A stretch of DNA of 64,000 nt, from the NCBI GenBank assembly GCA_964544155.1, contig CAZJAH010000001.1, positions 23,304-87,303 on the forward strand. Direction: 5' to 3'. Origin of the DNA: an uncultured Hyphomicrobiales bacterium. GTDB taxonomy: Bacteria; Bacteroidota; Ignavibacteria; Kapaibacteriales; UBA2268. Both the position numbers and the translations under genes were made by a program. Every line of letters begins with the position of its first letter. Positions within the stretch are counted from its first letter, which is position 1. The notes below the pieces were generated by a model, which saw only the letters and a list, made by a program, of their open reading frames with translations, did no database searches and was not told where the DNA came from. This document shows, piece by piece, positions 1-64,000 of the stretch.

Positions 1-43
1 TTGCAGATTGATTTAAAATATAAACCATATTGAGGGAGAAAAT

Positions 44-703
44 ATGAAATACTTTGCTTTTGTTTTAACTTTATCAATAGCTCTAATGTTAAATTCTTGT
101 GACCGGGGCGCAAAACCCCAGGTTTATAATGAAAAAATATCCCGGGAAAACCTGCCTGAGCTGGTCGAAAAAATGAAAGAAGATCCCAATGTAAGCAATC
201 AGGATATCGAGTACTTCACCCAGGGGCTCAACTTTACGCCACCCGATACCATTCAGAGCAAAACTGTAGGTGATGTGATCGAATCACAGAAGGAAAGAAT
301 CAGAAATTCTAACTTTCAGAGGGCAGCTCAAGGCGCGAAAAAAACTCAGATGTACATGCATCACCATTTTAAATTTGCCGGAATGAATACCAATGATCAG
401 GAAGAGGCTGATTTTAACCAGATTGTTTATGAAGTAACTAACCTCGGTGATAAAACTATTACTGACATTCAGGGGCAGATCCGGTTTTTCAGTCAGAAAA
501 ATGACATTATCAAAATATTCAATATCAATATGAATAAAAATATTGAACCCGGTGAAACAATCAGAAATGCCGAAAATTTTGTCCATGATCCCGAAAATAA
601 CAGAGACAGGATCATCAGGGATAATCTAAAAAATCTTAGAGGCAAATGGGAACCGATAACAATAACATTCGAAGGCGGTGAAAAGCTGACTTTGGCTGAT
701 TAA
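44..703 (+). CDS. Hypothetical lipoprotein
   Basis: N-terminal signal peptide with a lipobox (LMLNSC). GGGAG sits upstream of the ATG. The rest of the protein is hydrophilic with no recognisable catalytic motif. Confidence 0.5.
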   Translation: MKYFAFVLTLSIALMLNSCDRGAKPQVYNEKISRENLPELVEKMKEDPNVSNQDIEYFTQGLNFTPPDTIQSKTVGDVIESQKERIRNSNFQRAAQGAKKTQMYMHHHFKFAGMNTNDQEEADFNQIVYEVTNLGDKTITDIQGQIRFFSQKNDIIKIFNINMNKNIEPGETIRNAENFVHDPENNRDRIIRDNLKNLRGKWEPITITFEGGEKLTLAD

Positions 704-767
704 ATAGTATTAACAAAATATTTTTCTGGCAGTAAAGCTCCGGTAAACCGGGGCTTTATTAGTAAAA

Positions 768-791
768 GGGCAATTCTGGAATTGCCCTTTT
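768..791. terminator. Bidirectional rho-independent terminator between convergent genes
   Basis: Perfect hairpin GGGCAATT-ctgg-AATTGCCC followed by TTTT on the + strand, and by TTTTACT on the - strand. A second weaker hairpin GCTCCGGtaaaCCGGGGC lies at 737..754. Confidence 0.5.
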
Positions 792-829
792 ACTTAACGT
801 TTCTATAATGATAAACCCGAAGATAATGA

Positions 830-3800
830 TCAAAACCCTGCGAAGGAGTCTTCCATTATCTTATTTTGCTCGGCCAGATGGATTTTCATAAGGCCTGTTG
901 CAGTAGCGGCACTTTCTTTCCTGCCTACATAGTGCAGCTTCAAGCTGTATTTCTGAGCAAGATCAATTAAATAATGATGTATATAATGCCATGATCCCAT
1001 ATTCTTTGGCTCTTCCTGCACCCACACAAGCTCTTTCGCGTTCGGGTATGAGGAAATCAGTTTTGAAAGGTATTCTGTATAAAGCGGATAAAGCTGTTCC
1101 ACAGAAATAATGGCAGTATCTTTATTATCGATTTTTTCCCTGTGCGCCCAAAGTTCATGGAATATTTTGCCCGAGCATAGATTAATTCTTTTAACATTTT
1201 CTTTGTCGGCCAAATCATCATCGCGCATGTGCTTAAATTCACCGCTTTCAAGCTCGCGAATATCGGATACGGCATTAGTATGCCTCAACATACTTTTGGG
1301 CGTCATAATTACAAGCGGAACGCGGTTTTCGAGTTTCATCTGCCTTCGTAGTATGTGGAAATACTGCGCCGGGCTGGTCAGGTTAGCAACTATCATGTTT
1401 TCATCTGCACACAGCTGTAAAAACCTCTCCGGCCTGGCGCTGGAATGTTCCGGGCCCTGGCCATCGTAGCTGTGGGGCAGCAGCAGTACAAGGTTAGTTG
1501 TTACCCCCCATTTTACCTCCCCGCAGGCAATAAACTGATCCGCTATTGACTGAGCGTTATTGAAGAAATCTCCGAACTGGGCTTCCCAGAATGTCAGACA
1601 GTTTTTCGCGAGAACACTGTAGCCGTATTCAAATCCCAAAACAGCCATTTCGGATAATGGGCTGTCATAGATTCGTATTTTTGACTGATTTTCGCTAATG
1701 TCATTTAAGGGGGTGTATTCTTCCTCAGTTTTAACATCAAAGAGTACCGCATGCCTTTGGCTGAATGTACCTCTGCGGCTGTCCTGGCCGCTAAAGCGAA
1801 TATCATGACCGTCCATCAGTATGCTTCCGAAAGCCAGATGCTCTGCCATAGCCCAGTCGATGGCGGGTTTATCACTCATCACCATATCGTGGCGGCGCTT
1901 AAGTAAAGCTTTAACTTTGGGGTTAATATTAAAATGCGCAGGTACATGGGTGATTTTTTCAGTAATGAACTTTATATCTTTTTCTGAAACCCTGGTATCG
2001 ATCTTTTTATAGGTCTGTCCTTCTTTTCTTCTGTTAGGAATATCTCTGGATTTTTCAGATTCTTTTCTGCTGGCGTATTTTTTATTAAGAAAATCTTCGG
2101 CTTCTTTTTTTACTTTTTTTCTTTCATCTTCTGTAATAATATTGTCTTTAACAAGCAAATTGCCGTATAATTCAGCCACAGGGGATTGTTTGTTGAGCTT
2201 TTTGTATAAAAGCGGCTGCGTGTAAGACGGTTCATCAGCTTCGTTGTGGCCGTATTTTCTCCAGCATAGCATATCGATAATAACGTCGCTTTTGAATTTC
2301 TGCCTGTACTCAAACGCAAATACAGCAGCCGTTCTGACTGCTTCGGGATCATTGCCGTTGACGTGAAGTATTGGAGTTTGTATCATCTTAGCTATATCAG
2401 TGGCGTAAACAGTCGATCGCGCGTAATCGGAAGTTGTAGTAAAACCAATCTGATTATTAACAATTATATGTATGGTGCCGCCCGTTTTATAGCCGGAAAG
2501 CTGGGATAAGTTTAGCGTTTCAGCAACAATTCCCTGACCGGCGAAAGCGGCGTCGCCGTGAACCAGGATTGGGATCGCGTCCGAGTGCAGTTTGTCTTTT
2601 ATCTCGTTGTCTATGGCTCGCGCCATTCCTTCAACAACCGGGTTGACCAGTTCCAAATGGCTTGGGTTAGGAGCAAGAATGACTGGTATTGAGTTTTCTT
2701 TTGGTGAAATATACTGGCCTTGATCCCCCAGATGATATTTAACATCTCCTGCTCCGTAGTAATTAACGGGGTCTATGTCGCCGTCAAATTCCTTGAATAT
2801 GGCACGGTGCGATTTGCCAATATTATTAACAAGGGCGTTGAGCCTGCCTCTGTGAGCCATGCCAAGCACAATGGAATGCAGATCGCTGTCAGCTGATTTT
2901 TCAAAAAGCTTATCTATCAATACTATAAGCGATTCACCGCCTTCGAGCGAAAACCTCTTATGGCCGAGGAATTTTGTGTGAAGAAAATTCTCGAATGATT
3001 CCGCATCAATCAGCTTTTTGTAAATATGTTTTTTCTCTGTTTCAGAATAATTGAAAGAGCTGCGGGTACCCTCCAGCCTTTTCTTAAGCCATTCTTTTCT
3101 ATCCGGATTTTGAATATGCATGAACTCAATGCTGAGAGTTCCGCAGTATGTTTCCCTGAGCAGTTCTATGATATCTCTTAAGGGAAGTTCATTTCTTTCC
3201 CATGTATCATCAGCGTGAAATTCCCTGTCGAGGTCCCAAATAGTAAAACCGTAATAGGCAGGATCAAGTTCGGGATAGTAATATGATTCCTGCCCCAGTG
3301 GATTAACTGAAGCAAGCAGGTGCCCTCTTACCCTGTATGCGTTTATCATCTGTACGGCATGAGCGCCTTTTTCGACTGTATCTCTTATATCGATGAAACC
3401 GTTGTTGCCTTTGCGCGTATTATCTATTGCCCAGCGTACGGGTTCAAAGGGGATCTTAAGGCTGGCGAATATTTGGTCATAGAACTGGTCGCCGCCAATC
3501 AGTAGCTTGTGAATATATGCCAGAAATTCAGCAGATTCTGCGCCCTGTATGATCCTGTGATCATATGTGTTTGTCATGGTTACGACTTTTGAAAGCGCGA
3601 AAGTAGTCATTATTTCCGGCCTTACGGCCTGAAATTCTGTCGGGTAATCGATCGATCCTGTAGCTATGATCATACCCTGCCCTTTCATAAGCCTGGGGCT
3701 GGAAGCTGTTGTGCCGATCATGCCGGGGTTAGTTAGTGTAACGGTTGTATCTTCCAGATCGCTAAGTGCTATCTTATTCGACCTTGTTTTATCAATAATC

Positions 3801-4456
3801 TTTTGAAATTCTTCAATAAATTCGGAAAAATTGTGCTGCCCGGCATTTTTAACGTTTGGAACAAGCAGAAGCCTTGTTCCGTCTTTTTTTGTGATATCAA
3901 CAGCCAGGCCGATATTGATATGCTTTCTTTTGATTCTGCCGGGCTTGTTATTCTTAACCGCGAAAGCGTCGTTCAGATACGGGAATTTCATCAGTGCCCT
4001 GACAATCGCCCAGGCAAGTATGTGAGTAAATGAAACTTTTGGGCGTTTCATTTTCAACAGATATTTATTAATTATGCGGCGGTTTTCATCTAAAGCTTTA
4101 ACAGGTATTGATCGCGATGAAGTAGCTGTCGGTACTTCAATGCTTTCTTCCATATTTTTTGCAATTTTTGACTGAACAGATGATAATTCGATAATCTCAT
4201 CACCCTCATTTCTGAATTGTTCGGCTTCTTCTTCAGGTGGTGTGAATTCCTGATATGGTTTGGGCGCTATTGGCAGATGGGCTTGTTCCGGCTTATTTTT
4301 TTTCTGTTCTCTGGGCGGTTTTCTCTCTTTATGCGGAAGTTGGAACTTCTCGTAATTCTCTTCAAAGTAGTGCCTCCATTCAGGGCTTACTGATTGCGGG
4401 TCGCGCAAGTATTGATGAAATAATTCATCTTCGAATGCTGCATTCGGATTAATCAT
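830..4456 (-). CDS. sucA: 2-oxoglutarate dehydrogenase E1 component with fused lipoyl-less E2 succinyltransferase catalytic domain (Kgd/OdhA-type, 1208 aa)
   Basis: N-terminus MINPNAAFEDELFHQYLRDPQSVSPEWRHYF is typical of SucA. An E/P-rich linker leads into an E2 acyltransferase catalytic core carrying the DHRIIQG(A) motif, then a full TPP-dependent E1o body. Total length matches actinobacterial Kgd/OdhA (~1220 aa). No lipoyl-lysine domain is visible. Confidence 0.85.
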   Translation of the reverse strand: MINPNAAFEDELFHQYLRDPQSVSPEWRHYFEENYEKFQLPHKERKPPREQKKNKPEQAHLPIAPKPYQEFTPPEEEAEQFRNEGDEIIELSSVQSKIAKNMEESIEVPTATSSRSIPVKALDENRRIINKYLLKMKRPKVSFTHILAWAIVRALMKFPYLNDAFAVKNNKPGRIKRKHINIGLAVDITKKDGTRLLLVPNVKNAGQHNFSEFIEEFQKIIDKTRSNKIALSDLEDTTVTLTNPGMIGTTASSPRLMKGQGMIIATGSIDYPTEFQAVRPEIMTTFALSKVVTMTNTYDHRIIQGAESAEFLAYIHKLLIGGDQFYDQIFASLKIPFEPVRWAIDNTRKGNNGFIDIRDTVEKGAHAVQMINAYRVRGHLLASVNPLGQESYYYPELDPAYYGFTIWDLDREFHADDTWERNELPLRDIIELLRETYCGTLSIEFMHIQNPDRKEWLKKRLEGTRSSFNYSETEKKHIYKKLIDAESFENFLHTKFLGHKRFSLEGGESLIVLIDKLFEKSADSDLHSIVLGMAHRGRLNALVNNIGKSHRAIFKEFDGDIDPVNYYGAGDVKYHLGDQGQYISPKENSIPVILAPNPSHLELVNPVVEGMARAIDNEIKDKLHSDAIPILVHGDAAFAGQGIVAETLNLSQLSGYKTGGTIHIIVNNQIGFTTTSDYARSTVYATDIAKMIQTPILHVNGNDPEAVRTAAVFAFEYRQKFKSDVIIDMLCWRKYGHNEADEPSYTQPLLYKKLNKQSPVAELYGNLLVKDNIITEDERKKVKKEAEDFLNKKYASRKESEKSRDIPNRRKEGQTYKKIDTRVSEKDIKFITEKITHVPAHFNINPKVKALLKRRHDMVMSDKPAIDWAMAEHLAFGSILMDGHDIRFSGQDSRRGTFSQRHAVLFDVKTEEEYTPLNDISENQSKIRIYDSPLSEMAVLGFEYGYSVLAKNCLTFWEAQFGDFFNNAQSIADQFIACGEVKWGVTTNLVLLLPHSYDGQGPEHSSARPERFLQLCADENMIVANLTSPAQYFHILRRQMKLENRVPLVIMTPKSMLRHTNAVSDIRELESGEFKHMRDDDLADKENVKRINLCSGKIFHELWAHREKIDNKDTAIISVEQLYPLYTEYLSKLISSYPNAKELVWVQEEPKNMGSWHYIHHYLIDLAQKYSLKLHYVGRKESAATATGLMKIHLAEQNKIMEDSFAGF

Positions 4457-4534
4457 TATTTTATTATTTATGTAATTCTACAATTTACAATGTTTTAGGA
4501 TTTTTTATTCCTGAATATAACACCTGGAATAACA

Positions 4535-4568
4535 AAAACCATGCCTTATCAATAAAAGCATGGCTTAA
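4535..4568 (-). terminator. Rho-independent terminator downstream of ptsN
   Basis: On the - strand the hairpin CCATGCTT..AAGGCATGG is followed by TTTTT. It lies about 70 nt downstream of the ptsN stop. Confidence 0.4.
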
Positions 4569-4597
4569 AAACGATATTTGAAATATCTAATTGTATA

Positions 4598-4650
4598 TTT
4601 AGCACAGCTAGCACAGGCTAATGGCCTTTTAGCACAGGCTATTGGCTTTC
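4598..4650. repeat. Tandem direct repeat, about 20 bp, 2.5 copies (TTTAGCACAGGCTAATGGCC / TTTAGCACAGGCTATTGGCT)
   Basis: Read directly: AGCACAGCT-AGCACAGGCTAATGGCC-TTTTAGCACAGGCTATTGGCT. It overlaps the ptsN stop codon and sits about 150 bp upstream of the kgd start on the same strand. Confidence 0.6.
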
Positions 4651-5097
4651 AATTTTTTTGAATACTTCCAGCACTCCGTCAGGTGTTTTCTGCTGCATAA
4701 GTTCAAGCTTAAGAGCATCATTGTTCATTATGCGCGATATTTTACTAAGAAGCCTCAGGTGGTTACCTACATTATTTTCACGGCCCAACAATAAAAAAAC
4801 CAGATTTACAGGTTCTGAATCAAGTGAATCGTAATCCACGGGAGTTGTCAATAATGCAAAGGCACCGATAGAATCCTCTACTGCGTTTGTCTTGGCGTGA
4901 GGCAGGGCAATGCCTTTGCCTACGCCAGTGGACATAATTTTTTCCCTTTCGAATATTTCTTTGCGGGCGTCACCCGGATTATTTATCTTACCCGAATTAA
5001 CGGCCAATTTTACCATTTCGTCGAGCAGCTCTTTTTTATTTTTTACTTCGAGCCCGACTTTAATTGAACCGGTATTTAATATTTCCTGGATTTTCAT
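4639..5097 (-). CDS. ptsN: PTS EIIA-Ntr nitrogen regulatory protein (EIIA type 2)
   Basis: 152 aa protein with the phosphorylatable histidine motif GKGIALPHAKT and EIIA(Fru/Ntr) fold hallmarks (LLLGREN...HLRLLS). Confidence 0.75.
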   Translation of the reverse strand: MKIQEILNTGSIKVGLEVKNKKELLDEMVKLAVNSGKINNPGDARKEIFEREKIMSTGVGKGIALPHAKTNAVEDSIGAFALLTTPVDYDSLDSEPVNLVFLLLGRENNVGNHLRLLSKISRIMNNDALKLELMQQKTPDGVLEVFKKIESQ

Positions 5098-5175
5098 CTA
5101 CCGTCCCTCTAATCTTACGTCTTTCCCATTTAACAGACTTACAATATAAAGACGTTTTTCCTATAAAAAAAATGA

Positions 5176-7689
5176 TTATAGGTTGCCTTCCTCTTTCCAT
5201 TGATTGATCAGGGATATATATTTTTTTGCCAATGACTCTGCCATATCAAATTGATCGCTTTCACTGTACACAACAAATGAAGCCGTTTCCTTAGCGGGAA
5301 GCAGAAGCACTGAATCCCCCTGTTCGGTGAATATTTTTACACCTTCTACCAGTTCGCGTTTTAATTTATTTGAATGATCCATCGCGCGCCTCATTACAAG
5401 GCCCTTAAGCTCCCAGGGTACCTCTACGGTTTCTGAATGTTGGTATCGGCGGGGAAGAGTTTCATCCAGTTTAGAAATTTTATGGCCGCTTTTGGCGAGC
5501 ATCTCAAGTATCTGTCCGATAGTGAACATACCGTCAGAGGCGAAAAGGAAATCACTAAAAATATAACCGCCGTAAATTCCTCCGGCAAAAAGCACGCTTT
5601 CATCACGGGTGGATTCCATCATAGCCGAGTGTGAATTTTTTATCCTGACTATCTCTACATTGTAGTCTTTAGCTATTTCATCTATTTCACTGCCGGCAAC
5701 TATTGAAATGGCAATTTTATAAGGCTCTTTTTTTCTGTGAGTTTCAAGGAATAATTTAGTTAAAATAGTAAGAAGCCTCATTGGTGAATACCATACTCCC
5801 CTTTCATCAATAAGCGAGATCTTCTCGGCGCCCGGATCCATTCTGAATCCAAGCTCATAATTGAGCGAACGCATTATCCTGCCGGTTTCGCCGCTTTCCA
5901 GGGGCTGCATAGTCGGATCTGGATGGAATTTTGAAGCGTCTATATAATTATTCAGTGAAATAACCTCCGCGCCGAGCTTACCGAGAATGCTCGGGAATAT
6001 AATAGAAGATAAACCATACGAATAATCTACAAGCAGCTTGAATTTTCTTTCCTTAATATTATCGACTTCGAGTGATTCCATAAAGCGGTTAATGTAAATT
6101 TCGTTTGTTCTTTCCGGATATGTAATTGAGCCTAGTTCATCATATTTGACTCGTTTAATATCCTCTCCGAAGTAGTATCTCTCAATTTTTTTGGTTGTGG
6201 ATATTGAAATATCCCTGCCCTCTTTGTTGAATATAATTATATCAGAATAATCCGGATTTCTGTGGCTGCGCCTAACGTGGAATCCGCCGTCATAGCGTCC
6301 TGTTCGCAGTTCCTGCCTTGTCTGAGGTATTGAAACCGTTTGAAGGTCGTTTACGTTTACGCCTACTGATGAAAGTCCGGCTGTTATGGACCTTTTCATT
6401 ATCCTGGAAACCTTGTGGGGATCGCGGCTGGCAAGCAGTTTAGAGCGTTTCCCCATTGAAAGCCCTATTGCAGCGCCAAGCTTAGCGCCGAACTCTGGAT
6501 TAATATCTATATTTGATAATCCCGAGATACGGGCATCGGTGAATAGCTCGCGAAGCCATTTATCTTCCTGTACTATTGAGCGTGTTACACTGGCGCGCTC
6601 TTCAACATTCTTGTTCGGCCACAATTTTATATTCGGGGATAACCTTGCCTGCCTGCCTATATTACAATTATCGCCGATGAATACGTTTTCGGCGATAGTT
6701 ACCGAACTGCCGAGCTGTACGCCATAGCAGACAACGTCATCAGTCAGGTCGGCGAAATCGCCTATAACGGCATTATCCCATATTGTAACGCCGTTCAGCC
6801 TCGCGCCCCTCCCGATCTTTACGTTATTTCCGATCACGCAGTCTCTTAAATAAACATTATCCCCTATAACAGTGTCATCTCCAATAATCACGACATCCTC
6901 CATTTGCGCGGTCGGTGCTATATTAGCGGTTGAAGAGATAATATAATCACCGTTCTGTTTGCCGTTTACAATAAGAGACAGATTTCCTCTGAGTGCGTCA
7001 TACTGGCCGGTCTGATATTCAGTCAGGTTGCCCACATCGCGCCAGTACCCTTCGGCAACAAATCCGTATAGCGGCATTTTTCTATCAAGTATCATCGGGA
7101 AAAGATCCTTGCTGAAATCAAATTCTTCCCTAAAAGGGATCATATCCAATACTTCGGGTTCAAGTATATAAATTCCTGTATTGATTGTATCTGAAAAAAC
7201 CTGCCCCCATGAGGGTTTTTCAAGGAATCTTGTAATGCGGCCTTCTTCGTCGGTGATCACAATACCGTATGCCAGCGGGTTTGTTACTCTGGTAAGCAGG
7301 ATAGTGGCTTTAGAGCCTTTTTCCTCGTGAAATTTCAGCGCTTTACTGATATCAAAATCTGTGAGCACATCGCCGCTTATGATGATAAAGCGGTCATTAA
7401 GATATTCATGGGCATTCTTTACGCTGCCTGCTGTGCCGTAATCAGCCTGAGCGAGCACGTAATTCATGTTTATCCCGAATTTTGAGCCGTCCTCGAAGTG
7501 CCCCGTTATTGCTTCAGGCTGAAAATACAGTAATGATACTATATCCCTGATGTTATGATTTTTCAATAAATTGACAATATGCCCCATCATAGGTACGTTC
7601 GCTATCGGTACCATGGGTTTTGGAATGTTCATTGTAAGCGGCCTTAATCTTGTGCCAAATCCGCCCGCCATTATCACGGCCTTGTTCAT
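5176..7689 (-). CDS. Bifunctional sugar-1-phosphate nucleotidyltransferase (mannose-1-P guanylyltransferase-like) / phosphomannomutase-phosphoglucomutase fusion (837 aa)
   Basis: N-terminal MNKAVIMAGGFGTRLRPLT NTP-transferase motif. Central left-handed beta-helix hexapeptide repeats (IGDNVYLRDCVIGNNVKIG...). C-terminal alpha-D-phosphohexomutase domain with the active-site Ser region FHVRRSHRNP and GGIYGGYIFSDF. Confidence 0.75.
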   Translation of the reverse strand: MNKAVIMAGGFGTRLRPLTMNIPKPMVPIANVPMMGHIVNLLKNHNIRDIVSLLYFQPEAITGHFEDGSKFGINMNYVLAQADYGTAGSVKNAHEYLNDRFIIISGDVLTDFDISKALKFHEEKGSKATILLTRVTNPLAYGIVITDEEGRITRFLEKPSWGQVFSDTINTGIYILEPEVLDMIPFREEFDFSKDLFPMILDRKMPLYGFVAEGYWRDVGNLTEYQTGQYDALRGNLSLIVNGKQNGDYIISSTANIAPTAQMEDVVIIGDDTVIGDNVYLRDCVIGNNVKIGRGARLNGVTIWDNAVIGDFADLTDDVVCYGVQLGSSVTIAENVFIGDNCNIGRQARLSPNIKLWPNKNVEERASVTRSIVQEDKWLRELFTDARISGLSNIDINPEFGAKLGAAIGLSMGKRSKLLASRDPHKVSRIMKRSITAGLSSVGVNVNDLQTVSIPQTRQELRTGRYDGGFHVRRSHRNPDYSDIIIFNKEGRDISISTTKKIERYYFGEDIKRVKYDELGSITYPERTNEIYINRFMESLEVDNIKERKFKLLVDYSYGLSSIIFPSILGKLGAEVISLNNYIDASKFHPDPTMQPLESGETGRIMRSLNYELGFRMDPGAEKISLIDERGVWYSPMRLLTILTKLFLETHRKKEPYKIAISIVAGSEIDEIAKDYNVEIVRIKNSHSAMMESTRDESVLFAGGIYGGYIFSDFLFASDGMFTIGQILEMLAKSGHKISKLDETLPRRYQHSETVEVPWELKGLVMRRAMDHSNKLKRELVEGVKIFTEQGDSVLLLPAKETASFVVYSESDQFDMAESLAKKYISLINQWKEEGNL

Positions 7690-7887
7690 TTTACTGTTCC
7701 CCGGTTTTAGTTATGGATAAAATGTAAAGAACGACGCATTCATGGGGTTTTTCAGTACCTTAATCATGAATAAAACTATTAACGAATTTAAAAACTAATA
7801 TTATTAAAAAAAGGATACTAATTCGATATTTCTTATTTTTGCTATCAGAATTTTTTTTTAGCAGATAAAATTAACTGGCATTATAAA

Positions 7888-8880
7888 ATGAACAAAAAAG
7901 CAGTAGTAACCGGAGCAACAGGATTTATAGGCAGCCATGTGGCTGACAAGCTTTTGGAAAGAGGATATGAAGTTATCTGCACGGTCAGGAAATCCTCGAA
8001 CCTTCGCTGGCTGAAAGATAAGCCTATCAAAACAGTAGAAGCCTCTTTAGATGACAAAGAATCATTGAAAAAAGCCGTAGAAGGCGCTGATTATATCTTC
8101 CACGTAGCCGGGCTTACATTTGCCCGAAATGATGATGAATTCATGCGCGGCAACCGTGATGCTACCAAAAATTTACTGGAAGCCGCCATGGAAAAAGCTC
8201 CAGATCTTAAGCGATTTCTCTTTGTAAGCAGCCAGACAGTAACCGGGCCATCTACTGCTCTGGATAAACCCGTTGACGAAACTACCGTATGTAAGCCGCT
8301 TACGGCATACGGAAGAAGCAAAAAGGCAGCCGAAGAAGAAGTACTGAAAATGAAAGATCTTATACCGATAACTGTGGTCAGGGCGCCGGCTGTATTCGGC
8401 CCGAGGGATACAGCAATTTTCGACGTGTTTAAATCAGTAAGAAAGGGCATAGGACCTCTGATCGGTTCTAAGCCGAAATATATCAGTCTTATTCATTCCG
8501 ATGACTTGGCAAGGGGTATCATTGATGCCGCAGAATCTGATAAAACTATCGGTGGTATATACTTTGTTTCATCGGGAGAATTTTATACCTGGGAGAGGCT
8601 TATCGATCTTATCGGCAAATCATTCGGCAATACCAAAGTTCTGAAGTTAAGGCTTCCCCATCCTTTAGTGCTGACCGCGGCAGGCCTATCGGAATTTTTT
8701 GGCCGGTTTTCTACAAAGCCGCCGGTTTTCAATTATGAAAAAGGAATTGATTTCATTCAAGATTACTGGATATGCTCTATAGAGAAATCCAAACGGGATT
8801 TCGGTTTTGAACAGAAAGTTTCTATAGAGGAAGGCATTGAAAATACATGCAAATGGTATTTGGATAATAAGTGGTTATAA
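7888..8880 (+). CDS. NAD-dependent epimerase/dehydratase (SDR family)
   Basis: Rossmann motif VTGATGFIGSHV at the N-terminus. Length 330 aa. The catalytic YxxxK region is present (TAYGRSKKAAEE). Confidence 0.8.
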   Translation: MNKKAVVTGATGFIGSHVADKLLERGYEVICTVRKSSNLRWLKDKPIKTVEASLDDKESLKKAVEGADYIFHVAGLTFARNDDEFMRGNRDATKNLLEAAMEKAPDLKRFLFVSSQTVTGPSTALDKPVDETTVCKPLTAYGRSKKAAEEEVLKMKDLIPITVVRAPAVFGPRDTAIFDVFKSVRKGIGPLIGSKPKYISLIHSDDLARGIIDAAESDKTIGGIYFVSSGEFYTWERLIDLIGKSFGNTKVLKLRLPHPLVLTAAGLSEFFGRFSTKPPVFNYEKGIDFIQDYWICSIEKSKRDFGFEQKVSIEEGIENTCKWYLDNKWL

Positions 8881-8883
8881 GCT

Positions 8884-11361
8884 ATGAACAAGCTTGCTAA
8901 AATACCGTTTTTTCTTATACTTTTTTTTGTTCTCGCTGCGGCATTCATAATATTTGCCTATAATCTTGCAGAGATTTCCATTAACGAAAATTTCGAAGAA
9001 ATCAGCTCGGAAGATGTGAGCGGAGAAACAAGGGTATTCAGGGATCATTACGGCTTACCTTTTATAAAAAGCAATAACGAAGCAGACGCTTATTTTTCTC
9101 TTGGTTATATCCATGCTAAGGACAGGCTGTGGCAGATGGACATTCTTCGAAGAATTGCTTACGGGGAATTATCCGAAATAATCGGGAAAGAAACAGTTAA
9201 AGCAGATAAATTTTTAAGATGTTTCGATATTAAATCTGTTTCGAAAGACATTTTCAATTCTTTAAACACAAAAGAGAAAAAACTTCTCCGGACCTATTCC
9301 GCCGGCATTAATACATTTATTGAAAAAAACAGTGGAAGGCTGTCGTTTGAATTTGGGGCATTAGATTATTACCCTGAAGCATGGAGGCCGGAGGATTGTA
9401 TAGCGCTCGGCAAGCTGATTGCTTTCGAGATGTCTCTCGGTATATGGATAGACGCCGCTTTTGGCGATATTGCTAACCAGTTGGGGCCTGAGATGGCGCG
9501 CAGCCTTATTCCGGGTGTTCATTCCGACATGCCATATATAAAAGATCCCAGGCAGGCCAAAGGGCTGCACGATGATACGCTTTTATCCCGAGACAGTCGA
9601 ATACCTGTGGAGACTTTTTTCGATGCCGCGGCTTCAGTAAGAGAGATACTCGGCATTAAAGGCACTTCAATCGGAAGCAATTGCTGGGCTGTCAGCAGAA
9701 GCCTGTACGGAGCTGAAGGCGCCCTGCTTGCTAACGACCCCCACCTGCCCTTTATGTTGCCGCCACACTGGTACCCCGTGCATATTCATAACGGTGAGGA
9801 TAATATCATTGGGATGACATTACCCGGAATGCCTTTTGTGATATCAGGAAGAAATGAAAAAATTGCCTGGGGTATAACAAATCTCATGTTAGATGACTTC
9901 GATTACTTCATTGAAAAAACAGATGATTCCGGTGATTACTACTACTTCGATGGCGAAAAAAAGAAGTTTGAATACATAATTGATACTATAAAAGTTAAAA
10001 ACGAGAATGATGAGGTTTATTATTTTAGAAAAAACCATCGGTCTAAAGTAATATCTGATTTTCATCTTTTGGAAAATCCCTCCCTGCTGCTGCAAATCCC
10101 GGGAGATGATGAGGATAATTTGTTTCAGAATTATGTGCTTACATTTAAATGGACCGGCCACAGAAAAAGCAATGAAATACATAGTTTATATCAGATAAGC
10201 AAAGCTAAGGGCTATCGTGAGTTCAGCAGGGCACTGGACAGCTGGGGAAGCCCCGCTTTGGTATTCCATTATGCAGATTCTAACGGCTTTGTGGCAGTAA
10301 GGCCGGCCGGAATTGTCCCAGAACGCAGGGGCATGGACCCCATGCTTCCCAATCCCGGATGGGATTCACAAATTGACTGGAAGGGATACATTACTTCGGA
10401 TAAGCTGGATGGCATGTACAATCCCGAAAAAAAGTATGTGATCAGCGCTAATAACAGAATCGAAAGCAGCGATAATATATACTTCGGAAACTATTGGGAA
10501 CCATATTCCAGAGCATTCAGGATTGAGCAGCTGCTTACTTCATCTTATGACCACAATGTAAAAGACGCGCAATATGTGCAAAATGATGTTTTATCACCTT
10601 ATGCATCAGAATTGCTGAAAGAAACAATGCCTGTACTCGAAAAACACCAAAACCTGCTTAAGGGAAATGAGCTCAAAGCATACAGACAGCTAAAAGAATG
10701 GGATTACATACTCACGCCCGCCAGCAGCACGGCTTCTATTTACTCGGTTTACCTCGAAAACCTTATTTATTCTACGTTTCTTGATGAACTCGGCGAAAGC
10801 CTCTTAAAAAAGTATATGTTTACTTCAAACATTATGTCGCGGAAAATGATGGAACTTCTGAAACAGGGAAAATCAGATTGGTTCGACATAATTACAACCG
10901 GCGAACGCGAAAACAGGGATTTCATCATATTCGAAAGTTTCAGGAAAGCAGTGAAAAGCCTGGAGCAAACATTCGAGGGAAAAAACATACAGGACTGGAT
11001 TTGGGGCGACCTGCATCAACTCAAGCTGGTACACCTGTTTGGAGTGAACGATTTCATGAATGAAACAGTTAATCTCGGCCCTTACCCTATAGGCGGTGAT
11101 AACACCACTATAAACAATACCCAGTGGCGCTTCTTTAATCCTTATCAGCCTGTTATCGGGGCTTCCATGCGCCTTATTGCAGACTTAAAGGATACAGTTA
11201 TATATGTTAGTATGCCGGGTGGTGTCTCAGGTGACCCTGTACACCCAAATTATTCCAACCAGGTTCAGCTTTGGCTCAACGGCGGGTATATAGAATATCC
11301 CTTTTCTGCTGAGCCGGGAAACGATTACCGCGAGAGTTTGTTCATTAAACCGGTTGATTAG
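8884..11361 (+). CDS. Penicillin acylase family Ntn-hydrolase (possible acyl-homoserine-lactone/penicillin amidase), membrane-anchored
   Basis: N-terminal transmembrane anchor. Alpha-subunit-like region, then the autoproteolytic nucleophile motif GSNCWAV that begins the beta subunit. Length 825 aa is typical of PvdQ/penicillin G acylase. Confidence 0.8.
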   Translation: MNKLAKIPFFLILFFVLAAAFIIFAYNLAEISINENFEEISSEDVSGETRVFRDHYGLPFIKSNNEADAYFSLGYIHAKDRLWQMDILRRIAYGELSEIIGKETVKADKFLRCFDIKSVSKDIFNSLNTKEKKLLRTYSAGINTFIEKNSGRLSFEFGALDYYPEAWRPEDCIALGKLIAFEMSLGIWIDAAFGDIANQLGPEMARSLIPGVHSDMPYIKDPRQAKGLHDDTLLSRDSRIPVETFFDAAASVREILGIKGTSIGSNCWAVSRSLYGAEGALLANDPHLPFMLPPHWYPVHIHNGEDNIIGMTLPGMPFVISGRNEKIAWGITNLMLDDFDYFIEKTDDSGDYYYFDGEKKKFEYIIDTIKVKNENDEVYYFRKNHRSKVISDFHLLENPSLLLQIPGDDEDNLFQNYVLTFKWTGHRKSNEIHSLYQISKAKGYREFSRALDSWGSPALVFHYADSNGFVAVRPAGIVPERRGMDPMLPNPGWDSQIDWKGYITSDKLDGMYNPEKKYVISANNRIESSDNIYFGNYWEPYSRAFRIEQLLTSSYDHNVKDAQYVQNDVLSPYASELLKETMPVLEKHQNLLKGNELKAYRQLKEWDYILTPASSTASIYSVYLENLIYSTFLDELGESLLKKYMFTSNIMSRKMMELLKQGKSDWFDIITTGERENRDFIIFESFRKAVKSLEQTFEGKNIQDWIWGDLHQLKLVHLFGVNDFMNETVNLGPYPIGGDNTTINNTQWRFFNPYQPVIGASMRLIADLKDTVIYVSMPGGVSGDPVHPNYSNQVQLWLNGGYIEYPFSAEPGNDYRESLFIKPVD

Positions 11362-12116
11362 GCTTTCATCATAATGTATGCCGCCATGCGTCCCGATAAA
11401 TCCTTATCCCTGCGGTAGGAATGATACTGTTTGTCGCTGATCGTACAACTTGAAGAATACTCAATGTTTTCCTGTTTAATACCGATTTCCTTAAGGCTGT
11501 CGATGATTGTTTCCTTTATATCTAATAAATATTTGCCCTTTTCTTTCCGGATTTTGCCTTTGCTGAATTTTTCGGCTACTTCCGCGCCAACTTCATAATT
11601 TTCCCCGGAAGCGCAGGCAGACAGGTAAACCAGAATATCCCCGGGATTGCTGCCGAATTCAGTTATCATCATATTAATGCCTTTAGGGCTTATATTGAGG
11701 GCGGTACCCCTCCACCCCGAATGGAAAGCGCCTATTGCTTCATTAACGGGGTCATAAACCAAAACGGCGCAGCAGTCAGCTATAGTGATATTGAGCGCTA
11801 TACCTTTTTCATCGGTTATCATTCCGTCGGATTCTTCAATGGGTGAATTCTTATCTACCCTTCTTATTCTGTCTTCATGTACCTGCTTCTGGAATTTTAT
11901 GTTATCAACGTCTATTCCAAGGAAATCCGCGAAGTAGGATCTGTGCTTTACAAGTCCGTCGGCATCAAGCAGTTTCGAGGGAAATATTGAAAATCCTGTT
12001 TGAGGAAAAATCTTCTCATTTCTGTGTGTCACGCCGGATAGAATTCTATCTTTTGGAAAAATCTCCGGCCTGTCGGTTTTAAAGGCTTCGTTATGCAGCA
12101 TAAACAAATTGATCAA
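11358..12116 (-). CDS. pgeF: YfiH/PgeF family protein (DUF152; purine nucleoside phosphorylase / peptidoglycan editing factor)
   Basis: Conserved motifs GAFHSGWRG and C-terminal HSYRRD. Length 252 aa. It overlaps the acylase gene end by 4 bp, convergently. Confidence 0.75.
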   Translation of the reverse strand: MINLFMLHNEAFKTDRPEIFPKDRILSGVTHRNEKIFPQTGFSIFPSKLLDADGLVKHRSYFADFLGIDVDNIKFQKQVHEDRIRRVDKNSPIEESDGMITDEKGIALNITIADCCAVLVYDPVNEAIGAFHSGWRGTALNISPKGINMMITEFGSNPGDILVYLSACASGENYEVGAEVAEKFSKGKIRKEKGKYLLDIKETIIDSLKEIGIKQENIEYSSSCTISDKQYHSYRRDKDLSGRMAAYIMMKA

Positions 12117-12183
12117 AATGTTAAGAATATATTTATAAAAACTGACGTAATGTCTATCATTTCTATTCTAATAATAATTTCAT

Positions 12184-12217
12184 AAGTAGCCTTATGAAAA
12201 ATGCCTGAAGGCTACTT
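12184..12217 (-). terminator. Hairpin terminator at the 3' end of comEC
   Basis: Perfect 10-bp inverted repeat AAGTAGCCTT...AAGGCTACTT. On the - strand it is followed by an A/T-rich, U-containing tract. Confidence 0.4.
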
Positions 12218-14065
12218 ATTATCGATGAGCTGCGGCAGATGATCTTCCGTTCCCAGGATATCTTTTAACCTGATGAGCATATCGAGTGGTATTTCGAATG
12301 TTGAGATTTTTCTTTCATTTTTGATTTTATCGGCCAGGTTAATACCGGTGTTGCCGTTAATGCCGAGAAGCAGCTTGCCGGGTTGATTTTTTATATATTC
12401 CTCCATGCCGACATCTCTTAGCGGATATAATGAAGGCCGCCTGTCGGAGATCAGGAATACCGTCCGGTCATAGCCATCCTTGATCTCTATGGCTGTGAAC
12501 TGCTCACGCGGAAATATCTTTATTTCCCCCTCAGGCTTATCACTCAAATTAATAAATAATATAAATAACGCTGCCGTATAGCCTAATCTGATAACAAATG
12601 CCTTTATACTTTTCGAATAAATGAAGATAAGTATAAGCGCCGAAATTATCATGGATAGCAGGAAAGCCTCATCACCCCGGTAAAAGCTATTCTCTACGTG
12701 TATGAAAAGTGAATTGATTTCAATTCCAAGCTTAAGCAAAAATTCGGCGCTAAGCGCGAATAACTTTCCTATAGCGGGGATAAATGAAAAAACAAGCGCG
12801 GGCAGGCTGAAAATAAGCGCCATACTGAATAATGGCACCGCGGCTAAGTTCACTATGGGTGAAACAAATGATACTATACCGAAATACAGGGCTGCCAGGG
12901 GCACGGCAATAATCGACACAGCCAAATTCAAGGCTAAGAGATTTACCACCGGCGCAGGAATGTATTTATTCAGGCGGGAAATTCTATTGCTGATCAGTTC
13001 ATAAAAAACGGCAATCCCTCCCACGGCCGCAAATGAAAGCTGAAATCCGGCGGAAAACATCACATTCGGATCGCCTAATAACATTATCACTGCAGCCAGA
13101 GCGACAATATTCAGAGGATGAGGCTTTCTTTCGAGAAGCAGTGAAAATTTATAGAGGGCTATCATGATCGCTGCTCTCAGAGCGGAAGGCTGCATTCCTG
13201 TCAGTGATACTACAATAGCCAGCGCCAGCAAGAAAGCAATAAAAGCGGGCACTCTGCCCGGAATATAAATTGTTAATATATGGATCAGTAAAGCAATTAT
13301 CCCTATATGCAGGCCACTGATGGCCAGAAAGTGCGCCGTGCCTGAGTTTTGGAATAATTCATAAATCCCGGGATCGATGTCAGAGCGGTCACCGCTTGTC
13401 ATTGCAGTAAATATAGCTGCCAGGTTTTCATCATAGTATTCATTATTAATTTTTTTGATCATCTTCCTTATGCTATAAACAATATTTTCGAATGTGCCGG
13501 GGCTGCCTGTTACCGCCAGGTCATTTGGTTTGCAGACAGCCACCCATTGTGAATTGAAAGAGCTCAAATAGAGCTGTTCGTTGAACTCTCCGGGCAAATT
13601 GGGCTTGCGGGCAAATCTTACCCTGGCATCAGCAAAAATCGCCGTACCCGGCGCTAAAGCACTATCGCAAAAGCAGGTCAGCAATATTGTCTGCCCCTTA
13701 AATGATGGCAGCAGCCTTGTATCTATCTTTGCGTCTGTGATCAGATAGCGGCTGTAACCGTCCGCTTCCTTAAGGATTCTGTCTACTTTACCGCTTATGA
13801 GCGCATACTGCGGGCCCGTTATCTTATCCGGCAGAGGGAGCTTATCAGATACGGATTTAAATGAAAGCAATAATCCTATTGCCAATCCCAGGAATATATA
13901 AGTGAAAAGGCCGCGTTTAAGGATCAGAAAAGCAATTCCGGCTATCAGCATTAATATGGAAAGTACAAGTATTGCCGTGGCGGATTCAATTAAGTATCCG
14001 CTGAAAATACCGGCCAATATAAGGGCCAGCAGCTTTAACGCGGGCAGTTTGGATATGCTTATCAT
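12212..14065 (-). CDS. comEC: ComEC/Rec2 family competence membrane protein (no C-terminal metallo-beta-lactamase domain)
   Basis: N-terminal DUF4131-like region (MISISKLPALKLLALILAGIF...) followed by a polytopic Competence domain (FQNSGTAHFLAISGLHIGII). It ends at 617 aa without an MBL fold. Confidence 0.75.
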   Translation of the reverse strand: MISISKLPALKLLALILAGIFSGYLIESATAILVLSILMLIAGIAFLILKRGLFTYIFLGLAIGLLLSFKSVSDKLPLPDKITGPQYALISGKVDRILKEADGYSRYLITDAKIDTRLLPSFKGQTILLTCFCDSALAPGTAIFADARVRFARKPNLPGEFNEQLYLSSFNSQWVAVCKPNDLAVTGSPGTFENIVYSIRKMIKKINNEYYDENLAAIFTAMTSGDRSDIDPGIYELFQNSGTAHFLAISGLHIGIIALLIHILTIYIPGRVPAFIAFLLALAIVVSLTGMQPSALRAAIMIALYKFSLLLERKPHPLNIVALAAVIMLLGDPNVMFSAGFQLSFAAVGGIAVFYELISNRISRLNKYIPAPVVNLLALNLAVSIIAVPLAALYFGIVSFVSPIVNLAAVPLFSMALIFSLPALVFSFIPAIGKLFALSAEFLLKLGIEINSLFIHVENSFYRGDEAFLLSMIISALILIFIYSKSIKAFVIRLGYTAALFILFINLSDKPEGEIKIFPREQFTAIEIKDGYDRTVFLISDRRPSLYPLRDVGMEEYIKNQPGKLLLGINGNTGINLADKIKNERKISTFEIPLDMLIRLKDILGTEDHLPQLIDNK

Positions 14066-14302
14066 GCTAAAGATATGTTGTATATTATTATTCTATTCAA
14101 AATACAAAAATATCGCGAAATATAGTAGCAATCCTAAATCATTGGCGTAAAATTAATTGCAATTGAATATTTAGACCGGCTAATATAATTTTTAAGCCTT
14201 GTTTAACTTTTTTACAATTATTTTGATAAATATCAGTCTAATCTGCCGAATGAATTTTCATTTTTTATTTTCCATTTAAATCAAAACAAGGAGTAATTAG
14301 AA

Positions 14303-14962
14303 ATGGAACATATGGAAACAACAAGCATACCAATGATAGGCGATAAAATGCCTGAAATGAAAGTTAGAACGACTCTCGGCGAGATCAATATACCTAAAGA
14401 TTATGAAGGTAAATGGTTTATACTTTTCAGCCATCCTGCTGATTTTACACCTGTTTGTACAACAGAATTCGTAGCCTTCCAAAAAAGGTATGATGAATTC
14501 AAAAAACTCAATACCGAGCTCATAGGCCTAAGTATCGATCAGATATTCTCACATATCAAATGGGTGGACTGGATAAAAGAAAACTTGGATATCGAGATTG
14601 AATTTCCCGTGATAGCCGATGACGGTGAATTTGCCAAAAAGCTTGGCCTTATTCATCCCGTTAAAGGAAATAACACTGTACGCGGCGTATTTATAGTTGA
14701 TCCGAAGGGCGTACTAAGGTCTGTGCTTTATTATCCTCAGGAATTAGGACGTAACTTTGATGAATTCCTCAGGATGATCAAAGGGTTCCAGGTATCTGAT
14801 GCTGAAAAAGTAGCTATGCCCGCGAACTGGCCTAATAATGAACTCATAGGCGATAAAGTTATCGTTCCCCCGGCAACTGATATCAAAGCTGCTAGATTCA
14901 AACAAGAGAGGTATGATAACTACGACTGGTGGTTCTGCTACAAGGACATGGAAAAGAAATAA
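14303..14962 (+). CDS. 1-Cys peroxiredoxin (Prx6-like thiol peroxidase)
   Basis: Peroxidatic cysteine motif FTPVCTTE and typical Prx fold residues. A strong AAGGAG sits 8 nt upstream of the ATG. Confidence 0.85.
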
Positions 14963-14988
14963 TTAAGCATATAAATAATAGCTTATCC

Positions 14989-15023
14989 CCCGGCAGTTTT
15001 AAATGACTGCCGGGATTTTTTTT
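14989..15023 (+). terminator. Rho-independent terminator after the peroxiredoxin gene
   Basis: Stem CCCGGCAGT-tttaaatg-ACTGCCGGG followed by TTTTTTTT. Confidence 0.7.
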
Positions 15024-15114
15024 ATTAAGGAATGATTTATTTATTAAACTTTATCAAAATTCTTAAATTTGTTATTCTGTAAAAATTAATAAAAATTATA
15101 ATACCGGTGAATAA

Positions 15115-16947
15115 ATGTGCGGAATAGTAGGATATTTAGGCGACAGGGAAGTATCACAAGTATTACTGAACGGGCTCAAAAGAATGGAATACCGGGGATA
15201 TGATTCCGCCGGGATGTCATTTTTTGAAAAGGGCATCATTTCAACTATAAAAAAACAAGGCAAAGTTTCCGAATTAGAGAAAATGATACAACATGATAAC
15301 ATTACATCTAAAGCAGGAATAGCTCATACACGCTGGGCGACTCACGGATACCCAAATGACCTTAACGCTCACCCCCACCTGGATAATTCCGGCAGGATAG
15401 CCATTGTGCATAACGGTATTATTGAGAATTACATTCCGCTAAAGCAGAAACTCCTGCAAAGTGGATATAGTTTCGAATCAGATACCGATTCAGAAGTTCT
15501 GGCGGTTTTTATCGGCGCGCTTTATGATAAAACCGGCGACCTGGAATCCTCCGTAAGGCTGGCGCTATCGGAAATTAACGGCACATTCGGCATACTGGTA
15601 TTATCTAGTGAGTATCCCGATAAGCTGATAGCCGCCCGGCGCGGAAGCCCCATGGTGCTGGGTATAGGTGATGAGGAATTCATTGTTGCCTCAGATGCCG
15701 CCGCGATCATTCAGTACACAAAGCAGGTTATATACCTTGAAGATAACGAAATGGCTATTATCGGAAGGGATGATTTCATCACAAAAACTATTGACAATGA
15801 AAAAACCAGAAGCATAATACATGAAATTGAATTTGACCTCGAGCAGATAGAAAAGGGCGGCTTCGAACACTTTATGCTGAAAGAAATTTTCGAGCAGCCC
15901 GAAACCATTCAGGACGCATTCCGGGGAAGGCTGCTGGAAGATGAGGGTAACGTTAAGCTCGGAGGGCTTAGAAATGTTCTGGATAAGCTCAGGGACGCCA
16001 ACAGAATAATCATCACTGCCTGCGGTACTTCATGGCATGCCGGCCTGGTCGGCGAATACATGATCGAGCATCTGACCAATATTCCCGTAGAAGTAGAGTA
16101 TGCCTCTGAATTCAGATACAGAAATCCTGTAATTACAAAAGAAGACGTTGTGTTAGCGATAAGCCAAAGCGGTGAAACTGCCGATACACTGGCAGCCGTG
16201 AAGGAAGCCAAGCGCAAAGGCGCCACTGTTTTGGGTATAGTGAATGTGGTGGGCAGCAGCATAGCCCGCGAAACCGAATCGGGAATTTATATACATGCCG
16301 GCCCTGAGATTGGTGTAGCGTCTACAAAGGCTTTCACCTCGCAGCTCGCCGTGCTGACTCTTGTTGCTTTACTCACAGGCAGAATGAGGAATCTCTCACA
16401 CGCAGACGGCAAAAAGCTTGCTCATGAATTAATTCAGATACCGGATAAGATAAGAGATATTCTAACGCAATCTGAAAAGATCAGGAAAATCGCCAAAGAA
16501 TATGCTAAGGTTAAGAACTGCCTTTATCTCGGAAGGGGATATAACTTCCCGGTAGCGCTTGAAGGGGCGCTTAAACTGAAGGAAATATCATACATTCACG
16601 CGGAAGGCTACCCCGCCGCGGAAATGAAGCACGGGCCTATCGCGCTTATAGATGAAAATATGCCTGTGGTATTTATTGCTATGAAGGACGAGATCTATGA
16701 TAAAGTGCTATCTAACATCGAAGAAGTAAGGGCTCGCAAAGGTAAAGTTATTGCGATAGCAAGCGAGGGAGATGAATATATTTATCAGTTTGCCAACCAT
16801 GTAATTCATGTACCGGAAACTATTCCCATGCTGTCCCCCATTCTTACGGTTATACCGCTGCAGCTGCTGGCTTACTACACGGCTGTGGAACTGGGGTGCA
16901 ATGTGGATCAGCCAAGGAACCTGGCAAAAAGCGTAACTGTGGAATAA
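15115..16947 (+). CDS. glmS: Glutamine--fructose-6-phosphate aminotransferase (isomerising)
   Basis: Begins MCGIVGY, giving the Ntn Cys after Met. Two SIS domains. It ends in the canonical ...KSVTVE. Confidence 0.95.
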   Translation: MCGIVGYLGDREVSQVLLNGLKRMEYRGYDSAGMSFFEKGIISTIKKQGKVSELEKMIQHDNITSKAGIAHTRWATHGYPNDLNAHPHLDNSGRIAIVHNGIIENYIPLKQKLLQSGYSFESDTDSEVLAVFIGALYDKTGDLESSVRLALSEINGTFGILVLSSEYPDKLIAARRGSPMVLGIGDEEFIVASDAAAIIQYTKQVIYLEDNEMAIIGRDDFITKTIDNEKTRSIIHEIEFDLEQIEKGGFEHFMLKEIFEQPETIQDAFRGRLLEDEGNVKLGGLRNVLDKLRDANRIIITACGTSWHAGLVGEYMIEHLTNIPVEVEYASEFRYRNPVITKEDVVLAISQSGETADTLAAVKEAKRKGATVLGIVNVVGSSIARETESGIYIHAGPEIGVASTKAFTSQLAVLTLVALLTGRMRNLSHADGKKLAHELIQIPDKIRDILTQSEKIRKIAKEYAKVKNCLYLGRGYNFPVALEGALKLKEISYIHAEGYPAAEMKHGPIALIDENMPVVFIAMKDEIYDKVLSNIEEVRARKGKVIAIASEGDEYIYQFANHVIHVPETIPMLSPILTVIPLQLLAYYTAVELGCNVDQPRNLAKSVTVE

Positions 16948-17029
16948 TAATTATAAAATAAACCACAGCGGACGGGAGTTTTTTAATGCATGATTCCGCT
17001 GTGGCCTATCTAATTGGAAACCGGATAAC

Positions 17030-17521
17030 TTATCTGCCTCTCAGAGGCTTGCCGTCCCTCCTGTCTCTGCTTTTTTCCCACAGCATCCGCTTTAATTCGC
17101 GGTCGAACACCTTTTCGAAAACCGTGTATTTAGCAAAACCTTCCTCGCCCAATAGCTCAAGGAATGCTTCATGCCTCTCTTTAAGCAGGTCATCCAATTT
17201 CTTTCTATATTCTACGATCTTTGACGCGTTTTTTTTAAGCGCTTTGTCATTTTTATCAGTCATGTTTGAAATTCTGCTCTCGCGGATCAAATCTTCCAGC
17301 TTATCTTCCAGTTCCATGGTTCGATCTTCATAATCATTGAAAAGAAGCAGGAATTTATCTGCTTTTTCCCTTTCCATATCCATGAAATCAAGCATTTTCA
17401 CTTTTTTGATCTGCATCAGGTTCTCCATGATCCTATCTCTTGGAGGTACAGCATTACTTACCTCTGGCAAAAGAAAGAGTACTATCAGAAAACAGCTTAT
17501 ATTAACTATCGATCTGTACAT
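17030..17521 (-). CDS. Periplasmic helical protein (Spy/CpxP / LTXXQ-like) encoded after the sigma/anti-sigma pair
   Basis: Signal peptide. The mature part is highly charged and helical (DKFLLLFNDYEDRTMELEDKLEDL...). It overlaps the anti-sigma gene end by about 20 bp, which implies co-transcription. Confidence 0.5.
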   Translation of the reverse strand: MYRSIVNISCFLIVLFLLPEVSNAVPPRDRIMENLMQIKKVKMLDFMDMEREKADKFLLLFNDYEDRTMELEDKLEDLIRESRISNMTDKNDKALKKNASKIVEYRKKLDDLLKERHEAFLELLGEEGFAKYTVFEKVFDRELKRMLWEKSRDRRDGKPLRGR

Positions 17522-18176
17522 TTTGTGCTACCTCTATAATAATTTCCAGGTTATTTTCTTCAAATTCATTAATGATTGTTTCGAGTTTAATTTCATTTAG
17601 CAGATTCTTAATGTCCTCATCGGCATTATCTTCGGCCAAAATATTCATTTCTGCCAAATAGATATCTTCTGTATCAGGGGCAAGGAGGCTTGCTTCCGGC
17701 AGGCCGCTTTCATCGATTATAACCGGCAGTTCGTTATATGCTGTTTCCGGTGGTATAAGAGAATTTATCATTACAATTTCAGTTTCGCTAAATAATTCTG
17801 TTTGAACTTCGGCTGATTGTGCCGGCATATCATCATTTTTGAAATAAGTGATGAAAACGATTGCCACAACAAATAGCAGCGCGGCGCCGGGCATAACCAG
17901 GCGGTATAGAGGGCCGGCAGACATTCCCTTTTTTCTTTTTGAGAGTTTTTCCTTTACTTTTAGGTTTAGGTTACGTGTGCGCCTCGAAGTATCATTATCA
18001 ATTTCCAATCGGTCGATCTTTGAGAATACTTCGCCGGCATCATGGGTTTCCTTAAGTATATCGGGATATTTATTCAGGTTTGCTTCAAATGCTTCGCTTT
18101 CTTCTGCATTTAGCGATCCGAAGATATAATCGGGAAGCATTTCCTGCATTTCTCTATGGCTTAGTTCTCTGTTCAT
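17502..18176 (-). CDS. Anti-sigma factor (single-pass membrane, N-terminal cytoplasmic sigma-binding domain)
   Basis: Immediately downstream of, and 4-bp overlapping with, the ECF sigma gene. N-terminal region MNRELSHREMQEMLPDYIFGSL is typical of anti-sigma (RskA/ChrR-like) proteins. One transmembrane helix (GAALLFVVAIVFITYF). Acidic periplasmic tail. Confidence 0.6.
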   Translation of the reverse strand: MNRELSHREMQEMLPDYIFGSLNAEESEAFEANLNKYPDILKETHDAGEVFSKIDRLEIDNDTSRRTRNLNLKVKEKLSKRKKGMSAGPLYRLVMPGAALLFVVAIVFITYFKNDDMPAQSAEVQTELFSETEIVMINSLIPPETAYNELPVIIDESGLPEASLLAPDTEDIYLAEMNILAEDNADEDIKNLLNEIKLETIINEFEENNLEIIIEVAQNVQIDS

Positions 18177-18766
18177 AATTCACCATCTTGATTATCTTTT
18201 AATATTATTGCCAGCTTTTTTACTGCCTGGTGGTAATTTGCTTTTAGTCCGCTTTCGCTAGTCCCTAAAAGCCCTGATATTTCTTTGTACGGTAAATCAT
18301 CAAAATATCTTAGGGCGAAAGTTTCGCGTTGTTTTTCGGGTAATTCAGAAAGCGCCTTCATGAACCTGGCATTAAAATCATCTTCCATTACACCGCTATC
18401 GGCTGAAAATTGTCCGGCGAACATATCGGGATCGATTTCATCACGACCGGTAATGAATTTCTTAAGCTTTCTTTTTCTTAAGGAATTGATAGAAACGTTA
18501 ACTGTAATACGGTAAAGCCAGGTTTTCAGAGAACTTCCCCGTTTAAATTTATGGAGGTTGTCCAACGCTTTGATAAAAGCTTCCTGCGCCGCGTCATCGG
18601 CATCCTCATGGTTTTGCAGATAACGCAGCGCGGTACTATAAACAAAGTTCCTGAATTTCTGTACAAGATAAGAAGCCGCGCGTTCGCTGCGCGTTTCGGT
18701 GTAGTCCCTGATAAGGTCTTCTTCTCTTCTGTATATATCCAACACTCTTTCCATCTCTTTCTCCAA
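18173..18766 (-). CDS. ECF-type RNA polymerase sigma-70 family factor
   Basis: Region 2 (...TWLYRITVN...) and region 4 helix-turn-helix (DDLPYKEISGLLGTSESGLKANYHQAVKKL). Length 197 aa. Confidence 0.85.
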   Translation of the reverse strand: MEKEMERVLDIYRREEDLIRDYTETRSERAASYLVQKFRNFVYSTALRYLQNHEDADDAAQEAFIKALDNLHKFKRGSSLKTWLYRITVNVSINSLRKRKLKKFITGRDEIDPDMFAGQFSADSGVMEDDFNARFMKALSELPEKQRETFALRYFDDLPYKEISGLLGTSESGLKANYHQAVKKLAIILKDNQDGEL

Positions 18767-18829
18767 TCTGAAATCTGTTACTTAGACAGGAAAAAGCTTG
18801 AAATGGTTTAAAGGACAGATTGTTATTAG

Positions 18830-19309
18830 TTAAATTGCTTTAGAAATATCAATTATCTCAAATTCATTAACTCCCGCGGGAACCCTGAATTCTGCTGTTT
18901 CACCGATTTTTTTACCCATAAGAGCTTTACCCAGGGGAGAAGTAACGGCAATTTTATTTTTTTCAAAATCAGCTTCTTCCGCGCTAACAAGAGTATATTC
19001 CATTTCGTCGCCGGTTCTTTTATTTTTTACTTTTACTTTGGAAAGAATGTAAACCTTATCATCAGGAAAATCATTTGCTTTAATAATCTGGCTGCTGGCA
19101 AGCATATTGCTGAGCTTCTGGATTTTAAGTTCAAGCAGGCCCTGCTCGTCTTTAGCTGCATCGTAATCGGCATTTTCAGAAAGGTCGCCGTGCGAACGCG
19201 CGTCAGCTATCTTTTGGGCTATTTCTTTCCTGCCTTTTGTTTTGAGTTCATGGAGCTCTTTCTCGATCTCCCGTACTCTTTCTTTTGTCATGTAAATTGT
19301 TCCGGCCAT
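18830..19309 (-). CDS. greA: Transcription elongation factor GreA
   Basis: Begins MTKERVREIEKELHELKTKGRKEIAQKIADARSHGDLSENADYDAAKDEQ, a GreA coiled-coil with acidic tip residues. C-terminal FKBP-like domain. Length 159 aa. Confidence 0.9.
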   Translation of the reverse strand: MAGTIYMTKERVREIEKELHELKTKGRKEIAQKIADARSHGDLSENADYDAAKDEQGLLELKIQKLSNMLASSQIIKANDFPDDKVYILSKVKVKNKRTGDEMEYTLVSAEEADFEKNKIAVTSPLGKALMGKKIGETAEFRVPAGVNEFEIIDISKAI

Positions 19310-19361
19310 TATAAAAATCTCCGAATTTGAAATTTGTTTTAAAAAAAAATATATAAATTGT

Positions 19362-19399
19362 CTTAAATAAAAAATAAAGCCATTTGCGTAAACGGCTTT
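19362..19399 (-). terminator. Rho-independent terminator downstream of ribBA
   Basis: On the - strand, AAAGCCgtttacgcaaatGGCTTT is followed by a ATTTTTTATTT run. Confidence 0.5.
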
Positions 19400-19435
19400 A
19401 TTATGTTATGATAAATTTAATAAAGTACTTAACAG

Positions 19436-20632
19436 TTAAATATTGTGAAGCAAATGCCCCATTTTATTCTTTTTTGTTTGCAGATAGCACCTGTTTATAT
19501 CATTCGGTTCAATTTCCAGTGGTACGAGCTCAGTAACTTCTATGCCATAGCTTTGAAGGCCTACACGTTTTTTGGGGTTATTCGTAATAAGCTTCATTTT
19601 ATTAACACCGATTGACATCAATATCTGCGCTCCGATGCCGTAATCCCTGGGATCGGCCTTAAAGCCGAGCATTTCGTTAGCTTCAACAGTATCATAGCCT
19701 TCATCCTGCAGGGCGTACGCCTTAACTTTATTAACAAGCCCTATATCGCGGCCTTCCTGGCGCATATACAGCAGTACTCCGCGGCCTTCGGCTTCAATCA
19801 TGTGCATTGCGGCGTGAAGCTGCGAACCGCAGTCGCACCTGAGCGAACCGAAAACATCACCGGTAAGGCATTCGGAGTGAACCCTGACCAGTACGGTTTC
19901 ATCTTCTTCCCAATCGCCCTTGACCATAGCTACATGCTCTTTGCCGTCAATTGTGTTCTTGAATACTTTGAATTTAAAATTACCGTACTTTGTCGGCGTA
20001 TTAGCTTCAGCCAGCTGCTCAACCTGAATCTCGTGTTTAAGCCTGTATGCAATAAGGTCTTTAACAGTGATTATCTTAAGCCCGTATTCTTTCGAAAATT
20101 GCTTAAGCTCTTTAAGCCTGGCCATGCTGCCGTCCTCATTGATTATCTCGCAAAGCACGCCCGTAGGCTTAAGCCCTGCCAGCCTCATTAGGTCAACTGT
20201 TGCTTCGGTGTGGCCGGCCCTTCTGAGTACGCCTTCTTTAACGGCTATTAGCGGGAAAATATGCCCCGGCCTGAGAAGGTCTCCAGGCTTTGTGTTCTTA
20301 CTGGCCATAGCCCTGATCGTTGCCGCCCTGTCAAATGCTGATATGCCCGTACTTGTGCCGTGAGCGTAATCAACAGATACCGTGAATTTAGTATCGTGAA
20401 GAGCTGAATTATCTCTTACCATTACACCGAGGTCAAGTTCTCTTGCTCTATCCGGTGTAATTGAAACGCAGATCAGCCCTTTTGCTTTTGATGACATGAA
20501 ATTTACCGTTTCATGTGTGCATAATTCCGCGGAAGCAATCAGATCACCTTCGTTTTCTCTTTCCTCATCATCCATTACAATTATCATTTTACCGGAGACA
20601 AGGTCTTTCAAAGCTTCTTCTATTGTGTTCAT
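19436..20632 (-). CDS. ribBA: Bifunctional 3,4-dihydroxy-2-butanone-4-phosphate synthase / GTP cyclohydrolase II
   Basis: N-terminal DHBP synthase motifs ([13 protein letters not shown]). C-terminal GTP cyclohydrolase II with the zinc-binding CxC...C motif ([17 protein letters not shown]). Length 398 aa. Confidence 0.9.
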
Positions 20633-20677
20633 TTTTCAGCCTGTTTCTATTTAAAAAGCCGGGTATTTATTTGCATA

Positions 20678-20721
20678 AAAATACAAAAATAAATCCTTCA
20701 TCAGGGTGTGTTTGATGAAAG
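20678..20721 (-). terminator. Rho-independent terminator downstream of yajC
   Basis: On the - strand, CTTTCATCA-aacacaccc-TGATGAAGG is followed by ATTTATTTTTGTATTTTT. I searched this 147-nt leader for an FMN riboswitch core upstream of ribBA and found none. Confidence 0.55.
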
Positions 20722-20779
20722 ATTTAACAAAATTCAATAGGAATTTAATTCTGTATTAATTAAACTGCCGGCTGCAAAA

Positions 20780-21100
20780 TTAGTCGGTCGTTATCTTATT
20801 GGCAATCGCCGCTTTTTCAAATTTAACCTGAACATTATCGGCTATTTGAACTGTGAGTGTTTTGTCACCGACATTAGTAACCAATCCGTGCATTCCGGCA
20901 TTGGTAATAATTTTATCGCCTTTTTTGATAGATTGTATCATATTCTGGTGCTCTTTCTGCCTTTTCTGCTGGGGCCTTATAAGCATAAAATACATAATAG
21001 CTATAACCAATCCGAACATAATAAGTGTCGGCATCATACTTCCTCCTCCGCCATCAGCGGGAGGCGCCATTGCAAGGAATCCATACATAAAGTCTGTCAT
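20780..21100 (-). CDS. yajC: Preprotein translocase subunit YajC
   Basis: Single transmembrane helix followed by the conserved motif IRPQQKRQKEHQNMIQSIKKGDKIITNAGMHG. Length 106 aa. Confidence 0.8.
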   Translation of the reverse strand: MTDFMYGFLAMAPPADGGGGSMMPTLIMFGLVIAIMYFMLIRPQQKRQKEHQNMIQSIKKGDKIITNAGMHGLVTNVGDKTLTVQIADNVQVKFEKAAIANKITTD

Positions 21101-21128
21101 TGTTTTTCTCTTTTATTTAATAATATTG

Positions 21129-22259
21129 TCAGGTTAAATACAAATTTATGAAATTTTTTTTCCACTGACGAAAACTTCCGTCAAGTATTTTTTCGCGGGC
21201 TGTACGCGCCAGCCATAGGTAAAACGATATATTATGCTCGGAAGCAAGCATCAGGCCAAGTATTTCATTGCTCATTATCAGGTGCCTCAGATAGCCCAGG
21301 CTGAAATTCTTACTGGCATAACTATTAATCTCGCTGTCGATTGGCTCATCCGATAGTTTATATGCAGCGTTCTTTATGTTGATCTTACCTCTTGTTGTAA
21401 ATAGCTGGCCGTTGCGGGCATTACGCGTAGGCAGCACACAATCGAACATATCTATCCCCCGGTCTATACACTCTAATATATTGACGGGTGTTCCCACTCC
21501 CATCAAATAGCGCGGCTTATTTTCGGGTAATTCTTCCGTGGAAGCCTGTGTCAAATCATACATCAATTCCTCGGGCTCACCTACTGACAGGCCGCCAATG
21601 GCGTTGCCGTCGAAATCCATCTCGACCATTCTTTCCAGATACTCACGGCGGAGGTTTTCATACATTCCGCCCTGGCCTATCCCGAAAAGGAACTGCCTGT
21701 GCCCGTAAAGAGTTTCGGTTAATTCGAGCCTTGACTTAGCGCGGGCTGCCCATCTCAGGGATAGCTCCATGGAATTCCTCACATAGTCGTATTCTGCCGG
21801 ATAGGGAACGCACTCATCTAAAACCATCATTATATCAGAACCCATATTGCGCTGAATATCAACGACAGCTTCAGGTGAAAAAAAGTGCATGGAACCGTCA
21901 ATATGGGATTTAAATTCTGCGCCCTCTTCGCTGATCTTACGAAGCTCCTGCAGTGAAAATATCTGGTATCCGCCGCTATCTGTAAGAATAGCCCTGGGCC
22001 AGTTCATGAATTTATGAAGGCCGCCGAAATGGCTCATCACATCCATTCCAGGGCGCAGATACAAATGGTATGTATTTCCAAGAATAATTCCGGCATTGCG
22101 TTCCAGAAGAGTTTTATGTGATATTGCCTTTACAGTACCCACGGTACCGACGGGCATAAATACCGGAGTTTTGATAATTCCATGATCGGTGTGCAGTTCC
22201 CCGGCCCTGGCCTCGCCTCCATCGCTTGTATGTATAAGTTTAAAGAATTCCTGTGACAT
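21129..22259 (-). CDS. tgt: Queuine tRNA-ribosyltransferase (tRNA-guanine transglycosylase)
   Basis: Motifs PVFMPVGT, TDSGGYQ, the zinc site CxCxxC...H (DCVLPTRNARNG), and LMGVGTP. Length 376 aa. Confidence 0.9.
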   Translation of the reverse strand: MSQEFFKLIHTSDGGEARAGELHTDHGIIKTPVFMPVGTVGTVKAISHKTLLERNAGIILGNTYHLYLRPGMDVMSHFGGLHKFMNWPRAILTDSGGYQIFSLQELRKISEEGAEFKSHIDGSMHFFSPEAVVDIQRNMGSDIMMVLDECVPYPAEYDYVRNSMELSLRWAARAKSRLELTETLYGHRQFLFGIGQGGMYENLRREYLERMVEMDFDGNAIGGLSVGEPEELMYDLTQASTEELPENKPRYLMGVGTPVNILECIDRGIDMFDCVLPTRNARNGQLFTTRGKINIKNAAYKLSDEPIDSEINSYASKNFSLGYLRHLIMSNEILGLMLASEHNISFYLWLARTAREKILDGSFRQWKKNFINLYLT

Positions 22260-22400
22260 TTTGCCGATAAATTAAAAATTCAAAAATAAGAATATTTATA
22301 GAAAATGAAGGATTGTCAGATAAATAAAAAGCTCTCTTCGGCACAATCGGCAATAACGCGATGATAATCTTCTCAAAAATTCCACATCCGCCATTCACAA

Positions 22401-23621
22401 TTAATAAAATGTCACTTTAAGCATGGAAAAATCATCTTTGAGCTTCGATGATTTGTTTGCTTTTCTGACTTCAGAATAATAACCCTTTAATTCAGATCCA
22501 TCATTGCTGTGATTTTTTTCTAAATAATCCAGTACATCTTCGTGAGTCCAGCGCTTGTCATCTTCAATATCGAAAACGCCGTCAGAATAAAGGTAGATGG
22601 AAGAATTTAAAGGCAGCATAGTATGTTCGGACCTGAAATCATAATGTTTTACGCTTCCAATGACGATATTTTTGCTGAATATTCTCAGGTTAGTACCGTT
22701 TTCGCTGTAAATAAGCATTGGAGGATGCCCTGCTCCGGCGTATGTGAGCTTTCTGGTATTAACATTAAATACCATATACCATATAGTGAAATAATGATGA
22801 TTGTGATCAGTCATCTGGAAAGCGTCATTTAGAGCGTCGAGCACTTCTTCGGGCTTTCTGAAGTCGGTTTGCGGCAGAGTCTGAAACCTCAGCATATTAA
22901 ACGCCGAAACAGACTGCAGAGCCGATCCTATGCCATGTCCGGAAATATCCAGAAGATAAACCGCGATGTGGTCACTGTCGATATAATTATATCCAAGCGC
23001 GTCGCCTCCTATTTTGCTGGAAGCTATGAAAAGATTGCTGGCTTTCATTCTGGTATCTTCATAAGGCTCAGGTATTAATGAATTTATGTAATTCCTTGCA
23101 ATAGAAAGCTCAGAATTGAGCCTGTTGAGATACTCGGCTTTAAGCCGGTTTGATTCAATAAGCTTTTTATTGGTTTTTTTCAGGTCAGTTGCTGTTTTAA
23201 CAAGCTGGTCACGGTGCTGCTTTAATTCCAGATGGTTCTTTACCCTTACTATAAGTTCTTCTTTGTTGAATGGCTTGGTAAGGTAATCAATCCCACCGCA
23301 TCGGAAACCCTGTATAAGGTCTTCCTTTTCGCTTCTCGCAGTAAGGAATATCACGGGTATATCCTGTGTATCAGGATTTTCTTTAATTTTTTTGCAGACT
23401 TCAAAGCCGTCCATTCCCGGCATCATAATGTCCAGCATGATCAGATCAGGCTTTACCTGATCGAGTATTGACAAGGCTGATTTACCGTTCAGGGCCACGG
23501 ATACGTCGAATTCCTGCTTATTCAGAAGTATGCCGAGCACCTGAAGGTTTTCGGCTACATCATCCACAATTAATATGAGTGGCTTTTTCTTTTTGTTAAT
23601 GTCTTCTATCAGTGTTGTCAT
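22401..23621 (-). CDS. Response-regulator receiver domain fused to PP2C-type (SpoIIE/RsbU-like) Ser/Thr phosphatase
   Basis: N-terminal REC domain (LIVDDVAENL...DLIMLDIMMPGMDG...TKPF). Coiled-coil linker. C-terminal PPM/SpoIIE domain with metal-binding Asp motifs (GGDALGY...LLDISGHG...YSDGVFD). Confidence 0.8.
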   Translation of the reverse strand: MTTLIEDINKKKKPLILIVDDVAENLQVLGILLNKQEFDVSVALNGKSALSILDQVKPDLIMLDIMMPGMDGFEVCKKIKENPDTQDIPVIFLTARSEKEDLIQGFRCGGIDYLTKPFNKEELIVRVKNHLELKQHRDQLVKTATDLKKTNKKLIESNRLKAEYLNRLNSELSIARNYINSLIPEPYEDTRMKASNLFIASSKIGGDALGYNYIDSDHIAVYLLDISGHGIGSALQSVSAFNMLRFQTLPQTDFRKPEEVLDALNDAFQMTDHNHHYFTIWYMVFNVNTRKLTYAGAGHPPMLIYSENGTNLRIFSKNIVIGSVKHYDFRSEHTMLPLNSSIYLYSDGVFDIEDDKRWTHEDVLDYLEKNHSNDGSELKGYYSEVRKANKSSKLKDDFSMLKVTFY

Positions 23622-23649
23622 ACTTTATAATATATAAAAAAAATCATGA

Positions 23650-24027
23650 CTATAGGATTTTATTAATATATTTTTTTATTATTGGATATAAAACTATTGA
23701 AAAAGTACTACCGAGAGTATCCGCCAGCCAGTCAAAAAAATCGGCATCCCTTCCCGGTACAAAGGACTGATGCCATTCATCAATTAAACCGAATAGAATT
23801 CCAAACAGTATTACTGCTGTCAGTATTTTCATTTTTTTTATTCCCGGGAAATTTGTCAGAATAAAAACCTGGAAAAGCGTTCCGAGAATAAAAAATCCGC
23901 TAAAGTGCATGACTTTATCCATCATTGGGAAAAAATCCGTTCGAACCGGCCCCTGGGGCTGGCTCGAAAGCCAGCTTACAGCTATAACAGCCATAAAAAA
24001 TGGGAGTGAAAGCAAAAATTTCTTCAA
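23650..24027 (-). CDS. VanZ-like family membrane protein
   Basis: 125 aa with four transmembrane helices and the VanZ-like conserved DEWHQSFVPGRDADFFDW motif. Confidence 0.55.
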   Translation of the reverse strand: MKKFLLSLPFFMAVIAVSWLSSQPQGPVRTDFFPMMDKVMHFSGFFILGTLFQVFILTNFPGIKKMKILTAVILFGILFGLIDEWHQSFVPGRDADFFDWLADTLGSTFSIVLYPIIKKYINKIL

Positions 24028-25544
24028 GGAAGCAGCTCTCTGATAAATTCCTGCAAATCAGTTGCTTTAAGCGATGTTTCGCCGTATTTTTTCGCTGCCA
24101 TGTCGCCCGCCAGGCCATGTATATATGATGAAAGGGCAGCGATTTCAACCGGCAGCAGATGCTCCTGCGAAGCTGCTATGCCTGCCATCAATCCTGTAAG
24201 TATATCGCCGCTGCCGGCAGTTGCCATTCCCGGATTACCTGAAATAGTCCAATAGGTCTGATCGGCGTCAGTGATAACAGTGGGTATATATTTAAGCAGG
24301 ATTGTACAGGCTAGCTTATCAGCCCATTCCACAGCAAGTTCGTGATGAGCTGCTTCAACTTCCTGCCTGTCTATGCCTGTTAATCCGGCAAATTCACCAG
24401 TATGAGGAGTTATTATAACGTTGTCGCTTAATTTCTTATTTGAATCGACGGCCTTGACAGCGTCAGCGTCAATGATAATTCTTTTTTCAACCGGTATATT
24501 ATATATAAGCTTTCTTACCAGTTCGACGGCATCAGGGTCAGAGCTCAGCCCCGGGCCTAGGGCAAGCACATTCGATTTCTCAACTTTTTCCATTATCATA
24601 TCGTAAGAATCCGGTGTAATGGCTCCATTATCATTCATTGATGTTTTGGCAGGGATAACTTCAGGCCATACGGAGCTATGAACGTTCGGAGTGAATAGAT
24701 ATACCAGTCCGGCGCCGCCAAGCAGAGCTGTATTGGATACCATAGCCGCCGCTCCCGGCATATTCAGCGAACCCGAAACAACCACTACCCTGCCGTAATC
24801 GAACTTATTGGTTATCCTTTTTCTGGGCAGAATGAAGCCGTCGATATCATCAGGGCTTAGAATTTTAACAGAAGCCAGGTTTTCTGCGATATGCATGGGC
24901 GCACCCAGATATGCGGTAAATATCTCGCCGCAATTGTTTAATCCTCTACCACGGAGCATTCCGGTTTTAGGCGCGAACATGGTTATGGTGCAATGGGCTC
25001 GAAAGCAGTTAAGATCGGCAGCTCCTGTTTCTGAATTAAGGCCTGTGGGAGTATCTAGGGCTATCCTCAGGGATTGGGTTGAATTTGCTTTTTGCATAAT
25101 CGGCACAGCAAGGCCACGTAGGTTATCAGAACCTCCTACCCCGAGAATTGAGTCTATTATTATATCTTCGTTAAATTGGATATAATCAAGTTCTTTTTCT
25201 TCTTTAATATGAATAATTTCCATGCCGAGCATTTTTAGGCGTTCATAATTGGCGCGGGTTTCTTCGCTCATTTTTTCCACGCTTCCGTTCCATATAACCC
25301 TGACATTAAAAAAATCATTCAGGTGGCGGGCAACAGCGAAACCGTCTCCCCCGTTATTGCCGCTGCCGCATAAGATAAGAACTGACGAAGCAGCCGGGTC
25401 ATATTCCGGCAGTATGTCATCTATAAGAATATCACAGAATGAATGTGCTGCGTTTTCCATTAAAATTGCCGAACTGATCTTGTATTCGTTCATAGCCGCC
25501 GCATCGGCAGCTCTCATTTCTTCAGGTGTTAGAATATGCTGCAT
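24024..25544 (-). CDS. nnr: Bifunctional NAD(P)H-hydrate repair enzyme (epimerase + ADP-dependent dehydratase)
   Basis: N-terminal YjeF-N epimerase (LILCGSGNNGGDGFAVARHL). C-terminal carbohydrate-kinase-like dehydratase (GPGLSSD..., GSGDILTGLMAG). Length 506 aa. Confidence 0.85.
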   Translation of the reverse strand: MQHILTPEEMRAADAAAMNEYKISSAILMENAAHSFCDILIDDILPEYDPAASSVLILCGSGNNGGDGFAVARHLNDFFNVRVIWNGSVEKMSEETRANYERLKMLGMEIIHIKEEKELDYIQFNEDIIIDSILGVGGSDNLRGLAVPIMQKANSTQSLRIALDTPTGLNSETGAADLNCFRAHCTITMFAPKTGMLRGRGLNNCGEIFTAYLGAPMHIAENLASVKILSPDDIDGFILPRKRITNKFDYGRVVVVSGSLNMPGAAAMVSNTALLGGAGLVYLFTPNVHSSVWPEVIPAKTSMNDNGAITPDSYDMIMEKVEKSNVLALGPGLSSDPDAVELVRKLIYNIPVEKRIIIDADAVKAVDSNKKLSDNVIITPHTGEFAGLTGIDRQEVEAAHHELAVEWADKLACTILLKYIPTVITDADQTYWTISGNPGMATAGSGDILTGLMAGIAASQEHLLPVEIAALSSYIHGLAGDMAAKKYGETSLKATDLQEFIRELLP

Positions 25545-25690
25545 AGTTTTCCAGTTTTAGTAATTCTCAAAAATACAATATGCCAAAATGAACTTCCTTT
25601 CACAAATATTTTGATTATTTAATTAAAAATACAATAAAAAGCGAAAATCAAGGGAACTTATTTAGGTAAAAATCCGTATTATTCTAATCA

Positions 25691-27802
25691 ATGGAAGACC
25701 AGGGAAAAAAAATATTCAGCAGGCTAAGCAGGTTCATTCCTGTAACAAACGTTGCCCTAATAGTAATGTTTCTTATAACCCTTGCTATAAGGACAGCAGG
25801 TGACATAGCCCTTTACTTTTCAGGAAACCTTGGCTCGCCGGGCGGCCTTATATGGCAGAGCCTCACCGGTTTTGTACTGATAGCTGTGATCTTCGGTTAC
25901 AGCCAGCTCGCCTATAGAAAGCAAAAATCGGCCGAATATAAGAATTATCTTTCAGGTTTTGTGAAAATCCTGGTTGCCATACTTGCTTTTACTCTGCTTT
26001 TGGAATTTATTCCTGACCCAATTAATAATGAAGGCATACCATCGGATTTTTTTATGCTTATAATTGCAGAAATTATTCCACTCACCGGAATAGTGATATG
26101 CTTTCTTATCGGTTCATATCTTTTTAAATGGCTTAACATACACAGACATAAAAAAACAAGGACTTACATAGAGATATCAGGGTTCATTCTTTTATACGCT
26201 TTTACTTATGAATATCTCAGCTCGTTTTTTACCTTTCTCGAACATGATATAATTCTGTTTATTCACGGGGTCATTTTGGTAACAGGCATAATCACCGTTT
26301 TTCTGAATGCCAGAAGAAATTCCTGGATAGCGGTACTGCCAAGGCCAAACAAGCTTAAACTAATGTCTCTCAGTGCGGTAAATGTTGTCATTTCAACCGT
26401 TTTAGCCGTAACGGTAGGCAGCCAGGGGTGGCTAAATGAAACCTACTATTTGCTGCTGCCCGGAATTGACGCGGTTGTATTCCTGACCTTCTCATATTTC
26501 TCGGCTTATTCACTTAGAATATTCCTTGCTTCGATGGCCTCGCTGCCAACATCAGAAATTGTAGAAAGAAGGACTTCCGAATTAAGTTCGCTTACTTACC
26601 TGAATAAGGTAGTTGCCGAAACAGTCGATCTGGAAGTGCTGCTCGATACCGTGACTGAGCTTGCCCTTAGATCCAGCGGCGCACATTCCGCCTGGTGCGA
26701 GATATACGAAAATGATTCAATCAAAATAAGGTCATCGCGAAATATTGATGATAACCTGCTCTACTCACTTCATCAGGATTACAGGCTCAAAAATTACTTT
26801 AAAATGAACGCTAATCCTTTACTTATTGATTCGATAATAGAGAACAGGGATATATTCTTCATCAAGCAGTTTATGCCTCAATCGAATACTCTTATAGCGG
26901 TACCTTTGTATGAAGGAGCTTTAAGGGTTGGAACTTTGGTTGTGATAAATCACGAAGAATACAGTTTTGAGCAGGATGACCTGAAAGTACTCAGCGCTTT
27001 CAGCGATAATGTATCCATCGCTCTTGAGAATGCCAGACTGCTGAAGGATTCCATAGAGAAAGAAAAGTATCGCAGTGAGCTTAGCCTTGCAAGAAGAATA
27101 CAAAAGAACCTCCTCCCCGACAAACTGCCCCAGTTTGATAACTATTCAGTCGATGCCATTTCCATACCGGCGGATGAGATAGGAGGTGATTATTATGATA
27201 TAGTTACTCTGGCTGATGGCAGGCAATGCCTTCTGATAGCGGATGTTTCCGGCAAAGGCATCTCTGCCGCGATTATCATGGCGCAGCTCAAAGGAGTGGT
27301 AATGTCAATAGCTTCATCATCGAAAGGGGCGGCTGAGCTGCTCAGGAAGATAAACAGAACTCTGTACGGCACAATGGATAAGCAAATGTATATAACGATG
27401 AGCGCCCTTGTTTTCGAAAATGAACCCGGCAGGCTGACATTTGCGCGCGCAGGGCATATGCCGATCATTTACAACAGAAATTCAGAAGCCGTAAGCAATA
27501 CACCAAAAGGCATAGGCATAGGGCTCACAGGGCCTGAACTTTTTGATAAGAACCTCGAAGAAATCGAGATTCCTCTGGATGAGGGTTCATCCTGCTTATT
27601 ATTTACTGACGGAATCAATGAATTAAGAAATGTACATAATGAAGAGTTTGGTTACAGCCCGATTAAAAGTTTTTTAAAAGGAAACAAATATTATGACGCA
27701 GGCGTATTAAACCATAAGATTATTTCTGAACTGCGTGAATTCGCCGATTCCAATACACAGCATGATGATATAACCATTGTTTCGGTGGTCAGAAAAAAAT
27801 AA
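25691..27802 (+). CDS. Membrane sensor with about 10 TM helices fused to GAF and PP2C-type (SpoIIE/RsbU-like) phosphatase
   Basis: First ~290 aa are polytopic membrane. A GAF-like region follows (LIAVPLYEGALRVGTLVVINHEE). C-terminal PPM domain (IGGDYYDIV...LLIADVSGKGISAA...FTDGINE). It heads an operon with the STAS and anti-sigma-kinase genes. Confidence 0.8.
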   Translation: MEDQGKKIFSRLSRFIPVTNVALIVMFLITLAIRTAGDIALYFSGNLGSPGGLIWQSLTGFVLIAVIFGYSQLAYRKQKSAEYKNYLSGFVKILVAILAFTLLLEFIPDPINNEGIPSDFFMLIIAEIIPLTGIVICFLIGSYLFKWLNIHRHKKTRTYIEISGFILLYAFTYEYLSSFFTFLEHDIILFIHGVILVTGIITVFLNARRNSWIAVLPRPNKLKLMSLSAVNVVISTVLAVTVGSQGWLNETYYLLLPGIDAVVFLTFSYFSAYSLRIFLASMASLPTSEIVERRTSELSSLTYLNKVVAETVDLEVLLDTVTELALRSSGAHSAWCEIYENDSIKIRSSRNIDDNLLYSLHQDYRLKNYFKMNANPLLIDSIIENRDIFFIKQFMPQSNTLIAVPLYEGALRVGTLVVINHEEYSFEQDDLKVLSAFSDNVSIALENARLLKDSIEKEKYRSELSLARRIQKNLLPDKLPQFDNYSVDAISIPADEIGGDYYDIVTLADGRQCLLIADVSGKGISAAIIMAQLKGVVMSIASSSKGAAELLRKINRTLYGTMDKQMYITMSALVFENEPGRLTFARAGHMPIIYNRNSEAVSNTPKGIGIGLTGPELFDKNLEEIEIPLDEGSSCLLFTDGINELRNVHNEEFGYSPIKSFLKGNKYYDAGVLNHKIISELREFADSNTQHDDITIVSVVRKK

Positions 27803-27873
27803 TTCTTATGGAATGAATATTGCTAATGAAATTTTGATTTATCAATAATATTCCAAAATAAATGAGGGGATAA

Positions 27874-28236
27874 ATGCCAAAAGATTCTGATTTTAACGTA
27901 AAAATTGAAAAGCTACAGGGTGTAGATATATTTTACCTGAGTGGATCTCTCGATGCTCATACCGCTCCGGTGCTTGAAAATTCTTTAAGTAAAGCCATAA
28001 GCGGAGGAACCAACCGTATTGTAATTAATTTCGAGGATCTGGATTATATCAGCAGCGCGGGCCTTGGGGTGTTCATGGCTTTTATCGAGGATGTGAGAAA
28101 TTTCGGAGGAGATATAAAGCTATCAAACATGAAACCAAAAGTTTTCTCGGTATTCGACCTTTTGGGATTCCCCATGCTGTTCGATATTGTAGATAAGCAA
28201 GAAAAAGCCATTGAGAAATTCAACCAAACTAATTAA
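27874..28236 (+). CDS. STAS-domain anti-sigma-factor antagonist (RsbV/SpoIIAA-like)
   Basis: 120 aa with the conserved phosphorylatable Ser context DLDYISSAGLGVF. A GAGGGG Shine-Dalgarno lies upstream. Confidence 0.8.
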   Translation: MPKDSDFNVKIEKLQGVDIFYLSGSLDAHTAPVLENSLSKAISGGTNRIVINFEDLDYISSAGLGVFMAFIEDVRNFGGDIKLSNMKPKVFSVFDLLGFPMLFDIVDKQEKAIEKFNQTN

Positions 28237-28242
28237 ACAGTA

Positions 28243-28674
28243 ATGTCCGAAGAAAATTCTATAATGTGGACCACAGGAGAATATACAGAACTTGGCAAGA
28301 TCAGGTCGCGAGTGATCTCACGGGCTGTGAATTTCGGATTCAGCGATGATGATGCCCAGAAGATAGCATTAGCTGTTGATGAAGCTTGCTCAAACCTTAT
28401 ACAGCATGCTTATAATTTTGATAAAAAAAGAAAAATCGGCATAGCATTCAGCTGCGAAGGCTATAAATTCATCATTAGGATTTATGACGACGGCATTCCC
28501 TTTGACCCCAAGGAAGTAACCCCTCCGGATATGAAAGAATATTTTAAAGAATTCAGGCGCGGCGGCCTCGGTATTCATATCATCCGTAAAATAATGGACG
28601 AAATTGAATACATACCCGGCAGCGGCAAAAACGGCAGGAATTTGCTTGAATTAAGGAAAAATCTACAATCATAA
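28243..28674 (+). CDS. Anti-sigma regulatory factor / Ser-protein kinase (RsbW/SpoIIAB-like HATPase_c)
   Basis: 143 aa GHKL-ATPase-type with an N-box-like EACSNLIQHA and a G-box RGGLGIHII. It starts 6 bp after the STAS gene. Confidence 0.75.
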   Translation: MSEENSIMWTTGEYTELGKIRSRVISRAVNFGFSDDDAQKIALAVDEACSNLIQHAYNFDKKRKIGIAFSCEGYKFIIRIYDDGIPFDPKEVTPPDMKEYFKEFRRGGLGIHIIRKIMDEIEYIPGSGKNGRNLLELRKNLQS

Positions 28675-28733
28675 GCCTGCTTGTTAGTCTAAGCTCAATA
28701 ATTTATTCGTATAATATTAATCACAGATAGATC

Positions 28734-29750
28734 ATGAAAGGCATAGTAATATTTTCAAGCCTGGCTATCGGGCTGATATTAGGATTTTGGCCTGCCATAA
28801 GCAAGCCTAAACCACTATTGTGGAAACTCATTGTTATTTTGTTGATAACAACAGGCGCGCTCATAACCCTTCTGCCCCCTCTCGGAGCAGGCCCCTCATA
28901 TGCCATGGCACTAAGAGAACAGGGCTTCAGAAATGAAATGCCGGTGATTGGCACACTTGAAAGTAAAGGTAATGATTCATATACAATCAGCCAGCTCGGT
29001 AAATCCGCGGTCACACTGGAAATAAACGGCATCATTGATGGAAACCCTGAAAAGGGAGATGTATTAATTGCGAACCTGTTGCCGGGTGATGAAGGTTTCA
29101 GCCATAATGAAGTGGTTTCGGTAAATCCTTTTCTACATTTTTCCTATATACCCAGCCTGGACGAAAGGATAAAGATAATGAACTTCCATGTTCCCATGGC
29201 ATGGGTTTCTGTACTGGCATATATGGTAGCTATGGTATTTTCGCTAATGTATCTGCGTAAAAGAGACTTTCGTTATGACCTCTACGCATCGTCATCTGCC
29301 GCTTTGGGGCTTATTTTTACTATACTGGCAACCGTTACAGGTATGCTATGGGCAAAATTCAACTGGGGCAGTTTCTGGAACTGGGATCCCAGGCAGACCT
29401 CGATATTCGTGCTTATGCTGATATATGCCGCGTATTTCGCGCTGAGATCGGCCATAGATAAAGAAGACCTGAAGGCTAAGCTGAGCTCAGTTTATGCCAT
29501 AATAGCCTTTGTGACTGTACCTTTCTTTGTATTCATACTGCCGCGGATAACAGAAGGTCTGCATCCGGGCTCTGCTGATAGCGGAAGTGCCGGCCCGCTC
29601 GTATCATCCAAGCCGGGAATGCTCGATTCCGGGCTCTTATACGGCTTTGGTATGACCATGGCGGGATTCACACTGCTTTACTTTTGGCTTATGAACTTAC
29701 ACATCAGGATGAAAAGCGCTGTTTACGAAATTATGTCTAAAAGGAGCTAA
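28734..29750 (+). CDS. ccmC: Heme exporter protein CcmC (System I cytochrome c maturation) with an N-terminal extension of about 100 aa
   Basis: Tryptophan-rich WWD signature WAKFNWGSFWNWDPRQTS. An HVPMAW segment corresponds to the E. coli CcmC LHVPAAIW. Conserved His residues flank it. There is an extra N-terminal TM pair and a periplasmic insert. Confidence 0.8.
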   Translation: MKGIVIFSSLAIGLILGFWPAISKPKPLLWKLIVILLITTGALITLLPPLGAGPSYAMALREQGFRNEMPVIGTLESKGNDSYTISQLGKSAVTLEINGIIDGNPEKGDVLIANLLPGDEGFSHNEVVSVNPFLHFSYIPSLDERIKIMNFHVPMAWVSVLAYMVAMVFSLMYLRKRDFRYDLYASSSAALGLIFTILATVTGMLWAKFNWGSFWNWDPRQTSIFVLMLIYAAYFALRSAIDKEDLKAKLSSVYAIIAFVTVPFFVFILPRITEGLHPGSADSGSAGPLVSSKPGMLDSGLLYGFGMTMAGFTLLYFWLMNLHIRMKSAVYEIMSKRS

Positions 29751-29759
29751 TCAAATATA

Positions 29760-29930
29760 ATGGAACAGTATTTAACCGATAACTCTATTTACGTTGTGCT
29801 GGGTATAGTCCTGCTCATCTGGGCAGGAATAATTATGTATCTTTTCTCGGTTGACCGCAAAGTCAAAAAATTCGAAAAAGAACTTGAAGAAAACAAAGAA
29901 TTATCCAAGGGCAGGAATCCATTTGAATAA
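29760..29930 (+). CDS. ccmD: CcmD family small membrane protein (56 aa; absent from the ORF track because it is under 60 aa)
   Basis: Translates to MEQYLTDNSIYVVLGIVLLIWAGIIMYLFSVDRKVKKFEKELEENKELSKGRNPFE. It has one TM helix and a basic KK motif, and sits 10 bp after ccmC. AAGGAG lies 14 nt upstream. Confidence 0.6.
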   Translation: MEQYLTDNSIYVVLGIVLLIWAGIIMYLFSVDRKVKKFEKELEENKELSKGRNPFE

Positions 29931-29980
29931 TTGCCCTTTCCATTTGAATAATTGCCCATTCCATTTGAATAATTGCCTTT
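29913..29980. repeat. Tandem direct repeat, 21 bp, 3 copies (ATTTGAATAATTGCCCTTTCC)
   Basis: Read directly: atttgaataattgccctttcc / atttgaataattgcccattcc / atttgaataattgccttt. It begins inside the last codons of ccmD and ends at the stop codon of the convergent TPR gene, exactly filling the inter-gene gap. Confidence 0.7.
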
Positions 29981-31271
29981 AAAGAGCCTGCGCCCGGTGG
30001 TAATACCGGGCAGCCTCTTCTTTATCCCCCATTTTGTGATAAACTGAGGCAATATTCAGCAGGATTTGTTTCTTAAGCAGACGTTCCTGCTCAGTATTTT
30101 TTGCCGTATACTTCAGGCCTTTTTTTAAAGCCTCTAACGCTTCATCATTTTTTCCTTTAAAAAAATAGACTGTCCCAAGGTTATTATAGATGTGCGCTCC
30201 TTCTATACCTGTAACTTTGAGTTCCTCTGATCCAGTAATTTGATTATAATGTTCGATAGCTTCATCGAGCTGTCCTGAACTGCGGTAAAGCTCTCCTAAA
30301 TTATTGGCTGCGGCAAGGGCGTGCTTTTTGTACTTCCCGCCCAGGCGTTTAAATGCCCTGTAGGCTTGCTTATAATTGTAAACGGCTTCGTCCCAGAGAC
30401 TGTCTTGAGCAAGCGAACCGGCCAGATCGTGGTAAGCGTAAGCCAGTGATACCGAATCTACAGGATCAAGATTCTCTTGTACCCTGATTATAGAGCGGTC
30501 TATGCTGAATTCCTTCTTGCGGTTGCCACTCATTTTAAAAAGCTGTTTAAATTGGTTGAGTACGGGTAAAAGCTCCCGGCTGTATTTCCCGTGCTTATTA
30601 ATAAGTATGGAAAGTTTTTGCCTGAGGTACTTCTCAGCCTCCTCATAATCAGACCTGGCTGCATTCAGGTCAATTAGTATTTCTACCGGCATCAGCAGGT
30701 TTTCATTATCGGGGCCTAACATATCCTCCCTGATCATCAAAGCTCTTTCAAGCTTCTCAACAGCTTTATCAGGTTCACCCTGCTCCCTGTAGAAAAGTCC
30801 CATATAATATGCCGTGTTACCTGTTTCGGGATGCATAGGCCCTAATCTGGATTCCTTGAATTCGAATGCTTTTTTGAAGTAAAATTCACTGCTGTCGGGT
30901 ACATTAAGATTTTCATACGTCAAGGCAATATTATCATATATGCTCCCGAGTTCTGGAAGATTATGTCCAGCTGATGAAGTTATAAGATCTTCAGCCTGCA
31001 AAAAATAAAAAAGGGCCTGTTCATAATTCTCGGAATAAAGACTGTTTAATCCGATTAAATTCAGGGAAGAACCGGCCTTAGTGCTGTCATTATATTTCGT
31101 GACAGCAATATTATAGGCCTTTTCTGCTTTGTTAATTGATTTTTTATGGTTATCTTGTTGCAGATAATTAATAGCTTCGTCCATCAAACTGTCCCAAGAT
31201 TCGTCCTGGGAATAGATATTTGACGTTACTAAAAATATTAAGAGGATTATACGTATTAATTTTTTAGACAT
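29979..31271 (-). CDS. Tetratricopeptide-repeat protein with N-terminal signal peptide/anchor
   Basis: 430 aa with multiple TPR units (AYYMGLFYREQGEPDKAVEKLERAL..., YNNLGTVYFFKGKNDEALEAL...). Hydrophobic N-terminus KKLIRIILLIFLVTSNIYSQ. Confidence 0.75.
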   Translation of the reverse strand: MSKKLIRIILLIFLVTSNIYSQDESWDSLMDEAINYLQQDNHKKSINKAEKAYNIAVTKYNDSTKAGSSLNLIGLNSLYSENYEQALFYFLQAEDLITSSAGHNLPELGSIYDNIALTYENLNVPDSSEFYFKKAFEFKESRLGPMHPETGNTAYYMGLFYREQGEPDKAVEKLERALMIREDMLGPDNENLLMPVEILIDLNAARSDYEEAEKYLRQKLSILINKHGKYSRELLPVLNQFKQLFKMSGNRKKEFSIDRSIIRVQENLDPVDSVSLAYAYHDLAGSLAQDSLWDEAVYNYKQAYRAFKRLGGKYKKHALAAANNLGELYRSSGQLDEAIEHYNQITGSEELKVTGIEGAHIYNNLGTVYFFKGKNDEALEALKKGLKYTAKNTEQERLLKKQILLNIASVYHKMGDKEEAARYYHRAQAL

Positions 31272-31296
31272 AATTAACTTTTAAACAGGATACATT

Positions 31297-31695
31297 ATGA
31301 AGCCAAGATACATTATAGGCGCTATAGTAATATTAGCCTTCGCGGCCGTAGCGATCTTTTCGTTTAACAGTGAAAAAATCGAATATTCAAATTTCGCCAC
31401 AGCAAAGAACAATGATCAATTTGTTCAGGTGATCGGTTCCTGGGAACGCACCACCGACTGCAGCTACAATGCTGAGATAAATCAGTTCACCTTCACTATG
31501 AAGGATAAAGAAGATAATGTAGCCAAAGTAGTGTACAGCGGCTCCAAACCTAATAATTTTGATATTGCCCCGATGGTAGTGGTCAAAGGGCGCTACGAAG
31601 GGGATATATTCAAAGCCGAGCATATTTTGACCAAATGCCCCTCAAAATATGAAGACGACATGGGCAGTGAAAATGAGCATAAAGCCTCAATTTAA
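31297..31695 (+). CDS. ccmE: Cytochrome c-type biogenesis heme chaperone CcmE, CxxxY variant
   Basis: N-terminal membrane anchor plus an OB-fold domain. The C-terminal segment HILTKCPSKYED aligns with E. coli NHILAKEVLAKHDENY, with Cys replacing the heme-binding His130 and the Tyr conserved. Confidence 0.7.
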   Translation: MKPRYIIGAIVILAFAAVAIFSFNSEKIEYSNFATAKNNDQFVQVIGSWERTTDCSYNAEINQFTFTMKDKEDNVAKVVYSGSKPNNFDIAPMVVVKGRYEGDIFKAEHILTKCPSKYEDDMGSENEHKASI

Positions 31696-31735
31696 TTAAT
31701 AATTATTCTGTAAAATAAATAAAAAGAACTTTATT

Positions 31736-34135
31736 ATGTTCGGTAAAGCGCTGATTTTCATGGGCTTCGGCCTTGCTTTGATCACTACGGTACTCTATTT
31801 TCTATCAAATAAAAATTCAAAGCTCACGCCGATAGCCAGAAGCTCATATTTTGTACTTTCGGGTATCGCATTTTTAGCAGCGGGCTTTCTTATGATGAAC
31901 ATTCTGGAGCATAATTTCCAGTATTCATATATTTGGCAATACTCCGGTAAGAATTTGTCCACGTTTTTGACCATTACAACTTTCTGGGCCGGCCAACAGG
32001 GATCCTTCATGCTTTGGATGACCATGTTGGTCCTTTTCGGACTGATAGTTATACCTTATGCCAAAAAGAATAATTATGAATCCCTGGCTATGGGCTTTCA
32101 TTCACTTATTCTGCTATTTATTTTTGTACTTTTAATAAGTAAAAATCCTTTTGAATTCCTGTGGGAAACATATGCCGATCAGAATGTAGAGGTTGGTTTT
32201 GTCCCCGAAGACGGACGCGGGCTTAATCCCATACTCCAAAATTACTGGAATGTAATACATCCGCCGATACTGTTCCTTGGTTTTTCATCTATGGTCATTC
32301 CGTTTACCTTCGCCCTGGCGGGATTATTCAAAAGGGAATATCAGCGATGGATCAATATCGCCATACCCTGGACTCTGCTTGCTACCGCTATGCTTGGGAC
32401 AGGTATAATGCTCGGCGGATTCTGGGCTTATGAAACTTTAGGCTGGGGCGGATTCTGGGCATGGGACCCTGTTGAAAATTCTTCGCTCCTCCCCTGGCTT
32501 GTGGCGATAGCCCTGGTGCATACCATGCTAGTGCAAAAGCGTACCGGCGGCCTGGTTAAAACAAACTTCTTACTCGCAGCGGTTGGATTTGTATTGGTAC
32601 TATATTCCACATTCCTTACAAGGAGCGGCATACTTGGCGATACATCAGTGCATTCATTCGGAGAGCCGGGGCAATCGGTATATGTACTATTGCTTATCTT
32701 TCTAATAACCTTTGCCCTAATAAGTGTGGTAACCCTCTTACTCAGAATGCCTGAAATTAATAATAAAGCTCCAAAACCCGATTTTAATCCTTCTTCCAAA
32801 GAATTCCATTTATCCGTGGGATCCCTGGTAATACTGGCAGTTGCGACGATTGTTTTTATCGGCACAAGCTGGCCCATTGCCGCTGAATTCCTCGGACAGC
32901 CAAAGGTAGCCATTGAACCGCCCACCTATGATAAACTAACTTTTCCGCTCGCTATTATCATTCTTATAATGAACGCTTTCGCCCTCCTTCTGGGATGGAA
33001 AAAGAGCGAGATGAAACAGGTTATAATCAAAGCCGGGATGTTCCTCGGCATAAGCCTTTTACTTACTGCAATACTTTACTTCGTGGGTGTTCAGCACTTT
33101 GATTTCATGCTCCTCGGATTCGCGGCCATATTCTCGCTGCTGGTAAATGCTTACTTTATATTTAAATATGTTGTTAAGCGGCCTTCAAATACAGGCGCTT
33201 TCATCTCGCACACTGGATTAGCATTGCTGCTGCTTGGCGTTATTGCCAGCGGGGGCTATGAAAAAACCCAACATCTGCAGCTAAAGCAAAATGAAACTAA
33301 ATCAGTCTTCGGATATGATTTCACTTATGTCAAGAAAGACAGAATTGAAAAGCAATATATGGACAGAGAGAAATATCAGTATAATATAAAAGTCGAAAAA
33401 GGCAGCCGGGAAGTCATTCTCAACCCGATAATGTATTGGAGTGATTACAATGACAGGGAGTACCCCTATATGGTACCCGGAATAAAAACATTAGTGGACA
33501 GGGATATTTATTTATCCCCGAAATCAATGGATTTCGAATTTAATTTTCCGACGGAAATACTGGGCAAAGGCGAAGCAGTACCCGTACCAATGGACAGCAG
33601 CTATAAAATACGTATGGTACAGTTCGATATGTCACATGCAATGACGCCGGATCAGTCGAATAATATATTATTCGGAGTGGTTACCGAATTCATAAAAGAC
33701 GACAAGGTCTATACAGATACTCTTAACGCCCGTATGAACAGTCAGACAGGCGAAATGGATCCAATCTGGGTGCAGATCCCCGATACTGAGATTGATGCCT
33801 GTTTTTATCAGCTCATACGCGGGCAGATGATGTCCGATTCACGCTCTGCTTACGCCTTTAAGGAAACCGGCACACAGCTTCAGGAGCCGCAAGAGGTATT
33901 CACTTTCGAAGTTACAATGAAACCTATGATGTACCTTGTATGGATTGGCACTGTGTTTACCATGATCGGTTTTGTTATTGCAATCAATAAGCATATAAGG
34001 CAGAGAAATCAGGTAAAGATTAATAACGGCGGCCAAAGCTTTGATAACACTGATAATTCCCCTGATAAAATCGCACTGGTAAGAAACGGCAACGGCGAAT
34101 CAACTGAAAATGAACATAAACAGGAAGAGAAGTAA
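31736..34135 (+). CDS. ccmF: Cytochrome c-type biogenesis protein CcmF (heme lyase subunit)
   Basis: WWD motif WAYETLGWGGFWAWDPVEN. Polytopic, with conserved His residues. A large C-terminal periplasmic domain precedes a final TM. Length 799 aa. Confidence 0.85.
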   Translation: MFGKALIFMGFGLALITTVLYFLSNKNSKLTPIARSSYFVLSGIAFLAAGFLMMNILEHNFQYSYIWQYSGKNLSTFLTITTFWAGQQGSFMLWMTMLVLFGLIVIPYAKKNNYESLAMGFHSLILLFIFVLLISKNPFEFLWETYADQNVEVGFVPEDGRGLNPILQNYWNVIHPPILFLGFSSMVIPFTFALAGLFKREYQRWINIAIPWTLLATAMLGTGIMLGGFWAYETLGWGGFWAWDPVENSSLLPWLVAIALVHTMLVQKRTGGLVKTNFLLAAVGFVLVLYSTFLTRSGILGDTSVHSFGEPGQSVYVLLLIFLITFALISVVTLLLRMPEINNKAPKPDFNPSSKEFHLSVGSLVILAVATIVFIGTSWPIAAEFLGQPKVAIEPPTYDKLTFPLAIIILIMNAFALLLGWKKSEMKQVIIKAGMFLGISLLLTAILYFVGVQHFDFMLLGFAAIFSLLVNAYFIFKYVVKRPSNTGAFISHTGLALLLLGVIASGGYEKTQHLQLKQNETKSVFGYDFTYVKKDRIEKQYMDREKYQYNIKVEKGSREVILNPIMYWSDYNDREYPYMVPGIKTLVDRDIYLSPKSMDFEFNFPTEILGKGEAVPVPMDSSYKIRMVQFDMSHAMTPDQSNNILFGVVTEFIKDDKVYTDTLNARMNSQTGEMDPIWVQIPDTEIDACFYQLIRGQMMSDSRSAYAFKETGTQLQEPQEVFTFEVTMKPMMYLVWIGTVFTMIGFVIAINKHIRQRNQVKINNGGQSFDNTDNSPDKIALVRNGNGESTENEHKQEEK

Positions 34136-34241
34136 TAATAACAAAATTGATGCGTTATAAGGATAATATTGCTGACTGGTAATATAATTCTTAAGAGTAA
34201 AGCAACGTCATTTTTATAAACTAATATTAATTACTAAAGGA

Positions 34242-34916
34242 TTGGAGACTATAATGGCATTTAACCGCTTATTTATTTTGTTATTATCATTTCTGGTGAT
34301 AGCAGGAGTGACTATGGCCTGCTCTCAGGACGACGGTAAGAATGAAACTGAAGCCGAAAGAAATAACCTACAAGGTGAAGATCTGGCTGTTGACGATGAA
34401 TACAGTACAGAATCAGTTGACATCGCAGTTGCTCCTGATAAAGGCGCGGATAACGTTTTTGAGATCACCGGCGCTACCGCGAGCGGTTCACAAAGCGTTC
34501 CGCCTAATTTTACCTGGAACGAGGACGGAAAAACCATGAACTTTTCCGATTACACAAAAGGAAAGGTTGTTTTCCTTAATTTCTGGGGAACATGGTGCCC
34601 TCCATGCCGCGCTGAAATTCCGGACATCATAAGGATTGCCAAAGAAGAAGACCCTGACAACGTTATGGTTATCGGTATTGCTCTTGAAAGAAGTAACAAC
34701 CAGATGCAAACCGTTAGCAACTATGTCGAAAGCAAAGATATACCATATCCAATTTTTGTTGATACCGAACAAGCCCTGTATAAAGCTATAGCCGGTATAA
34801 GCTCAGTTCCGACTACACTGATAATCGACAAAGAAGGCTCGGTTGTGGAAGTTATCCTCGGCGCTAAATCATATGAACGCTTTATGCAATCGATAAACAG
34901 GGTAAAAAAATCCTGA
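34242..34916 (+). CDS. ccmG: Thiol:disulfide oxidoreductase CcmG/DsbE/TlpA-family lipoprotein
   Basis: Lipoprotein signal (…TMACSQDD). Thioredoxin fold with WGTWCPPCRAE active site. A GGAG Shine-Dalgarno lies upstream. Confidence 0.8.
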   Translation: METIMAFNRLFILLLSFLVIAGVTMACSQDDGKNETEAERNNLQGEDLAVDDEYSTESVDIAVAPDKGADNVFEITGATASGSQSVPPNFTWNEDGKTMNFSDYTKGKVVFLNFWGTWCPPCRAEIPDIIRIAKEEDPDNVMVIGIALERSNNQMQTVSNYVESKDIPYPIFVDTEQALYKAIAGISSVPTTLIIDKEGSVVEVILGAKSYERFMQSINRVKKS

Positions 34917-34946
34917 TAAGAAAATATTGAACTTTGATATAAAAGA

Positions 34947-34984
34947 GGCTGCCCGGAAACACATACTTTTGGGCAGCCTTTTTA
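34947..34984 (+). terminator. Rho-independent terminator after ccmG
   Basis: GGCTGCCC-(16 nt loop)-GGGCAGCC followed by TTTTTAC. Confidence 0.65.
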
Positions 34985-35245
34985 CCAGGGAGATTGGAGT
35001 AAAGGTACAACTTACAATTGAGAATAGAGCAATATGCAAATCATACTCTTCCCTATAAATGAAATGAGTTTAATAAAAGTTACAGATTTTTTTATTTACT
35101 AAATTTTATTTAAATAAGCATAGCAAAGCCAGATACAGATTCCGTAGCCGAATTAATCTATGAACGGGATGGATTAGTGATCAAAAAGGTAAATTAAAAC
35201 TATATGGTTTAACAACTTAAATACTATTTGATTTAATTTCTCAAC

Positions 35246-35274
35246 TAAAAAAGCCGCCCATGAAAGGACGGCTT
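35246..35274 (-). terminator. Terminator downstream of tRNA-Arg
   Basis: On the - strand, AAGCCGTCC-tttcat-GGGCGGCTT is followed by TTTTT. It lies immediately 3' of the tRNA. Confidence 0.5.
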
Positions 35275-35278
35275 TTTG

Positions 35279-35352
35279 TACGCCAGACAGGATTTGAACC
35301 TGTGGCCCACAGCTTAGAAGGCTGTTGCTCTATCCAACTGAGCTACTGGCGC
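35279..35352 (-). tRNA. tRNA-Arg (anticodon TCT)
   Basis: Reverse complement folds as a cloverleaf: GCGCCAG TA GCTC AGTTGGATA GAGC A ACAGC CTTCTAA GCTGT GGGCC ACAGG TTCAAAT CCTGT CTGGCGT A. The anticodon loop is CT-TCT-AA. CCA is not encoded. Confidence 0.85.
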
Positions 35353-35448
35353 ATTTAACAGGATAACAAAATTAGTGCATTTTTCTGAAAAATCCAATTA
35401 TTTTTTGGAATTTGAAGCAGACTTTGTTAATTTTGAATAAACTTTTTC

Positions 35449-35546
35449 GGGTCAAGTCCCGTGCGGCTAAGACAGGCCCAAATCCGTCAGGTCCGGAAGG
35501 AAGCAGCGGTAAGTCTGATCTTAGGGCGCCACGGTAAACTTGGCCC
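35449..35546 (+). ncRNA. ffs: Signal recognition particle RNA (small 4.5S-type SRP RNA)
   Basis: Contains the universally conserved domain IV sequence GTCAGGTCCGGAAGGAAGCAGC. The 5' GGGTCAAGT pairs with the 3' ACTTGGCCC to form the terminal helix. It is followed by a T7 run. Confidence 0.8.
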
Positions 35547-35659
35547 TTTTTTTATTATTTTTTATCCCTTAATATATTTTATTGACTTATTCGTCCTGGT
35601 TTATAATTATTTAAGTAAATTTGTAATAATAAAGGATTAAAATTGGATTTGATTTATAG

Positions 35660-37333
35660 ATGAAAAAAGAAATAATTATAAATTCAACTATCAACGAAGT
35701 CAGAGTAGCAATTACAGAAGACGGGCAATTAGCTGAATTTTTTATTGAATTCCCGGAAAAAGAACGATACATAGGAAATGTTTACCTCGGTAAAGTAAAT
35801 AAAATTGTCTCCGGAATAAACGCGGCATTCATAAATATCGGCCTCAATCAGGATGCTTTTCTGCATTTCTCCGATGTTGATGAATCACTCGAAAATTCAA
35901 TTATTACTGACGAAGAGGATGAACTCGACGATGATGAATCAGCTGAGTACGACCTTAAAAAGATCGAAAGCGAAGCCGAAAGAATTGTAGGGAAGCATTC
36001 CGACGATAAAGAAATAAGCGATGCCGACATAGCCTTAAGGAAAGTTAAACCCGCAACAACTGATAACGGGAAAAAACTACCTACATTTTCCACAAAGAAA
36101 TCCGGCGAAATTCAGATAACACTCGAACCAAAGCAAAACGTAATCGTTCAGGTAGTTCGCGAAGCCTACGCCAACAAAGGCGTTAAGGTAACCACAAAGA
36201 TCGCTATTCCAGGCAGATACCTTGTACTTCTGCCATTTGAAACATTACTCGGCGTATCCAGGAAGATATATTCCTATCCTGAAAGAAAGCGCCTTAGAAT
36301 GCTTGCCAGAAGATTCAAGCCAAAAGAATACGGCTGTATAATCCGAACTGTTGCCCGCGGCAAAAGCGAAGAAGAACTGAAAAAAGACTGGCAGAGCCTT
36401 ATGGCTATCTGGAAAGAGATCGAAAGCAAAGTAAAAAAGTCTACCCCCCCAACCATGCTTTACCAGGATATGAACCTCGCACCGAGCGTTGTCAGGGATC
36501 TTTTTACAACACAGGTACAAAGCGTTATAATTGACTCGAGGAAGCTATATAAAGAGATAACCTCTTATTTAAAGACATCATCGCCTAATCTGCTGCAAAA
36601 AGTAGAACTATATAACGGCGATAAACCAATATTCGAAGAATACGGCGTAGAGAAAGAACTTGCCAAAACATATAAACGGCGCGTGCCTCTTTCCTCAGGC
36701 GGCGATATAGTTATAGAGCATACAGAAGCAATGGTGGTTATAGATGTTAACTCTGGCCGTTCCACCGAAAAAGAGCAGGAAATGAATGCATATAAGACTA
36801 ACCTGGAAGCCGCCAGAGAAGTCGCGAAGCAAATTAGGCTGCGCGATATTGCTGGAATGGTGATAGTTGATTTCATAGATATGCAGCATGAATCCAACCG
36901 GAAAAAGCTGTATAGTGAAATGAAAAAAGAATTATCACGTGACAGAGCGAAAACAGTGATTTTCCCTCTGACCCAGATAGGGCTTATGCAGCTTACAAGG
37001 CAGAGGATCAACCAAAACATAGTAGAGAAAATAAGCGAAATATGCCCGACCTGCAGCGGCACAGGAAGGATTACAACCAAGGCTGTTCTACTTAATAATA
37101 TTGAACGCTGGCTTAAGAAATTCCGCAAAGAATCCAGAGAATTCAGGCTTATATTGCAGGTGCATCCTCAAGTCGCGGATTATATAACCGAAGGCACGTT
37201 TTCACATATAGCAAAACTCATGCTCAAATATTTCGTAAAAATAAATGTACAGCAGAATGACGGAGTTGGTATTGACCAATTCAGATTTATTTCAGAACGC
37301 AGGAACAAGGATATAACTAACGAGCATATTTGA
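35660..37333 (+). CDS. rng: Ribonuclease E/G family endoribonuclease
   Basis: N-terminal S1 domain (GNVYLGKVNKIVSGINAAFINIG) interrupted by an acidic insert. Catalytic DNase-I-like region (VVIDVNSG...DFIDM). Zn-link CPTCSGTGRI. Length 557 aa. Confidence 0.85.
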   Translation: MKKEIIINSTINEVRVAITEDGQLAEFFIEFPEKERYIGNVYLGKVNKIVSGINAAFINIGLNQDAFLHFSDVDESLENSIITDEEDELDDDESAEYDLKKIESEAERIVGKHSDDKEISDADIALRKVKPATTDNGKKLPTFSTKKSGEIQITLEPKQNVIVQVVREAYANKGVKVTTKIAIPGRYLVLLPFETLLGVSRKIYSYPERKRLRMLARRFKPKEYGCIIRTVARGKSEEELKKDWQSLMAIWKEIESKVKKSTPPTMLYQDMNLAPSVVRDLFTTQVQSVIIDSRKLYKEITSYLKTSSPNLLQKVELYNGDKPIFEEYGVEKELAKTYKRRVPLSSGGDIVIEHTEAMVVIDVNSGRSTEKEQEMNAYKTNLEAAREVAKQIRLRDIAGMVIVDFIDMQHESNRKKLYSEMKKELSRDRAKTVIFPLTQIGLMQLTRQRINQNIVEKISEICPTCSGTGRITTKAVLLNNIERWLKKFRKESREFRLILQVHPQVADYITEGTFSHIAKLMLKYFVKINVQQNDGVGIDQFRFISERRNKDITNEHI

Positions 37334-37336
37334 TCA

Positions 37337-38515
37337 ATGGAAAATTCTGAAAAAACAATAAGCATTTTGGGTTCAACCGGCTCTATTGGTGTGCAGGCAC
37401 TCGATGTGCTCGATAACCTGCCGGCTAAGTATAATATCAATTATCTTACGGTAAACAAAAACATAGACCTTCTGGCTAAACAAATAGAAAGATATAATCC
37501 GCGAGGCGTTGCCATAGGCGATGAATCGGCATACAGAGATTTTAAGAACAAATATGATTTCAAAGGCAGAATTCTCTGCGGCGATGAAGGTATAATCGAA
37601 GCTTCAGCTGATGATGATAATGATGTCGTGCTCTCATCACTGGTGGGATTTTCGGGGGTAATCCCCACACTTGCTGCCATCGAAAAAGGCAAAACAATAG
37701 CTCTCGCTAATAAGGAAACTCTTGTCAGCGCCGGAGAAATAATCACCAAAAAAGCACGCGCTCATAAAGCGCCTCTTATTGCCGTGGACAGCGAACATAG
37801 CGCCGTTTTGCAATGCCTTGTTGGCGAAACCAACGATGAGATTGAAAAGATCATTCTAACCGCCTCCGGTGGCCCCTTCAGGGAAACCCCCAAATGCGAA
37901 TTTCAGAAATTGACTGTAAAACAGGCCCTCGACCACCCAAACTGGTCGATGGGCAGCAAAATTACCATCGATTCCGCAACAATGATGAATAAAGGCTTTG
38001 AGATAATCGAAGCCTATTGGCTTTTTAAAGTTGGATTAGACGATATTGAAGCTCTTATTCATCCGCAAAGTATTATTCATTCTATGGTGCAGTTTGTTGA
38101 CGGATCGGTTAAAGCACAGCTCGGAATGCCCGATATGAGGATTCCTATCTCTTACGCTTTGAACTATCCGCGCAGACTTAAGTTTAATTTCCCGAGACTT
38201 GACTTAAGTGAGATAGGCTGTCTGAATTTTATGACACCCGATCCGGAAAAATTCCCCTGCCTGGAAATCGCTTACGAAGCTTTGAGAATCGGAGGTAACG
38301 CCCCGGCAATAATTAATGCTGCGAATGAAATAGCCGTAGAGGCTTTTTTGAACGAAAGGATCAGGTTCAGCGATATTCCTGATATTATAGAAAGGTCTTT
38401 AAGCCTAATAGATAAAACAGATGATCCGTCAATACACGATATTATAGCAACGGATTCACTGACTAGAAAATACGCCAGTGATTTTATTAATAAAAATTTA
38501 GTAACGGTATATTAA
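37337..38515 (+). CDS. dxr: 1-deoxy-D-xylulose 5-phosphate reductoisomerase
   Basis: ILGSTGSIGVQALDV NADPH-binding start, plus LANKE, DSEHSA and NKGFE motifs. Length 392 aa. Confidence 0.9.
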   Translation: MENSEKTISILGSTGSIGVQALDVLDNLPAKYNINYLTVNKNIDLLAKQIERYNPRGVAIGDESAYRDFKNKYDFKGRILCGDEGIIEASADDDNDVVLSSLVGFSGVIPTLAAIEKGKTIALANKETLVSAGEIITKKARAHKAPLIAVDSEHSAVLQCLVGETNDEIEKIILTASGGPFRETPKCEFQKLTVKQALDHPNWSMGSKITIDSATMMNKGFEIIEAYWLFKVGLDDIEALIHPQSIIHSMVQFVDGSVKAQLGMPDMRIPISYALNYPRRLKFNFPRLDLSEIGCLNFMTPDPEKFPCLEIAYEALRIGGNAPAIINAANEIAVEAFLNERIRFSDIPDIIERSLSLIDKTDDPSIHDIIATDSLTRKYASDFINKNLVTVY

Positions 38516-38516
38516 A

Positions 38517-39929
38517 ATGAGTTTTCTCTGGGATATTTTTTATTTCGTAATAATAATCGGAATTCTTGTACTCATACATGAATTCGGACATTTTATAGCT
38601 GCCCGTCTGACGGGTATGCGCGCCGATGTTTTTTCCATAGGTATGGGAATGAGGCTTTTCGGCTATAATAAACAAACAGGATTCAGCTTTGGCAAACTCG
38701 AAAAAGCCTTTAAGAAAAAAGGTTTGTTAAAAGAAGGCCAAACCGGCGATGATATTGATATGGAAGGCCAGACTGATTACAGAATATCACTTTTTCCAAT
38801 CGGAGGCTACGTCAAGATTGCCGGTATGGTCGATGAAAGCATGGACACCGGCTATAATGAAAATGAGCCCAAACCATGGGAGTTCCGCTCGAAAAAAACC
38901 TGGCAGAAAGCCATTGTTCTAAGTGCCGGTGTGATAATGAATGTCGTGCTTGCCATAGGCATTTTTGCGGGTATTTTTTATTTCCAGGGCAAATCGATGT
39001 ATGCCACCACCGAAATAGGTTACGTTAAGGAGGATTCCTTTGGTGAATACATCGGACTTAAAGAAGGAGATAAAGTCTTATCGGTCAATAATAATGAAGT
39101 TTCGGACTGGCAGGACTTTATCCAAAGCGTTACCCTCAGGGATTTAGGAGGGGAAAGAAGTATTTCCATTCTTCGATCCGGCGAGACAAAAACATTGGAG
39201 GTAAGCGGCGACGAGGTCGTTAAACGTATCGCGAATAATCCGGATTTCGGGATTGAGCCGGCTCAAATGAAAACCTATGTCATGGCGGCCATTAACGCAA
39301 AGCCTGCCGCTGAAGCCGGTATAAAAAGCGGAGATACAGTTCTGACCATGAACGGCGAGCCAGTAAATTCAGTCAGTGAATTCATTGATATAGTCCACAA
39401 TAATAAATCAAAACCTGTAAATATCAGCGTAGGACGTGACGGCGAAATTTTTGAAACCGTTGTCACACCCTCAGAGGAGGGAAAAGTGGGCGTGCAGGTA
39501 TCCAATATCTATACCGGTAAGGTCAATAAAGTAGAATTCGGCATTTTCGAATCCTTAGGCCTTGGAGTTAACCAGACAGTAGAAACTGTTGACCTTTTCA
39601 TCAGCTCAATAGGCCAGATATTCAAAGGCAATATAGCATTTAAGGAATCTGTCGGCGGGCCGATAATGATAGCCAAGCAGGCATCGCAACATGCCGAAAG
39701 AGGTCTGATTAGTTTTTTGAGCTTTATGGCCCTGCTTTCAATTTCGCTGGCAATAATAAACATACTCCCCTTCCCTGCCCTTGACGGCGGGCATCTGGTG
39801 TTTACAGTTGTTGAAGGCGTGATGGGGAAAGAAGTTCCTCTAAAAATAAAAATGGCAATACAGCAGACCGGTATAGTGGTACTGCTATTATTTATGGCAT
39901 TTGTAATTTATAATGATATAGTAAGATAA
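38517..39929 (+). CDS. rseP: RIP metalloprotease RseP (site-2 protease, M50 family)
   Basis: HEFGHF zinc motif in TM1. Two PDZ-like regions. C-terminal LDGGH motif. It starts 2 bp after dxr. Confidence 0.85.
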   Translation: MSFLWDIFYFVIIIGILVLIHEFGHFIAARLTGMRADVFSIGMGMRLFGYNKQTGFSFGKLEKAFKKKGLLKEGQTGDDIDMEGQTDYRISLFPIGGYVKIAGMVDESMDTGYNENEPKPWEFRSKKTWQKAIVLSAGVIMNVVLAIGIFAGIFYFQGKSMYATTEIGYVKEDSFGEYIGLKEGDKVLSVNNNEVSDWQDFIQSVTLRDLGGERSISILRSGETKTLEVSGDEVVKRIANNPDFGIEPAQMKTYVMAAINAKPAAEAGIKSGDTVLTMNGEPVNSVSEFIDIVHNNKSKPVNISVGRDGEIFETVVTPSEEGKVGVQVSNIYTGKVNKVEFGIFESLGLGVNQTVETVDLFISSIGQIFKGNIAFKESVGGPIMIAKQASQHAERGLISFLSFMALLSISLAIINILPFPALDGGHLVFTVVEGVMGKEVPLKIKMAIQQTGIVVLLLFMAFVIYNDIVR

Positions 39930-39931
39930 CC

Positions 39932-40756
39932 ATGCACAACCAGTATAATCAGAACAATAATTCAGAACAGGAAAGGCCATATATATTGGTAACCAATGAT
40001 GACGGCATTGATTCCCCCGGCATAAACGCCCTTGTGCACTCAATGCAGAAACTGGGAGATGTTGTTGTAGTAGCCCCTGACAGGCAGCAGAGCGCCGTAG
40101 GGCACGCGCTGACAGTCGCAAAACCATTAAGAATTACTCCGTTTCACAGGAACGGTGAAATGTTCGGTTACGCTATCGACGGCACGCCAGCGGACTGCGT
40201 AAAGCTGGCACTATCATCTATACTTGACCGCCGGCCTGATATAGTTGTTTCCGGGATTAACCACGGACAAAATACTTCTATCAATATACTTTATTCGGGA
40301 ACGGTATCAGCCGCTACCGAGGGTATGCTATTAGGAATTCCATCAATGGCCATATCCCTTGCGAGCCATGATCTGAATGCTGATATGAGCTCCGCTGCAA
40401 AATACTCTGAAATTATGGCAAAGAAATTGCTTGCTATGGAAATTCCGGAAGGTACTTTGCTGAACGTTAATATCCCTGCCATAGCTGACGATAAGATTAA
40501 GGGAATTAAATTTACACGGCAGAGCGGATCAATATGGAAAGATTCTTATGAGAAAAGAATAGACCCATTTTCGAGGGAGTACTATTGGTTTGCCGGTGAA
40601 TATAAAGTATTCGAAGAAGGCCCTGAATTCGATGATACCGCTGTAATTAAAGGCTTTGTTTCTGTGACGCCCATACAGTACAGATTAACGAACATGGAAT
40701 TCCTGGAGACATTAAGCTCAATTGAGGACGAAGATGTCAAAATTGATAGACATTAA
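39932..40756 (+). CDS. surE: 5'/3'-nucleotidase SurE
   Basis: ILVTNDDGIDSPGINAL N-terminal metal-binding motif and the GINHGQN motif. Length about 260-274 aa. Confidence 0.85.
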   Translation: MHNQYNQNNNSEQERPYILVTNDDGIDSPGINALVHSMQKLGDVVVVAPDRQQSAVGHALTVAKPLRITPFHRNGEMFGYAIDGTPADCVKLALSSILDRRPDIVVSGINHGQNTSINILYSGTVSAATEGMLLGIPSMAISLASHDLNADMSSAAKYSEIMAKKLLAMEIPEGTLLNVNIPAIADDKIKGIKFTRQSGSIWKDSYEKRIDPFSREYYWFAGEYKVFEEGPEFDDTAVIKGFVSVTPIQYRLTNMEFLETLSSIEDEDVKIDRH

Positions 40757-41066
40757 AAATGTGGAAGACGGAATGATACTTGCCGAACCCGTAGTGAATA
40801 ACTTCGGGCAGACACTGCTTTCACCCGGTACAGAGCTGCTTTCATCTCATATCCGGATCCTAAAAACCTGGAATATAATCAGCATACGAGTAAAAGGAGA
40901 TAAGGACGAAGAGGAAACATACATATCCCCCGCCCTGCTTAAAATCGCGGAGGAGAATATAACTAAAAGGATGAAGTGGCGCCCAAGAACCGAAATAGAA
41001 AAAAACTTGTTTAGAATGGGGATTATGAGTACGGCAATTTTGTTATCAAAATCCGGAGACAGGTGA
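40722..41066 (+). CDS. Small DUF3391-like protein (HD-GYP N-terminal-type domain) encoded as a separate ORF upstream of the HDOD protein
   Basis: KLIDIKNVEDGMILAEPVVNNFGQTLLSPGTELLSSHIRILKTWNI matches the pattern of the domain usually found N-terminal to HD-GYP/HD proteins. The start is uncertain; M6 at 40737 is possible. It overlaps the surE end and ends 1 bp before the HDOD gene. Confidence 0.35.
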   Translation: MRTKMSKLIDIKNVEDGMILAEPVVNNFGQTLLSPGTELLSSHIRILKTWNIISIRVKGDKDEEETYISPALLKIAEENITKRMKWRPRTEIEKNLFRMGIMSTAILLSKSGDR

Positions 41067-41067
41067 T

Positions 41068-41910
41068 TTGGATCCTTTTGATAAAGTAATACACAGTATA
41101 CGCGAATTTCCGACATTACCGACAGTTTATACCAAACTGTCGGATATAATCGCTAATCCCCGATCCACGGCAAATGATGTAGCTAGTCTTATCTCCCAGG
41201 ATCAGGCAGCTGCTTCAAAGATACTCAGAGCAGCCAATTCTTCAATTTACGGCTTCAGAGGAAGAATTAATACAATCAGCCAGGCAGTTATTTACATTGG
41301 CTTCGATGAAGTGAAGAACCTGATAATCGCAATGTCAATAATTAATCTTTTTAAAAAATTCAAGCATACTCAGGATTTCAATCCCATAGACCTTTGGAGA
41401 CATTCAATCGGCGTTGGAGTTATTACCAGATACTTAGGCAGGTCTATCGGCATAAAAAACATCGAAAATTACTTCGTTGCCGGCATTCTTCATGATATCG
41501 GAAAGCTTGTTTTTTTAAAAAGTATTCCTGAGCAGTATCTTAAAGTCATTAATTATGCTCTTGAAAACAATATTTCTGCTAAAGACGCCGAATCTGAAAT
41601 TTTAGGCATAACCCATACCATTGTAGGCGATCTACTTGCTGAACGGTGGAAGCTCCCGATATCCATCAAAGACAGCATAAGATATCATAATACAGGACGT
41701 GTCGAAGGTAAATTAAGCCTGATCGTATCCTGTGTGCATATAGCTAACGTTGCTGCCAGTATCGCAGGTTTCGGCCAGGCGGGAGATGATGTAATACCCG
41801 AACCAAATCCGGAAGTATGGGATGCTTTAAACCTCCCGGAAAATTTCTTTACAAAATCGATGAAAGATATATTGAACGATTATGAAGAATCGGTACAGTT
41901 ATTGCTTTAA
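41068..41910 (+). CDS. HDOD domain signalling protein
   Basis: HD-related output domain signature (ILRAANSSIYGF...; GILHDIGKLVF; HTIVGDLLAERWKLP). Length 280 aa. Confidence 0.75.
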   Translation: MDPFDKVIHSIREFPTLPTVYTKLSDIIANPRSTANDVASLISQDQAAASKILRAANSSIYGFRGRINTISQAVIYIGFDEVKNLIIAMSIINLFKKFKHTQDFNPIDLWRHSIGVGVITRYLGRSIGIKNIENYFVAGILHDIGKLVFLKSIPEQYLKVINYALENNISAKDAESEILGITHTIVGDLLAERWKLPISIKDSIRYHNTGRVEGKLSLIVSCVHIANVAASIAGFGQAGDDVIPEPNPEVWDALNLPENFFTKSMKDILNDYEESVQLLL

Positions 41911-41948
41911 GTGATTTGAATAAAAGGTTTTAATTATAGTAGGGCTTA

Positions 41949-43709
41949 ATGCGCAAGAAAAATGAAATAGAAGCAGTACTTGACATTGATGAGAACTGGA
42001 AGCATTTTCTCGATAGTATTCAGTTGTTTACTCACCAAAGAAAAGCAACAGAGCGGATTTCCGAACTCATCAATCAGGGCCTGTACGTATTTTTGGAACT
42101 TCCCGAAGCCCGGAGCGCGACTCTTTATTTACTGAATGAAGACAGTTTTGATCTTGAATTCAGGGCAATTTTTCCTCCTCACTATAAGGAAGAATCCGAA
42201 CAGGATTTTGAAAATATGCTAAATGCCGGACATATAGGAAAAACTCTTGAATCCGGTTCTGTATCAATACTCAACGAATCTGAAAGCAACAGTATTAATC
42301 ATGTTGCAATACCATTAATTGTTTCCTGGGGAGTAATGGGATTGGTACTTATTAAAATGAATAAGCCCATCCAGGAGCTTCCTCAAATGAATATTTGGCT
42401 GATATCACTGCATAGCAGCCTTTTCGCGAGCTCCCTTGAAAATCACATCTTATTCGGAAATTTAAAGAAAACAAAAGAACTTCTGGCCCAAAAAATAGCT
42501 TTAAAAACCATGGATCTTACCCAAAGCCAGAGAGAACTTAAAGCGATAATAGATTCTATTCAGGCAGGGTTGCTTATTATCGATGCCAATACCGATAAGA
42601 TAATTAAATCAAATCCTGTAGCAACCGAAATGACTGGACACGAAGAAAACTCAATTATCAACCAGGATTATCGCTTATTCCTTGATGAGTATAAAATTGA
42701 TCCGGTTAAAACCGGAGACCTTTCCAAACCTGTTAAATTTGAATCAGTTATACATACTGCCACAGGAGAAAAAATACCCATACTCCGAACTGTGGCTTTA
42801 ACAAATCTCGGGCTTAAAAAATTCAGAATAGAGAGCTTTCTTGATATAACAGATAGAATTAAAGCGGAAAAAGAACTAAAAAAATCGAATGAACTGCTTG
42901 AAATAAGAGTCCAGGAAAAAACCATCGACCTTCACCTGCTTATACACAAACTAAAAGATGAGATTCGTGAAAGGGAAAACGCTCAGAAAGAACTTATTTC
43001 ACTTCTGGAAAGGGAAAAAGAACTGAATGAACTTAAAACCAGATTTGTCAGCATGATCTCACATGAATTTCGCACCCCGCTTACCATCATTAAGTCATCG
43101 GCGCAAATACTTGATAAATTTGGTGTTAACCTCGATTATAAAGAGCAGAAAGACTATCTTGAAAAAATTAAAACAACTGTAGATTACATCACAGATCTTA
43201 TAGAAAATGTTATATTCATAGGTAAGGCCGGCTCTGATAAGCTGGATACCAAACCTATTATTATAGATATCAGAAAATTTGCCGAAAATATCATAAATGA
43301 TATAAGACTTACGCTAAATAAAGAAAGACGGTTCGAAATTAATATATCAGGAGACCTGGAAAAAATCCAGCTCGATGACAGGTTATTAAGACTGATACTT
43401 GTAAACCTGATTTCGAACGCGGTTAAATATTCAAATGACGACAGTACGGTCGAACTGGAAATTATCGGCACAATAGATGAATTAAAATTCCACGTGAAAG
43501 ATCGCGGCATTGGAATTCCCGAAAAAGACCAAAAGAAAATATTCGAAATGTTTTACAGAGCTGAAAATGTCGGTTCAGTCACCGGCACAGGATTGGGCAT
43601 GGCAGTAGTGCTTCAATCGGTACAATTGATGAAGGGCAATATTAATTTGCAGAGCAAAACAAATGAAGGCACAGTTTTTACAATAACTTTACCAAAGCGG
43701 CTAAAATGA
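41949..43709 (+). CDS. Cytoplasmic sensor histidine kinase (GAF-like + PAS + HisKA + HATPase_c)
   Basis: PAS region (IIDSIQAGLLIIDANTDKII...). H-box ISHEFRTPLTII. Also N, G1 and G2 boxes (NLISNAVKYS, DRGIGIP, GTGLGMAV). No TM segments. Confidence 0.8.
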   Translation: MRKKNEIEAVLDIDENWKHFLDSIQLFTHQRKATERISELINQGLYVFLELPEARSATLYLLNEDSFDLEFRAIFPPHYKEESEQDFENMLNAGHIGKTLESGSVSILNESESNSINHVAIPLIVSWGVMGLVLIKMNKPIQELPQMNIWLISLHSSLFASSLENHILFGNLKKTKELLAQKIALKTMDLTQSQRELKAIIDSIQAGLLIIDANTDKIIKSNPVATEMTGHEENSIINQDYRLFLDEYKIDPVKTGDLSKPVKFESVIHTATGEKIPILRTVALTNLGLKKFRIESFLDITDRIKAEKELKKSNELLEIRVQEKTIDLHLLIHKLKDEIRERENAQKELISLLEREKELNELKTRFVSMISHEFRTPLTIIKSSAQILDKFGVNLDYKEQKDYLEKIKTTVDYITDLIENVIFIGKAGSDKLDTKPIIIDIRKFAENIINDIRLTLNKERRFEINISGDLEKIQLDDRLLRLILVNLISNAVKYSNDDSTVELEIIGTIDELKFHVKDRGIGIPEKDQKKIFEMFYRAENVGSVTGTGLGMAVVLQSVQLMKGNINLQSKTNEGTVFTITLPKRLK

Positions 43710-44806
43710 ATAAGAAAATACTAATAGTCGAGGATGAGAAAGATATACGTAAAGATCTGGTTAAAACTCTTCAGCTTTCTAACTATGAAACCGTAGATGC
43801 TGAAGACGGTTTACAGGGCCTTGAATTAGCAAAAGCGCATCATCCGGATCTTATAATATCAGATATCATGATGCCAAAATTTGATGGGTATAAACTTTTG
43901 GAAGAACTTCAAAAAGAACCTAATACCGCGGCTATACCCTTTTTATTCCTTACTGCCAAGTCCACAAAACCGGATATTCGAGAAGGTATAAACCTGGGAG
44001 CTGATTTTTACATAACAAAGCCCTATGATATAGACGAACTTCTCGAAGCAGTAAGAAGCAGGCTTAAGAAAAGCGAAGCAACTGAAAACTTATATAATCA
44101 CAAAATAGAAGAGATCACTTCTAATATACGTCGCTCTCTTCCCCATGAGATCAGAACGCCCTTAAATATTATCTTAGGATTTTCTGAGTTTCTGAGAAAG
44201 AATTATGACAAAACTTCACCGATTGATGCCAAAGAAATGCTAATGAATGTTTATGACAGCGGCAGAAGGCTTCATAAGCTGTTTGAGAACTACCTTTTCT
44301 ATGCTAATCTCGAAATTATTTCAAATAATCAGGAAGAGATAAACAATCTCCGGAATAAAAAGATGATCCTGTCTGAAAATACATTAAAGGACCATCTTCT
44401 ACATACTGCCGGTAATTACGGGCGCTCAGGCGATCTTGAACTTCAAATTCAGGATATCACACTTAATATGTCAGAAGAGTATTTTCTGAAAATGGTAGAG
44501 CACATTTTTGAAAACAGCCTGAAATTTTCAGACAGAGGCACAAAGATCCTAATTAGTTCCAGGCAAAAGGGATCCAGGTATACATTGACAATTACCGATA
44601 ATGGAAGAGGATTATCGGAAAAACAAATCAAAACCATGGGAGCTTACGTTCAATTTGAACGCAAAGTATATGAACAACAGGGTACCGGGCTCGGTATCGC
44701 TATTGTAAAACGAATAGTCAGGATATACAACGGCGAAATGATTTTCGACAGCAAACAAGGCAAATATACATCCGTAAGTTTAATTTTACCCTGTGAAAGA
44801 TCATAA
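43706..44806 (+). CDS. Hybrid response regulator (REC) fused to histidine-kinase core
   Basis: N-terminal REC (ILIVEDEKDIRKDL...LIISDIMMPKFDG...TKPYD), then H-box LPHEIRTPLNIILGFSEF and an HATPase (DNGRGLS...GTGLGIAIV). It overlaps the upstream kinase gene by 4 bp. Confidence 0.75.
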   Translation: MNKKILIVEDEKDIRKDLVKTLQLSNYETVDAEDGLQGLELAKAHHPDLIISDIMMPKFDGYKLLEELQKEPNTAAIPFLFLTAKSTKPDIREGINLGADFYITKPYDIDELLEAVRSRLKKSEATENLYNHKIEEITSNIRRSLPHEIRTPLNIILGFSEFLRKNYDKTSPIDAKEMLMNVYDSGRRLHKLFENYLFYANLEIISNNQEEINNLRNKKMILSENTLKDHLLHTAGNYGRSGDLELQIQDITLNMSEEYFLKMVEHIFENSLKFSDRGTKILISSRQKGSRYTLTITDNGRGLSEKQIKTMGAYVQFERKVYEQQGTGLGIAIVKRIVRIYNGEMIFDSKQGKYTSVSLILPCERS

Positions 44807-44809
44807 TTC

Positions 44810-45817
44810 ATGAACATTCTCTTTATCGGACCGCTTAAGTCATCCTTTGTTAAAAATGACATAGAAATACTTTCAGAAAAACATAGTTTAAGAAAGTATG
44901 ATACATCTATCGGACGAGGCCTTAAGGGCATGATCAATCTTATAAAGATCACCTTACAAACATTTTTTGAAGTATTCCGCAATGATGCCGTATTTTGCTG
45001 GTTTGCCGATTACACTACATTGGTTCCCGTTATAACAGCTAAATTATTAGGAAAGAAATCATACGTAATAGCAGGCGGATTTGATATATTAAATGTCCCT
45101 GAAATTGACAGCGGGGCTATAACCAGAAGAGGTCGTTGGTTCTGCGTAAGTAAAACATTTAAATATACAGATTTGATTTTCCCGGTTTCACAGTTTGCCG
45201 GCAATTCTCTGCATGAATTAACTAACGGTGACCATGCCAATTACACTGTTATTTATAATGGTGTAAAAACCGATAAGTTTATAAATTATAATTCTAAATG
45301 TATTAAGAGAAAATATATAACTACGGTATCACAAGCAGACACATACGTTGATTATCATATGAAGGGTAGTGACAGATTTATAAGGATAGCTTCTAAAATG
45401 CCTCATTTAGATTTTTTGTTACTCGGATTAAGAGGTAGCGCATATGATCTGGCAATAGAAGCTGCTAAAGGAATAAATAATATTGAAATAATAAAAGGTC
45501 CCCTTGATTTATATTCTGAAATCATACCTTATTATTATCGCAGCTATAGTTATGCTCAGCTATCTATAGCGGAATCATTTTGTATGGCTGTTGTTGAATC
45601 AATGGCTTGCGGCTGCATACCGGTAGTTAATAATGGAGGGGCACTGCCTGAGGTAGCTGGTGATGCTGGTTATGTTACAAATAATGATGATGAAATCATT
45701 ATTGCAATTAATAAATCCATTCATGCAACTAATGGACAAAGAGAAAAAGCAATTTCACAGTCCAAAAAGTTTGATATATCCATTAAAAGAAAAATATTAC
45801 TCGAAAAGGTAATCTAA
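44810..45817 (+). CDS. Glycosyltransferase, GT4 (GT-B) family
   Basis: C-terminal EX7E-like motif region ESFCMAVVESMACGCIPVV. N-terminus MNILFIGPL. Length 335 aa. Confidence 0.65.
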   Translation: MNILFIGPLKSSFVKNDIEILSEKHSLRKYDTSIGRGLKGMINLIKITLQTFFEVFRNDAVFCWFADYTTLVPVITAKLLGKKSYVIAGGFDILNVPEIDSGAITRRGRWFCVSKTFKYTDLIFPVSQFAGNSLHELTNGDHANYTVIYNGVKTDKFINYNSKCIKRKYITTVSQADTYVDYHMKGSDRFIRIASKMPHLDFLLLGLRGSAYDLAIEAAKGINNIEIIKGPLDLYSEIIPYYYRSYSYAQLSIAESFCMAVVESMACGCIPVVNNGGALPEVAGDAGYVTNNDDEIIIAINKSIHATNGQREKAISQSKKFDISIKRKILLEKVI

Positions 45818-46624
45818 TTGGAACACATTGAATTCAACATAAATGCCTATAAGAAATTCGCGCCCGAATACTTAAACAGACATCCGGAAATCTATAATGA
45901 TATTGAGCAGAATAGGATTGCAGCTAAAATCTATGTAGCTAAAGAAAGCATCCTAACAGGAAATAATCAACTCAGGGCCATGGATTACGGCTGCGGAGCC
46001 GGTAATTTGACTAACCACCTCTGCGGACTTGGCTTTGAGGTAACTTCAGGAGATGTTTCCGGTGAATTTCTTAAGATCATTAAAATGAATTTTTCTGATA
46101 ATTGTAAGGTGCATACCTTTAAGTTAAATGGAGAAGATCTAAGGGAATTACCGGATGATTCCTTCGACCTAATAGCCACCTACTCTGTTCTCCACCACAT
46201 CCCTGATTATTTAAGGGCTGTTAAGGATATGGCAAGAGTTGTAAAACCGGGTGGAATCCTTTATATCGACCATGAAGCAAGCCCTGAAAAATGGGAGAAC
46301 AATCATTATTACGAATTATTTACCAACCAAACAAAAGAGCCTTTCACGCCTGGTTTATTTCTCAATCTTTTAAAGCCCTCATGGTATGTTCGGAAGTACA
46401 AAAAAATTAAAAACCCCAGATGGCAGGCAGAAGGTGACATACATGTATGGCCGGATGACCATATTGAATGGGATAAGATCGAAGATCTATTAAAGGATAA
46501 TTTTGATTTTATATTAATTGAAGATTACCTTCATTATTCAAGAAATTACCCGCTGGATATTTATAATGAATTTAAAGATAAATGCTCTGACATGCGGGTA
46601 ATGATTTCGCGAAAAAAGAACTAG
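45818..46624 (+). CDS. Class I SAM-dependent methyltransferase
   Basis: Motif I DYGCGAGNLT, post-I acidic residue (SGDVS), motif II/III (FDLIATYSVLHHIPD; VKPGGILYI). It starts immediately after the glycosyltransferase gene. Confidence 0.75.
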   Translation: MEHIEFNINAYKKFAPEYLNRHPEIYNDIEQNRIAAKIYVAKESILTGNNQLRAMDYGCGAGNLTNHLCGLGFEVTSGDVSGEFLKIIKMNFSDNCKVHTFKLNGEDLRELPDDSFDLIATYSVLHHIPDYLRAVKDMARVVKPGGILYIDHEASPEKWENNHYYELFTNQTKEPFTPGLFLNLLKPSWYVRKYKKIKNPRWQAEGDIHVWPDDHIEWDKIEDLLKDNFDFILIEDYLHYSRNYPLDIYNEFKDKCSDMRVMISRKKN

Positions 46625-46625
46625 G

Positions 46626-47960
46626 CTATTTATAAGCTTCCGGAAGTTCATTTCCTGATTCAATAATTGCTTTTTTGATATTAAGGCTTAAAAGCATAAT
46701 AAATCCTACTACGAAGAATACTATCAATGATAGTATCGCTATCCTGTATGATCCCGTGAATTGCAGTGCCAGGCCAAAAATAAACGGCCCCAGCCAGCTT
46801 GTGCCGCGTTCACTTACTTCATAGAGGCTGAAATACTCTGATTCCCTGCCTTCGGGTATTAAAAGCGAATATAGAGATCGGCTGAGCGCCTGTGTACCGC
46901 CCAGAACAAGGCCTATCACAACACCCAGTATTAAAAATCCCGCCTCGCTATATAAAAAGCCGTAAGCAAATATTACAGCGCCCGACCAGATAACTAAACT
47001 TATAAGCAGAGCTTTCTTAGATGTGAATTGTCTGGCTAAATAGTTAAAAAGCAAAGCACCGCCGAATGCCACAAATTGTACTATTAGTATGGTCTGCGTT
47101 AGAGTCGACATTTCCAATCCCAGTTCTTCCTGCCCGAATTGCGCGGATAGAGCTATCACGGCCTGTACTCCGTCATTATAGAAAAGATATGCAGCCAGAA
47201 AGATCAGCGTTTTCGGATAATTCTTAGCGTTTTTTATAGTTCTGCCAAGCTGTGTAAATCCTATTGTGAACAGATTGCGGTTCTCTGGTATCTTCTGTTT
47301 CGCAATTCTTCGTTTCAAAACCATTAATGGGGCAATCGTGAATATTGCCCACCAGGCTCCTGCGCTTGCAAGGCTGATACGCACTGCCATCGATTCACTT
47401 ATGCCAATTTGTTCTGAATTCATAAACAACATGAGATTAAGAAGCAGCAGTATACCCCCGCCAAGATAGCCAATAGCCCACCCTATTGATGAAACCGAGT
47501 CCCTCCTGTCGGGTTCTGCCAGGTCAACAATAAAAGAATTATAAAATACTATAGAAGCGCCGAAGCTCAAATTAGCGATTATAAATAATAGCCCGCCATA
47601 CAGATAAGCCTCACCTTCTAAAAAATAAAGCCCCATTGTAGCAAAAGAGCCTATATAAGCAAAAAGCCCGAGGAAGAGCTTTTTCTGTTTTGTATAGTCC
47701 GCCATAGCGCCTGCCAGGGGTAATATGATTACCTGCAGGAGTACGGATAGTGAAACTATGAATGGAAAATACGAACCGGCAAATATATCGAATCCTAGTA
47801 TGCTAAGATTACCGGACGGACCTGCAGCGTTTTTGGCAATTGACGTGAGGTACGGCCCGATGAAAACGGTTATTACGGTAGTAGGAAAGGCCGAATTTGC
47901 CCAGTCATACAAATACCATGCAATTCTTTCTTTGCGGGTCGATCGCATTATTTTTTCCAA
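46626..47960 (-). CDS. MFS transporter (12 TM)
   Basis: Polytopic 444 aa with two 6-TM halves and an MFS-type loop after TM2 and TM8 (…GAMADYTKQKK…). Convergent with the methyltransferase gene; the stops are 1 bp apart. Confidence 0.7.
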   Translation of the reverse strand: MEKIMRSTRKERIAWYLYDWANSAFPTTVITVFIGPYLTSIAKNAAGPSGNLSILGFDIFAGSYFPFIVSLSVLLQVIILPLAGAMADYTKQKKLFLGLFAYIGSFATMGLYFLEGEAYLYGGLLFIIANLSFGASIVFYNSFIVDLAEPDRRDSVSSIGWAIGYLGGGILLLLNLMLFMNSEQIGISESMAVRISLASAGAWWAIFTIAPLMVLKRRIAKQKIPENRNLFTIGFTQLGRTIKNAKNYPKTLIFLAAYLFYNDGVQAVIALSAQFGQEELGLEMSTLTQTILIVQFVAFGGALLFNYLARQFTSKKALLISLVIWSGAVIFAYGFLYSEAGFLILGVVIGLVLGGTQALSRSLYSLLIPEGRESEYFSLYEVSERGTSWLGPFIFGLALQFTGSYRIAILSLIVFFVVGFIMLLSLNIKKAIIESGNELPEAYK

Positions 47961-48047
47961 TTATATTCCAAAACTGCTAATAAAACGAAAGTAATTGTTA
48001 ATTCGTTCGAATATGTGATATAATATTATGAAATTAACCGAATTTTT

Positions 48048-48707
48048 ATGAATAATTGCGTGCTTTCATGGAGCGGAGGTAAAGATAGTTCACTGGCCGC
48101 TTTTCTCGGCATAAACCGCGATGAGCTTAGTATAGGCAGGCTGGTTGCTACTATTGACGATAAAACCGGCAAAAATAAATTTCAGGGCGTGCCCCAACAC
48201 CTGCTTGAAAAACAAGCGGAATTGATGAATAAGCCAATCGACATTATCAGGCTGCCTGAGAACTGCCCAAATAAGGAATACATCAAGATCATGAAAGATA
48301 TGTATGATAACTACCGCGAAGATGGCTATCAAGCGGTTGTTTATGGAGATATTTATCTGGAAGACATAAAGAAATTCAGAGAAACAAAGATACACATTGA
48401 TTCGATCGGTTCCGCCTATCCACTGTGGGGTATGAGTACGCAATCTTTGGCTGAACTTTTTATCGACGCGGGGTTTAAAGCCGTGATCACGGCAATTGAC
48501 ACAGAACAGCTACCGGAAGATATTCTCGGCAGGCAGTTTGATAAGCAGTTCCTCGATGATCTGCCCCCATCCTGCGATCCCTGCGGGGAAAATGGCGAAT
48601 ACCACAGTTTTGTGTACGATGGGCCGATATTTACAAATCAAGTAAAATATACCACTGGTAAAAAGTATTCTGAGATGAACAGATTTAAGTACATTGAAAT
48701 AAAATGA
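48048..48707 (+). CDS. PP-loop ATP pyrophosphatase, Dph6/MJ0570-like (diphthine-ammonia ligase-related, COG2102)
   Basis: N-terminal PP-loop SWSGGKDS. The EYHSFVYDGP C-terminal motif is typical of the MJ0570 family. Length 219 aa. Confidence 0.75.
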   Translation: MNNCVLSWSGGKDSSLAAFLGINRDELSIGRLVATIDDKTGKNKFQGVPQHLLEKQAELMNKPIDIIRLPENCPNKEYIKIMKDMYDNYREDGYQAVVYGDIYLEDIKKFRETKIHIDSIGSAYPLWGMSTQSLAELFIDAGFKAVITAIDTEQLPEDILGRQFDKQFLDDLPPSCDPCGENGEYHSFVYDGPIFTNQVKYTTGKKYSEMNRFKYIEIK

Positions 48708-49143
48708 TACCCGAAAAAGCATCTTACTTGTTACTTATTGAATTAAACGCTCAATCGTTAGTTCAGGTTGGCAGAAAAGGTCTTTTTTTTTTGATGAAGG
48801 CTATTATATCTATGCCGGTAGCGCACTCAAAAACGCGCCATCGAGAATAAAAAGGCATTTTTCGAATGAAAAGAAATTGAAGTGGCACATTGATTTTTTA
48901 CTGAATAATGAACTCTCCGAACTAAAAAAAGCTTTTATCATCGAATGCAATGAAAGTCTTGAATGTACTTTAAATTCTATAGTTCAAAAATCTCGGCATT
49001 TCGCGGCCGCGTATAAAGGTTTCGGTTCTTCGGATTGTAAAGTGTGCTATTCTCATTTAAGCAGGTACACCTCAGATTCGGATATTAATATAATAATACC
49101 TGAATTACTCAGCCCTTTTCCATTCCTGGCTTTTGCCGAATAA
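48704..49143 (+). pseudogene. DUF123 / Uri-superfamily (GIY-YIG-like) endonuclease gene interrupted by a -1 frameshift in a T10 homopolymer at 48783..48792
   Basis: Frame A from ATG 48704 (overlapping the upstream stop as ATGA) gives MIPEKASYLLLIELNAQSLVQVGRKGLFF. Frame B continues DEGYYIYAGSALKNAPSRIKRHF...WHIDFLL...GFGSSDCKVCYSHL, the hallmark DUF123 motifs. The two frames join across the T10 run. The ORF track shows only the 3' part, 48877..49143. Confidence 0.7.
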
Positions 49144-49542
49144 TGGCAGCCCTATATACCCTCGCACTTCAAGGATTTTGCCCTTATCTTTTAATTCAAG
49201 TTTAGAGCTATATGTTTTGCCGCTCCGCGGATCATAGATTTCTCCGTCAACCCACTGATCGTCTTTATTGTCGTATTTGAAATTCTTTAAAATTCGAAGC
49301 CCTACAAGCTTGCGGCCTCTTTTTTCGGGATCCGGATTCTTGATGTCATTTTCCGGGGGTCCGCCTTCTTCGCCGATATTGTCCATCCAGAAAATCTCTC
49401 CGTGGTAGCGGCCATTTTCTTTATATATTTTTACTTTCCCTTTTTCATCTTCAGTAAACCATATTCCGGAGATTTCATCCGCATCAGAGAATATTACTAC
49501 AGGGAAAAGCAAAAGCATTACAACTAAAATAATTGATCGCAT
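49105..49542 (-). CDS. DUF2147 domain secreted protein
   Basis: Signal peptide followed by the GIWFTEDEKGKVKIY...GEIFW...DPRSGKTYSSKLEL pattern typical of DUF2147. Length 145 aa. Confidence 0.6.
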   Translation of the reverse strand: MRSIILVVMLLLFPVVIFSDADEISGIWFTEDEKGKVKIYKENGRYHGEIFWMDNIGEEGGPPENDIKNPDPEKRGRKLVGLRILKNFKYDNKDDQWVDGEIYDPRSGKTYSSKLELKDKGKILEVRGYIGLPLFGKSQEWKRAE

Positions 49543-49602
49543 ATTCTATAAAATAATTATGTAATAAATAACAAGTAACAAAACGAAACTCGTACACATA
49601 TA

Positions 49603-50832
49603 TTATTCGTATCTGAGAGCATCAATTGGATCAAGCCCCGCGGCTTTCCATGCCGGATAAGCACCCGATATCAAGCCCAAGACAGTACATATTACTATGC
49701 TGGCAATTATCCACACAACCGGCAGGTCAAGAGTTACGTTAAAAGCCATGCCGAACAGCCAGGAAGCCCCAACACCAAATAATATTCCTATTAAACCCCC
49801 TATCTGGCATAGAGTTACTGTTTCAATGATAAACTGAAGCAAAATCCAGAATTTCTTTGCGCCAACAGCTTTTCTTACGCCGATTTCCTTTGTCCTTTCT
49901 TTTACTGATACCAGCATGATGTTCATGATACCTACACCTGCGGCTATTAAAGCAAAAGCGCCTGATATAATTCCGAAAATCGATAGAAAGCCTGTGAGCC
50001 CGGCAAACTGCTCGCTGATGGATTCATTTGTTTCCAGCTCAAAACTGTTTTCTTCCCAGGGCTTTATGTTGCGAACAGTACGCATTATACCTATAGCTTC
50101 ATCAATAGTAGCGCTAAGGGCTTCTTTGCTTATTGCTCTGACGTGGATATTGAGCGATTCATCCCAACGGTTAGCATGATACTTCAGGAACTGTGTGATG
50201 GGCACAATTACCTGGTTATCCTGGCTTTGGCCCAGTAAAGCGCCTTTAGTTGTCAGAACACCAATAACTGTGTATTGCTGGTTTTTGATCTTTATTTCTT
50301 TGCCAATAGGTGATTGATTGGGGAAAAGGTCAACTACAATATCATTGCCGATTATGGCAATTTTGCGGTTGAATTCAATATCCATGTTGGTAAAGGCACG
50401 GCCTGTTTCGAGGTCTATATTATTGGTGCGGAAATACATATCTTCGGCGCCTACCAGGTTCACATCAGGATCTGTTTCATAAATATCATACCGAATTGTA
50501 TTGGCTCCTGCCGTTGATGCAGCGCTGACCATATCGGTCAAAGTTATATTTTTCCGGAGCTCTTCATATTGCGAGTAGTTGAGCGGTTTTCGGCTTCTGT
50601 ATTTGCGCCAGGTATCGCCCATCTGTATTGACGGCATTCTTTTGAACTGAAAAGAATTCTCACCCAGTTCAGCCATTTCACCTGTAACGGTTTCATTAAT
50701 AGATCCCGCCAGCGAACCTGCTCCGACTATAGCAAATACGCCAATGGCAATACTTAGCAGTGTGAGCGAAGCCCTGAGCTTGTTCACTCTGATTGAATCA
50801 ATTGCCAGTAATATGCTTTCCAGAGTATTCAT
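49603..50832 (-). CDS. ABC transporter permease, FtsX/MacB-type
   Basis: N-terminal TM, a large periplasmic MacB-PCD-like domain, then a C-terminal FtsX 3-TM bundle (…VGIMNIMLVSVKERTKEIGVRKAVGA…). Confidence 0.8.
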   Translation of the reverse strand: MNTLESILLAIDSIRVNKLRASLTLLSIAIGVFAIVGAGSLAGSINETVTGEMAELGENSFQFKRMPSIQMGDTWRKYRSRKPLNYSQYEELRKNITLTDMVSAASTAGANTIRYDIYETDPDVNLVGAEDMYFRTNNIDLETGRAFTNMDIEFNRKIAIIGNDIVVDLFPNQSPIGKEIKIKNQQYTVIGVLTTKGALLGQSQDNQVIVPITQFLKYHANRWDESLNIHVRAISKEALSATIDEAIGIMRTVRNIKPWEENSFELETNESISEQFAGLTGFLSIFGIISGAFALIAAGVGIMNIMLVSVKERTKEIGVRKAVGAKKFWILLQFIIETVTLCQIGGLIGILFGVGASWLFGMAFNVTLDLPVVWIIASIVICTVLGLISGAYPAWKAAGLDPIDALRYE

Positions 50833-50853
50833 TTTATTTTTAATAATCTTATG

Positions 50854-52113
50854 TTAATCTGCTCTTATTGCTTCTACGGGATCCAAATTCGATGCTTTAA
50901 TTGCAGGTATCATGCCGGCCAGCATCCCTACAAATATCGATACAACTGATGCTATTGCCAAAAGCTGATACGGTATAACCGGCGCAAGAAATGACATTTC
51001 TTCCACAAATTGCGGCAGTATCTTAGCTGTTGCGAGTACCAGTATAGAACAAACCGCAAAAGCCACTATCGCTCCCACAAAGCATAAAAATGATGATTCG
51101 ATGATAAACTGCATCCATATAGAACGTTTTTTTGCGCCTATGGCTTTGCGTATGCCAATCTCTTTAGTTCTCTCAGTTACCGATACGAACATTATGTTCA
51201 TTATACCGATTATCCCAACTAAAAAGGAAAGCAGGGTCATGCCTATTCCGACAGCCCAAACATTAAACCTTACTTTGGCAACCATTTCTTCGAAGGCTTT
51301 AGTTTCGTTTATTGAAAAACTGTCCTCCTCCCAGGGCTGAACGTTTCTTATAACTCTCATTTGCCCGCGGGTTTCTGACCTGACCTCGTCAAGCCGTTCT
51401 TCGCTTCCGGCTTTTACGGCAACAGATACCGACCTTCCGTAATCACCGAAAACATCAACAAATGATTTCATGGGTATATATACCTGGTTATCAAGGAAAT
51501 CAAAGAAAATCGTGCCCTGCTTAGTTATAACTCCTACTACAGTGAATCTATGGCCTTTGATTTTTATTTCTTTTCCTATGGCATTATCATTCGGAAAAAT
51601 TGTTTCATATACTTTATGGCCTATAACGGCGACATTCTCACCCATCTCGTCTTCAAAAGCGCTGAAATACCTGCCTTTAAGGATTTCACCGCCTGAAGTA
51701 TAAGCATGTTTATAGCTGGTGCCGTTTATAACAATATTCGTATAGCTTGCATTATCGTAAGTTATCTTCTCGCCCCAATTCCTTGCCGTGGGAAATGCCA
51801 GCTCTGCTGATGATAATCTGTCCGATAACTGATTTGCCTGGCGGATGGTTATGGGCTTTCTCTGGCGGACAAGCCTCCAGTTTTGTCCGCCGGCCCAGTC
51901 CCATTTATCCACATAAAGCATATCAGTGCCGATCATCTTAAATGTGTCGTTCATGGCGGTATCGAGGCCTGAAAGTATCCATCCCATTAATATAACAAAT
52001 GATATCCCTATGACTACTCCGAGTGAGGCAAGAAATGACCTTAGCGGATTTGAAATTAATGCCGCCAGAGCTATCTTTAAAGATTCTTTTATTTCGCCGA
52101 AATATATAAGCAT
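50854..52113 (-). CDS. ABC transporter permease, FtsX/MacB-type (paralogue)
   Basis: Same architecture as the neighbouring permease (…IMNIMFVSVTERTKEIGIRKAIGA…). Confidence 0.8.
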   Translation of the reverse strand: MLIYFGEIKESLKIALAALISNPLRSFLASLGVVIGISFVILMGWILSGLDTAMNDTFKMIGTDMLYVDKWDWAGGQNWRLVRQRKPITIRQANQLSDRLSSAELAFPTARNWGEKITYDNASYTNIVINGTSYKHAYTSGGEILKGRYFSAFEDEMGENVAVIGHKVYETIFPNDNAIGKEIKIKGHRFTVVGVITKQGTIFFDFLDNQVYIPMKSFVDVFGDYGRSVSVAVKAGSEERLDEVRSETRGQMRVIRNVQPWEEDSFSINETKAFEEMVAKVRFNVWAVGIGMTLLSFLVGIIGIMNIMFVSVTERTKEIGIRKAIGAKKRSIWMQFIIESSFLCFVGAIVAFAVCSILVLATAKILPQFVEEMSFLAPVIPYQLLAIASVVSIFVGMLAGMIPAIKASNLDPVEAIRAD

Positions 52114-52128
52114 TTCTTTTAATTCTGA

Positions 52129-52875
52129 TTATGTGTAGTCCAGGTTAACTGCCGGGACTATAGGGTTTTCATTTATTAAATCACTTTCTATGAGGCCGTC
52201 TCTTAATCTTACAATCCTGTGTGCGTGACGCGCGATTTCCTCTTCATGTGTTACCAGTATGATTGTATGGCCTTTTTGCCACAATTCGGAGAAAAGCTTC
52301 ATAATTTCAATTCCGGTCTTTGAATCGAGGTTTCCTGTCGGCTCGTCAGCCAGGATAATTGACGGGTCAGTTACCAGCGCCCTGGCTATGGCTACCCTCT
52401 GCCTCTGGCCTCCGGAGAGTTCATTGGGTTTGTGTGTTATCCTGTCGCCAAGGCCGACATTTTCAAGTGTCTCTTTAGCTTTTTCCAGCCTTTGTGATGA
52501 TGACAGCCCGGCATATACAAGAGGCAGTTCAACGTTTTTATGGGCGGTAGCGCGAGGCAGCAGGTTAAATGTCTGGAATACAAAGCCAATCTCGCGGTTA
52601 CGTATTTCAGCAAGTTCATTATCATTCATCCCGTTAACGTCATTGCCGTTGAATTTGTAGCTTCCGCCTGATGGAGTATCAAGGCAGCCGAGTATATTCA
52701 TCAAAGTGGATTTGCCCGAACCTGAAGGGCCCATTATCGCAACATATTCATTCGGGAAGATATTGATAGTCACATCCCTTAGCGCGAATACTTTCTGCGT
52801 GCCCATTTTATAGACTTTTGATATATTTTTTATATCTATAATCGGTTCGGATTTAATATTTTCGGTATTACTCAT
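52129..52875 (-). CDS. ABC transporter ATP-binding protein (MacB/LolD-type)
   Basis: Walker [11 protein letters not shown]-loop, signature LSGGQRQR, Walker B ILADEPT and the H-loop. Length 248 aa. Confidence 0.9.
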
Positions 52876-52886
52876 AATTTCATTTA

Positions 52887-54182
52887 TTAAGGTGTAGCCA
52901 ATACATTTCTGTTGAATTTAGTTGTATCTACCTGTATGGGAGCGCCATCATAGAGCTGCTTGCTCACTGCCCGGAAACTCCCGCTAATTACGGTCTGGCC
53001 TTCATCGAGTCCATTTTTGATTTCAATAAACCCTCTGTCGCTAATACCTGTTTCCACGTTGACCAGCCTGGCCTTATTGCCGTCTTTAATAAAAACAACT
53101 GGTTGGGGTTTATCTTTCATCTTTTTGACATCATCATCAATTTTTTTTGTACCTCTTCCGGCGTCCATATTCAGGTCAGGATTCCTGTCTATAGTAGTAT
53201 CACGCACGGTGACTGCCATAAGTGGGACTGCTACCACATTCTGCCTGGTTTCGGTTTGAATTTCCACATTACAGCTCATACCGGGCCTGAGCTTAGGTTC
53301 CTCGCTAAGCAGCCTTATTTTAACTTCAAAATTTGTTACCTGATCCTGCGATCCCAATTGGTCGGTTTTGGCGGAGTGGCCGATTTCAAATACTCTTCCT
53401 TTGTATATGGCTTCACCGAGAGCGTCAATTTCAACAAGTGTAGTATCACCCAGGGTTACCATGACTATATCGTTTTCATCTACGTCCACTACCGCGTTCA
53501 TCACCGAAAGATCAGACACACGCATTATTTCCGTGCCCTGCATCATTTCCGTGCCCACCACTTTTTCGCCTTTCTCTACGGCAAGCAAAGTCACTATTCC
53601 GTCAATAGGGGCATGAATAGTGGTTCTTTCGGCACTACGCTTAACCTGCCTGAAAGAAGCCTTAGCCTGTTCATATCTGGAAAGAGCGGCCTGATAAGCA
53701 GCCTGAGCGGCCTGATAAGCAGCCTGAGCTGAATCAAATTCCTGCTGAGAGATAAACTCCTTTTCATATAGACTTGTCGTTCTTTCCAACTCTTTTTTAG
53801 TACGTTCCATCTCTGCTTTACGTATATTGATTTCCATTTCGGCGGCATCAGCGGCTGATTTCATCTGCTCAAGCTGAGTTTCAACAATATCCGGCTTAAT
53901 CCTGACCAGAAGTTCGCCTGCTTTAACGGTATCGCCTTCATTCACACCAAGGTAAATGATCTCGCCGGAAGTTTCAGAGCTGATTTTAACTTCCGTTTCG
54001 GGCTGAATCTTGCCTATAGCAGAAACTGTCTGCGTGATTGTTCTGAGTTGGGCTTCCTCTATTTTCACGCTTATTTCTGCAGGTCCCTTTTTACCAATAA
54101 ATATGGCTATGGCGGCTATGGCCACTGCTGCCAGAATGGTAATTATTATCCATGTTTTTTTTGTTGATCTTCTTTTTGCCAT
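52887..54182 (-). CDS. Efflux transporter periplasmic adaptor subunit (MacA/HlyD membrane-fusion protein)
   Basis: N-terminal TM anchor ([25 protein letters not shown]), coiled-coil hairpin, beta-barrel and MP domains. I chose the start at M26 of the track ORF to avoid overlap with the RDD gene; the longer ORF would extend to 54257. Confidence 0.75.
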
Positions 54183-54204
54183 TTTATCCTCAGTTAATAA
54201 TTTC

Positions 54205-54810
54205 TTATACCGGTTTAACGGGTTCTTCTTCAGGCTGATATTTGACCTCACCGGCAAAATAAACTGCGGTACCGGCTATCATATCGTGGAAGGCCTGCCG
54301 CCTTGCTCCGAGTACGAAAAAGAAACCAAAAAGGATTATAATAAATACCAATATGCTTAATCCCTCAAATATCATTTGCCCGGTTAATAATGCAAGTAAA
54401 TTAAAATATAGATGTAAGTTTTTAATTGAAAATCGGGTAAACAGTTTGGCATAACTTGCCCAGGTACGGTTTTCCGAAGCTATTCTGATACCAAGTATGA
54501 GCTTTCCGGGTGTGGCCGCGAGCAATACCTCCATAAAATAATACAAAAAAGAAATCAGCAACGACATGGGGGTACTTACCTCACTAAACTGCCTGATCAG
54601 TTCCGGATCTATGATAACTTTTATTCCATGTTCCTGCACAAGGTCCATAGTGCCGGTGAATAGCATGGCAATACTTGATACAATCGTCACAATCAGTAAG
54701 TCAAGCAGTGCTGCTCCGAACCTTCTGCCGAATCCAACCCTGTAATCGAATTCATCATAATACTGAAATTGATCTTCAGGGCCGAAGGGAGTATTTTGAT
54801 CATTAGCCAT
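54205..54810 (-). CDS. RDD family membrane protein
   Basis: RDD signature (R..FGAALLDLLIV ... RRQAFHDMIAGT) with 3-4 TM helices. It is embedded between tolC and macA in the same operon. Confidence 0.65.
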   Translation of the reverse strand: MANDQNTPFGPEDQFQYYDEFDYRVGFGRRFGAALLDLLIVTIVSSIAMLFTGTMDLVQEHGIKVIIDPELIRQFSEVSTPMSLLISFLYYFMEVLLAATPGKLILGIRIASENRTWASYAKLFTRFSIKNLHLYFNLLALLTGQMIFEGLSILVFIIILFGFFFVLGARRQAFHDMIAGTAVYFAGEVKYQPEEEPVKPV

Positions 54811-54842
54811 AATTATTCTCCGTTATTTAGATATATTTTTCA

Positions 54843-56165
54843 TCATTTTATTAGACCGATCCTGAACTGAATCTCTTTTTTGGCCTGTAAATAATTATAA
54901 ACGGCAGTAACTCTGTTTATCCTTGCTGTTAACTGTTGTGTCTGGGCCTGAATAAACTCAGTAATTGAAGCCGCCCCCAGCTCAAATCTTTCTCTGGAGC
55001 TTTCAAAATTTCTCTCTGCCGCCCATATTGATCTTTGGGCAACTTCAAGCTGCTTTTCGGCAGCGTCGAGATTTAGTATTGCGGTCTGAATTTCGGCTAT
55101 TATGTTTTGTTCGGTTTCATACAGGTCAAGTGAACTTTGCGACTTGCTGTTTTCTGCGTTTGCTACCTGCTCGGCAACATTAAAATTCTGGAAAATCGGA
55201 ACATTCAGGCTGAGGCCAAAACTGGAATTATTCCTTCTCAGGAATCCTGTCTGGCCGTCTTCCCAATTCCATCCGCCGTTCACAAAGGCTGAAAGCGAGG
55301 GGAAATAAGATCCTCGAGCTGCCGTAACGCTTGCTTCAGCAATTTCAAGTGACCTTTTGGCCGCTATATAATCCGGCCTTTTTTCAAAGGCTATCTCAAT
55401 AGCGTTCCGGGTAGTTCCGATAATTTCTCTGAACTGTGCTATTTCGGCGGAATCGACTGTGCTCGGTATTGAAGATTCTAAAAATTCAGCATTAATGTCC
55501 GGCCTGATGCCCATTGTTTTCATCAAAGCGGTTTTAGAAACACTGAAGTCATTTTGAGCCTGTATCAGGTCAAACTCGCGATTTCCAAGTTCAGCTTCCT
55601 GTGAATATACAGCCGATACCGGCACTACTCCGGCATCGAATTGAGCTCTGATCCTCTCGAGGTCCGATCTGGTCTGTTCCAGATTTTCTCTTCTAATTTT
55701 TACCAGCTGGGCATTCTTTATAATATTAGTGTATTCAACATATACCCGGTAATTTATCATCATGTGATTGAATCTGTTAGTTAACTGCCAGAAATCCAGG
55801 GTTTTATCACTCATTTCATAACGGGCTTCTCTGGTGAAGCCGTCAAAGATCAAAAGCTGTGCCTGAAGGTTTAGATTATAATTGTTTGGCGGCGGATCAT
55901 ACGGCAGGCTTATACCATTAGATATAATGCTGCCTTCAAGTATGCGCTGATATCCGGCGCTAGCTCTCATAGTAGGGAGATAGTCTCCGAAAGCGCTTCT
56001 CTGCTCTACCTTCGACCGGCCTATTTCAGATTCCGATGAAAGAATACGGAGATTGTTATCCACCGCTATTCTTAAGCATTCCCGGAGGGAATAGGTATTG
56101 TTCTGCTGAGCCGTCACAGTAGCGGACGCCATCATTCCAATTATCACAAATAGTATTATTCTCAT
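54843..56165 (-). CDS. TolC-family outer-membrane efflux channel
   Basis: Signal peptide. Two tandem OEP repeats with the characteristic coiled-coil/beta-barrel pattern. Length 440 aa. Confidence 0.8.
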   Translation of the reverse strand: MRIILFVIIGMMASATVTAQQNNTYSLRECLRIAVDNNLRILSSESEIGRSKVEQRSAFGDYLPTMRASAGYQRILEGSIISNGISLPYDPPPNNYNLNLQAQLLIFDGFTREARYEMSDKTLDFWQLTNRFNHMMINYRVYVEYTNIIKNAQLVKIRRENLEQTRSDLERIRAQFDAGVVPVSAVYSQEAELGNREFDLIQAQNDFSVSKTALMKTMGIRPDINAEFLESSIPSTVDSAEIAQFREIIGTTRNAIEIAFEKRPDYIAAKRSLEIAEASVTAARGSYFPSLSAFVNGGWNWEDGQTGFLRRNNSSFGLSLNVPIFQNFNVAEQVANAENSKSQSSLDLYETEQNIIAEIQTAILNLDAAEKQLEVAQRSIWAAERNFESSRERFELGAASITEFIQAQTQQLTARINRVTAVYNYLQAKKEIQFRIGLIK

Positions 56166-56173
56166 TTTACGAA

Positions 56174-56211
56174 CCTGTCTTGTTACATTCAGCCTGTCTT
56201 GTTACATACAG
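56174..56211. repeat. Direct repeat, 2 copies of CCTGTCTTGTTACAT with a 19-bp period
   Basis: Read directly: CCTGTCTTGTTACATtcagCCTGTCTTGTTACATacag. It starts 9 bp upstream of the tolC start codon on the coding side, in the promoter/leader of the tolC-macAB operon. Confidence 0.6.
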
Positions 56212-56262
56212 CTTATAGATACGAGAACATAAATGATCGGTTTCAAATAATCGCAAAAAGTT

Positions 56263-57747
56263 TCAGTCAGAGGGATAAGATTTTATCAGAGTCGCGCGCC
56301 CCTGTCTGTCAATTGCTTTCATTTTGAATCTGAATGGTTTATCCGTATCCTTTGGCACAGCCTGAAAAACCTGCATCCAAACGAGGCTTTCTCTGTCTTC
56401 ACGTCCATCGCCTGGCTTTTCAATAAATCTGGCATTACCATCGACTAATTCGATCTTTGTTATATAATTTGCTTTGTTCCCGTATAGTCCGAATGCTCTT
56501 GTACGAATATACGCCGAGCTGTTCCCGACAGGCTGTATGTCGATAACCTCGGGCTGAGGGTAATTATTAACCTGTATAGTATATTTTTGGCCGATCAGAT
56601 TATTATCAGCGTAAAGTTCGAGATAAAGCACTTTACCCGTATCATTTATTGAAGGAGTGAAATTAAAAGATCCGCCGGTTGAATTTTGAGCGCGTACGTC
56701 TCCGGATTGCTTTTCAACTAATTGAGCTTTTATTCCGCGGTTTGCAAGCTTTGGCAGATTTGGTCTAATTTCATAAGTTTTACCCGGATACATAATTCTT
56801 GCAAATTCAGGGGATTTAAGCGGTTGCGGGGTAACCCTGAATTCAACACTTTTTTCCATTCCGTCGGCTTTTCTTATAAGAGTAAGAGTAACTCTTGATT
56901 CACCGAACCCTGGTGATTCGCCCCTAAGGACTATCTGATTTGTGGAAAAATTCTCAATGGAAGCTGTACCGCCGTTATTTTCAGGATTATTCTTAATACT
57001 TACTACAGGCTTTCTGAGAAGGTCTTTTTCAGGATTTAATCCAAATATCAATACCGGATTCGTCCATTTTTGATATGCTATGGTTCTAACAGGATTCTCT
57101 ACAGGATCGAGTAACACTTCTCCGGGTTCGTCGCGCATAATGAACATCCTCGGCACATCCGGTTCAGTTTGTTCGTTTGTATCCCTGATTGCCAGGTATT
57201 GATCATCCTGTCCAGGAGTTTCCTGCTGATCAAGGAAAATAATGTTAAGGCTGAACTTTGTAGATGCTTCAACAGGTATGGTCCTTCCATCTTTACTGGT
57301 GTATTCACCATCTGCATTTACATGTACTATAAATGATTTATTCTTCAGCTCATAAACCGGTGGATACCAAAAGAAACTGACAGTATTGAGTTTAGGCTTT
57401 TCTTCTATGCGGAAATGATTGGTATTTGTCCGGCTTTCTGAAGCTAAAACCAGTTTTTGCTTAAGAGCCTGGTCTTCTATTATGAACTCATAATTAAGAT
57501 TAGATACTCCGCCCCTGTGAAATATATTATTTATGGAATCTACCGTAAGAATCTTAGGCCCGAGGCTGTCAATTTCAAGAAAGCAGTTAAGTGTTGTTTT
57601 CTCCGGATAAATAAGAAATTCAGGCTTATCTTCATCAGCGGAAATATCAGTCTTGTCCTTTTCGCCGGGTAAAATGAAAATGAGCGCCGCTAGATAAAGC
57701 ACGAAATAAATTTCGACAGTGCGTCTTCTTTTAGTCTTTTGTTTCAT
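56263..57747 (-). CDS. Single-pass membrane protein, divergent GldM/PorM-like (mostly beta periplasmic domain)
   Basis: N-terminus MKQKTKRRRTVEIYFVLYLAALIFIL has Arg at position 9 and a Tyr-containing TM, like GldM (…SPRQKMINLMYLVFIAML). The periplasmic portion is about 460 aa and beta-rich, with no helical D1-like region. It overlaps the upstream GldL-like gene by 17 bp. Confidence 0.4.
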   Translation of the reverse strand: MKQKTKRRRTVEIYFVLYLAALIFILPGEKDKTDISADEDKPEFLIYPEKTTLNCFLEIDSLGPKILTVDSINNIFHRGGVSNLNYEFIIEDQALKQKLVLASESRTNTNHFRIEEKPKLNTVSFFWYPPVYELKNKSFIVHVNADGEYTSKDGRTIPVEASTKFSLNIIFLDQQETPGQDDQYLAIRDTNEQTEPDVPRMFIMRDEPGEVLLDPVENPVRTIAYQKWTNPVLIFGLNPEKDLLRKPVVSIKNNPENNGGTASIENFSTNQIVLRGESPGFGESRVTLTLIRKADGMEKSVEFRVTPQPLKSPEFARIMYPGKTYEIRPNLPKLANRGIKAQLVEKQSGDVRAQNSTGGSFNFTPSINDTGKVLYLELYADNNLIGQKYTIQVNNYPQPEVIDIQPVGNSSAYIRTRAFGLYGNKANYITKIELVDGNARFIEKPGDGREDRESLVWMQVFQAVPKDTDKPFRFKMKAIDRQGRATLIKSYPSD

Positions 57748-58528
57748 TACCGGATAATCTTGCAGTAATTAATTTTTCTATTTCTTTTCTTACAGAAGCG
57801 TTGATATTATCATTTCTTAAAGATAGTGCGGATCTGTTCAGTTCATCTACAGTGCTTTTAAAAGCCAAAAGCGCGTTATTTGTATCTTTAATATTATCAA
57901 TCATTTCCGGATTTGGCTTAAGAGCATCGGACTGATTTTGATTCATTATTTTCAGTTCTTTCATGATTTGCTGCTGTCCGGAAATCATGAGCGAAATATT
58001 TTCATTGAATTTTTCAAGCTGAACAACGGCCAGGGCAAAATCCTTACCAATTTCTCCTATTTCCGTAAGCAGTTCTTCTGAAATATCTTCTTCATCTTCT
58101 TCATCGAAATAAATTTCCTCATCGGGTGAAAATAACATAACCACAAACATAAAGAGCAGCATAAGGGCTTCGAATATAATGCCTACTATCACGATATTAT
58201 CGCTAATTTCGTCGCTAAAGCGCCTTATACCTATAAGTACAAGTAAAATTGCAGCGCCAAAATACACAAATGAATTGATGGCCGAAAAATAATGCCTGTT
58301 GACGACCTCTTCCATCCAGAGCGATGAACCGCGGATAAATCCCAGAGGATGATTTACCCTTATGTTTTCCTTAATATATTTATTTAATTCTCTTTCGAAT
58401 GTACAGATTCGCCAGAGTAATATCAAGACAGAGATCCCTGAGCGCTGCTTTTCGTACCTAAGCTCACTGAAAATTTTCTGTAGTAATTTTCTTCCCTTTC
58501 CGGAAGAAAGCGTTACAATGCTTTCCAT
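57731..58528 (-). CDS. Two-TM membrane protein, GldL/PorL-like
   Basis: TM1 FVYFGAAILLVLIGIRRF resembles GldL YGMGAAVVIVGALFKI. TM2 IVIVGIIFEALMLLF...LFSPDEE resembles GldL LLTEAAIFALSAFEPVEDE. A cytoplasmic acidic/coiled-coil tail follows. The longest ORF starts at 58528. An internal ATG at 58315 (M72) removes an 80-aa extension and gives a 194-aa protein in which the TM Glu is residue 49, as in GldL. Confidence 0.5.
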   Translation of the reverse strand: MESIVTLSSGKGRKLLQKIFSELRYEKQRSGISVLILLWRICTFERELNKYIKENIRVNHPLGFIRGSSLWMEEVVNRHYFSAINSFVYFGAAILLVLIGIRRFSDEISDNIVIVGIIFEALMLLFMFVVMLFSPDEEIYFDEEDEEDISEELLTEIGEIGKDFALAVVQLEKFNENISLMISGQQQIMKELKIMNQNQSDALKPNPEMIDNIKDTNNALLAFKSTVDELNRSALSLRNDNINASVRKEIEKLITARLSGNETKD

Positions 58529-58544
58529 TATTTTTAACCGCTAA

Positions 58545-58582
58545 TTCGTATTAAGTATAATTGTTCGTATTAAGTATAATTG
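58545..58582. repeat. Exact tandem duplication of a 19-bp unit (TTCGTATTAAGTATAATTG x2)
   Basis: Read directly. Located 17 bp upstream of the ORF start of the GldL-like gene, between it and the lptFG-family gene. Each unit contains a TATAAT-like hexamer. Confidence 0.7.
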
Positions 58583-58605
58583 ATTAAATCATTTATGAGT
58601 ATTTG

Positions 58606-59685
58606 CTAAGTTCTTGTCTTAAATAAATTAACTAATCCAGCTATTAAAAACAAAATATTAGCCATCCACCCCGAAATAACCGGGTGGATATTCGAGGCAT
58701 ATCCTATGGTCTGGCCGATTTCGGCAAATATCATGTACGAGAAGGATATTACCATCGCAGCGCCTATTTGTACGGCTATGCCTCCTTTCTTTTTTACAGA
58801 AGCAAAAGGTACGCCAAAAAGTATAACAATAATATTAGCAACCGGGAACGCGAGCTGCCCGTGATAATCGATCAACTGCCGCCTCACATCTTTGCCGCCT
58901 TGCTTAAGCAATTCAATATAATCGCGGTATTCGTCAAATGTCATTTCGTCCGGTGATTTTTGTAATTTTATGAGCTGGTTATGTGAAAGATCAATATTTG
59001 CCACTGCAGAATCAAAAGTTATTGCTTTTACTTCTGTTCCCGTGTAATCGCGCTTTACCCCTTGATACATGATCCATCGCGAATCTGTAGAATCCCATTT
59101 GATCCTTTCGGATTCGGTACGTGATACCAGCCTGGGTTTCAATTCCGAACTGTATTCCTCTACTACCGCGTTGATACCTGTAAGTATCGACCAGTCATAA
59201 TGCTGCATGATGACATTTCTTCCGGGCGCGTCTCTGAAGTATAGATTATATATCGGGCCTCCGGTTTCGCTTTTGTTTAAATATTCCCTTTCAATTAGAA
59301 GTTTCTCACTATTGGCTTTGGGAACAATCCACCCGTTAAAATAAAGCTGAAGGCCGCTGAAAAAAATACTGAATATTAGAAGAGGCAGCATGAATATATA
59401 CAGGCTCATTCCGCCTGATTTCATAGCGGTTATTTCATTATTTGTTGATAACCTGCCGACAGTAAATAATGTGGCAAGCAGTACTGCAACAGGTGCTAAC
59501 AGTTTGAGGATTTCAGGTATATAGTATAAGTAATACCTGGTTATTATACCCGCTCCGGCGTTTTGATCCAGAAATTCATCCATGGTCTCCATAAGATTGA
59601 CTACGATGAAGATCACGCACAAAGCAATAAGCGCGAATAATAGCGTTAAAATAAACTGCCGGAATACATATCGGGCTATCAACAT
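58606..59685 (-). CDS. LptF/LptG family permease (YjgP/YjgQ)
   Basis: Six TM helices with a large periplasmic beta-jellyroll insert between TM3 and TM4. The N-terminal motif MLIARYVFRQFI is typical of LptF/G. Length 359 aa. Confidence 0.75.
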   Translation of the reverse strand: MLIARYVFRQFILTLLFALIALCVIFIVVNLMETMDEFLDQNAGAGIITRYYLYYIPEILKLLAPVAVLLATLFTVGRLSTNNEITAMKSGGMSLYIFMLPLLIFSIFFSGLQLYFNGWIVPKANSEKLLIEREYLNKSETGGPIYNLYFRDAPGRNVIMQHYDWSILTGINAVVEEYSSELKPRLVSRTESERIKWDSTDSRWIMYQGVKRDYTGTEVKAITFDSAVANIDLSHNQLIKLQKSPDEMTFDEYRDYIELLKQGGKDVRRQLIDYHGQLAFPVANIIVILFGVPFASVKKKGGIAVQIGAAMVISFSYMIFAEIGQTIGYASNIHPVISGWMANILFLIAGLVNLFKTRT

Positions 59686-59820
59686 TTTTTAATTAAATTT
59701 TTCAATAAACAAAAAACGCAATATAAATAAAATGCGTATTATGATGACGTTTTATGGCATTATTGGTTAATATTTCGAGTGATTTTCTCGCGCATTTACT
59801 GTATAACCCTGGTATGCAGC

Positions 59821-59850
59821 ACAAAAAAAAGGAGGCAAATTAATGCCTCC
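59821..59850 (-). terminator. Rho-independent terminator downstream of csbD
   Basis: On the - strand, GGAGGCA-ttaatt-TGCCTCC is followed by TTTTTTTTGT. Confidence 0.6.
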
Positions 59851-59878
59851 TTTGTGCAATCTAAACAGATTAATAGGT

Positions 59879-60067
59879 TTAGCCCCAGCTTTTTATTTTC
59901 TTAACAATTGTGTCCCTTGTTTGTCCGGTTTTCTTTTGTATCCTGCCTATTAATTCCTCATCGCGTCCTTCTTCCCTTTTAAGATCATCGTCTGTAAGCT
60001 CACCCCATTCCTGTTTAAGTTTGCCTTTTATTTCGTTCCAGTTACCTTTAATTTCAAGCTTATCCAT
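59879..60067 (-). CDS. csbD: CsbD-family general stress protein
   Basis: [29 protein letters not shown]... matches the CsbD pattern (KGKWNE.KGK.KE.WG.LTDDDL). I chose the start at M11 of the track ORF. Confidence 0.7.
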
Positions 60068-60288
60068 AGCTGTTCTCCATTTTTGTGAATTCAACAATTT
60101 TAATTAAGTGTAATTTATTCTATCCTTGTCCCGAGCCGTCCTGTTTGTGAATAACCGGGGTAGCCTTAATGCTAGCGGTTATCTACCCGGCTCGTTTCAA
60201 GGCGGCATTTTTATTGTCATGTATTTCTATTATCATGTATTTCCATTGGCTGTAATCTGTATTATCGTGAAAGCTGATAAACATCGAA

Positions 60289-60474
60289 CTAAACCTTGCT
60301 TCGTCCTCTTACCAAATGCGCTACGAAGCTGATTATAAGGAATACCAAAAAAATCCAGAAAAGTATTTGAGCAATTCCTGCAAATGCTGAAGCTATCCCT
60401 CCAAAACCAAATAACGCGGCTACAAGTGCGAGAACCAGTAATATTACTACCCATCCTAACATAATGTACTCCAT
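60289..60474 (-). CDS. DUF1328 family small membrane protein (YtjA-like)
   Basis: MEYIMLGWVVILLVLALVAALFGFGGIASAFAGIAQILFWIFLVFLIISFVAHLVRGR: two TM helices, a GFGG motif and a basic C-terminus. Confidence 0.7.
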   Translation of the reverse strand: MEYIMLGWVVILLVLALVAALFGFGGIASAFAGIAQILFWIFLVFLIISFVAHLVRGRSKV

Positions 60475-60544
60475 ATATCGATGAAAAAAATTAACTAATA
60501 TTAATATTTCTACTGAAGAGTACGATAGAAATAATTAATTATTT

Positions 60545-61603
60545 TTAATGTCCGAGAGGTTTTATTTTTTCACCCAGTACATTTTGAACATATAGAACCT
60601 GTATTACCACGATGGCCGCGACCAGTAAAGGCGTTGCCAAGGCCAGGCCGTATCCTCCCCCTACAAGGCCAAGTAGTATCTGGGCGGAAAAAAGTAGGGC
60701 AGGCGGCAGGGATACCGCTCTTTCCTGCACCATTGGTGTAATGACATAACTTTCCAGGGTTTGTACGGCAAAGTACACAATTATTACATATAGTATTTTA
60801 TCCGGGCCTTGAATAAACGCTACCGGTAAAGCGGAAAGCAATGAAAGGATAGGCCCAATGTTAGGAATAAAGGATAGAACGGCTGCTATAATAGCAAGGA
60901 GTAGCGCCAACGGCAGACCGATTATGAGATAACCGATCAAAGTAAGGATACCGACCACTATCATTGATATTATCCTTCCAAGTAGCCACATTTTTAGCGA
61001 TGTATAAAGTGATTTCATCAAATCTGAAACTGAATTCCGGTGCCTGCGCGGAAAAAGAATGATGAAATTATCAATATAAACCCTTGGATTTATCGAAAGA
61101 AAAATCGCTATCAGAACAATGATAACAATATGCATGGCAAAATTCATTGCTGAAGCCAGAAATCCCGTGATATTTCCCAGTTGCTTGCTGCCAAAGTCCA
61201 TAAGCCGGTCAATCCCGGGAAAATTATCTATCACTTCACGGCCCCATTTCTTCCCCTGCAAATAGTCCTTTATATCAGAAATTGATTTCTGAATAACCTC
61301 AGACAGCTTATCCACCTGAGCAACTATGGAATCACCGGTAAGCCAAAGTATCCCTGAAGGTATTAATGCTAAAAGAACAATAACTACTGTCAGGGCAGCT
61401 CCTCTGTTAAGAAAAGTTTTTTTCACCAGGAAATCCGAAGTGCCGTTAATCAAAACCCCAAGCAGTATCCCTGTGAATATGATAAGTAAGATCTGAACTA
61501 TGGGATTAATGATATAAATAAGCCCGGCGGCCATTAGCAGCAGCGCGACTATTTTTAGAAGCCTGTCAAGCCTGTCTTTGTCAAGTGTTCTTTGCTTTGC
61601 CAT
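60545..61603 (-). CDS. AI-2E family transporter (PerM/UPF0118)
   Basis: Eight TM helices. Conserved FIPNIGP motif and a C-terminal G-rich helix (LGLVGGGYGLALATPL). Length 352 aa. Confidence 0.75.
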   Translation of the reverse strand: MAKQRTLDKDRLDRLLKIVALLLMAAGLIYIINPIVQILLIIFTGILLGVLINGTSDFLVKKTFLNRGAALTVVIVLLALIPSGILWLTGDSIVAQVDKLSEVIQKSISDIKDYLQGKKWGREVIDNFPGIDRLMDFGSKQLGNITGFLASAMNFAMHIVIIVLIAIFLSINPRVYIDNFIILFPRRHRNSVSDLMKSLYTSLKMWLLGRIISMIVVGILTLIGYLIIGLPLALLLAIIAAVLSFIPNIGPILSLLSALPVAFIQGPDKILYVIIVYFAVQTLESYVITPMVQERAVSLPPALLFSAQILLGLVGGGYGLALATPLLVAAIVVIQVLYVQNVLGEKIKPLGH

Positions 61604-61778
61604 AATTGTTAATTGCTTGTCATTTATGTCAATAGACTAATTTAAGCAATAATTATTAATTATTCATTAAGCAGCCAGATTTTTCTGCCGTCTTTAATTA
61701 CAATTTCTTAATTAAGAAACGTCTCACATAGTGATAATTACATTATATTAATTATTCAAAAATAGAAAGGAATAATCT

Positions 61779-62207
61779 ATGCCAGTAAGTAAATCACAAG
61801 CTGTTTGGGAAGGTAACCTTCCTGAAGGAAAAGGTAAAATGACGGTAGGTAATAATGCCTATACCGGAAACTATTCATTCAAATCGAGATTCGAAGAAGG
61901 CGAAGGGACTAATCCCGAAGAGCTCATCGGAGCCGCCCATGCAGGATGCTATTCCATGGCGCTTTCTCACCTGATCGCCGAAAACGGATTTACTCCCATC
62001 AAAGTGGATACATCAGCAAATGTAAAGCTGGAGAAAAAGGGTGACGGCTTTGAGATCACTCAGATCGAATTGCACACAAAAGTAAAAGCCGGGGGCCTGA
62101 GCGAAGATAAATTCATGGAATTTGCCAACGGCGCGAAGGAAGGATGTTCCGTATCCAAGGCTCTCAAGGCTGTTGATATCAAATTAAACGCGAAATTAGA
62201 AAAATAA
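61779..62207 (+). CDS. osmC: OsmC family peroxiredoxin
   Basis: Two catalytic Cys in AHAGCYSMAL and KEGCSVSKAL. Length 142 aa. Confidence 0.8.
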   Translation: MPVSKSQAVWEGNLPEGKGKMTVGNNAYTGNYSFKSRFEEGEGTNPEELIGAAHAGCYSMALSHLIAENGFTPIKVDTSANVKLEKKGDGFEITQIELHTKVKAGGLSEDKFMEFANGAKEGCSVSKALKAVDIKLNAKLEK

Positions 62208-62222
62208 TATAGAGGAATTTAT

Positions 62223-62741
62223 ATGGGACTCGAAGGTAAGAAAATAGCAATTTTCGTAGCTGATATGTACGAGGATATCGAATTCTGGTATCCATACTAC
62301 AGAATGAAAGAAGAGGGCGCTGATGTGGTCGTTATCGGACCTAAAAACGGTACCTATACAGGCAAGAAATGCCTGAAGGTAACCGCCGACAGCTCAATTA
62401 AAGAAGTAACTCCGGCTGATTTCGACGGACTGATAATACCCGGCGGGTACGCCCCTGACCATATCAGGCGCAAATTTGAGATGATAGACTTTGTAAGAAA
62501 AATGAATGAGGAAGAAAAACCCATCGCGGCTATTTGCCATGCCGCCTGGGTACTGGCTTCAGCAGGTTTGCTCAAGAACCGTAATGTGACCAGTTTCTTT
62601 TCGATAAAGGACGACTTAGTTAATGCCGGTGCCTACTGGACAGACCAGGAAGTCGTAGAAGACGGGAATCTGATCACTTCCAGAAATCCTGATGATCTTC
62701 CTGTTTTCTGTAAAACTATTATTAAAGTACTAAGCGTATGA
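62223..62741 (+). CDS. DJ-1/PfpI family protein (intracellular protease/glyoxalase-like)
   Basis: Nucleophile elbow AAICHAAW, and GGYAPD with DGNLITSR. Length 172 aa. Confidence 0.85.
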   Translation: MGLEGKKIAIFVADMYEDIEFWYPYYRMKEEGADVVVIGPKNGTYTGKKCLKVTADSSIKEVTPADFDGLIIPGGYAPDHIRRKFEMIDFVRKMNEEEKPIAAICHAAWVLASAGLLKNRNVTSFFSIKDDLVNAGAYWTDQEVVEDGNLITSRNPDDLPVFCKTIIKVLSV

Positions 62742-62773
62742 TTAATGAATAAATTTATGACGGTTGAAATTTT

Positions 62774-63763
62774 ATGGAATATACTGACATCAAAGGAGTT
62801 AAAGAGAAACAGGCCAGGATTGGATTAGGGACATGGGCCATCGGAGGATGGATGTGGGGCGGAACCGACGAAAAGGAATCTATCAAAACCATACATACAG
62901 CCCTTGATAAAGGAATAAACATGATTGACACGGCACCTGCTTACGGATTCGGCAAGTCTGAGGAAATTACCGGAAAAGCGATAAAGGAATACGGCGGAAG
63001 AGAAAAGATCGTTCTTGCCACAAAGACAGCCCTGGAATGGGATGACAATGAAAATGTGAAAAGAAACGCCACAAAAGAAAGAATTTTCAAAGAAATTGAG
63101 GATTCGCTCAGGAGGCTTCAAACAGATTACATTGACATTTACCAGGTGCATTGGCCCGATCCGCTTGTAGATGTAGAAGAGACCGCCGAAGCAATGACAG
63201 CACTAATTGATGATGGCAAAATACTTGCTGCGGGTGTCAGCAATTTCAGCCCTAAGCAAATGGAGAAATTCAAATCCGTATGCCCTTTAAGCACAAATCA
63301 GCCGCCCTATAACCTATTCGAACGCGAAATCGAGGATGATGTACTCCCCTGGTGCCGGGATAATGACATTAAGCTCATTACTTACGGAGCATTGTGCAGA
63401 GGTATGCTTAGCGGCAAAATGTCAACGGATAGAGAATTCAAGGGCGACGATCTCAGGCAGGCTGACCCCAAATTCCAGCAGCCGAGGTTTGACCAATACC
63501 TTAAAGCCACGGAGCTGCTCAAGCAATTCGCCAAAGAAAAATACGGTAAAGACCTCATACACCTTGCGGTAAGGTGGCTGCTCGATCATGGCGCTGATAT
63601 TTCGCTATGGGGCGCGAGAAAGCCCTCGCAGCTTGATAATCTGGAAGGAGTCTGGGGGTGGAATCTCAGCGATAAGGATATGGAAGAAATTGACGGCATC
63701 ATCACCCGGAATGTTAAAGACCCGGTAGGCCCTGAATTTATGGCTCCTCCATCAAGAAAATAA
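62774..63763 (+). CDS. Aldo/keto reductase
   Basis: LGTWAIGG...IDTAPAYG...YQVHWPD plus the catalytic tetrad context. Length 329 aa. Confidence 0.85.
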   Translation: MEYTDIKGVKEKQARIGLGTWAIGGWMWGGTDEKESIKTIHTALDKGINMIDTAPAYGFGKSEEITGKAIKEYGGREKIVLATKTALEWDDNENVKRNATKERIFKEIEDSLRRLQTDYIDIYQVHWPDPLVDVEETAEAMTALIDDGKILAAGVSNFSPKQMEKFKSVCPLSTNQPPYNLFEREIEDDVLPWCRDNDIKLITYGALCRGMLSGKMSTDREFKGDDLRQADPKFQQPRFDQYLKATELLKQFAKEKYGKDLIHLAVRWLLDHGADISLWGARKPSQLDNLEGVWGWNLSDKDMEEIDGIITRNVKDPVGPEFMAPPSRK

Positions 63764-63796
63764 TAAGATTGTAAAATAAATAAGCGGATATAGCTA

Positions 63797-64000
63797 ATGG
63801 AAACAAAAAATATTAATATTGGCAGTACGGATATGCTGAAGGACGGAGAGAAGAAACTGATCGAGGTAGCGGATAAGGAAATACTCTTAGCCAGAGTCGA
63901 TGGGAAGTACTACGCTACAGGCCATACCTGCCCTCATTACGGCGCTCCGCTTGAAGATGGACTTCTACACGGCAAACGTCTGGTCTGCCCCTGGCATCAT
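63797..64000 (+). CDS. Rieske [2Fe-2S] domain protein (5' partial; continues past the window end)
   Basis: CPHYGAPL ... CPWHH: both Rieske CxH / CxxH boxes are visible before the window ends. Confidence 0.6.
   Translation, partial: METKNINIGSTDMLKDGEKKLIEVADKEILLARVDGKYYATGHTCPHYGAPLEDGLLHGKRLVCPWHH

Follow-up and report, generated by a model that had tools for sequence, protein, structure and literature searches.

A probable, very recent loss-of-function allele of a DUF123 gene, polymorphic within one Candidatus Kapaibacterium species

The locus described here raises the question of why a small DUF123 gene, which starts within the end of a PP-loop ATP pyrophosphatase gene, loses its reading frame inside a run of ten thymines. 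It lies in what we call the window, the whole 64 kb stretch of DNA that was analysed. The first-pass annotation had read the two genes as an archaeal-type pair, and for the break it had offered sequencing error, slipped-strand phase variation or very recent pseudogenisation. Only the last of these agrees well with our data, as near-identical strains carry an intact gene of 146 aa. We put at about 0.78 the probability that an accessory gene is polymorphic within one Candidatus Kapaibacterium species (Bacteroidota, family Kapaibacteriaceae) and that the window holds a real loss-of-function allele of it, of very recent origin. Its significance is mostly for annotation, the polymorphism being an ordinary gene-inactivating one in a known family.

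Table 1. Position of the DUF123 gene, its T10 tract and the neighbouring genes in the window
Feature	Coordinates	Strand	Basis or comment
UMF1/ATG22-type MFS transporter gene, divergent	46626..47948	-	Context; synteny anchor for sister strains and ~70% relatives
PP-loop ATP pyrophosphatase gene	48048..48707	+	Intact 219 aa ORF; PF01902, MJ0570/Dph6-like family
ATGA overlap, DUF123 start codon / PP-loop stop codon	48704..48707	+	Sequence
DUF123 5' part, frame A	48704..48789	+	Translation, alignments, AF2 model
T10 tract	48783..48792	+	One A lost between 48789 and 48790; five-way alignment, difference list
DUF123 3' part, -1 frame	48790..49143	+	Translation; stop 49141-49143
DUF2147 gene, convergent	49105..49542	-	Context; 3' end overlaps DUF123 3' end by 39 nt (49105-49143)

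The interrupted gene and its family

The PP-loop open reading frame, the ATGA overlap and the -1 break inside the T10 tract, as first described, are all borne out by the sequence (Table 1). In frame A, the 28 residues MIPEKASYLLLIELNAQSLVQVGRKGLF, the invariant Tyr8 among them, agree with the intact allele of sister strains and are predicted to form the first two strands and to begin the third; the AF2 model places the strands of this N-terminal part at residues 6-14, 18-22 and 26-30. Beyond the tract, frame A is out of frame and reaches a stop at 48848-48850, giving a product of 48 aa. The -1 frame reads, from F30 on, FDEGYYIYAGSA ... GFGSSDCKVCYSHL ..., within which the family-conserved sequence is DEGYYIYAGSA ... 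RIKRHF ... WHIDFLL ... GFGSSDCKVCYSHL. Adding one base in the tract yields a repaired protein of 146 aa, equal in length to its homologues, which matches PF01986 (DUF123) over residues 30-120 (76.7 bits, cut-off 25; E=2.1e-21). A precomputed PF01986 match is also carried by the intact allele.

Both halves were said to retain the family motifs, and across them all of the invariant columns of a 9-sequence alignment are indeed kept (21/21). Invariant in this alignment are H52 and the GIY-YIG core residues (two Tyr-containing strands, an Arg and a Glu) Y8, Y37-x-G39-S40, R48 and E87, whose putative catalytic roles follow PMC1564403, and C88 together with GFGSSDC112-x2-C115-x2-H118 forms a conserved C-terminal His/Cys cluster. 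From its sequence, the ancestral protein is a putative nuclease. A PDB sequence search with the DUF123 profile found no relative. In the classification of Dunin-Horkawicz et al. 2006 (PMC1564403), COG1833 comprises 'orthodox' stand-alone GIY-YIG proteins with a His/Cys-rich C-terminus, mainly archaeal at that time and with no biochemically characterised member, for which a role in repair was proposed from a fusion to endonuclease III in Methanococcales.

The frame break was compared with the rest of the family by an alignment-seeded scan of one genome per species, in which 477 genomes held a DUF123 relative; single-sequence scans of genome and metagenome contigs returned no close DUF123 relatives, and the 9-sequence alignment was too diverse to serve as seed. 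The break falls in the conserved F-x-F of the third strand. At the equivalent site, none of the other loci has a frame break (87/87 non-self loci are single-frame), and the longest homopolymer there is 7 nt. Judged from these loci, the break is not a feature of the DUF123 family. The closest true homologues (P0003, about 47% identity) are found on marine metagenome contigs (L005-L009), in a conserved block whose order is S24/LexA-like repressor, VTT-domain protein, DUF123, a convergent T4-endoV-like Pyr_excise gene, DUF2924 and a large serine recombinase; from its gene content, this block resembles an integrative element, with genes that hint at UV repair.

Two alleles within one species

Sister strains were recovered by searching with the flanking MFS gene and retrieving the contigs on which an identical MFS protein is encoded. 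In the five-way alignment, the site reads C-TTTTTTTTTT-G in the window, in a Logan contig of SRR11308339 (L001; 2 mismatches to the window in 10.6 kb) and in the Candidatus Kapaibacterium sp. MAG GCA_046542895.1 (L002; 3 mismatches in 12.4 kb). In GCA_046541695.1 (L095) and Logan SRR19844289 (L096) it reads C-T7-A-T3-G, that is CTT TTT TTA TTT GAT, encoding L F L F D. Gene calls on both of the latter give an intact DUF123 gene of 146 aa that shares 4 nt with the end of the PP-loop gene; the NCBI annotation of L095 has the identical overlap (genes 1805-2245 and 2242-2901), and the intact protein is present in GenBank as MFP4368394.1 (P0250). The protein encoded by the DUF123 3' part of the window is identical to it, the lone nucleotide difference being a synonymous SNP at 49044. 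T11 or T8, put forward earlier as the intact state, is ruled out by the 11-nt T7-A-T3 stretch of the sister allele.

The two haplotype groups of this species are about 99.85% identical. Besides 49044, the SNPs linked to haplotype are 48286, which changes K80 to R in the PP-loop protein, and 48641 and 48644, both synonymous; at site 48513 (P156S), each group is itself polymorphic. In view of the linkage between the indel and four SNPs close to it, we regard the frameshift as real, recent and strain-level, and because the DUF123 alleles differ by one other substitution, which is synonymous, the break appears to be very recent. Tract length per sample was read from consensus assemblies, and within a haplotype the MAG and the Logan contig may derive from shared reads, so that the independent observations per allele possibly amount to as few as one or two data sets. 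A literature search found no paper for the SRA and assembly accessions, and its DUF123 queries were uninformative.

If the break were a sequencing or assembly artefact, the true sequence would be T7-A-T3 (or T11) in all strains and T10 would be a miscall. Such an error would have a natural place to arise, as T10 is the sole 10-nt homopolymer and the longest homopolymer of the window, and long homopolymers are a classic site of indel errors. However, T10 is found in three assemblies from at least two pipelines, each allele occurs in both a submitted MAG and a Logan contig, and MAGs of the adjacent accession series JBKHAM and JBKHCU, presumably of the same submission, carry different alleles. 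A miscall, whether random or systematic, would likewise not be expected to be linked to four SNPs within about 800 bp. Logan assembly relies on exact k-mers that are observed repeatedly, and a contig of 86 kb implies accurate reads. Coding sequence makes up 92% of the window, which has 54 long ORFs. The assembly is not noisy, because about 45 homopolymers of 7-8 nt lie in frame within uninterrupted ORFs and no gene other than DUF123 is broken. With the indel linked to SNPs and recovered by different assemblers, sequencing error, the first of the explanations offered, is unlikely.

Slipped-strand phase variation would make the tract an ON/OFF contingency switch of a potentially toxic nuclease. 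A homopolymer of at least 9 nt early in the ORF (codons 27-30) would suit such a switch, runs of this kind are hypermutable (PMC1088944), and a single species contains the ON as well as the OFF state. Yet the ON allele is an interrupted T7-A-T3, so that the alleles differ by the loss of an A and not by a change of repeat unit from Tn to Tn+1; the state is tied to the flanking SNP haplotype and does not vary freely, no T9 or T11 was seen among 5-6 assemblies, and the tract is absent from 87/87 other DUF123 loci. We therefore consider this proposal of the first-pass annotation improbable.

A recent loss-of-function allele, our preferred reading, could have arisen as follows. The ancestral gene would have encoded a DUF123/COG1833 protein of 146 aa, assigned to the GIY-YIG nuclease superfamily and bearing a C-terminal Cys/His cluster, and would have stood directly downstream of a divergent PF01902 gene and overlapped it by ATGA, in one species only. 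In the lineage of the window, a single A would have been lost from T7-A-T3, fusing the T runs to T10 and putting everything past codon 29 into the -1 frame. Normal decoding would then yield the 48 aa product, which is limited to strands 1 and 2 and a portion of strand 3 of the core sheet and should be inactive. Parsimony and family conservation point to a change from intact to broken.

The T10 allele is represented in GenBank by MFP4542719.1 ('GIY-YIG nuclease family protein', 133 aa), which corresponds to 48742-49143 of the window and 6001-6402 of L002. Called from a non-canonical ATT start at 48742 and with its first 17 residues (MKRSIVSSGWQKRSFFF) out of frame, it is a mis-annotated fragment of the frameshifted gene. 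This protein (P0001, 94% identical) was considered as an intact orthologue and rejected, being the frame-B ORF of the T10 allele.

The PP-loop gene and the question of a gene pair

The PP-loop protein matches Pfam PF01902 with 110.9 bits (cut-off 23.2; E=8.6e-32), and the COG2102-type assignment made at first pass thus stands, as does that to DUF123. Against the archaeal Dph6 equivalog TIGR03679 it reaches 80.8 bits, and because this is under the equivalog cut-off of 197.3, it is best described from its sequence as a member of the PF01902 family only and not as a Dph6 orthologue. To our knowledge, the diphthamide target is absent from bacteria, which rules out a role of this bacterial protein as diphthine-ammonia ligase. 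"Diphthine--ammonia ligase" names on bacterial PF01902 proteins are an over-annotation.

The SGGKDS motif is present (SWSGGKDSS, residues 7-15), and W8-S14 is invariant in an alignment of the protein with its close homologues. Homologues number more than 3000; among the matches listed, the best identity outside the species is at most 46%, and all are bacterial where an organism name is given. A block that is invariant in the closest bacterial TIGR00290-type homologues, TTxTxxYDRISMHG (residues 34-47), is not kept: at 48147-48185 (residues 34-46) the window reads ATIDDKTGKNKFQG in place of the consensus, with T34A, T37D, R42K, S44K, M45F and H46Q set against 15-16 of the 16 closest bacterial homologues. 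SGGKDS and the C-terminal motif DPCGENGEYHSFVYDGPIF are retained despite this altered block, which, on sequence grounds, could reflect a changed substrate or a decaying enzyme. A perfect TATAAT hexamer at 48019-48024, 24 nt upstream of the PP-loop ATG, sits in the 87-nt divergent intergenic region common to the PP-loop and MFS genes and is a possible promoter of the two-gene unit.

The view that both families are predominantly archaeal did not hold. Going by record titles, bacteria account for about 41 and archaea for about 38 of the 80 best DUF123 genome loci, drawn from 477 species genomes with a relative, the bacterial carriers including Ignavibacteria, another Kapaibacterium, Dehalococcoidia, Calditrichaceae, Scalindua/Brocadia, SAR116, Bacillota and others; for the PP-loop protein, the listed matches named by organism are, as said, bacterial throughout. 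The 2006 view of COG1833 as essentially archaeal is outdated, reflecting the few genomes then available.

Nor did the notion of an archaeal-type pair survive, the two families being widespread and unlinked. No PP-loop gene was found within 4 kb of DUF123 at any of 87 non-self loci (tblastn; only the self loci matched). Conversely, no DUF123 gene was detected near the PP-loop gene at 80 metagenome loci (tblastn and HMM) or on the contigs of the two closest PP-loop homologues (0/7, tblastn). A Pfam scan of 127 ORFs flanking DUF123 identified no PF01902 and no conserved functional partner; the lone recurrent neighbour was DUF371, with 11 cases in methanogens. A relative with a ~70% identical MFS protein (loci L098 and L099) keeps the MacB-MacB...MFS synteny, and in its slot a peptidase M15 gene, joined in L099 by a DUF559 fragment, replaces DUF2147, DUF123 and the PP-loop gene. 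By tblastn, neither of the latter two was found at this syntenic position, which represents one informative relative genome; another relative, L097, is uninformative for the slot, its contig ending too near the MFS gene. Because the adjacency was seen nowhere else among the loci examined and is absent from the informative relative, the juxtaposition is, as far as these genomes tell, specific to the Kapaibacterium species and located in a variable slot.

Two further observations concern these surroundings. In JGI assembly 3300071328 (L098 1096-3587), both MacB-type permease genes are interrupted, leaving four fragments of 367, 68, 129 and 295 aa, and in a near-identical contig from 3300072073 (L099 963-3454) both are intact, with 417 and 409 aa; the cause is either frame errors in the assembly or a further disruption at strain level. 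In the window, five consecutive upstream genes (41949-46624), including two sensor kinase/response-regulator genes, a glycosyltransferase and a methyltransferase, have a markedly low GC content of 0.34-0.37, at or below the level of DUF123, the mean of the window being 0.415; the counterpart of this region in the 70% relative L097 differs in gene content, an epimerase gene and a further glycosyltransferase gene being inserted there.

A functional two-gene system of archaeal origin, acquired as a unit and acting as a modification/restriction-like or repair module, would be consistent with the ATGA overlap, which implies co-transcription and possibly coupling, and with the position of the pair, which occupies a variable slot flanked by conserved MacB and MFS genes and is missing from the informative relative. 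Against it stand the absence of co-occurrence elsewhere (0/87 DUF123 loci, 0/87 PP-loop loci), the heterogeneous neighbours of DUF123, the frequency of both families in bacteria, and a GC3 of 0.47 for the PP-loop gene and 0.33 for DUF123, which weighs weakly against a common recent origin. Neither protein matches PADLOC or PHROGs, and readings as a defence system or as phage genes were accordingly set aside as unsupported. Overall, we judge such an acquired module very unlikely. Horizontal transfer was also not adopted on compositional grounds, the signal being weak: the PP-loop gene is typical of the window (GC z of +0.4), and DUF123 (z of -2.2) is moderately AT-rich, as are several nearby genes.

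Slippage at the T10 tract and comparison with known systems

Transcription and replication both tend to slip on A/T runs of about 9 or more, and coding regions avoid such runs (PMC1088944; PMC5009743). In the window, runs of at least 9 nt are absent from coding sequence, T10 excepted, the two others (7851-7859 and 19341-19349) being intergenic. From the literature, T10 would be long enough for RNA-polymerase slippage, giving U11 transcripts, or for a -1 ribosomal slip, and either event would yield a fraction of full-length protein in which the position of the L29F change varies. The T10 allele, with its one extra substitution only, possibly stays functional in this way; leaky expression and reversion to T11 seem plausible.

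It is a different matter whether such expression is programmed, such that the T10 allele makes full-length nuclease through -1 frameshifting on U_UUU_UUU or programmed transcriptional slippage. The deletion has created a perfect zero-frame X_XXY_YYZ heptamer, U_UUU_UUU at 48784-48790, at which a -1 slip gives LFFFDEG, the correct frame and a protein of homologue length, and at least 9 T support RNA-polymerase slippage in many bacteria. Yet the ancestor needs no recoding, as the sister strain is single-frame, and the site is not conserved in the DUF123 family. A search for a stimulatory structure downstream was negative: in the predicted fold of 48770-48900, it is the U tract itself that pairs with an A-rich stretch farther on (z=-2.0), and 9/200 shuffles fold equally well. 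In dnaX-type frameshifting, the upstream SD-like stimulator is spaced 10-14 nt from the slip site; on reading the sequence, AAGG at 48777-48780 is too near the heptamer for stimulation of this type. Further, U_UUU_UUU is far less shift-prone in E. coli than A_AAA_AAG (PMC5009743). Programmed recoding is hence highly unlikely in our estimation.

The deletion might alternatively have been selected, T10 cutting expression of a potentially harmful GIY-YIG nuclease to the small slippage-rescued fraction with the option of reverting to T11. We hold this to be improbable, and T10 looks neither selected nor programmed; if true, it would mean a newly born contingency or compensatory-frameshift site beside its uninterrupted ancestor in the same population. 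The paired alleles offer a small natural experiment on slippage in uncultured Bacteroidota, the same gene being present with and without a fresh T10.

Among known systems, the DUF123 protein is closest to COG1833/PF01986, to which it is alike in size (about 115-150 aa), in its Pfam match (E=2e-21) and in sharing Tyr8, Tyr37-x-Gly39-Ser40, Arg48, His52, Glu87 and GFGSSDC-x2-C-x2-HL; its predicted fold may resemble the GIY-YIG domains of I-TevI, Slx1 and UvrC. Unlike COG1833 as described, the copy in the window is bacterial (Bacteroidota, Kapaibacteriaceae) and frameshifted. It also has a 27-residue C-terminal tail past most homologues, and its identity outside its own species is at most 48%. 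The AF2 model folds this tail confidently, with a helix at 128-135 and a strand at 142-144.

The PP-loop protein belongs with the PF01902/TIGR00290 MJ0570-like PP-loop ATP pyrophosphatases, a family that includes the archaeal/eukaryotic Dph6 diphthine-ammonia ligase and whose solved members PF0828 (3RJZ) and PH1257 (2D13) are the structures nearest to it. It has in common with them SGGKDS and the C-terminal DPCGENGE(F/Y)HSFVYDGPIF. It is 40-46% identical to bacterial homologues and differs from them in the replaced 34-46 block, which does not vary in 16/16 of them.

With regard to the tract itself, the nearest comparison is with A/T-homopolymer indels whose effect is offset in part by polymerase infidelity, such as the poly(A) tracts of Buchnera and Blochmannia, and with 'compensatory' frameshifting (reviewed in PMC5009743). 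As in those cases, a run of at least 9 T in a coding region coincides with a 1-nt indel, and slippage could restore the frame. In contrast to them, the tract described here would itself have been born of the inactivating deletion, and the intact allele still circulates in the species.

Follow-up and report, generated by a model that had tools for sequence, protein, structure and literature searches.

Genes A and B overlap on the minus strand of this DNA; they are real genes and are translationally coupled, and on what we judge to be an even balance their products together make up a conserved two-subunit complex of the inner membrane on the GldL/GldM motor plan. The pair is probably a distant, GldLM-like energy transducer and not a member of the GldLM family. 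Ion-driven motors of the envelope fall into only a few known families, and GldLM is regarded as specific to type IX secretion (T9SS) and gliding in the Bacteroidota; the structure paper states that no similarity between it and other motor classes can be detected. If our reading is true, a conserved relative with a different periplasmic subunit extends the GldLM motor class beyond the canonical locus. An earlier, sequence-only reading had taken the pair for an ion-driven, GldLM-like motor, and this was borne out in part: the overlapping pair, its topology, its flanks and an echo of GldL in A all stood, but the start codon chosen for A, an Arg9 in B and an echo of GldM in B did not. The motor proposal itself keeps the architecture and the profile similarity of A to GldL, and loses the relation of B to GldM and any membership of the GldLM families.

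Both genes are open reading frames with homologues, and lie in a 64-kb window (the whole stretch of 64,000 nucleotides that was analysed). Gene A (57731..58528, minus strand) encodes a 265-residue inner-membrane protein with two transmembrane (TM) helices, GldL-like in architecture and a probable remote homologue of GldL. Gene B (56263..57747, minus strand) encodes a bitopic protein of 494 residues, and its first 17 nt are shared with the end of A. A word-indexed search returned 301 full-length homologues of A at 50-57% identity and 50 homologues of B at 30-43% identity. A was found in at least 174 species-level genomes of the Kapabacteria and Ignavibacteria, and the overlapping A/B unit is common to both groups: across 80 loci compared, A was present in all, with B directly downstream in 76, mostly overlapping.

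In the AF2 model of A (pLDDT 85), two TM helices lead into a cytoplasmic tail that is acidic and helical, as had been read from the sequence. Ahead of the helices lies a cytoplasmic alpha/beta domain (residues 1-75; 58304..58528, minus strand), modelled as beta-alpha-alpha-beta, which is strongly conserved in 40/40 homologues with 13 invariant positions, G12, R13, L23, Q28, W39, L62, G63, G67, W71 and E74 among them; GldL has no such domain. The sequence-only reading had favoured an internal ATG at 58315 (Met72), from which the buried glutamate would be residue 49. Since residues 1-75 are so strongly conserved, 58315 is ruled out as the start; translation begins at 58528, which makes the glutamate residue 120. 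TM1 (residues 85-103, NSFVYFGAAILLVLIGIRR; 58220..58276, minus strand) does not vary at Y89, A92 or G100 among 43 superfamily hairpins, in which G91 and R102 are at least 90% conserved. TM2 (residues 110-132; 58133..58201, minus strand) carries the buried Glu120, whose codon was checked (GAA at 58169-58171) and which is invariant in 40/40 family and 43/43 superfamily members. The cytoplasmic tail (residues 133-265; 57734..58132, minus strand) has 29 acidic versus 14 basic residues, and runs from an acidic linker into a long helical hairpin (residues 146-260, with helices at 146-203 and 207-260 in the model).

When A was compared with GldL/PorL by hhalign, GldL profiles of five and of eight sequences gave probabilities of 86% (P = 5e-6) and 67% (P = 5e-5), both below the usual 95% level. 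The alignments are co-linear over 139-145 columns and place TM1 on residues 10-27 of GldL, GAA on GAA; E120 falls on GldL Glu49 in every run, a TM2 residue essential for motor function (10.1101/2020.05.11.089193). Real scores were 39-45, against 18-22 for reversed profiles (P = 0.03-0.12), and none of 120 segment-preserving shuffles (mean 16.3, sd 3.5, maximum 31.2) reached the real 39.1. The TM hairpin alone and the tail alone each matched GldL at P = 7e-4, with the reversed profile at 0.07 for the tail against the GldL tail. As judged from these profiles, the similarity of A to GldL exceeds what chance would give, and its kinship to GldL at the profile level is borderline, though reproducible. 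Adding distant superfamily members to the profile of A lowered the probability (49% for a broad profile, 34% for a TM-only profile and 8% for distant members only). GldL/PorL chains also returned in three independent, weak screens of the PDB: the full A profile matched GldL in the tail only, amid coiled-coil noise; GldL was one of only two matches, both non-significant, to a TM-only HMM among 177,635 sequences; and Foldseek gave a weak match to 7sax_D (2.1 Å over 47 columns, 23% identity).

Curated models give a different answer from these profile comparisons. The GldL models PF22827 (GldL_N) and TIGR03513 did not match A of the window at E <= 1, and no GldL model was among the top Pfam or NCBIfam families of 40 A-family members at E <= 1-10. 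PF22827 is carried by the canonical GldL of gld loci L089-L091, which were reached through the genomic context of GldM fragments. The invariant Y89 of A and Tyr13, the conserved TM1 tyrosine of GldL, are offset by one residue (Y-F-G-A-A in A versus Y-G-M-G-A-A in GldL), and A has, besides its conserved 75-residue N-terminal domain, four more residues in TM2 than GldL.

B is single-pass with an all-beta periplasmic part, as had been proposed: its AF2 model (pLDDT 87) has one N-terminal TM helix, four Ig-like periplasmic domains and no periplasmic helices. The TM segment (residues 9-27, RTVEIYFVLYLAALIFILP; 57667..57723, minus strand) bears the motif E-I-Y-F-V-L-Y-L-A-A, in which E12 and I13 are at least 90% conserved and Y14, F15, L17, Y18, L19, A20 and, further on, P27 are invariant; the YF-x-x-YL core of the motif also occurs in the partners of distant A-like proteins. 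The first periplasmic domain (residues 45-172; 57232..57615, minus strand; pLDDT > 85) is all-beta, and a disordered linker (residues 175-206) leads to Ig-like domains 2-4 (residues 207-494; 56266..57129, minus strand). The earlier equation of B Arg9 with Arg9 of GldM fails, for this residue sits in a cluster of Arg and Lys that is variable, and that shifts position or is missing in distant partners. Thus, where a conserved Glu and a conserved Arg had been expected in the two subunits, the Glu of A is invariant and the Arg of B is not fixed. Set against the invariant Tyr17 and highly conserved Arg9 of GldM, Tyr14 and Tyr18 of B are invariant and the basic residue varies, over about 20 residues that are too few for statistics.

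Neither by sequence nor by fold was a relation of B to GldM detected. None of the GldM models PF12081, PF21601, PF21602 and PF12080 was matched by 50 B-family members at E <= 1, hhalign of B against GldM gave P = 0.4-0.6, equal to reversed controls, and a B HMM reached E = 0.4 or worse on pieces of GldM. The B profile found nothing among PDB sequences, and comparison of folds gave no specific similarity to GldM, its C-terminal Ig-like domains D2-D4 included. The helical D1 domain of GldM is replaced in B by a beta domain, and the periplasmic partner is non-canonical, as the sequence-only reading had it. The supposed echo of GldM in B is thus at chance level, and neither subunit matches a Pfam or NCBIfam model that would place the pair in the GldL or GldM families.

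In plan, the pair is like GldL/GldM (PorL/PorM; PDB 6YS8, 7SAT-7SAZ), the proton-driven motor behind type IX secretion and gliding. A translationally coupled gene pair encodes a two-TM subunit and then a bitopic one; the former has two TM helices, a TM1 with a GAA/Gly/basic-residue pattern, an invariant TM2 Glu on Glu49 and a helical cytoplasmic tail, and in the latter the single TM helix carries conserved Tyr and the periplasmic arm consists of several domains, the last of them Ig-like. Against this, B differs in its near-invariant Glu12 and in the lack of a fixed Arg, and the usual neighbour of the pair is an LptF/G gene in place of gldK and gldN. Neither gldK (a PF03781 lipoprotein) nor gldN (PF19841) was found in the 64-kb window or among the conserved neighbours in the 80 loci, in agreement with the sequence-only reading, and a tblastn search with GldK and GldN over 1.36 Mb of related loci returned nothing.

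It is unlikely, in our view, that the pair is a true but highly diverged GldLM/PorLM orthologue that energises the T9SS of Kapabacteria and Ignavibacteria, the genes for the K/N ring lying elsewhere or having been replaced. The remote similarity of A to GldL speaks for it, as does the presence in host-lineage genomes of T9SS-type CTD cargo (PF18962, Por_Secre_tail); reviews allow that a T9SS may exist in Ignavibacteriota (PMC11285876, PMC5837995). The literature searched yielded no account of gld or T9SS motor genes from Kapabacteria or Ignavibacteria, canonical gldL and gldM included. In addition, one operon whose two subunits are both homologous to A and B, and which carries two further signal-peptide proteins, adjoins a true PorX orthologue (E = 7e-142), and PorX binds the cytoplasmic domain of PorL/GldL (PMC10951265). 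The PorX adjacency, however, is a single locus; the pair is never beside gldK or gldN in 80 loci, whereas canonical loci (L089-L091) keep gldK-gldL-gldM-gldN together; and B lacks all four GldM domains.

We regard as still more doubtful the idea that A and B form a static or signalling complex, serving as a tether across the envelope or as a sensor whose cytoplasmic domain is a coiled coil, with no motor function and with the GldL similarity arising by convergence of a TM hairpin and a coiled coil. The database matches other than GldL are all generic coiled-coil or TM families, some sources label homologues “methyl-accepting chemotaxis protein”, the profile of distant members has no link to GldL, and B is a generic chain of Ig domains. 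The second match of the TM-only profile in the PDB was ND4L of complex I (E = 0.19), which scored as well as GldL, and the hairpin could therefore be convergent. ND4L/NuoK shares with A a two-helix hairpin, a G-x-R-G turn and a conserved buried Glu, but it lacks both cytoplasmic domains and a gene for a bitopic partner, and stands in another operon context; the match being non-significant, it is best read as a warning of convergence. The static or signalling idea is opposed by the match to GldL, which is co-linear in the TM hairpin and in the tail alike and well above shuffled nulls. It is also opposed by the polar and aromatic residues that stay invariant within the TM helices of A and of B throughout a deep superfamily, and by the swapping of the periplasmic part between branches while the membrane core stays fixed, which is the pattern of a stator unit.

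The flanks of the pair in the window are an LptF/LptG-family permease gene and, on the other side, a TolC-RDD-MacAB block, as profile matches confirmed. TolC-MacAB was rejected as a part of the module, because only about 30 of the 80 loci carry it. The permease gene (58606..59685, minus strand; PF03739 at 9e-79, TIGR04408 LptG at 213 bits) is context only here and a candidate member of the module. It is the commonest neighbour: 50/80 loci have it upstream of A and in the same orientation, and the gap to A is 20 nt or less in 28/48. A terminator was found upstream of the permease gene (59853-59828), and none between the LptF/G, A and B genes in the window. The conservation of this neighbour had been overlooked in the earlier reading.

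That A and B serve as an accessory of the LptB2FG lipopolysaccharide (LPS) exporter or of outer-membrane biogenesis, with B placed like LptC and the GldL resemblance incidental, is improbable: the adjacency of an LptF/G gene in so many loci, often within 20 nt, the absence of a terminator between the genes in the window, and the occurrence of the same order of overlapping genes, Lpt, A-like and B-like, in a distant GC-rich lineage, favour it, but 30/80 loci have no Lpt neighbour (L002 and L003, for example, are flanked by Sua5 and GyrB), other superfamily branches have no Lpt gene nearby, and no known Lpt component shows a large cytoplasmic tail or a buried Glu that is invariant. B does resemble LptC in being bitopic with a beta-rich periplasmic part and in lying beside an LptF/G permease gene, but it is about 2.5 times longer, has Ig-like domains and is always accompanied by the two-TM A, and no LptC or OstA match was found for B by family or by fold.

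The GldLM-like transducer that we favour can also be compared with the 5:2 stators MotAB, ExbBD and TolQR. In these, as in A and B, two overlapping genes encode an inner-membrane pair with a carboxylate embedded in the membrane and a bitopic partner that extends into the periplasm, and the periplasmic output varies while the membrane core is fixed. Unlike these systems, A has only two TM helices and no match to MotA_ExbB (PF01618) in Pfam, B has no OmpA-like, TonB-like or TolR-like domain, and the key carboxylate is on the subunit of the multi-copy type, as in GldL, and not on the bitopic one. The PADLOC defence models, which cover motor-like anti-phage systems such as Zorya, were matched by neither A nor B at E <= 1.

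We infer complex formation, stoichiometry, ion coupling and movement for A and B, and can only sketch how such a complex might work. A would contribute a TM hairpin with the membrane-embedded Glu120 and, in TM1, Tyr89 and a Gly/Ala face, to which its cytoplasmic N-terminal and helical-hairpin domains would be added; B would contribute a single TM helix with Tyr14, Tyr18 and the near-invariant Glu12 just past the basic cluster. Protonation and deprotonation of Glu120 at the interface of the A and B helices would, as the most likely mechanism, convert proton-motive force into movement of B, whose flexible linker and chain of four Ig-like domains might be long enough to bridge the periplasm, and this movement might be handed on to a periplasmic or outer-membrane partner. 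Candidate outputs are type IX secretion in the Kapabacteria/Ignavibacteria lineage or, because of the recurrent operon with the LptF/G permease, an envelope or LPS-related process. If this is true, the pair is a candidate for energising secretion in those Ignavibacteria and Kapabacteria that carry T9SS-type cargo, and it raises the idea of proton-motive force coupled to an LptFG-linked process. Glu120 and Tyr89 of A and Glu12, Tyr14 and Tyr18 of B are the targets for mutagenesis.

A belongs to an unannotated superfamily of 161 representatives at E <= 1e-3, and B-type TM partners lie downstream of A-like genes in four other branches of it; the two-subunit membrane core recurs with different periplasmic parts across this wider group. 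It is possible, and we put it forward tentatively, that the superfamily is a widespread, unannotated class of GldLM-related ion-driven transducers (at least 161 clusters) with a fixed core and swappable periplasmic outputs. The core would be an A-type hairpin with a buried Glu and a B-type YF-x-x-YL helix, and the outputs would be Ig-domain arms, Sel1 repeats, or short stubs followed by secreted and giant adhesin-like proteins. Its role in Kapabacteria and Ignavibacteria might then be that of the missing T9SS motor or of a helper in LPS and outer-membrane biogenesis, which would be proton-powered and co-transcribed with LptG. The sequence-only reading had not noticed that the pair is part of this larger, unannotated superfamily.

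The two genes under study, A (57731-58528, minus strand, 265 aa) and B (56263-57747, minus strand, 494 aa), overlap by 17 nt and are genuine. Proteins identical to both are encoded in a Candidatus Kapaibacterium MAG (ACLFR2_02290 and ACLFR2_02295, on a contig of 332 kb), and the homologue search returned 301 full-length relatives of A at 50-57% identity and 50 relatives of B at 30-43%. Among species-representative genomes scanned for its sequence pattern, 174 contain A, essentially all of them labelled Kapabacteria, Ignavibacteria or "Bacteroidetes/Chlorobi". All 80 fetched loci carry A, with B directly 3' of it in 76 (the other contigs are broken off), as a rule with an overlap of 1-56 nt. 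Many MAG records named "uncultured Hyphomicrobiales bacterium" (loci L005, L006, L016, L019 and many others) also bear this Kapabacteria/Ignavibacteria-specific pair at ~50% identity; their names look like bulk mislabelling.

In an alignment of 40 homologues, residues 1-75 of A are highly conserved, the invariant positions (G12, R13, Q28, W39, G63, G67, W71, E74, N77 and R78) running just past this segment, and A therefore starts at 58528. This makes untenable the alternative start considered in the sequence-only reading, the internal Met72 (58315), which would have numbered the membrane glutamate residue 49. In the AF2 model of A (pLDDT 85), a small alpha/beta domain at the N-terminus precedes a long helix that includes TM1 (about 85-103); after TM2 (110-132) the chain passes through an acidic linker into a long hairpin of helices (146-260). 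The glutamate, Glu120, lies mid-TM2 and is invariant in the same 40 homologues, as are Y89, G91, A92, G100, R102 and P135.

HMM scans with PF22827 (GldL_N) and TIGR03513 matched neither A nor any of 40 relatives, whereas canonical loci fetched for comparison do match; judged by its sequence, A is outside the GldL family as currently defined. Nevertheless, the similarity of A to GldL exceeds chance. Profile-profile alignment with five solved GldL/PorL sequences gave 86% probability (P = 5e-6, 139 co-linear columns), placing G91-A92-A93 on GldL G16-A17-A18 and Glu120 on Glu49, and eight GldL sequences gave 67% (P = 5e-5, 145 columns); reversed-profile controls gave P = 0.03-0.12. When GldL columns were permuted within TM1, loop, TM2 and tail, 120 shuffles scored 16.3 +/- 3.5 on average and 31.2 at most, against 39.1 for the real alignment. 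The TM hairpin and the tail of A each gave P = 7e-4 alone. Searches of the PDB were weaker: the tail HMM found 7sax_C (E = 0.015) amid coiled-coil noise, and of 47 weak Foldseek matches three were to GldL/PorL (7sax_D superposed at 2.1 A across 47 columns with 23% identity). A TM-only profile found just two sequences, GldL/PorL (E = 0.34) and complex-I ND4L (E = 0.19), the latter a warning of convergence. In addition, the alignment places Tyr89 one residue away from GldL Tyr13, and the GldL probability falls as distant relatives enter the A profile (49% broad, 34% TM-only, 8% distant-only). On balance, A is probably a remote homologue of GldL.

In its AF2 model (pLDDT 87), B has its only TM helix at the N-terminus; residues 45-172 then form an all-beta domain and residues 207-494 three Ig-like domains, with a disordered linker of 30 residues between these two parts. 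The model contains no helical domain, as had been anticipated. The likeness of B to GldM is one of general architecture, and the evidence goes no further. None of 50 B-family members matches a GldM Pfam domain, the B profile found nothing relevant in the PDB, GldM pieces score at noise level with the B-family HMM, and hhalign of B with GldM (TM to D3; D2 to D4) gave P = 0.4-0.6, the same as reversed controls. The invariant element of the B family is E-I-Y-F-[VI]-L-Y-L-A-A (E12, Y14, Y18), and the supposedly fixed Arg9 belongs to a variable Arg/Lys cluster preceding it. Of the idea of a GldLM module, part survives: it keeps its architecture and its GldL echo, and loses the GldM kinship, the glutamate numbering and the fixed arginine.

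An exhaustive HMMER search with the A profile gave 161 representatives at E <= 1e-3, none of them a canonical GldL. Their distant hairpins share the signature Y-x-G-A-A-x-L-I ... G-x-R ... [LI]-E-[AF]-x-x-L ... F-[FY]-T-P-E, in which Tyr, Ala, Gly and Glu are invariant. Where context was fetched, the following gene opens with a B-type TM motif: MKQKTSFYFVLYL in loci L084 and L095, FRVELYFVLYL in L086, VEVYFIIYLA in L092 and LVYFILYLV in L094. The remainder of the partner varies by branch, from complete B-like domains (L086, E = 5e-66) through B-like domains 2-4 (L092, E = 3e-9) to a 201-aa stub (L094) or Sel1 repeats (L095). A two-subunit membrane core thus stays fixed while the periplasmic part attached to it is exchanged, as it is among stators. 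Some long A-like forms (P0394, P0395, P0413 and P0436; 400-557 aa) have additional N-terminal TM helices and a ~150-aa cytoplasmic insert; at the single locus examined (L085, 8001-9203) this form is solitary, with no B-like partner gene.

The best-supported reading is that A and B, which belong to an unannotated family, form a GldLM-style energy transducer. The analysis establishes the two genes and their coupling, their conserved residues and topology, and a likeness of A to GldL beyond chance. We infer the assembly and stoichiometry of the transducer, as well as its ion coupling and motion: B would move when Glu120 is protonated where the helices of A and B meet, and its chain of Ig-like domains would reach a periplasmic or outer-membrane partner. 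As to what such a transducer would serve, type IX secretion (T9SS) is possible but unlikely. T9SS-type CTD cargo is encoded in related genomes; reviews say only that a T9SS "may" exist in Ignavibacteriota (PMC11285876, PMC5837995). Distant locus L092 (1040-7731; also L093) holds five genes in a row, which encode an A-like protein (249 aa), a B-like protein (476 aa), two proteins with signal peptides but no annotation (486 and 412 aa) and a true orthologue of PorX (519 aa, E = 7e-142 to solved PorX structures). The cytoplasmic domain of PorL/GldL is bound by PorX (PMC10951265). This single-locus link is suggestive, and the run may represent an L-M-(K/N-like) core that has diverged completely, together with its regulator. 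Against this, the window contains neither gldK nor gldN, and neither is a conserved neighbour of A/B across 80 loci; the sequence-only reading had noted their absence beside the pair. In another distant run (L094, 8001-16675), A-like (224 aa) and B-like (201 aa) genes and five unannotated signal-peptide proteins (354-507 aa) reach the start of a giant 4,836-aa Ig-repeat protein.

A role in an Lpt or other outer-membrane process is somewhat less likely still, and the rest of the probability falls to some other output. The commonest neighbour is an LptF/G-family permease gene directly upstream (50/80 loci); where its distance to A was measured, it was no more than 20 nt in 28 of 48. The order LptF/G, A-like, B-like, with overlapping stop/start codons, recurs in a distant GC-rich lineage (GCA_033581915.1, GCA_025060235.1; L086, 1271-4528, and L087). 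In the window, a strong intrinsic-terminator-like hairpin (59828-59853, minus strand, 10-bp stem and T-run) just upstream of the permease gene probably marks the beginning of an lpt-A-B transcription unit, inside which no terminator was found. Of the flanks originally described, the lpt gene recurs; the TolC-RDD-MacAB block follows A/B in only ~30/80 loci, flanks in other genomes being unrelated. The RDD-family membrane protein (54205-54810, minus strand) lies between TolC (54843-56165) and MacA (52887-54257) within a TolC-MacA-MacB-FtsX-FtsX efflux operon, a position kept in about 29/80 related loci.

Elsewhere in the window, a 1,208-aa protein (830-4456, minus strand) carries the catalytic domain of a 2-oxoacid dehydrogenase acyltransferase (E2) fused ahead of 2-oxoglutarate dehydrogenase E1, an OdhA/Kgd-like E2-E1 arrangement known best in Actinobacteria. 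A second fusion, of 837 aa (5176-7689, minus strand), joins nucleotidyl-transferase and hexapeptide domains with phosphoglucomutase/phosphomannomutase domains I-III. Two SpoIIE-type PP2C phosphatases are encoded near each other (22401-23621, minus strand; 25691-27802, plus strand), one carrying a fused response-regulator receiver, the other a fused GAF domain.
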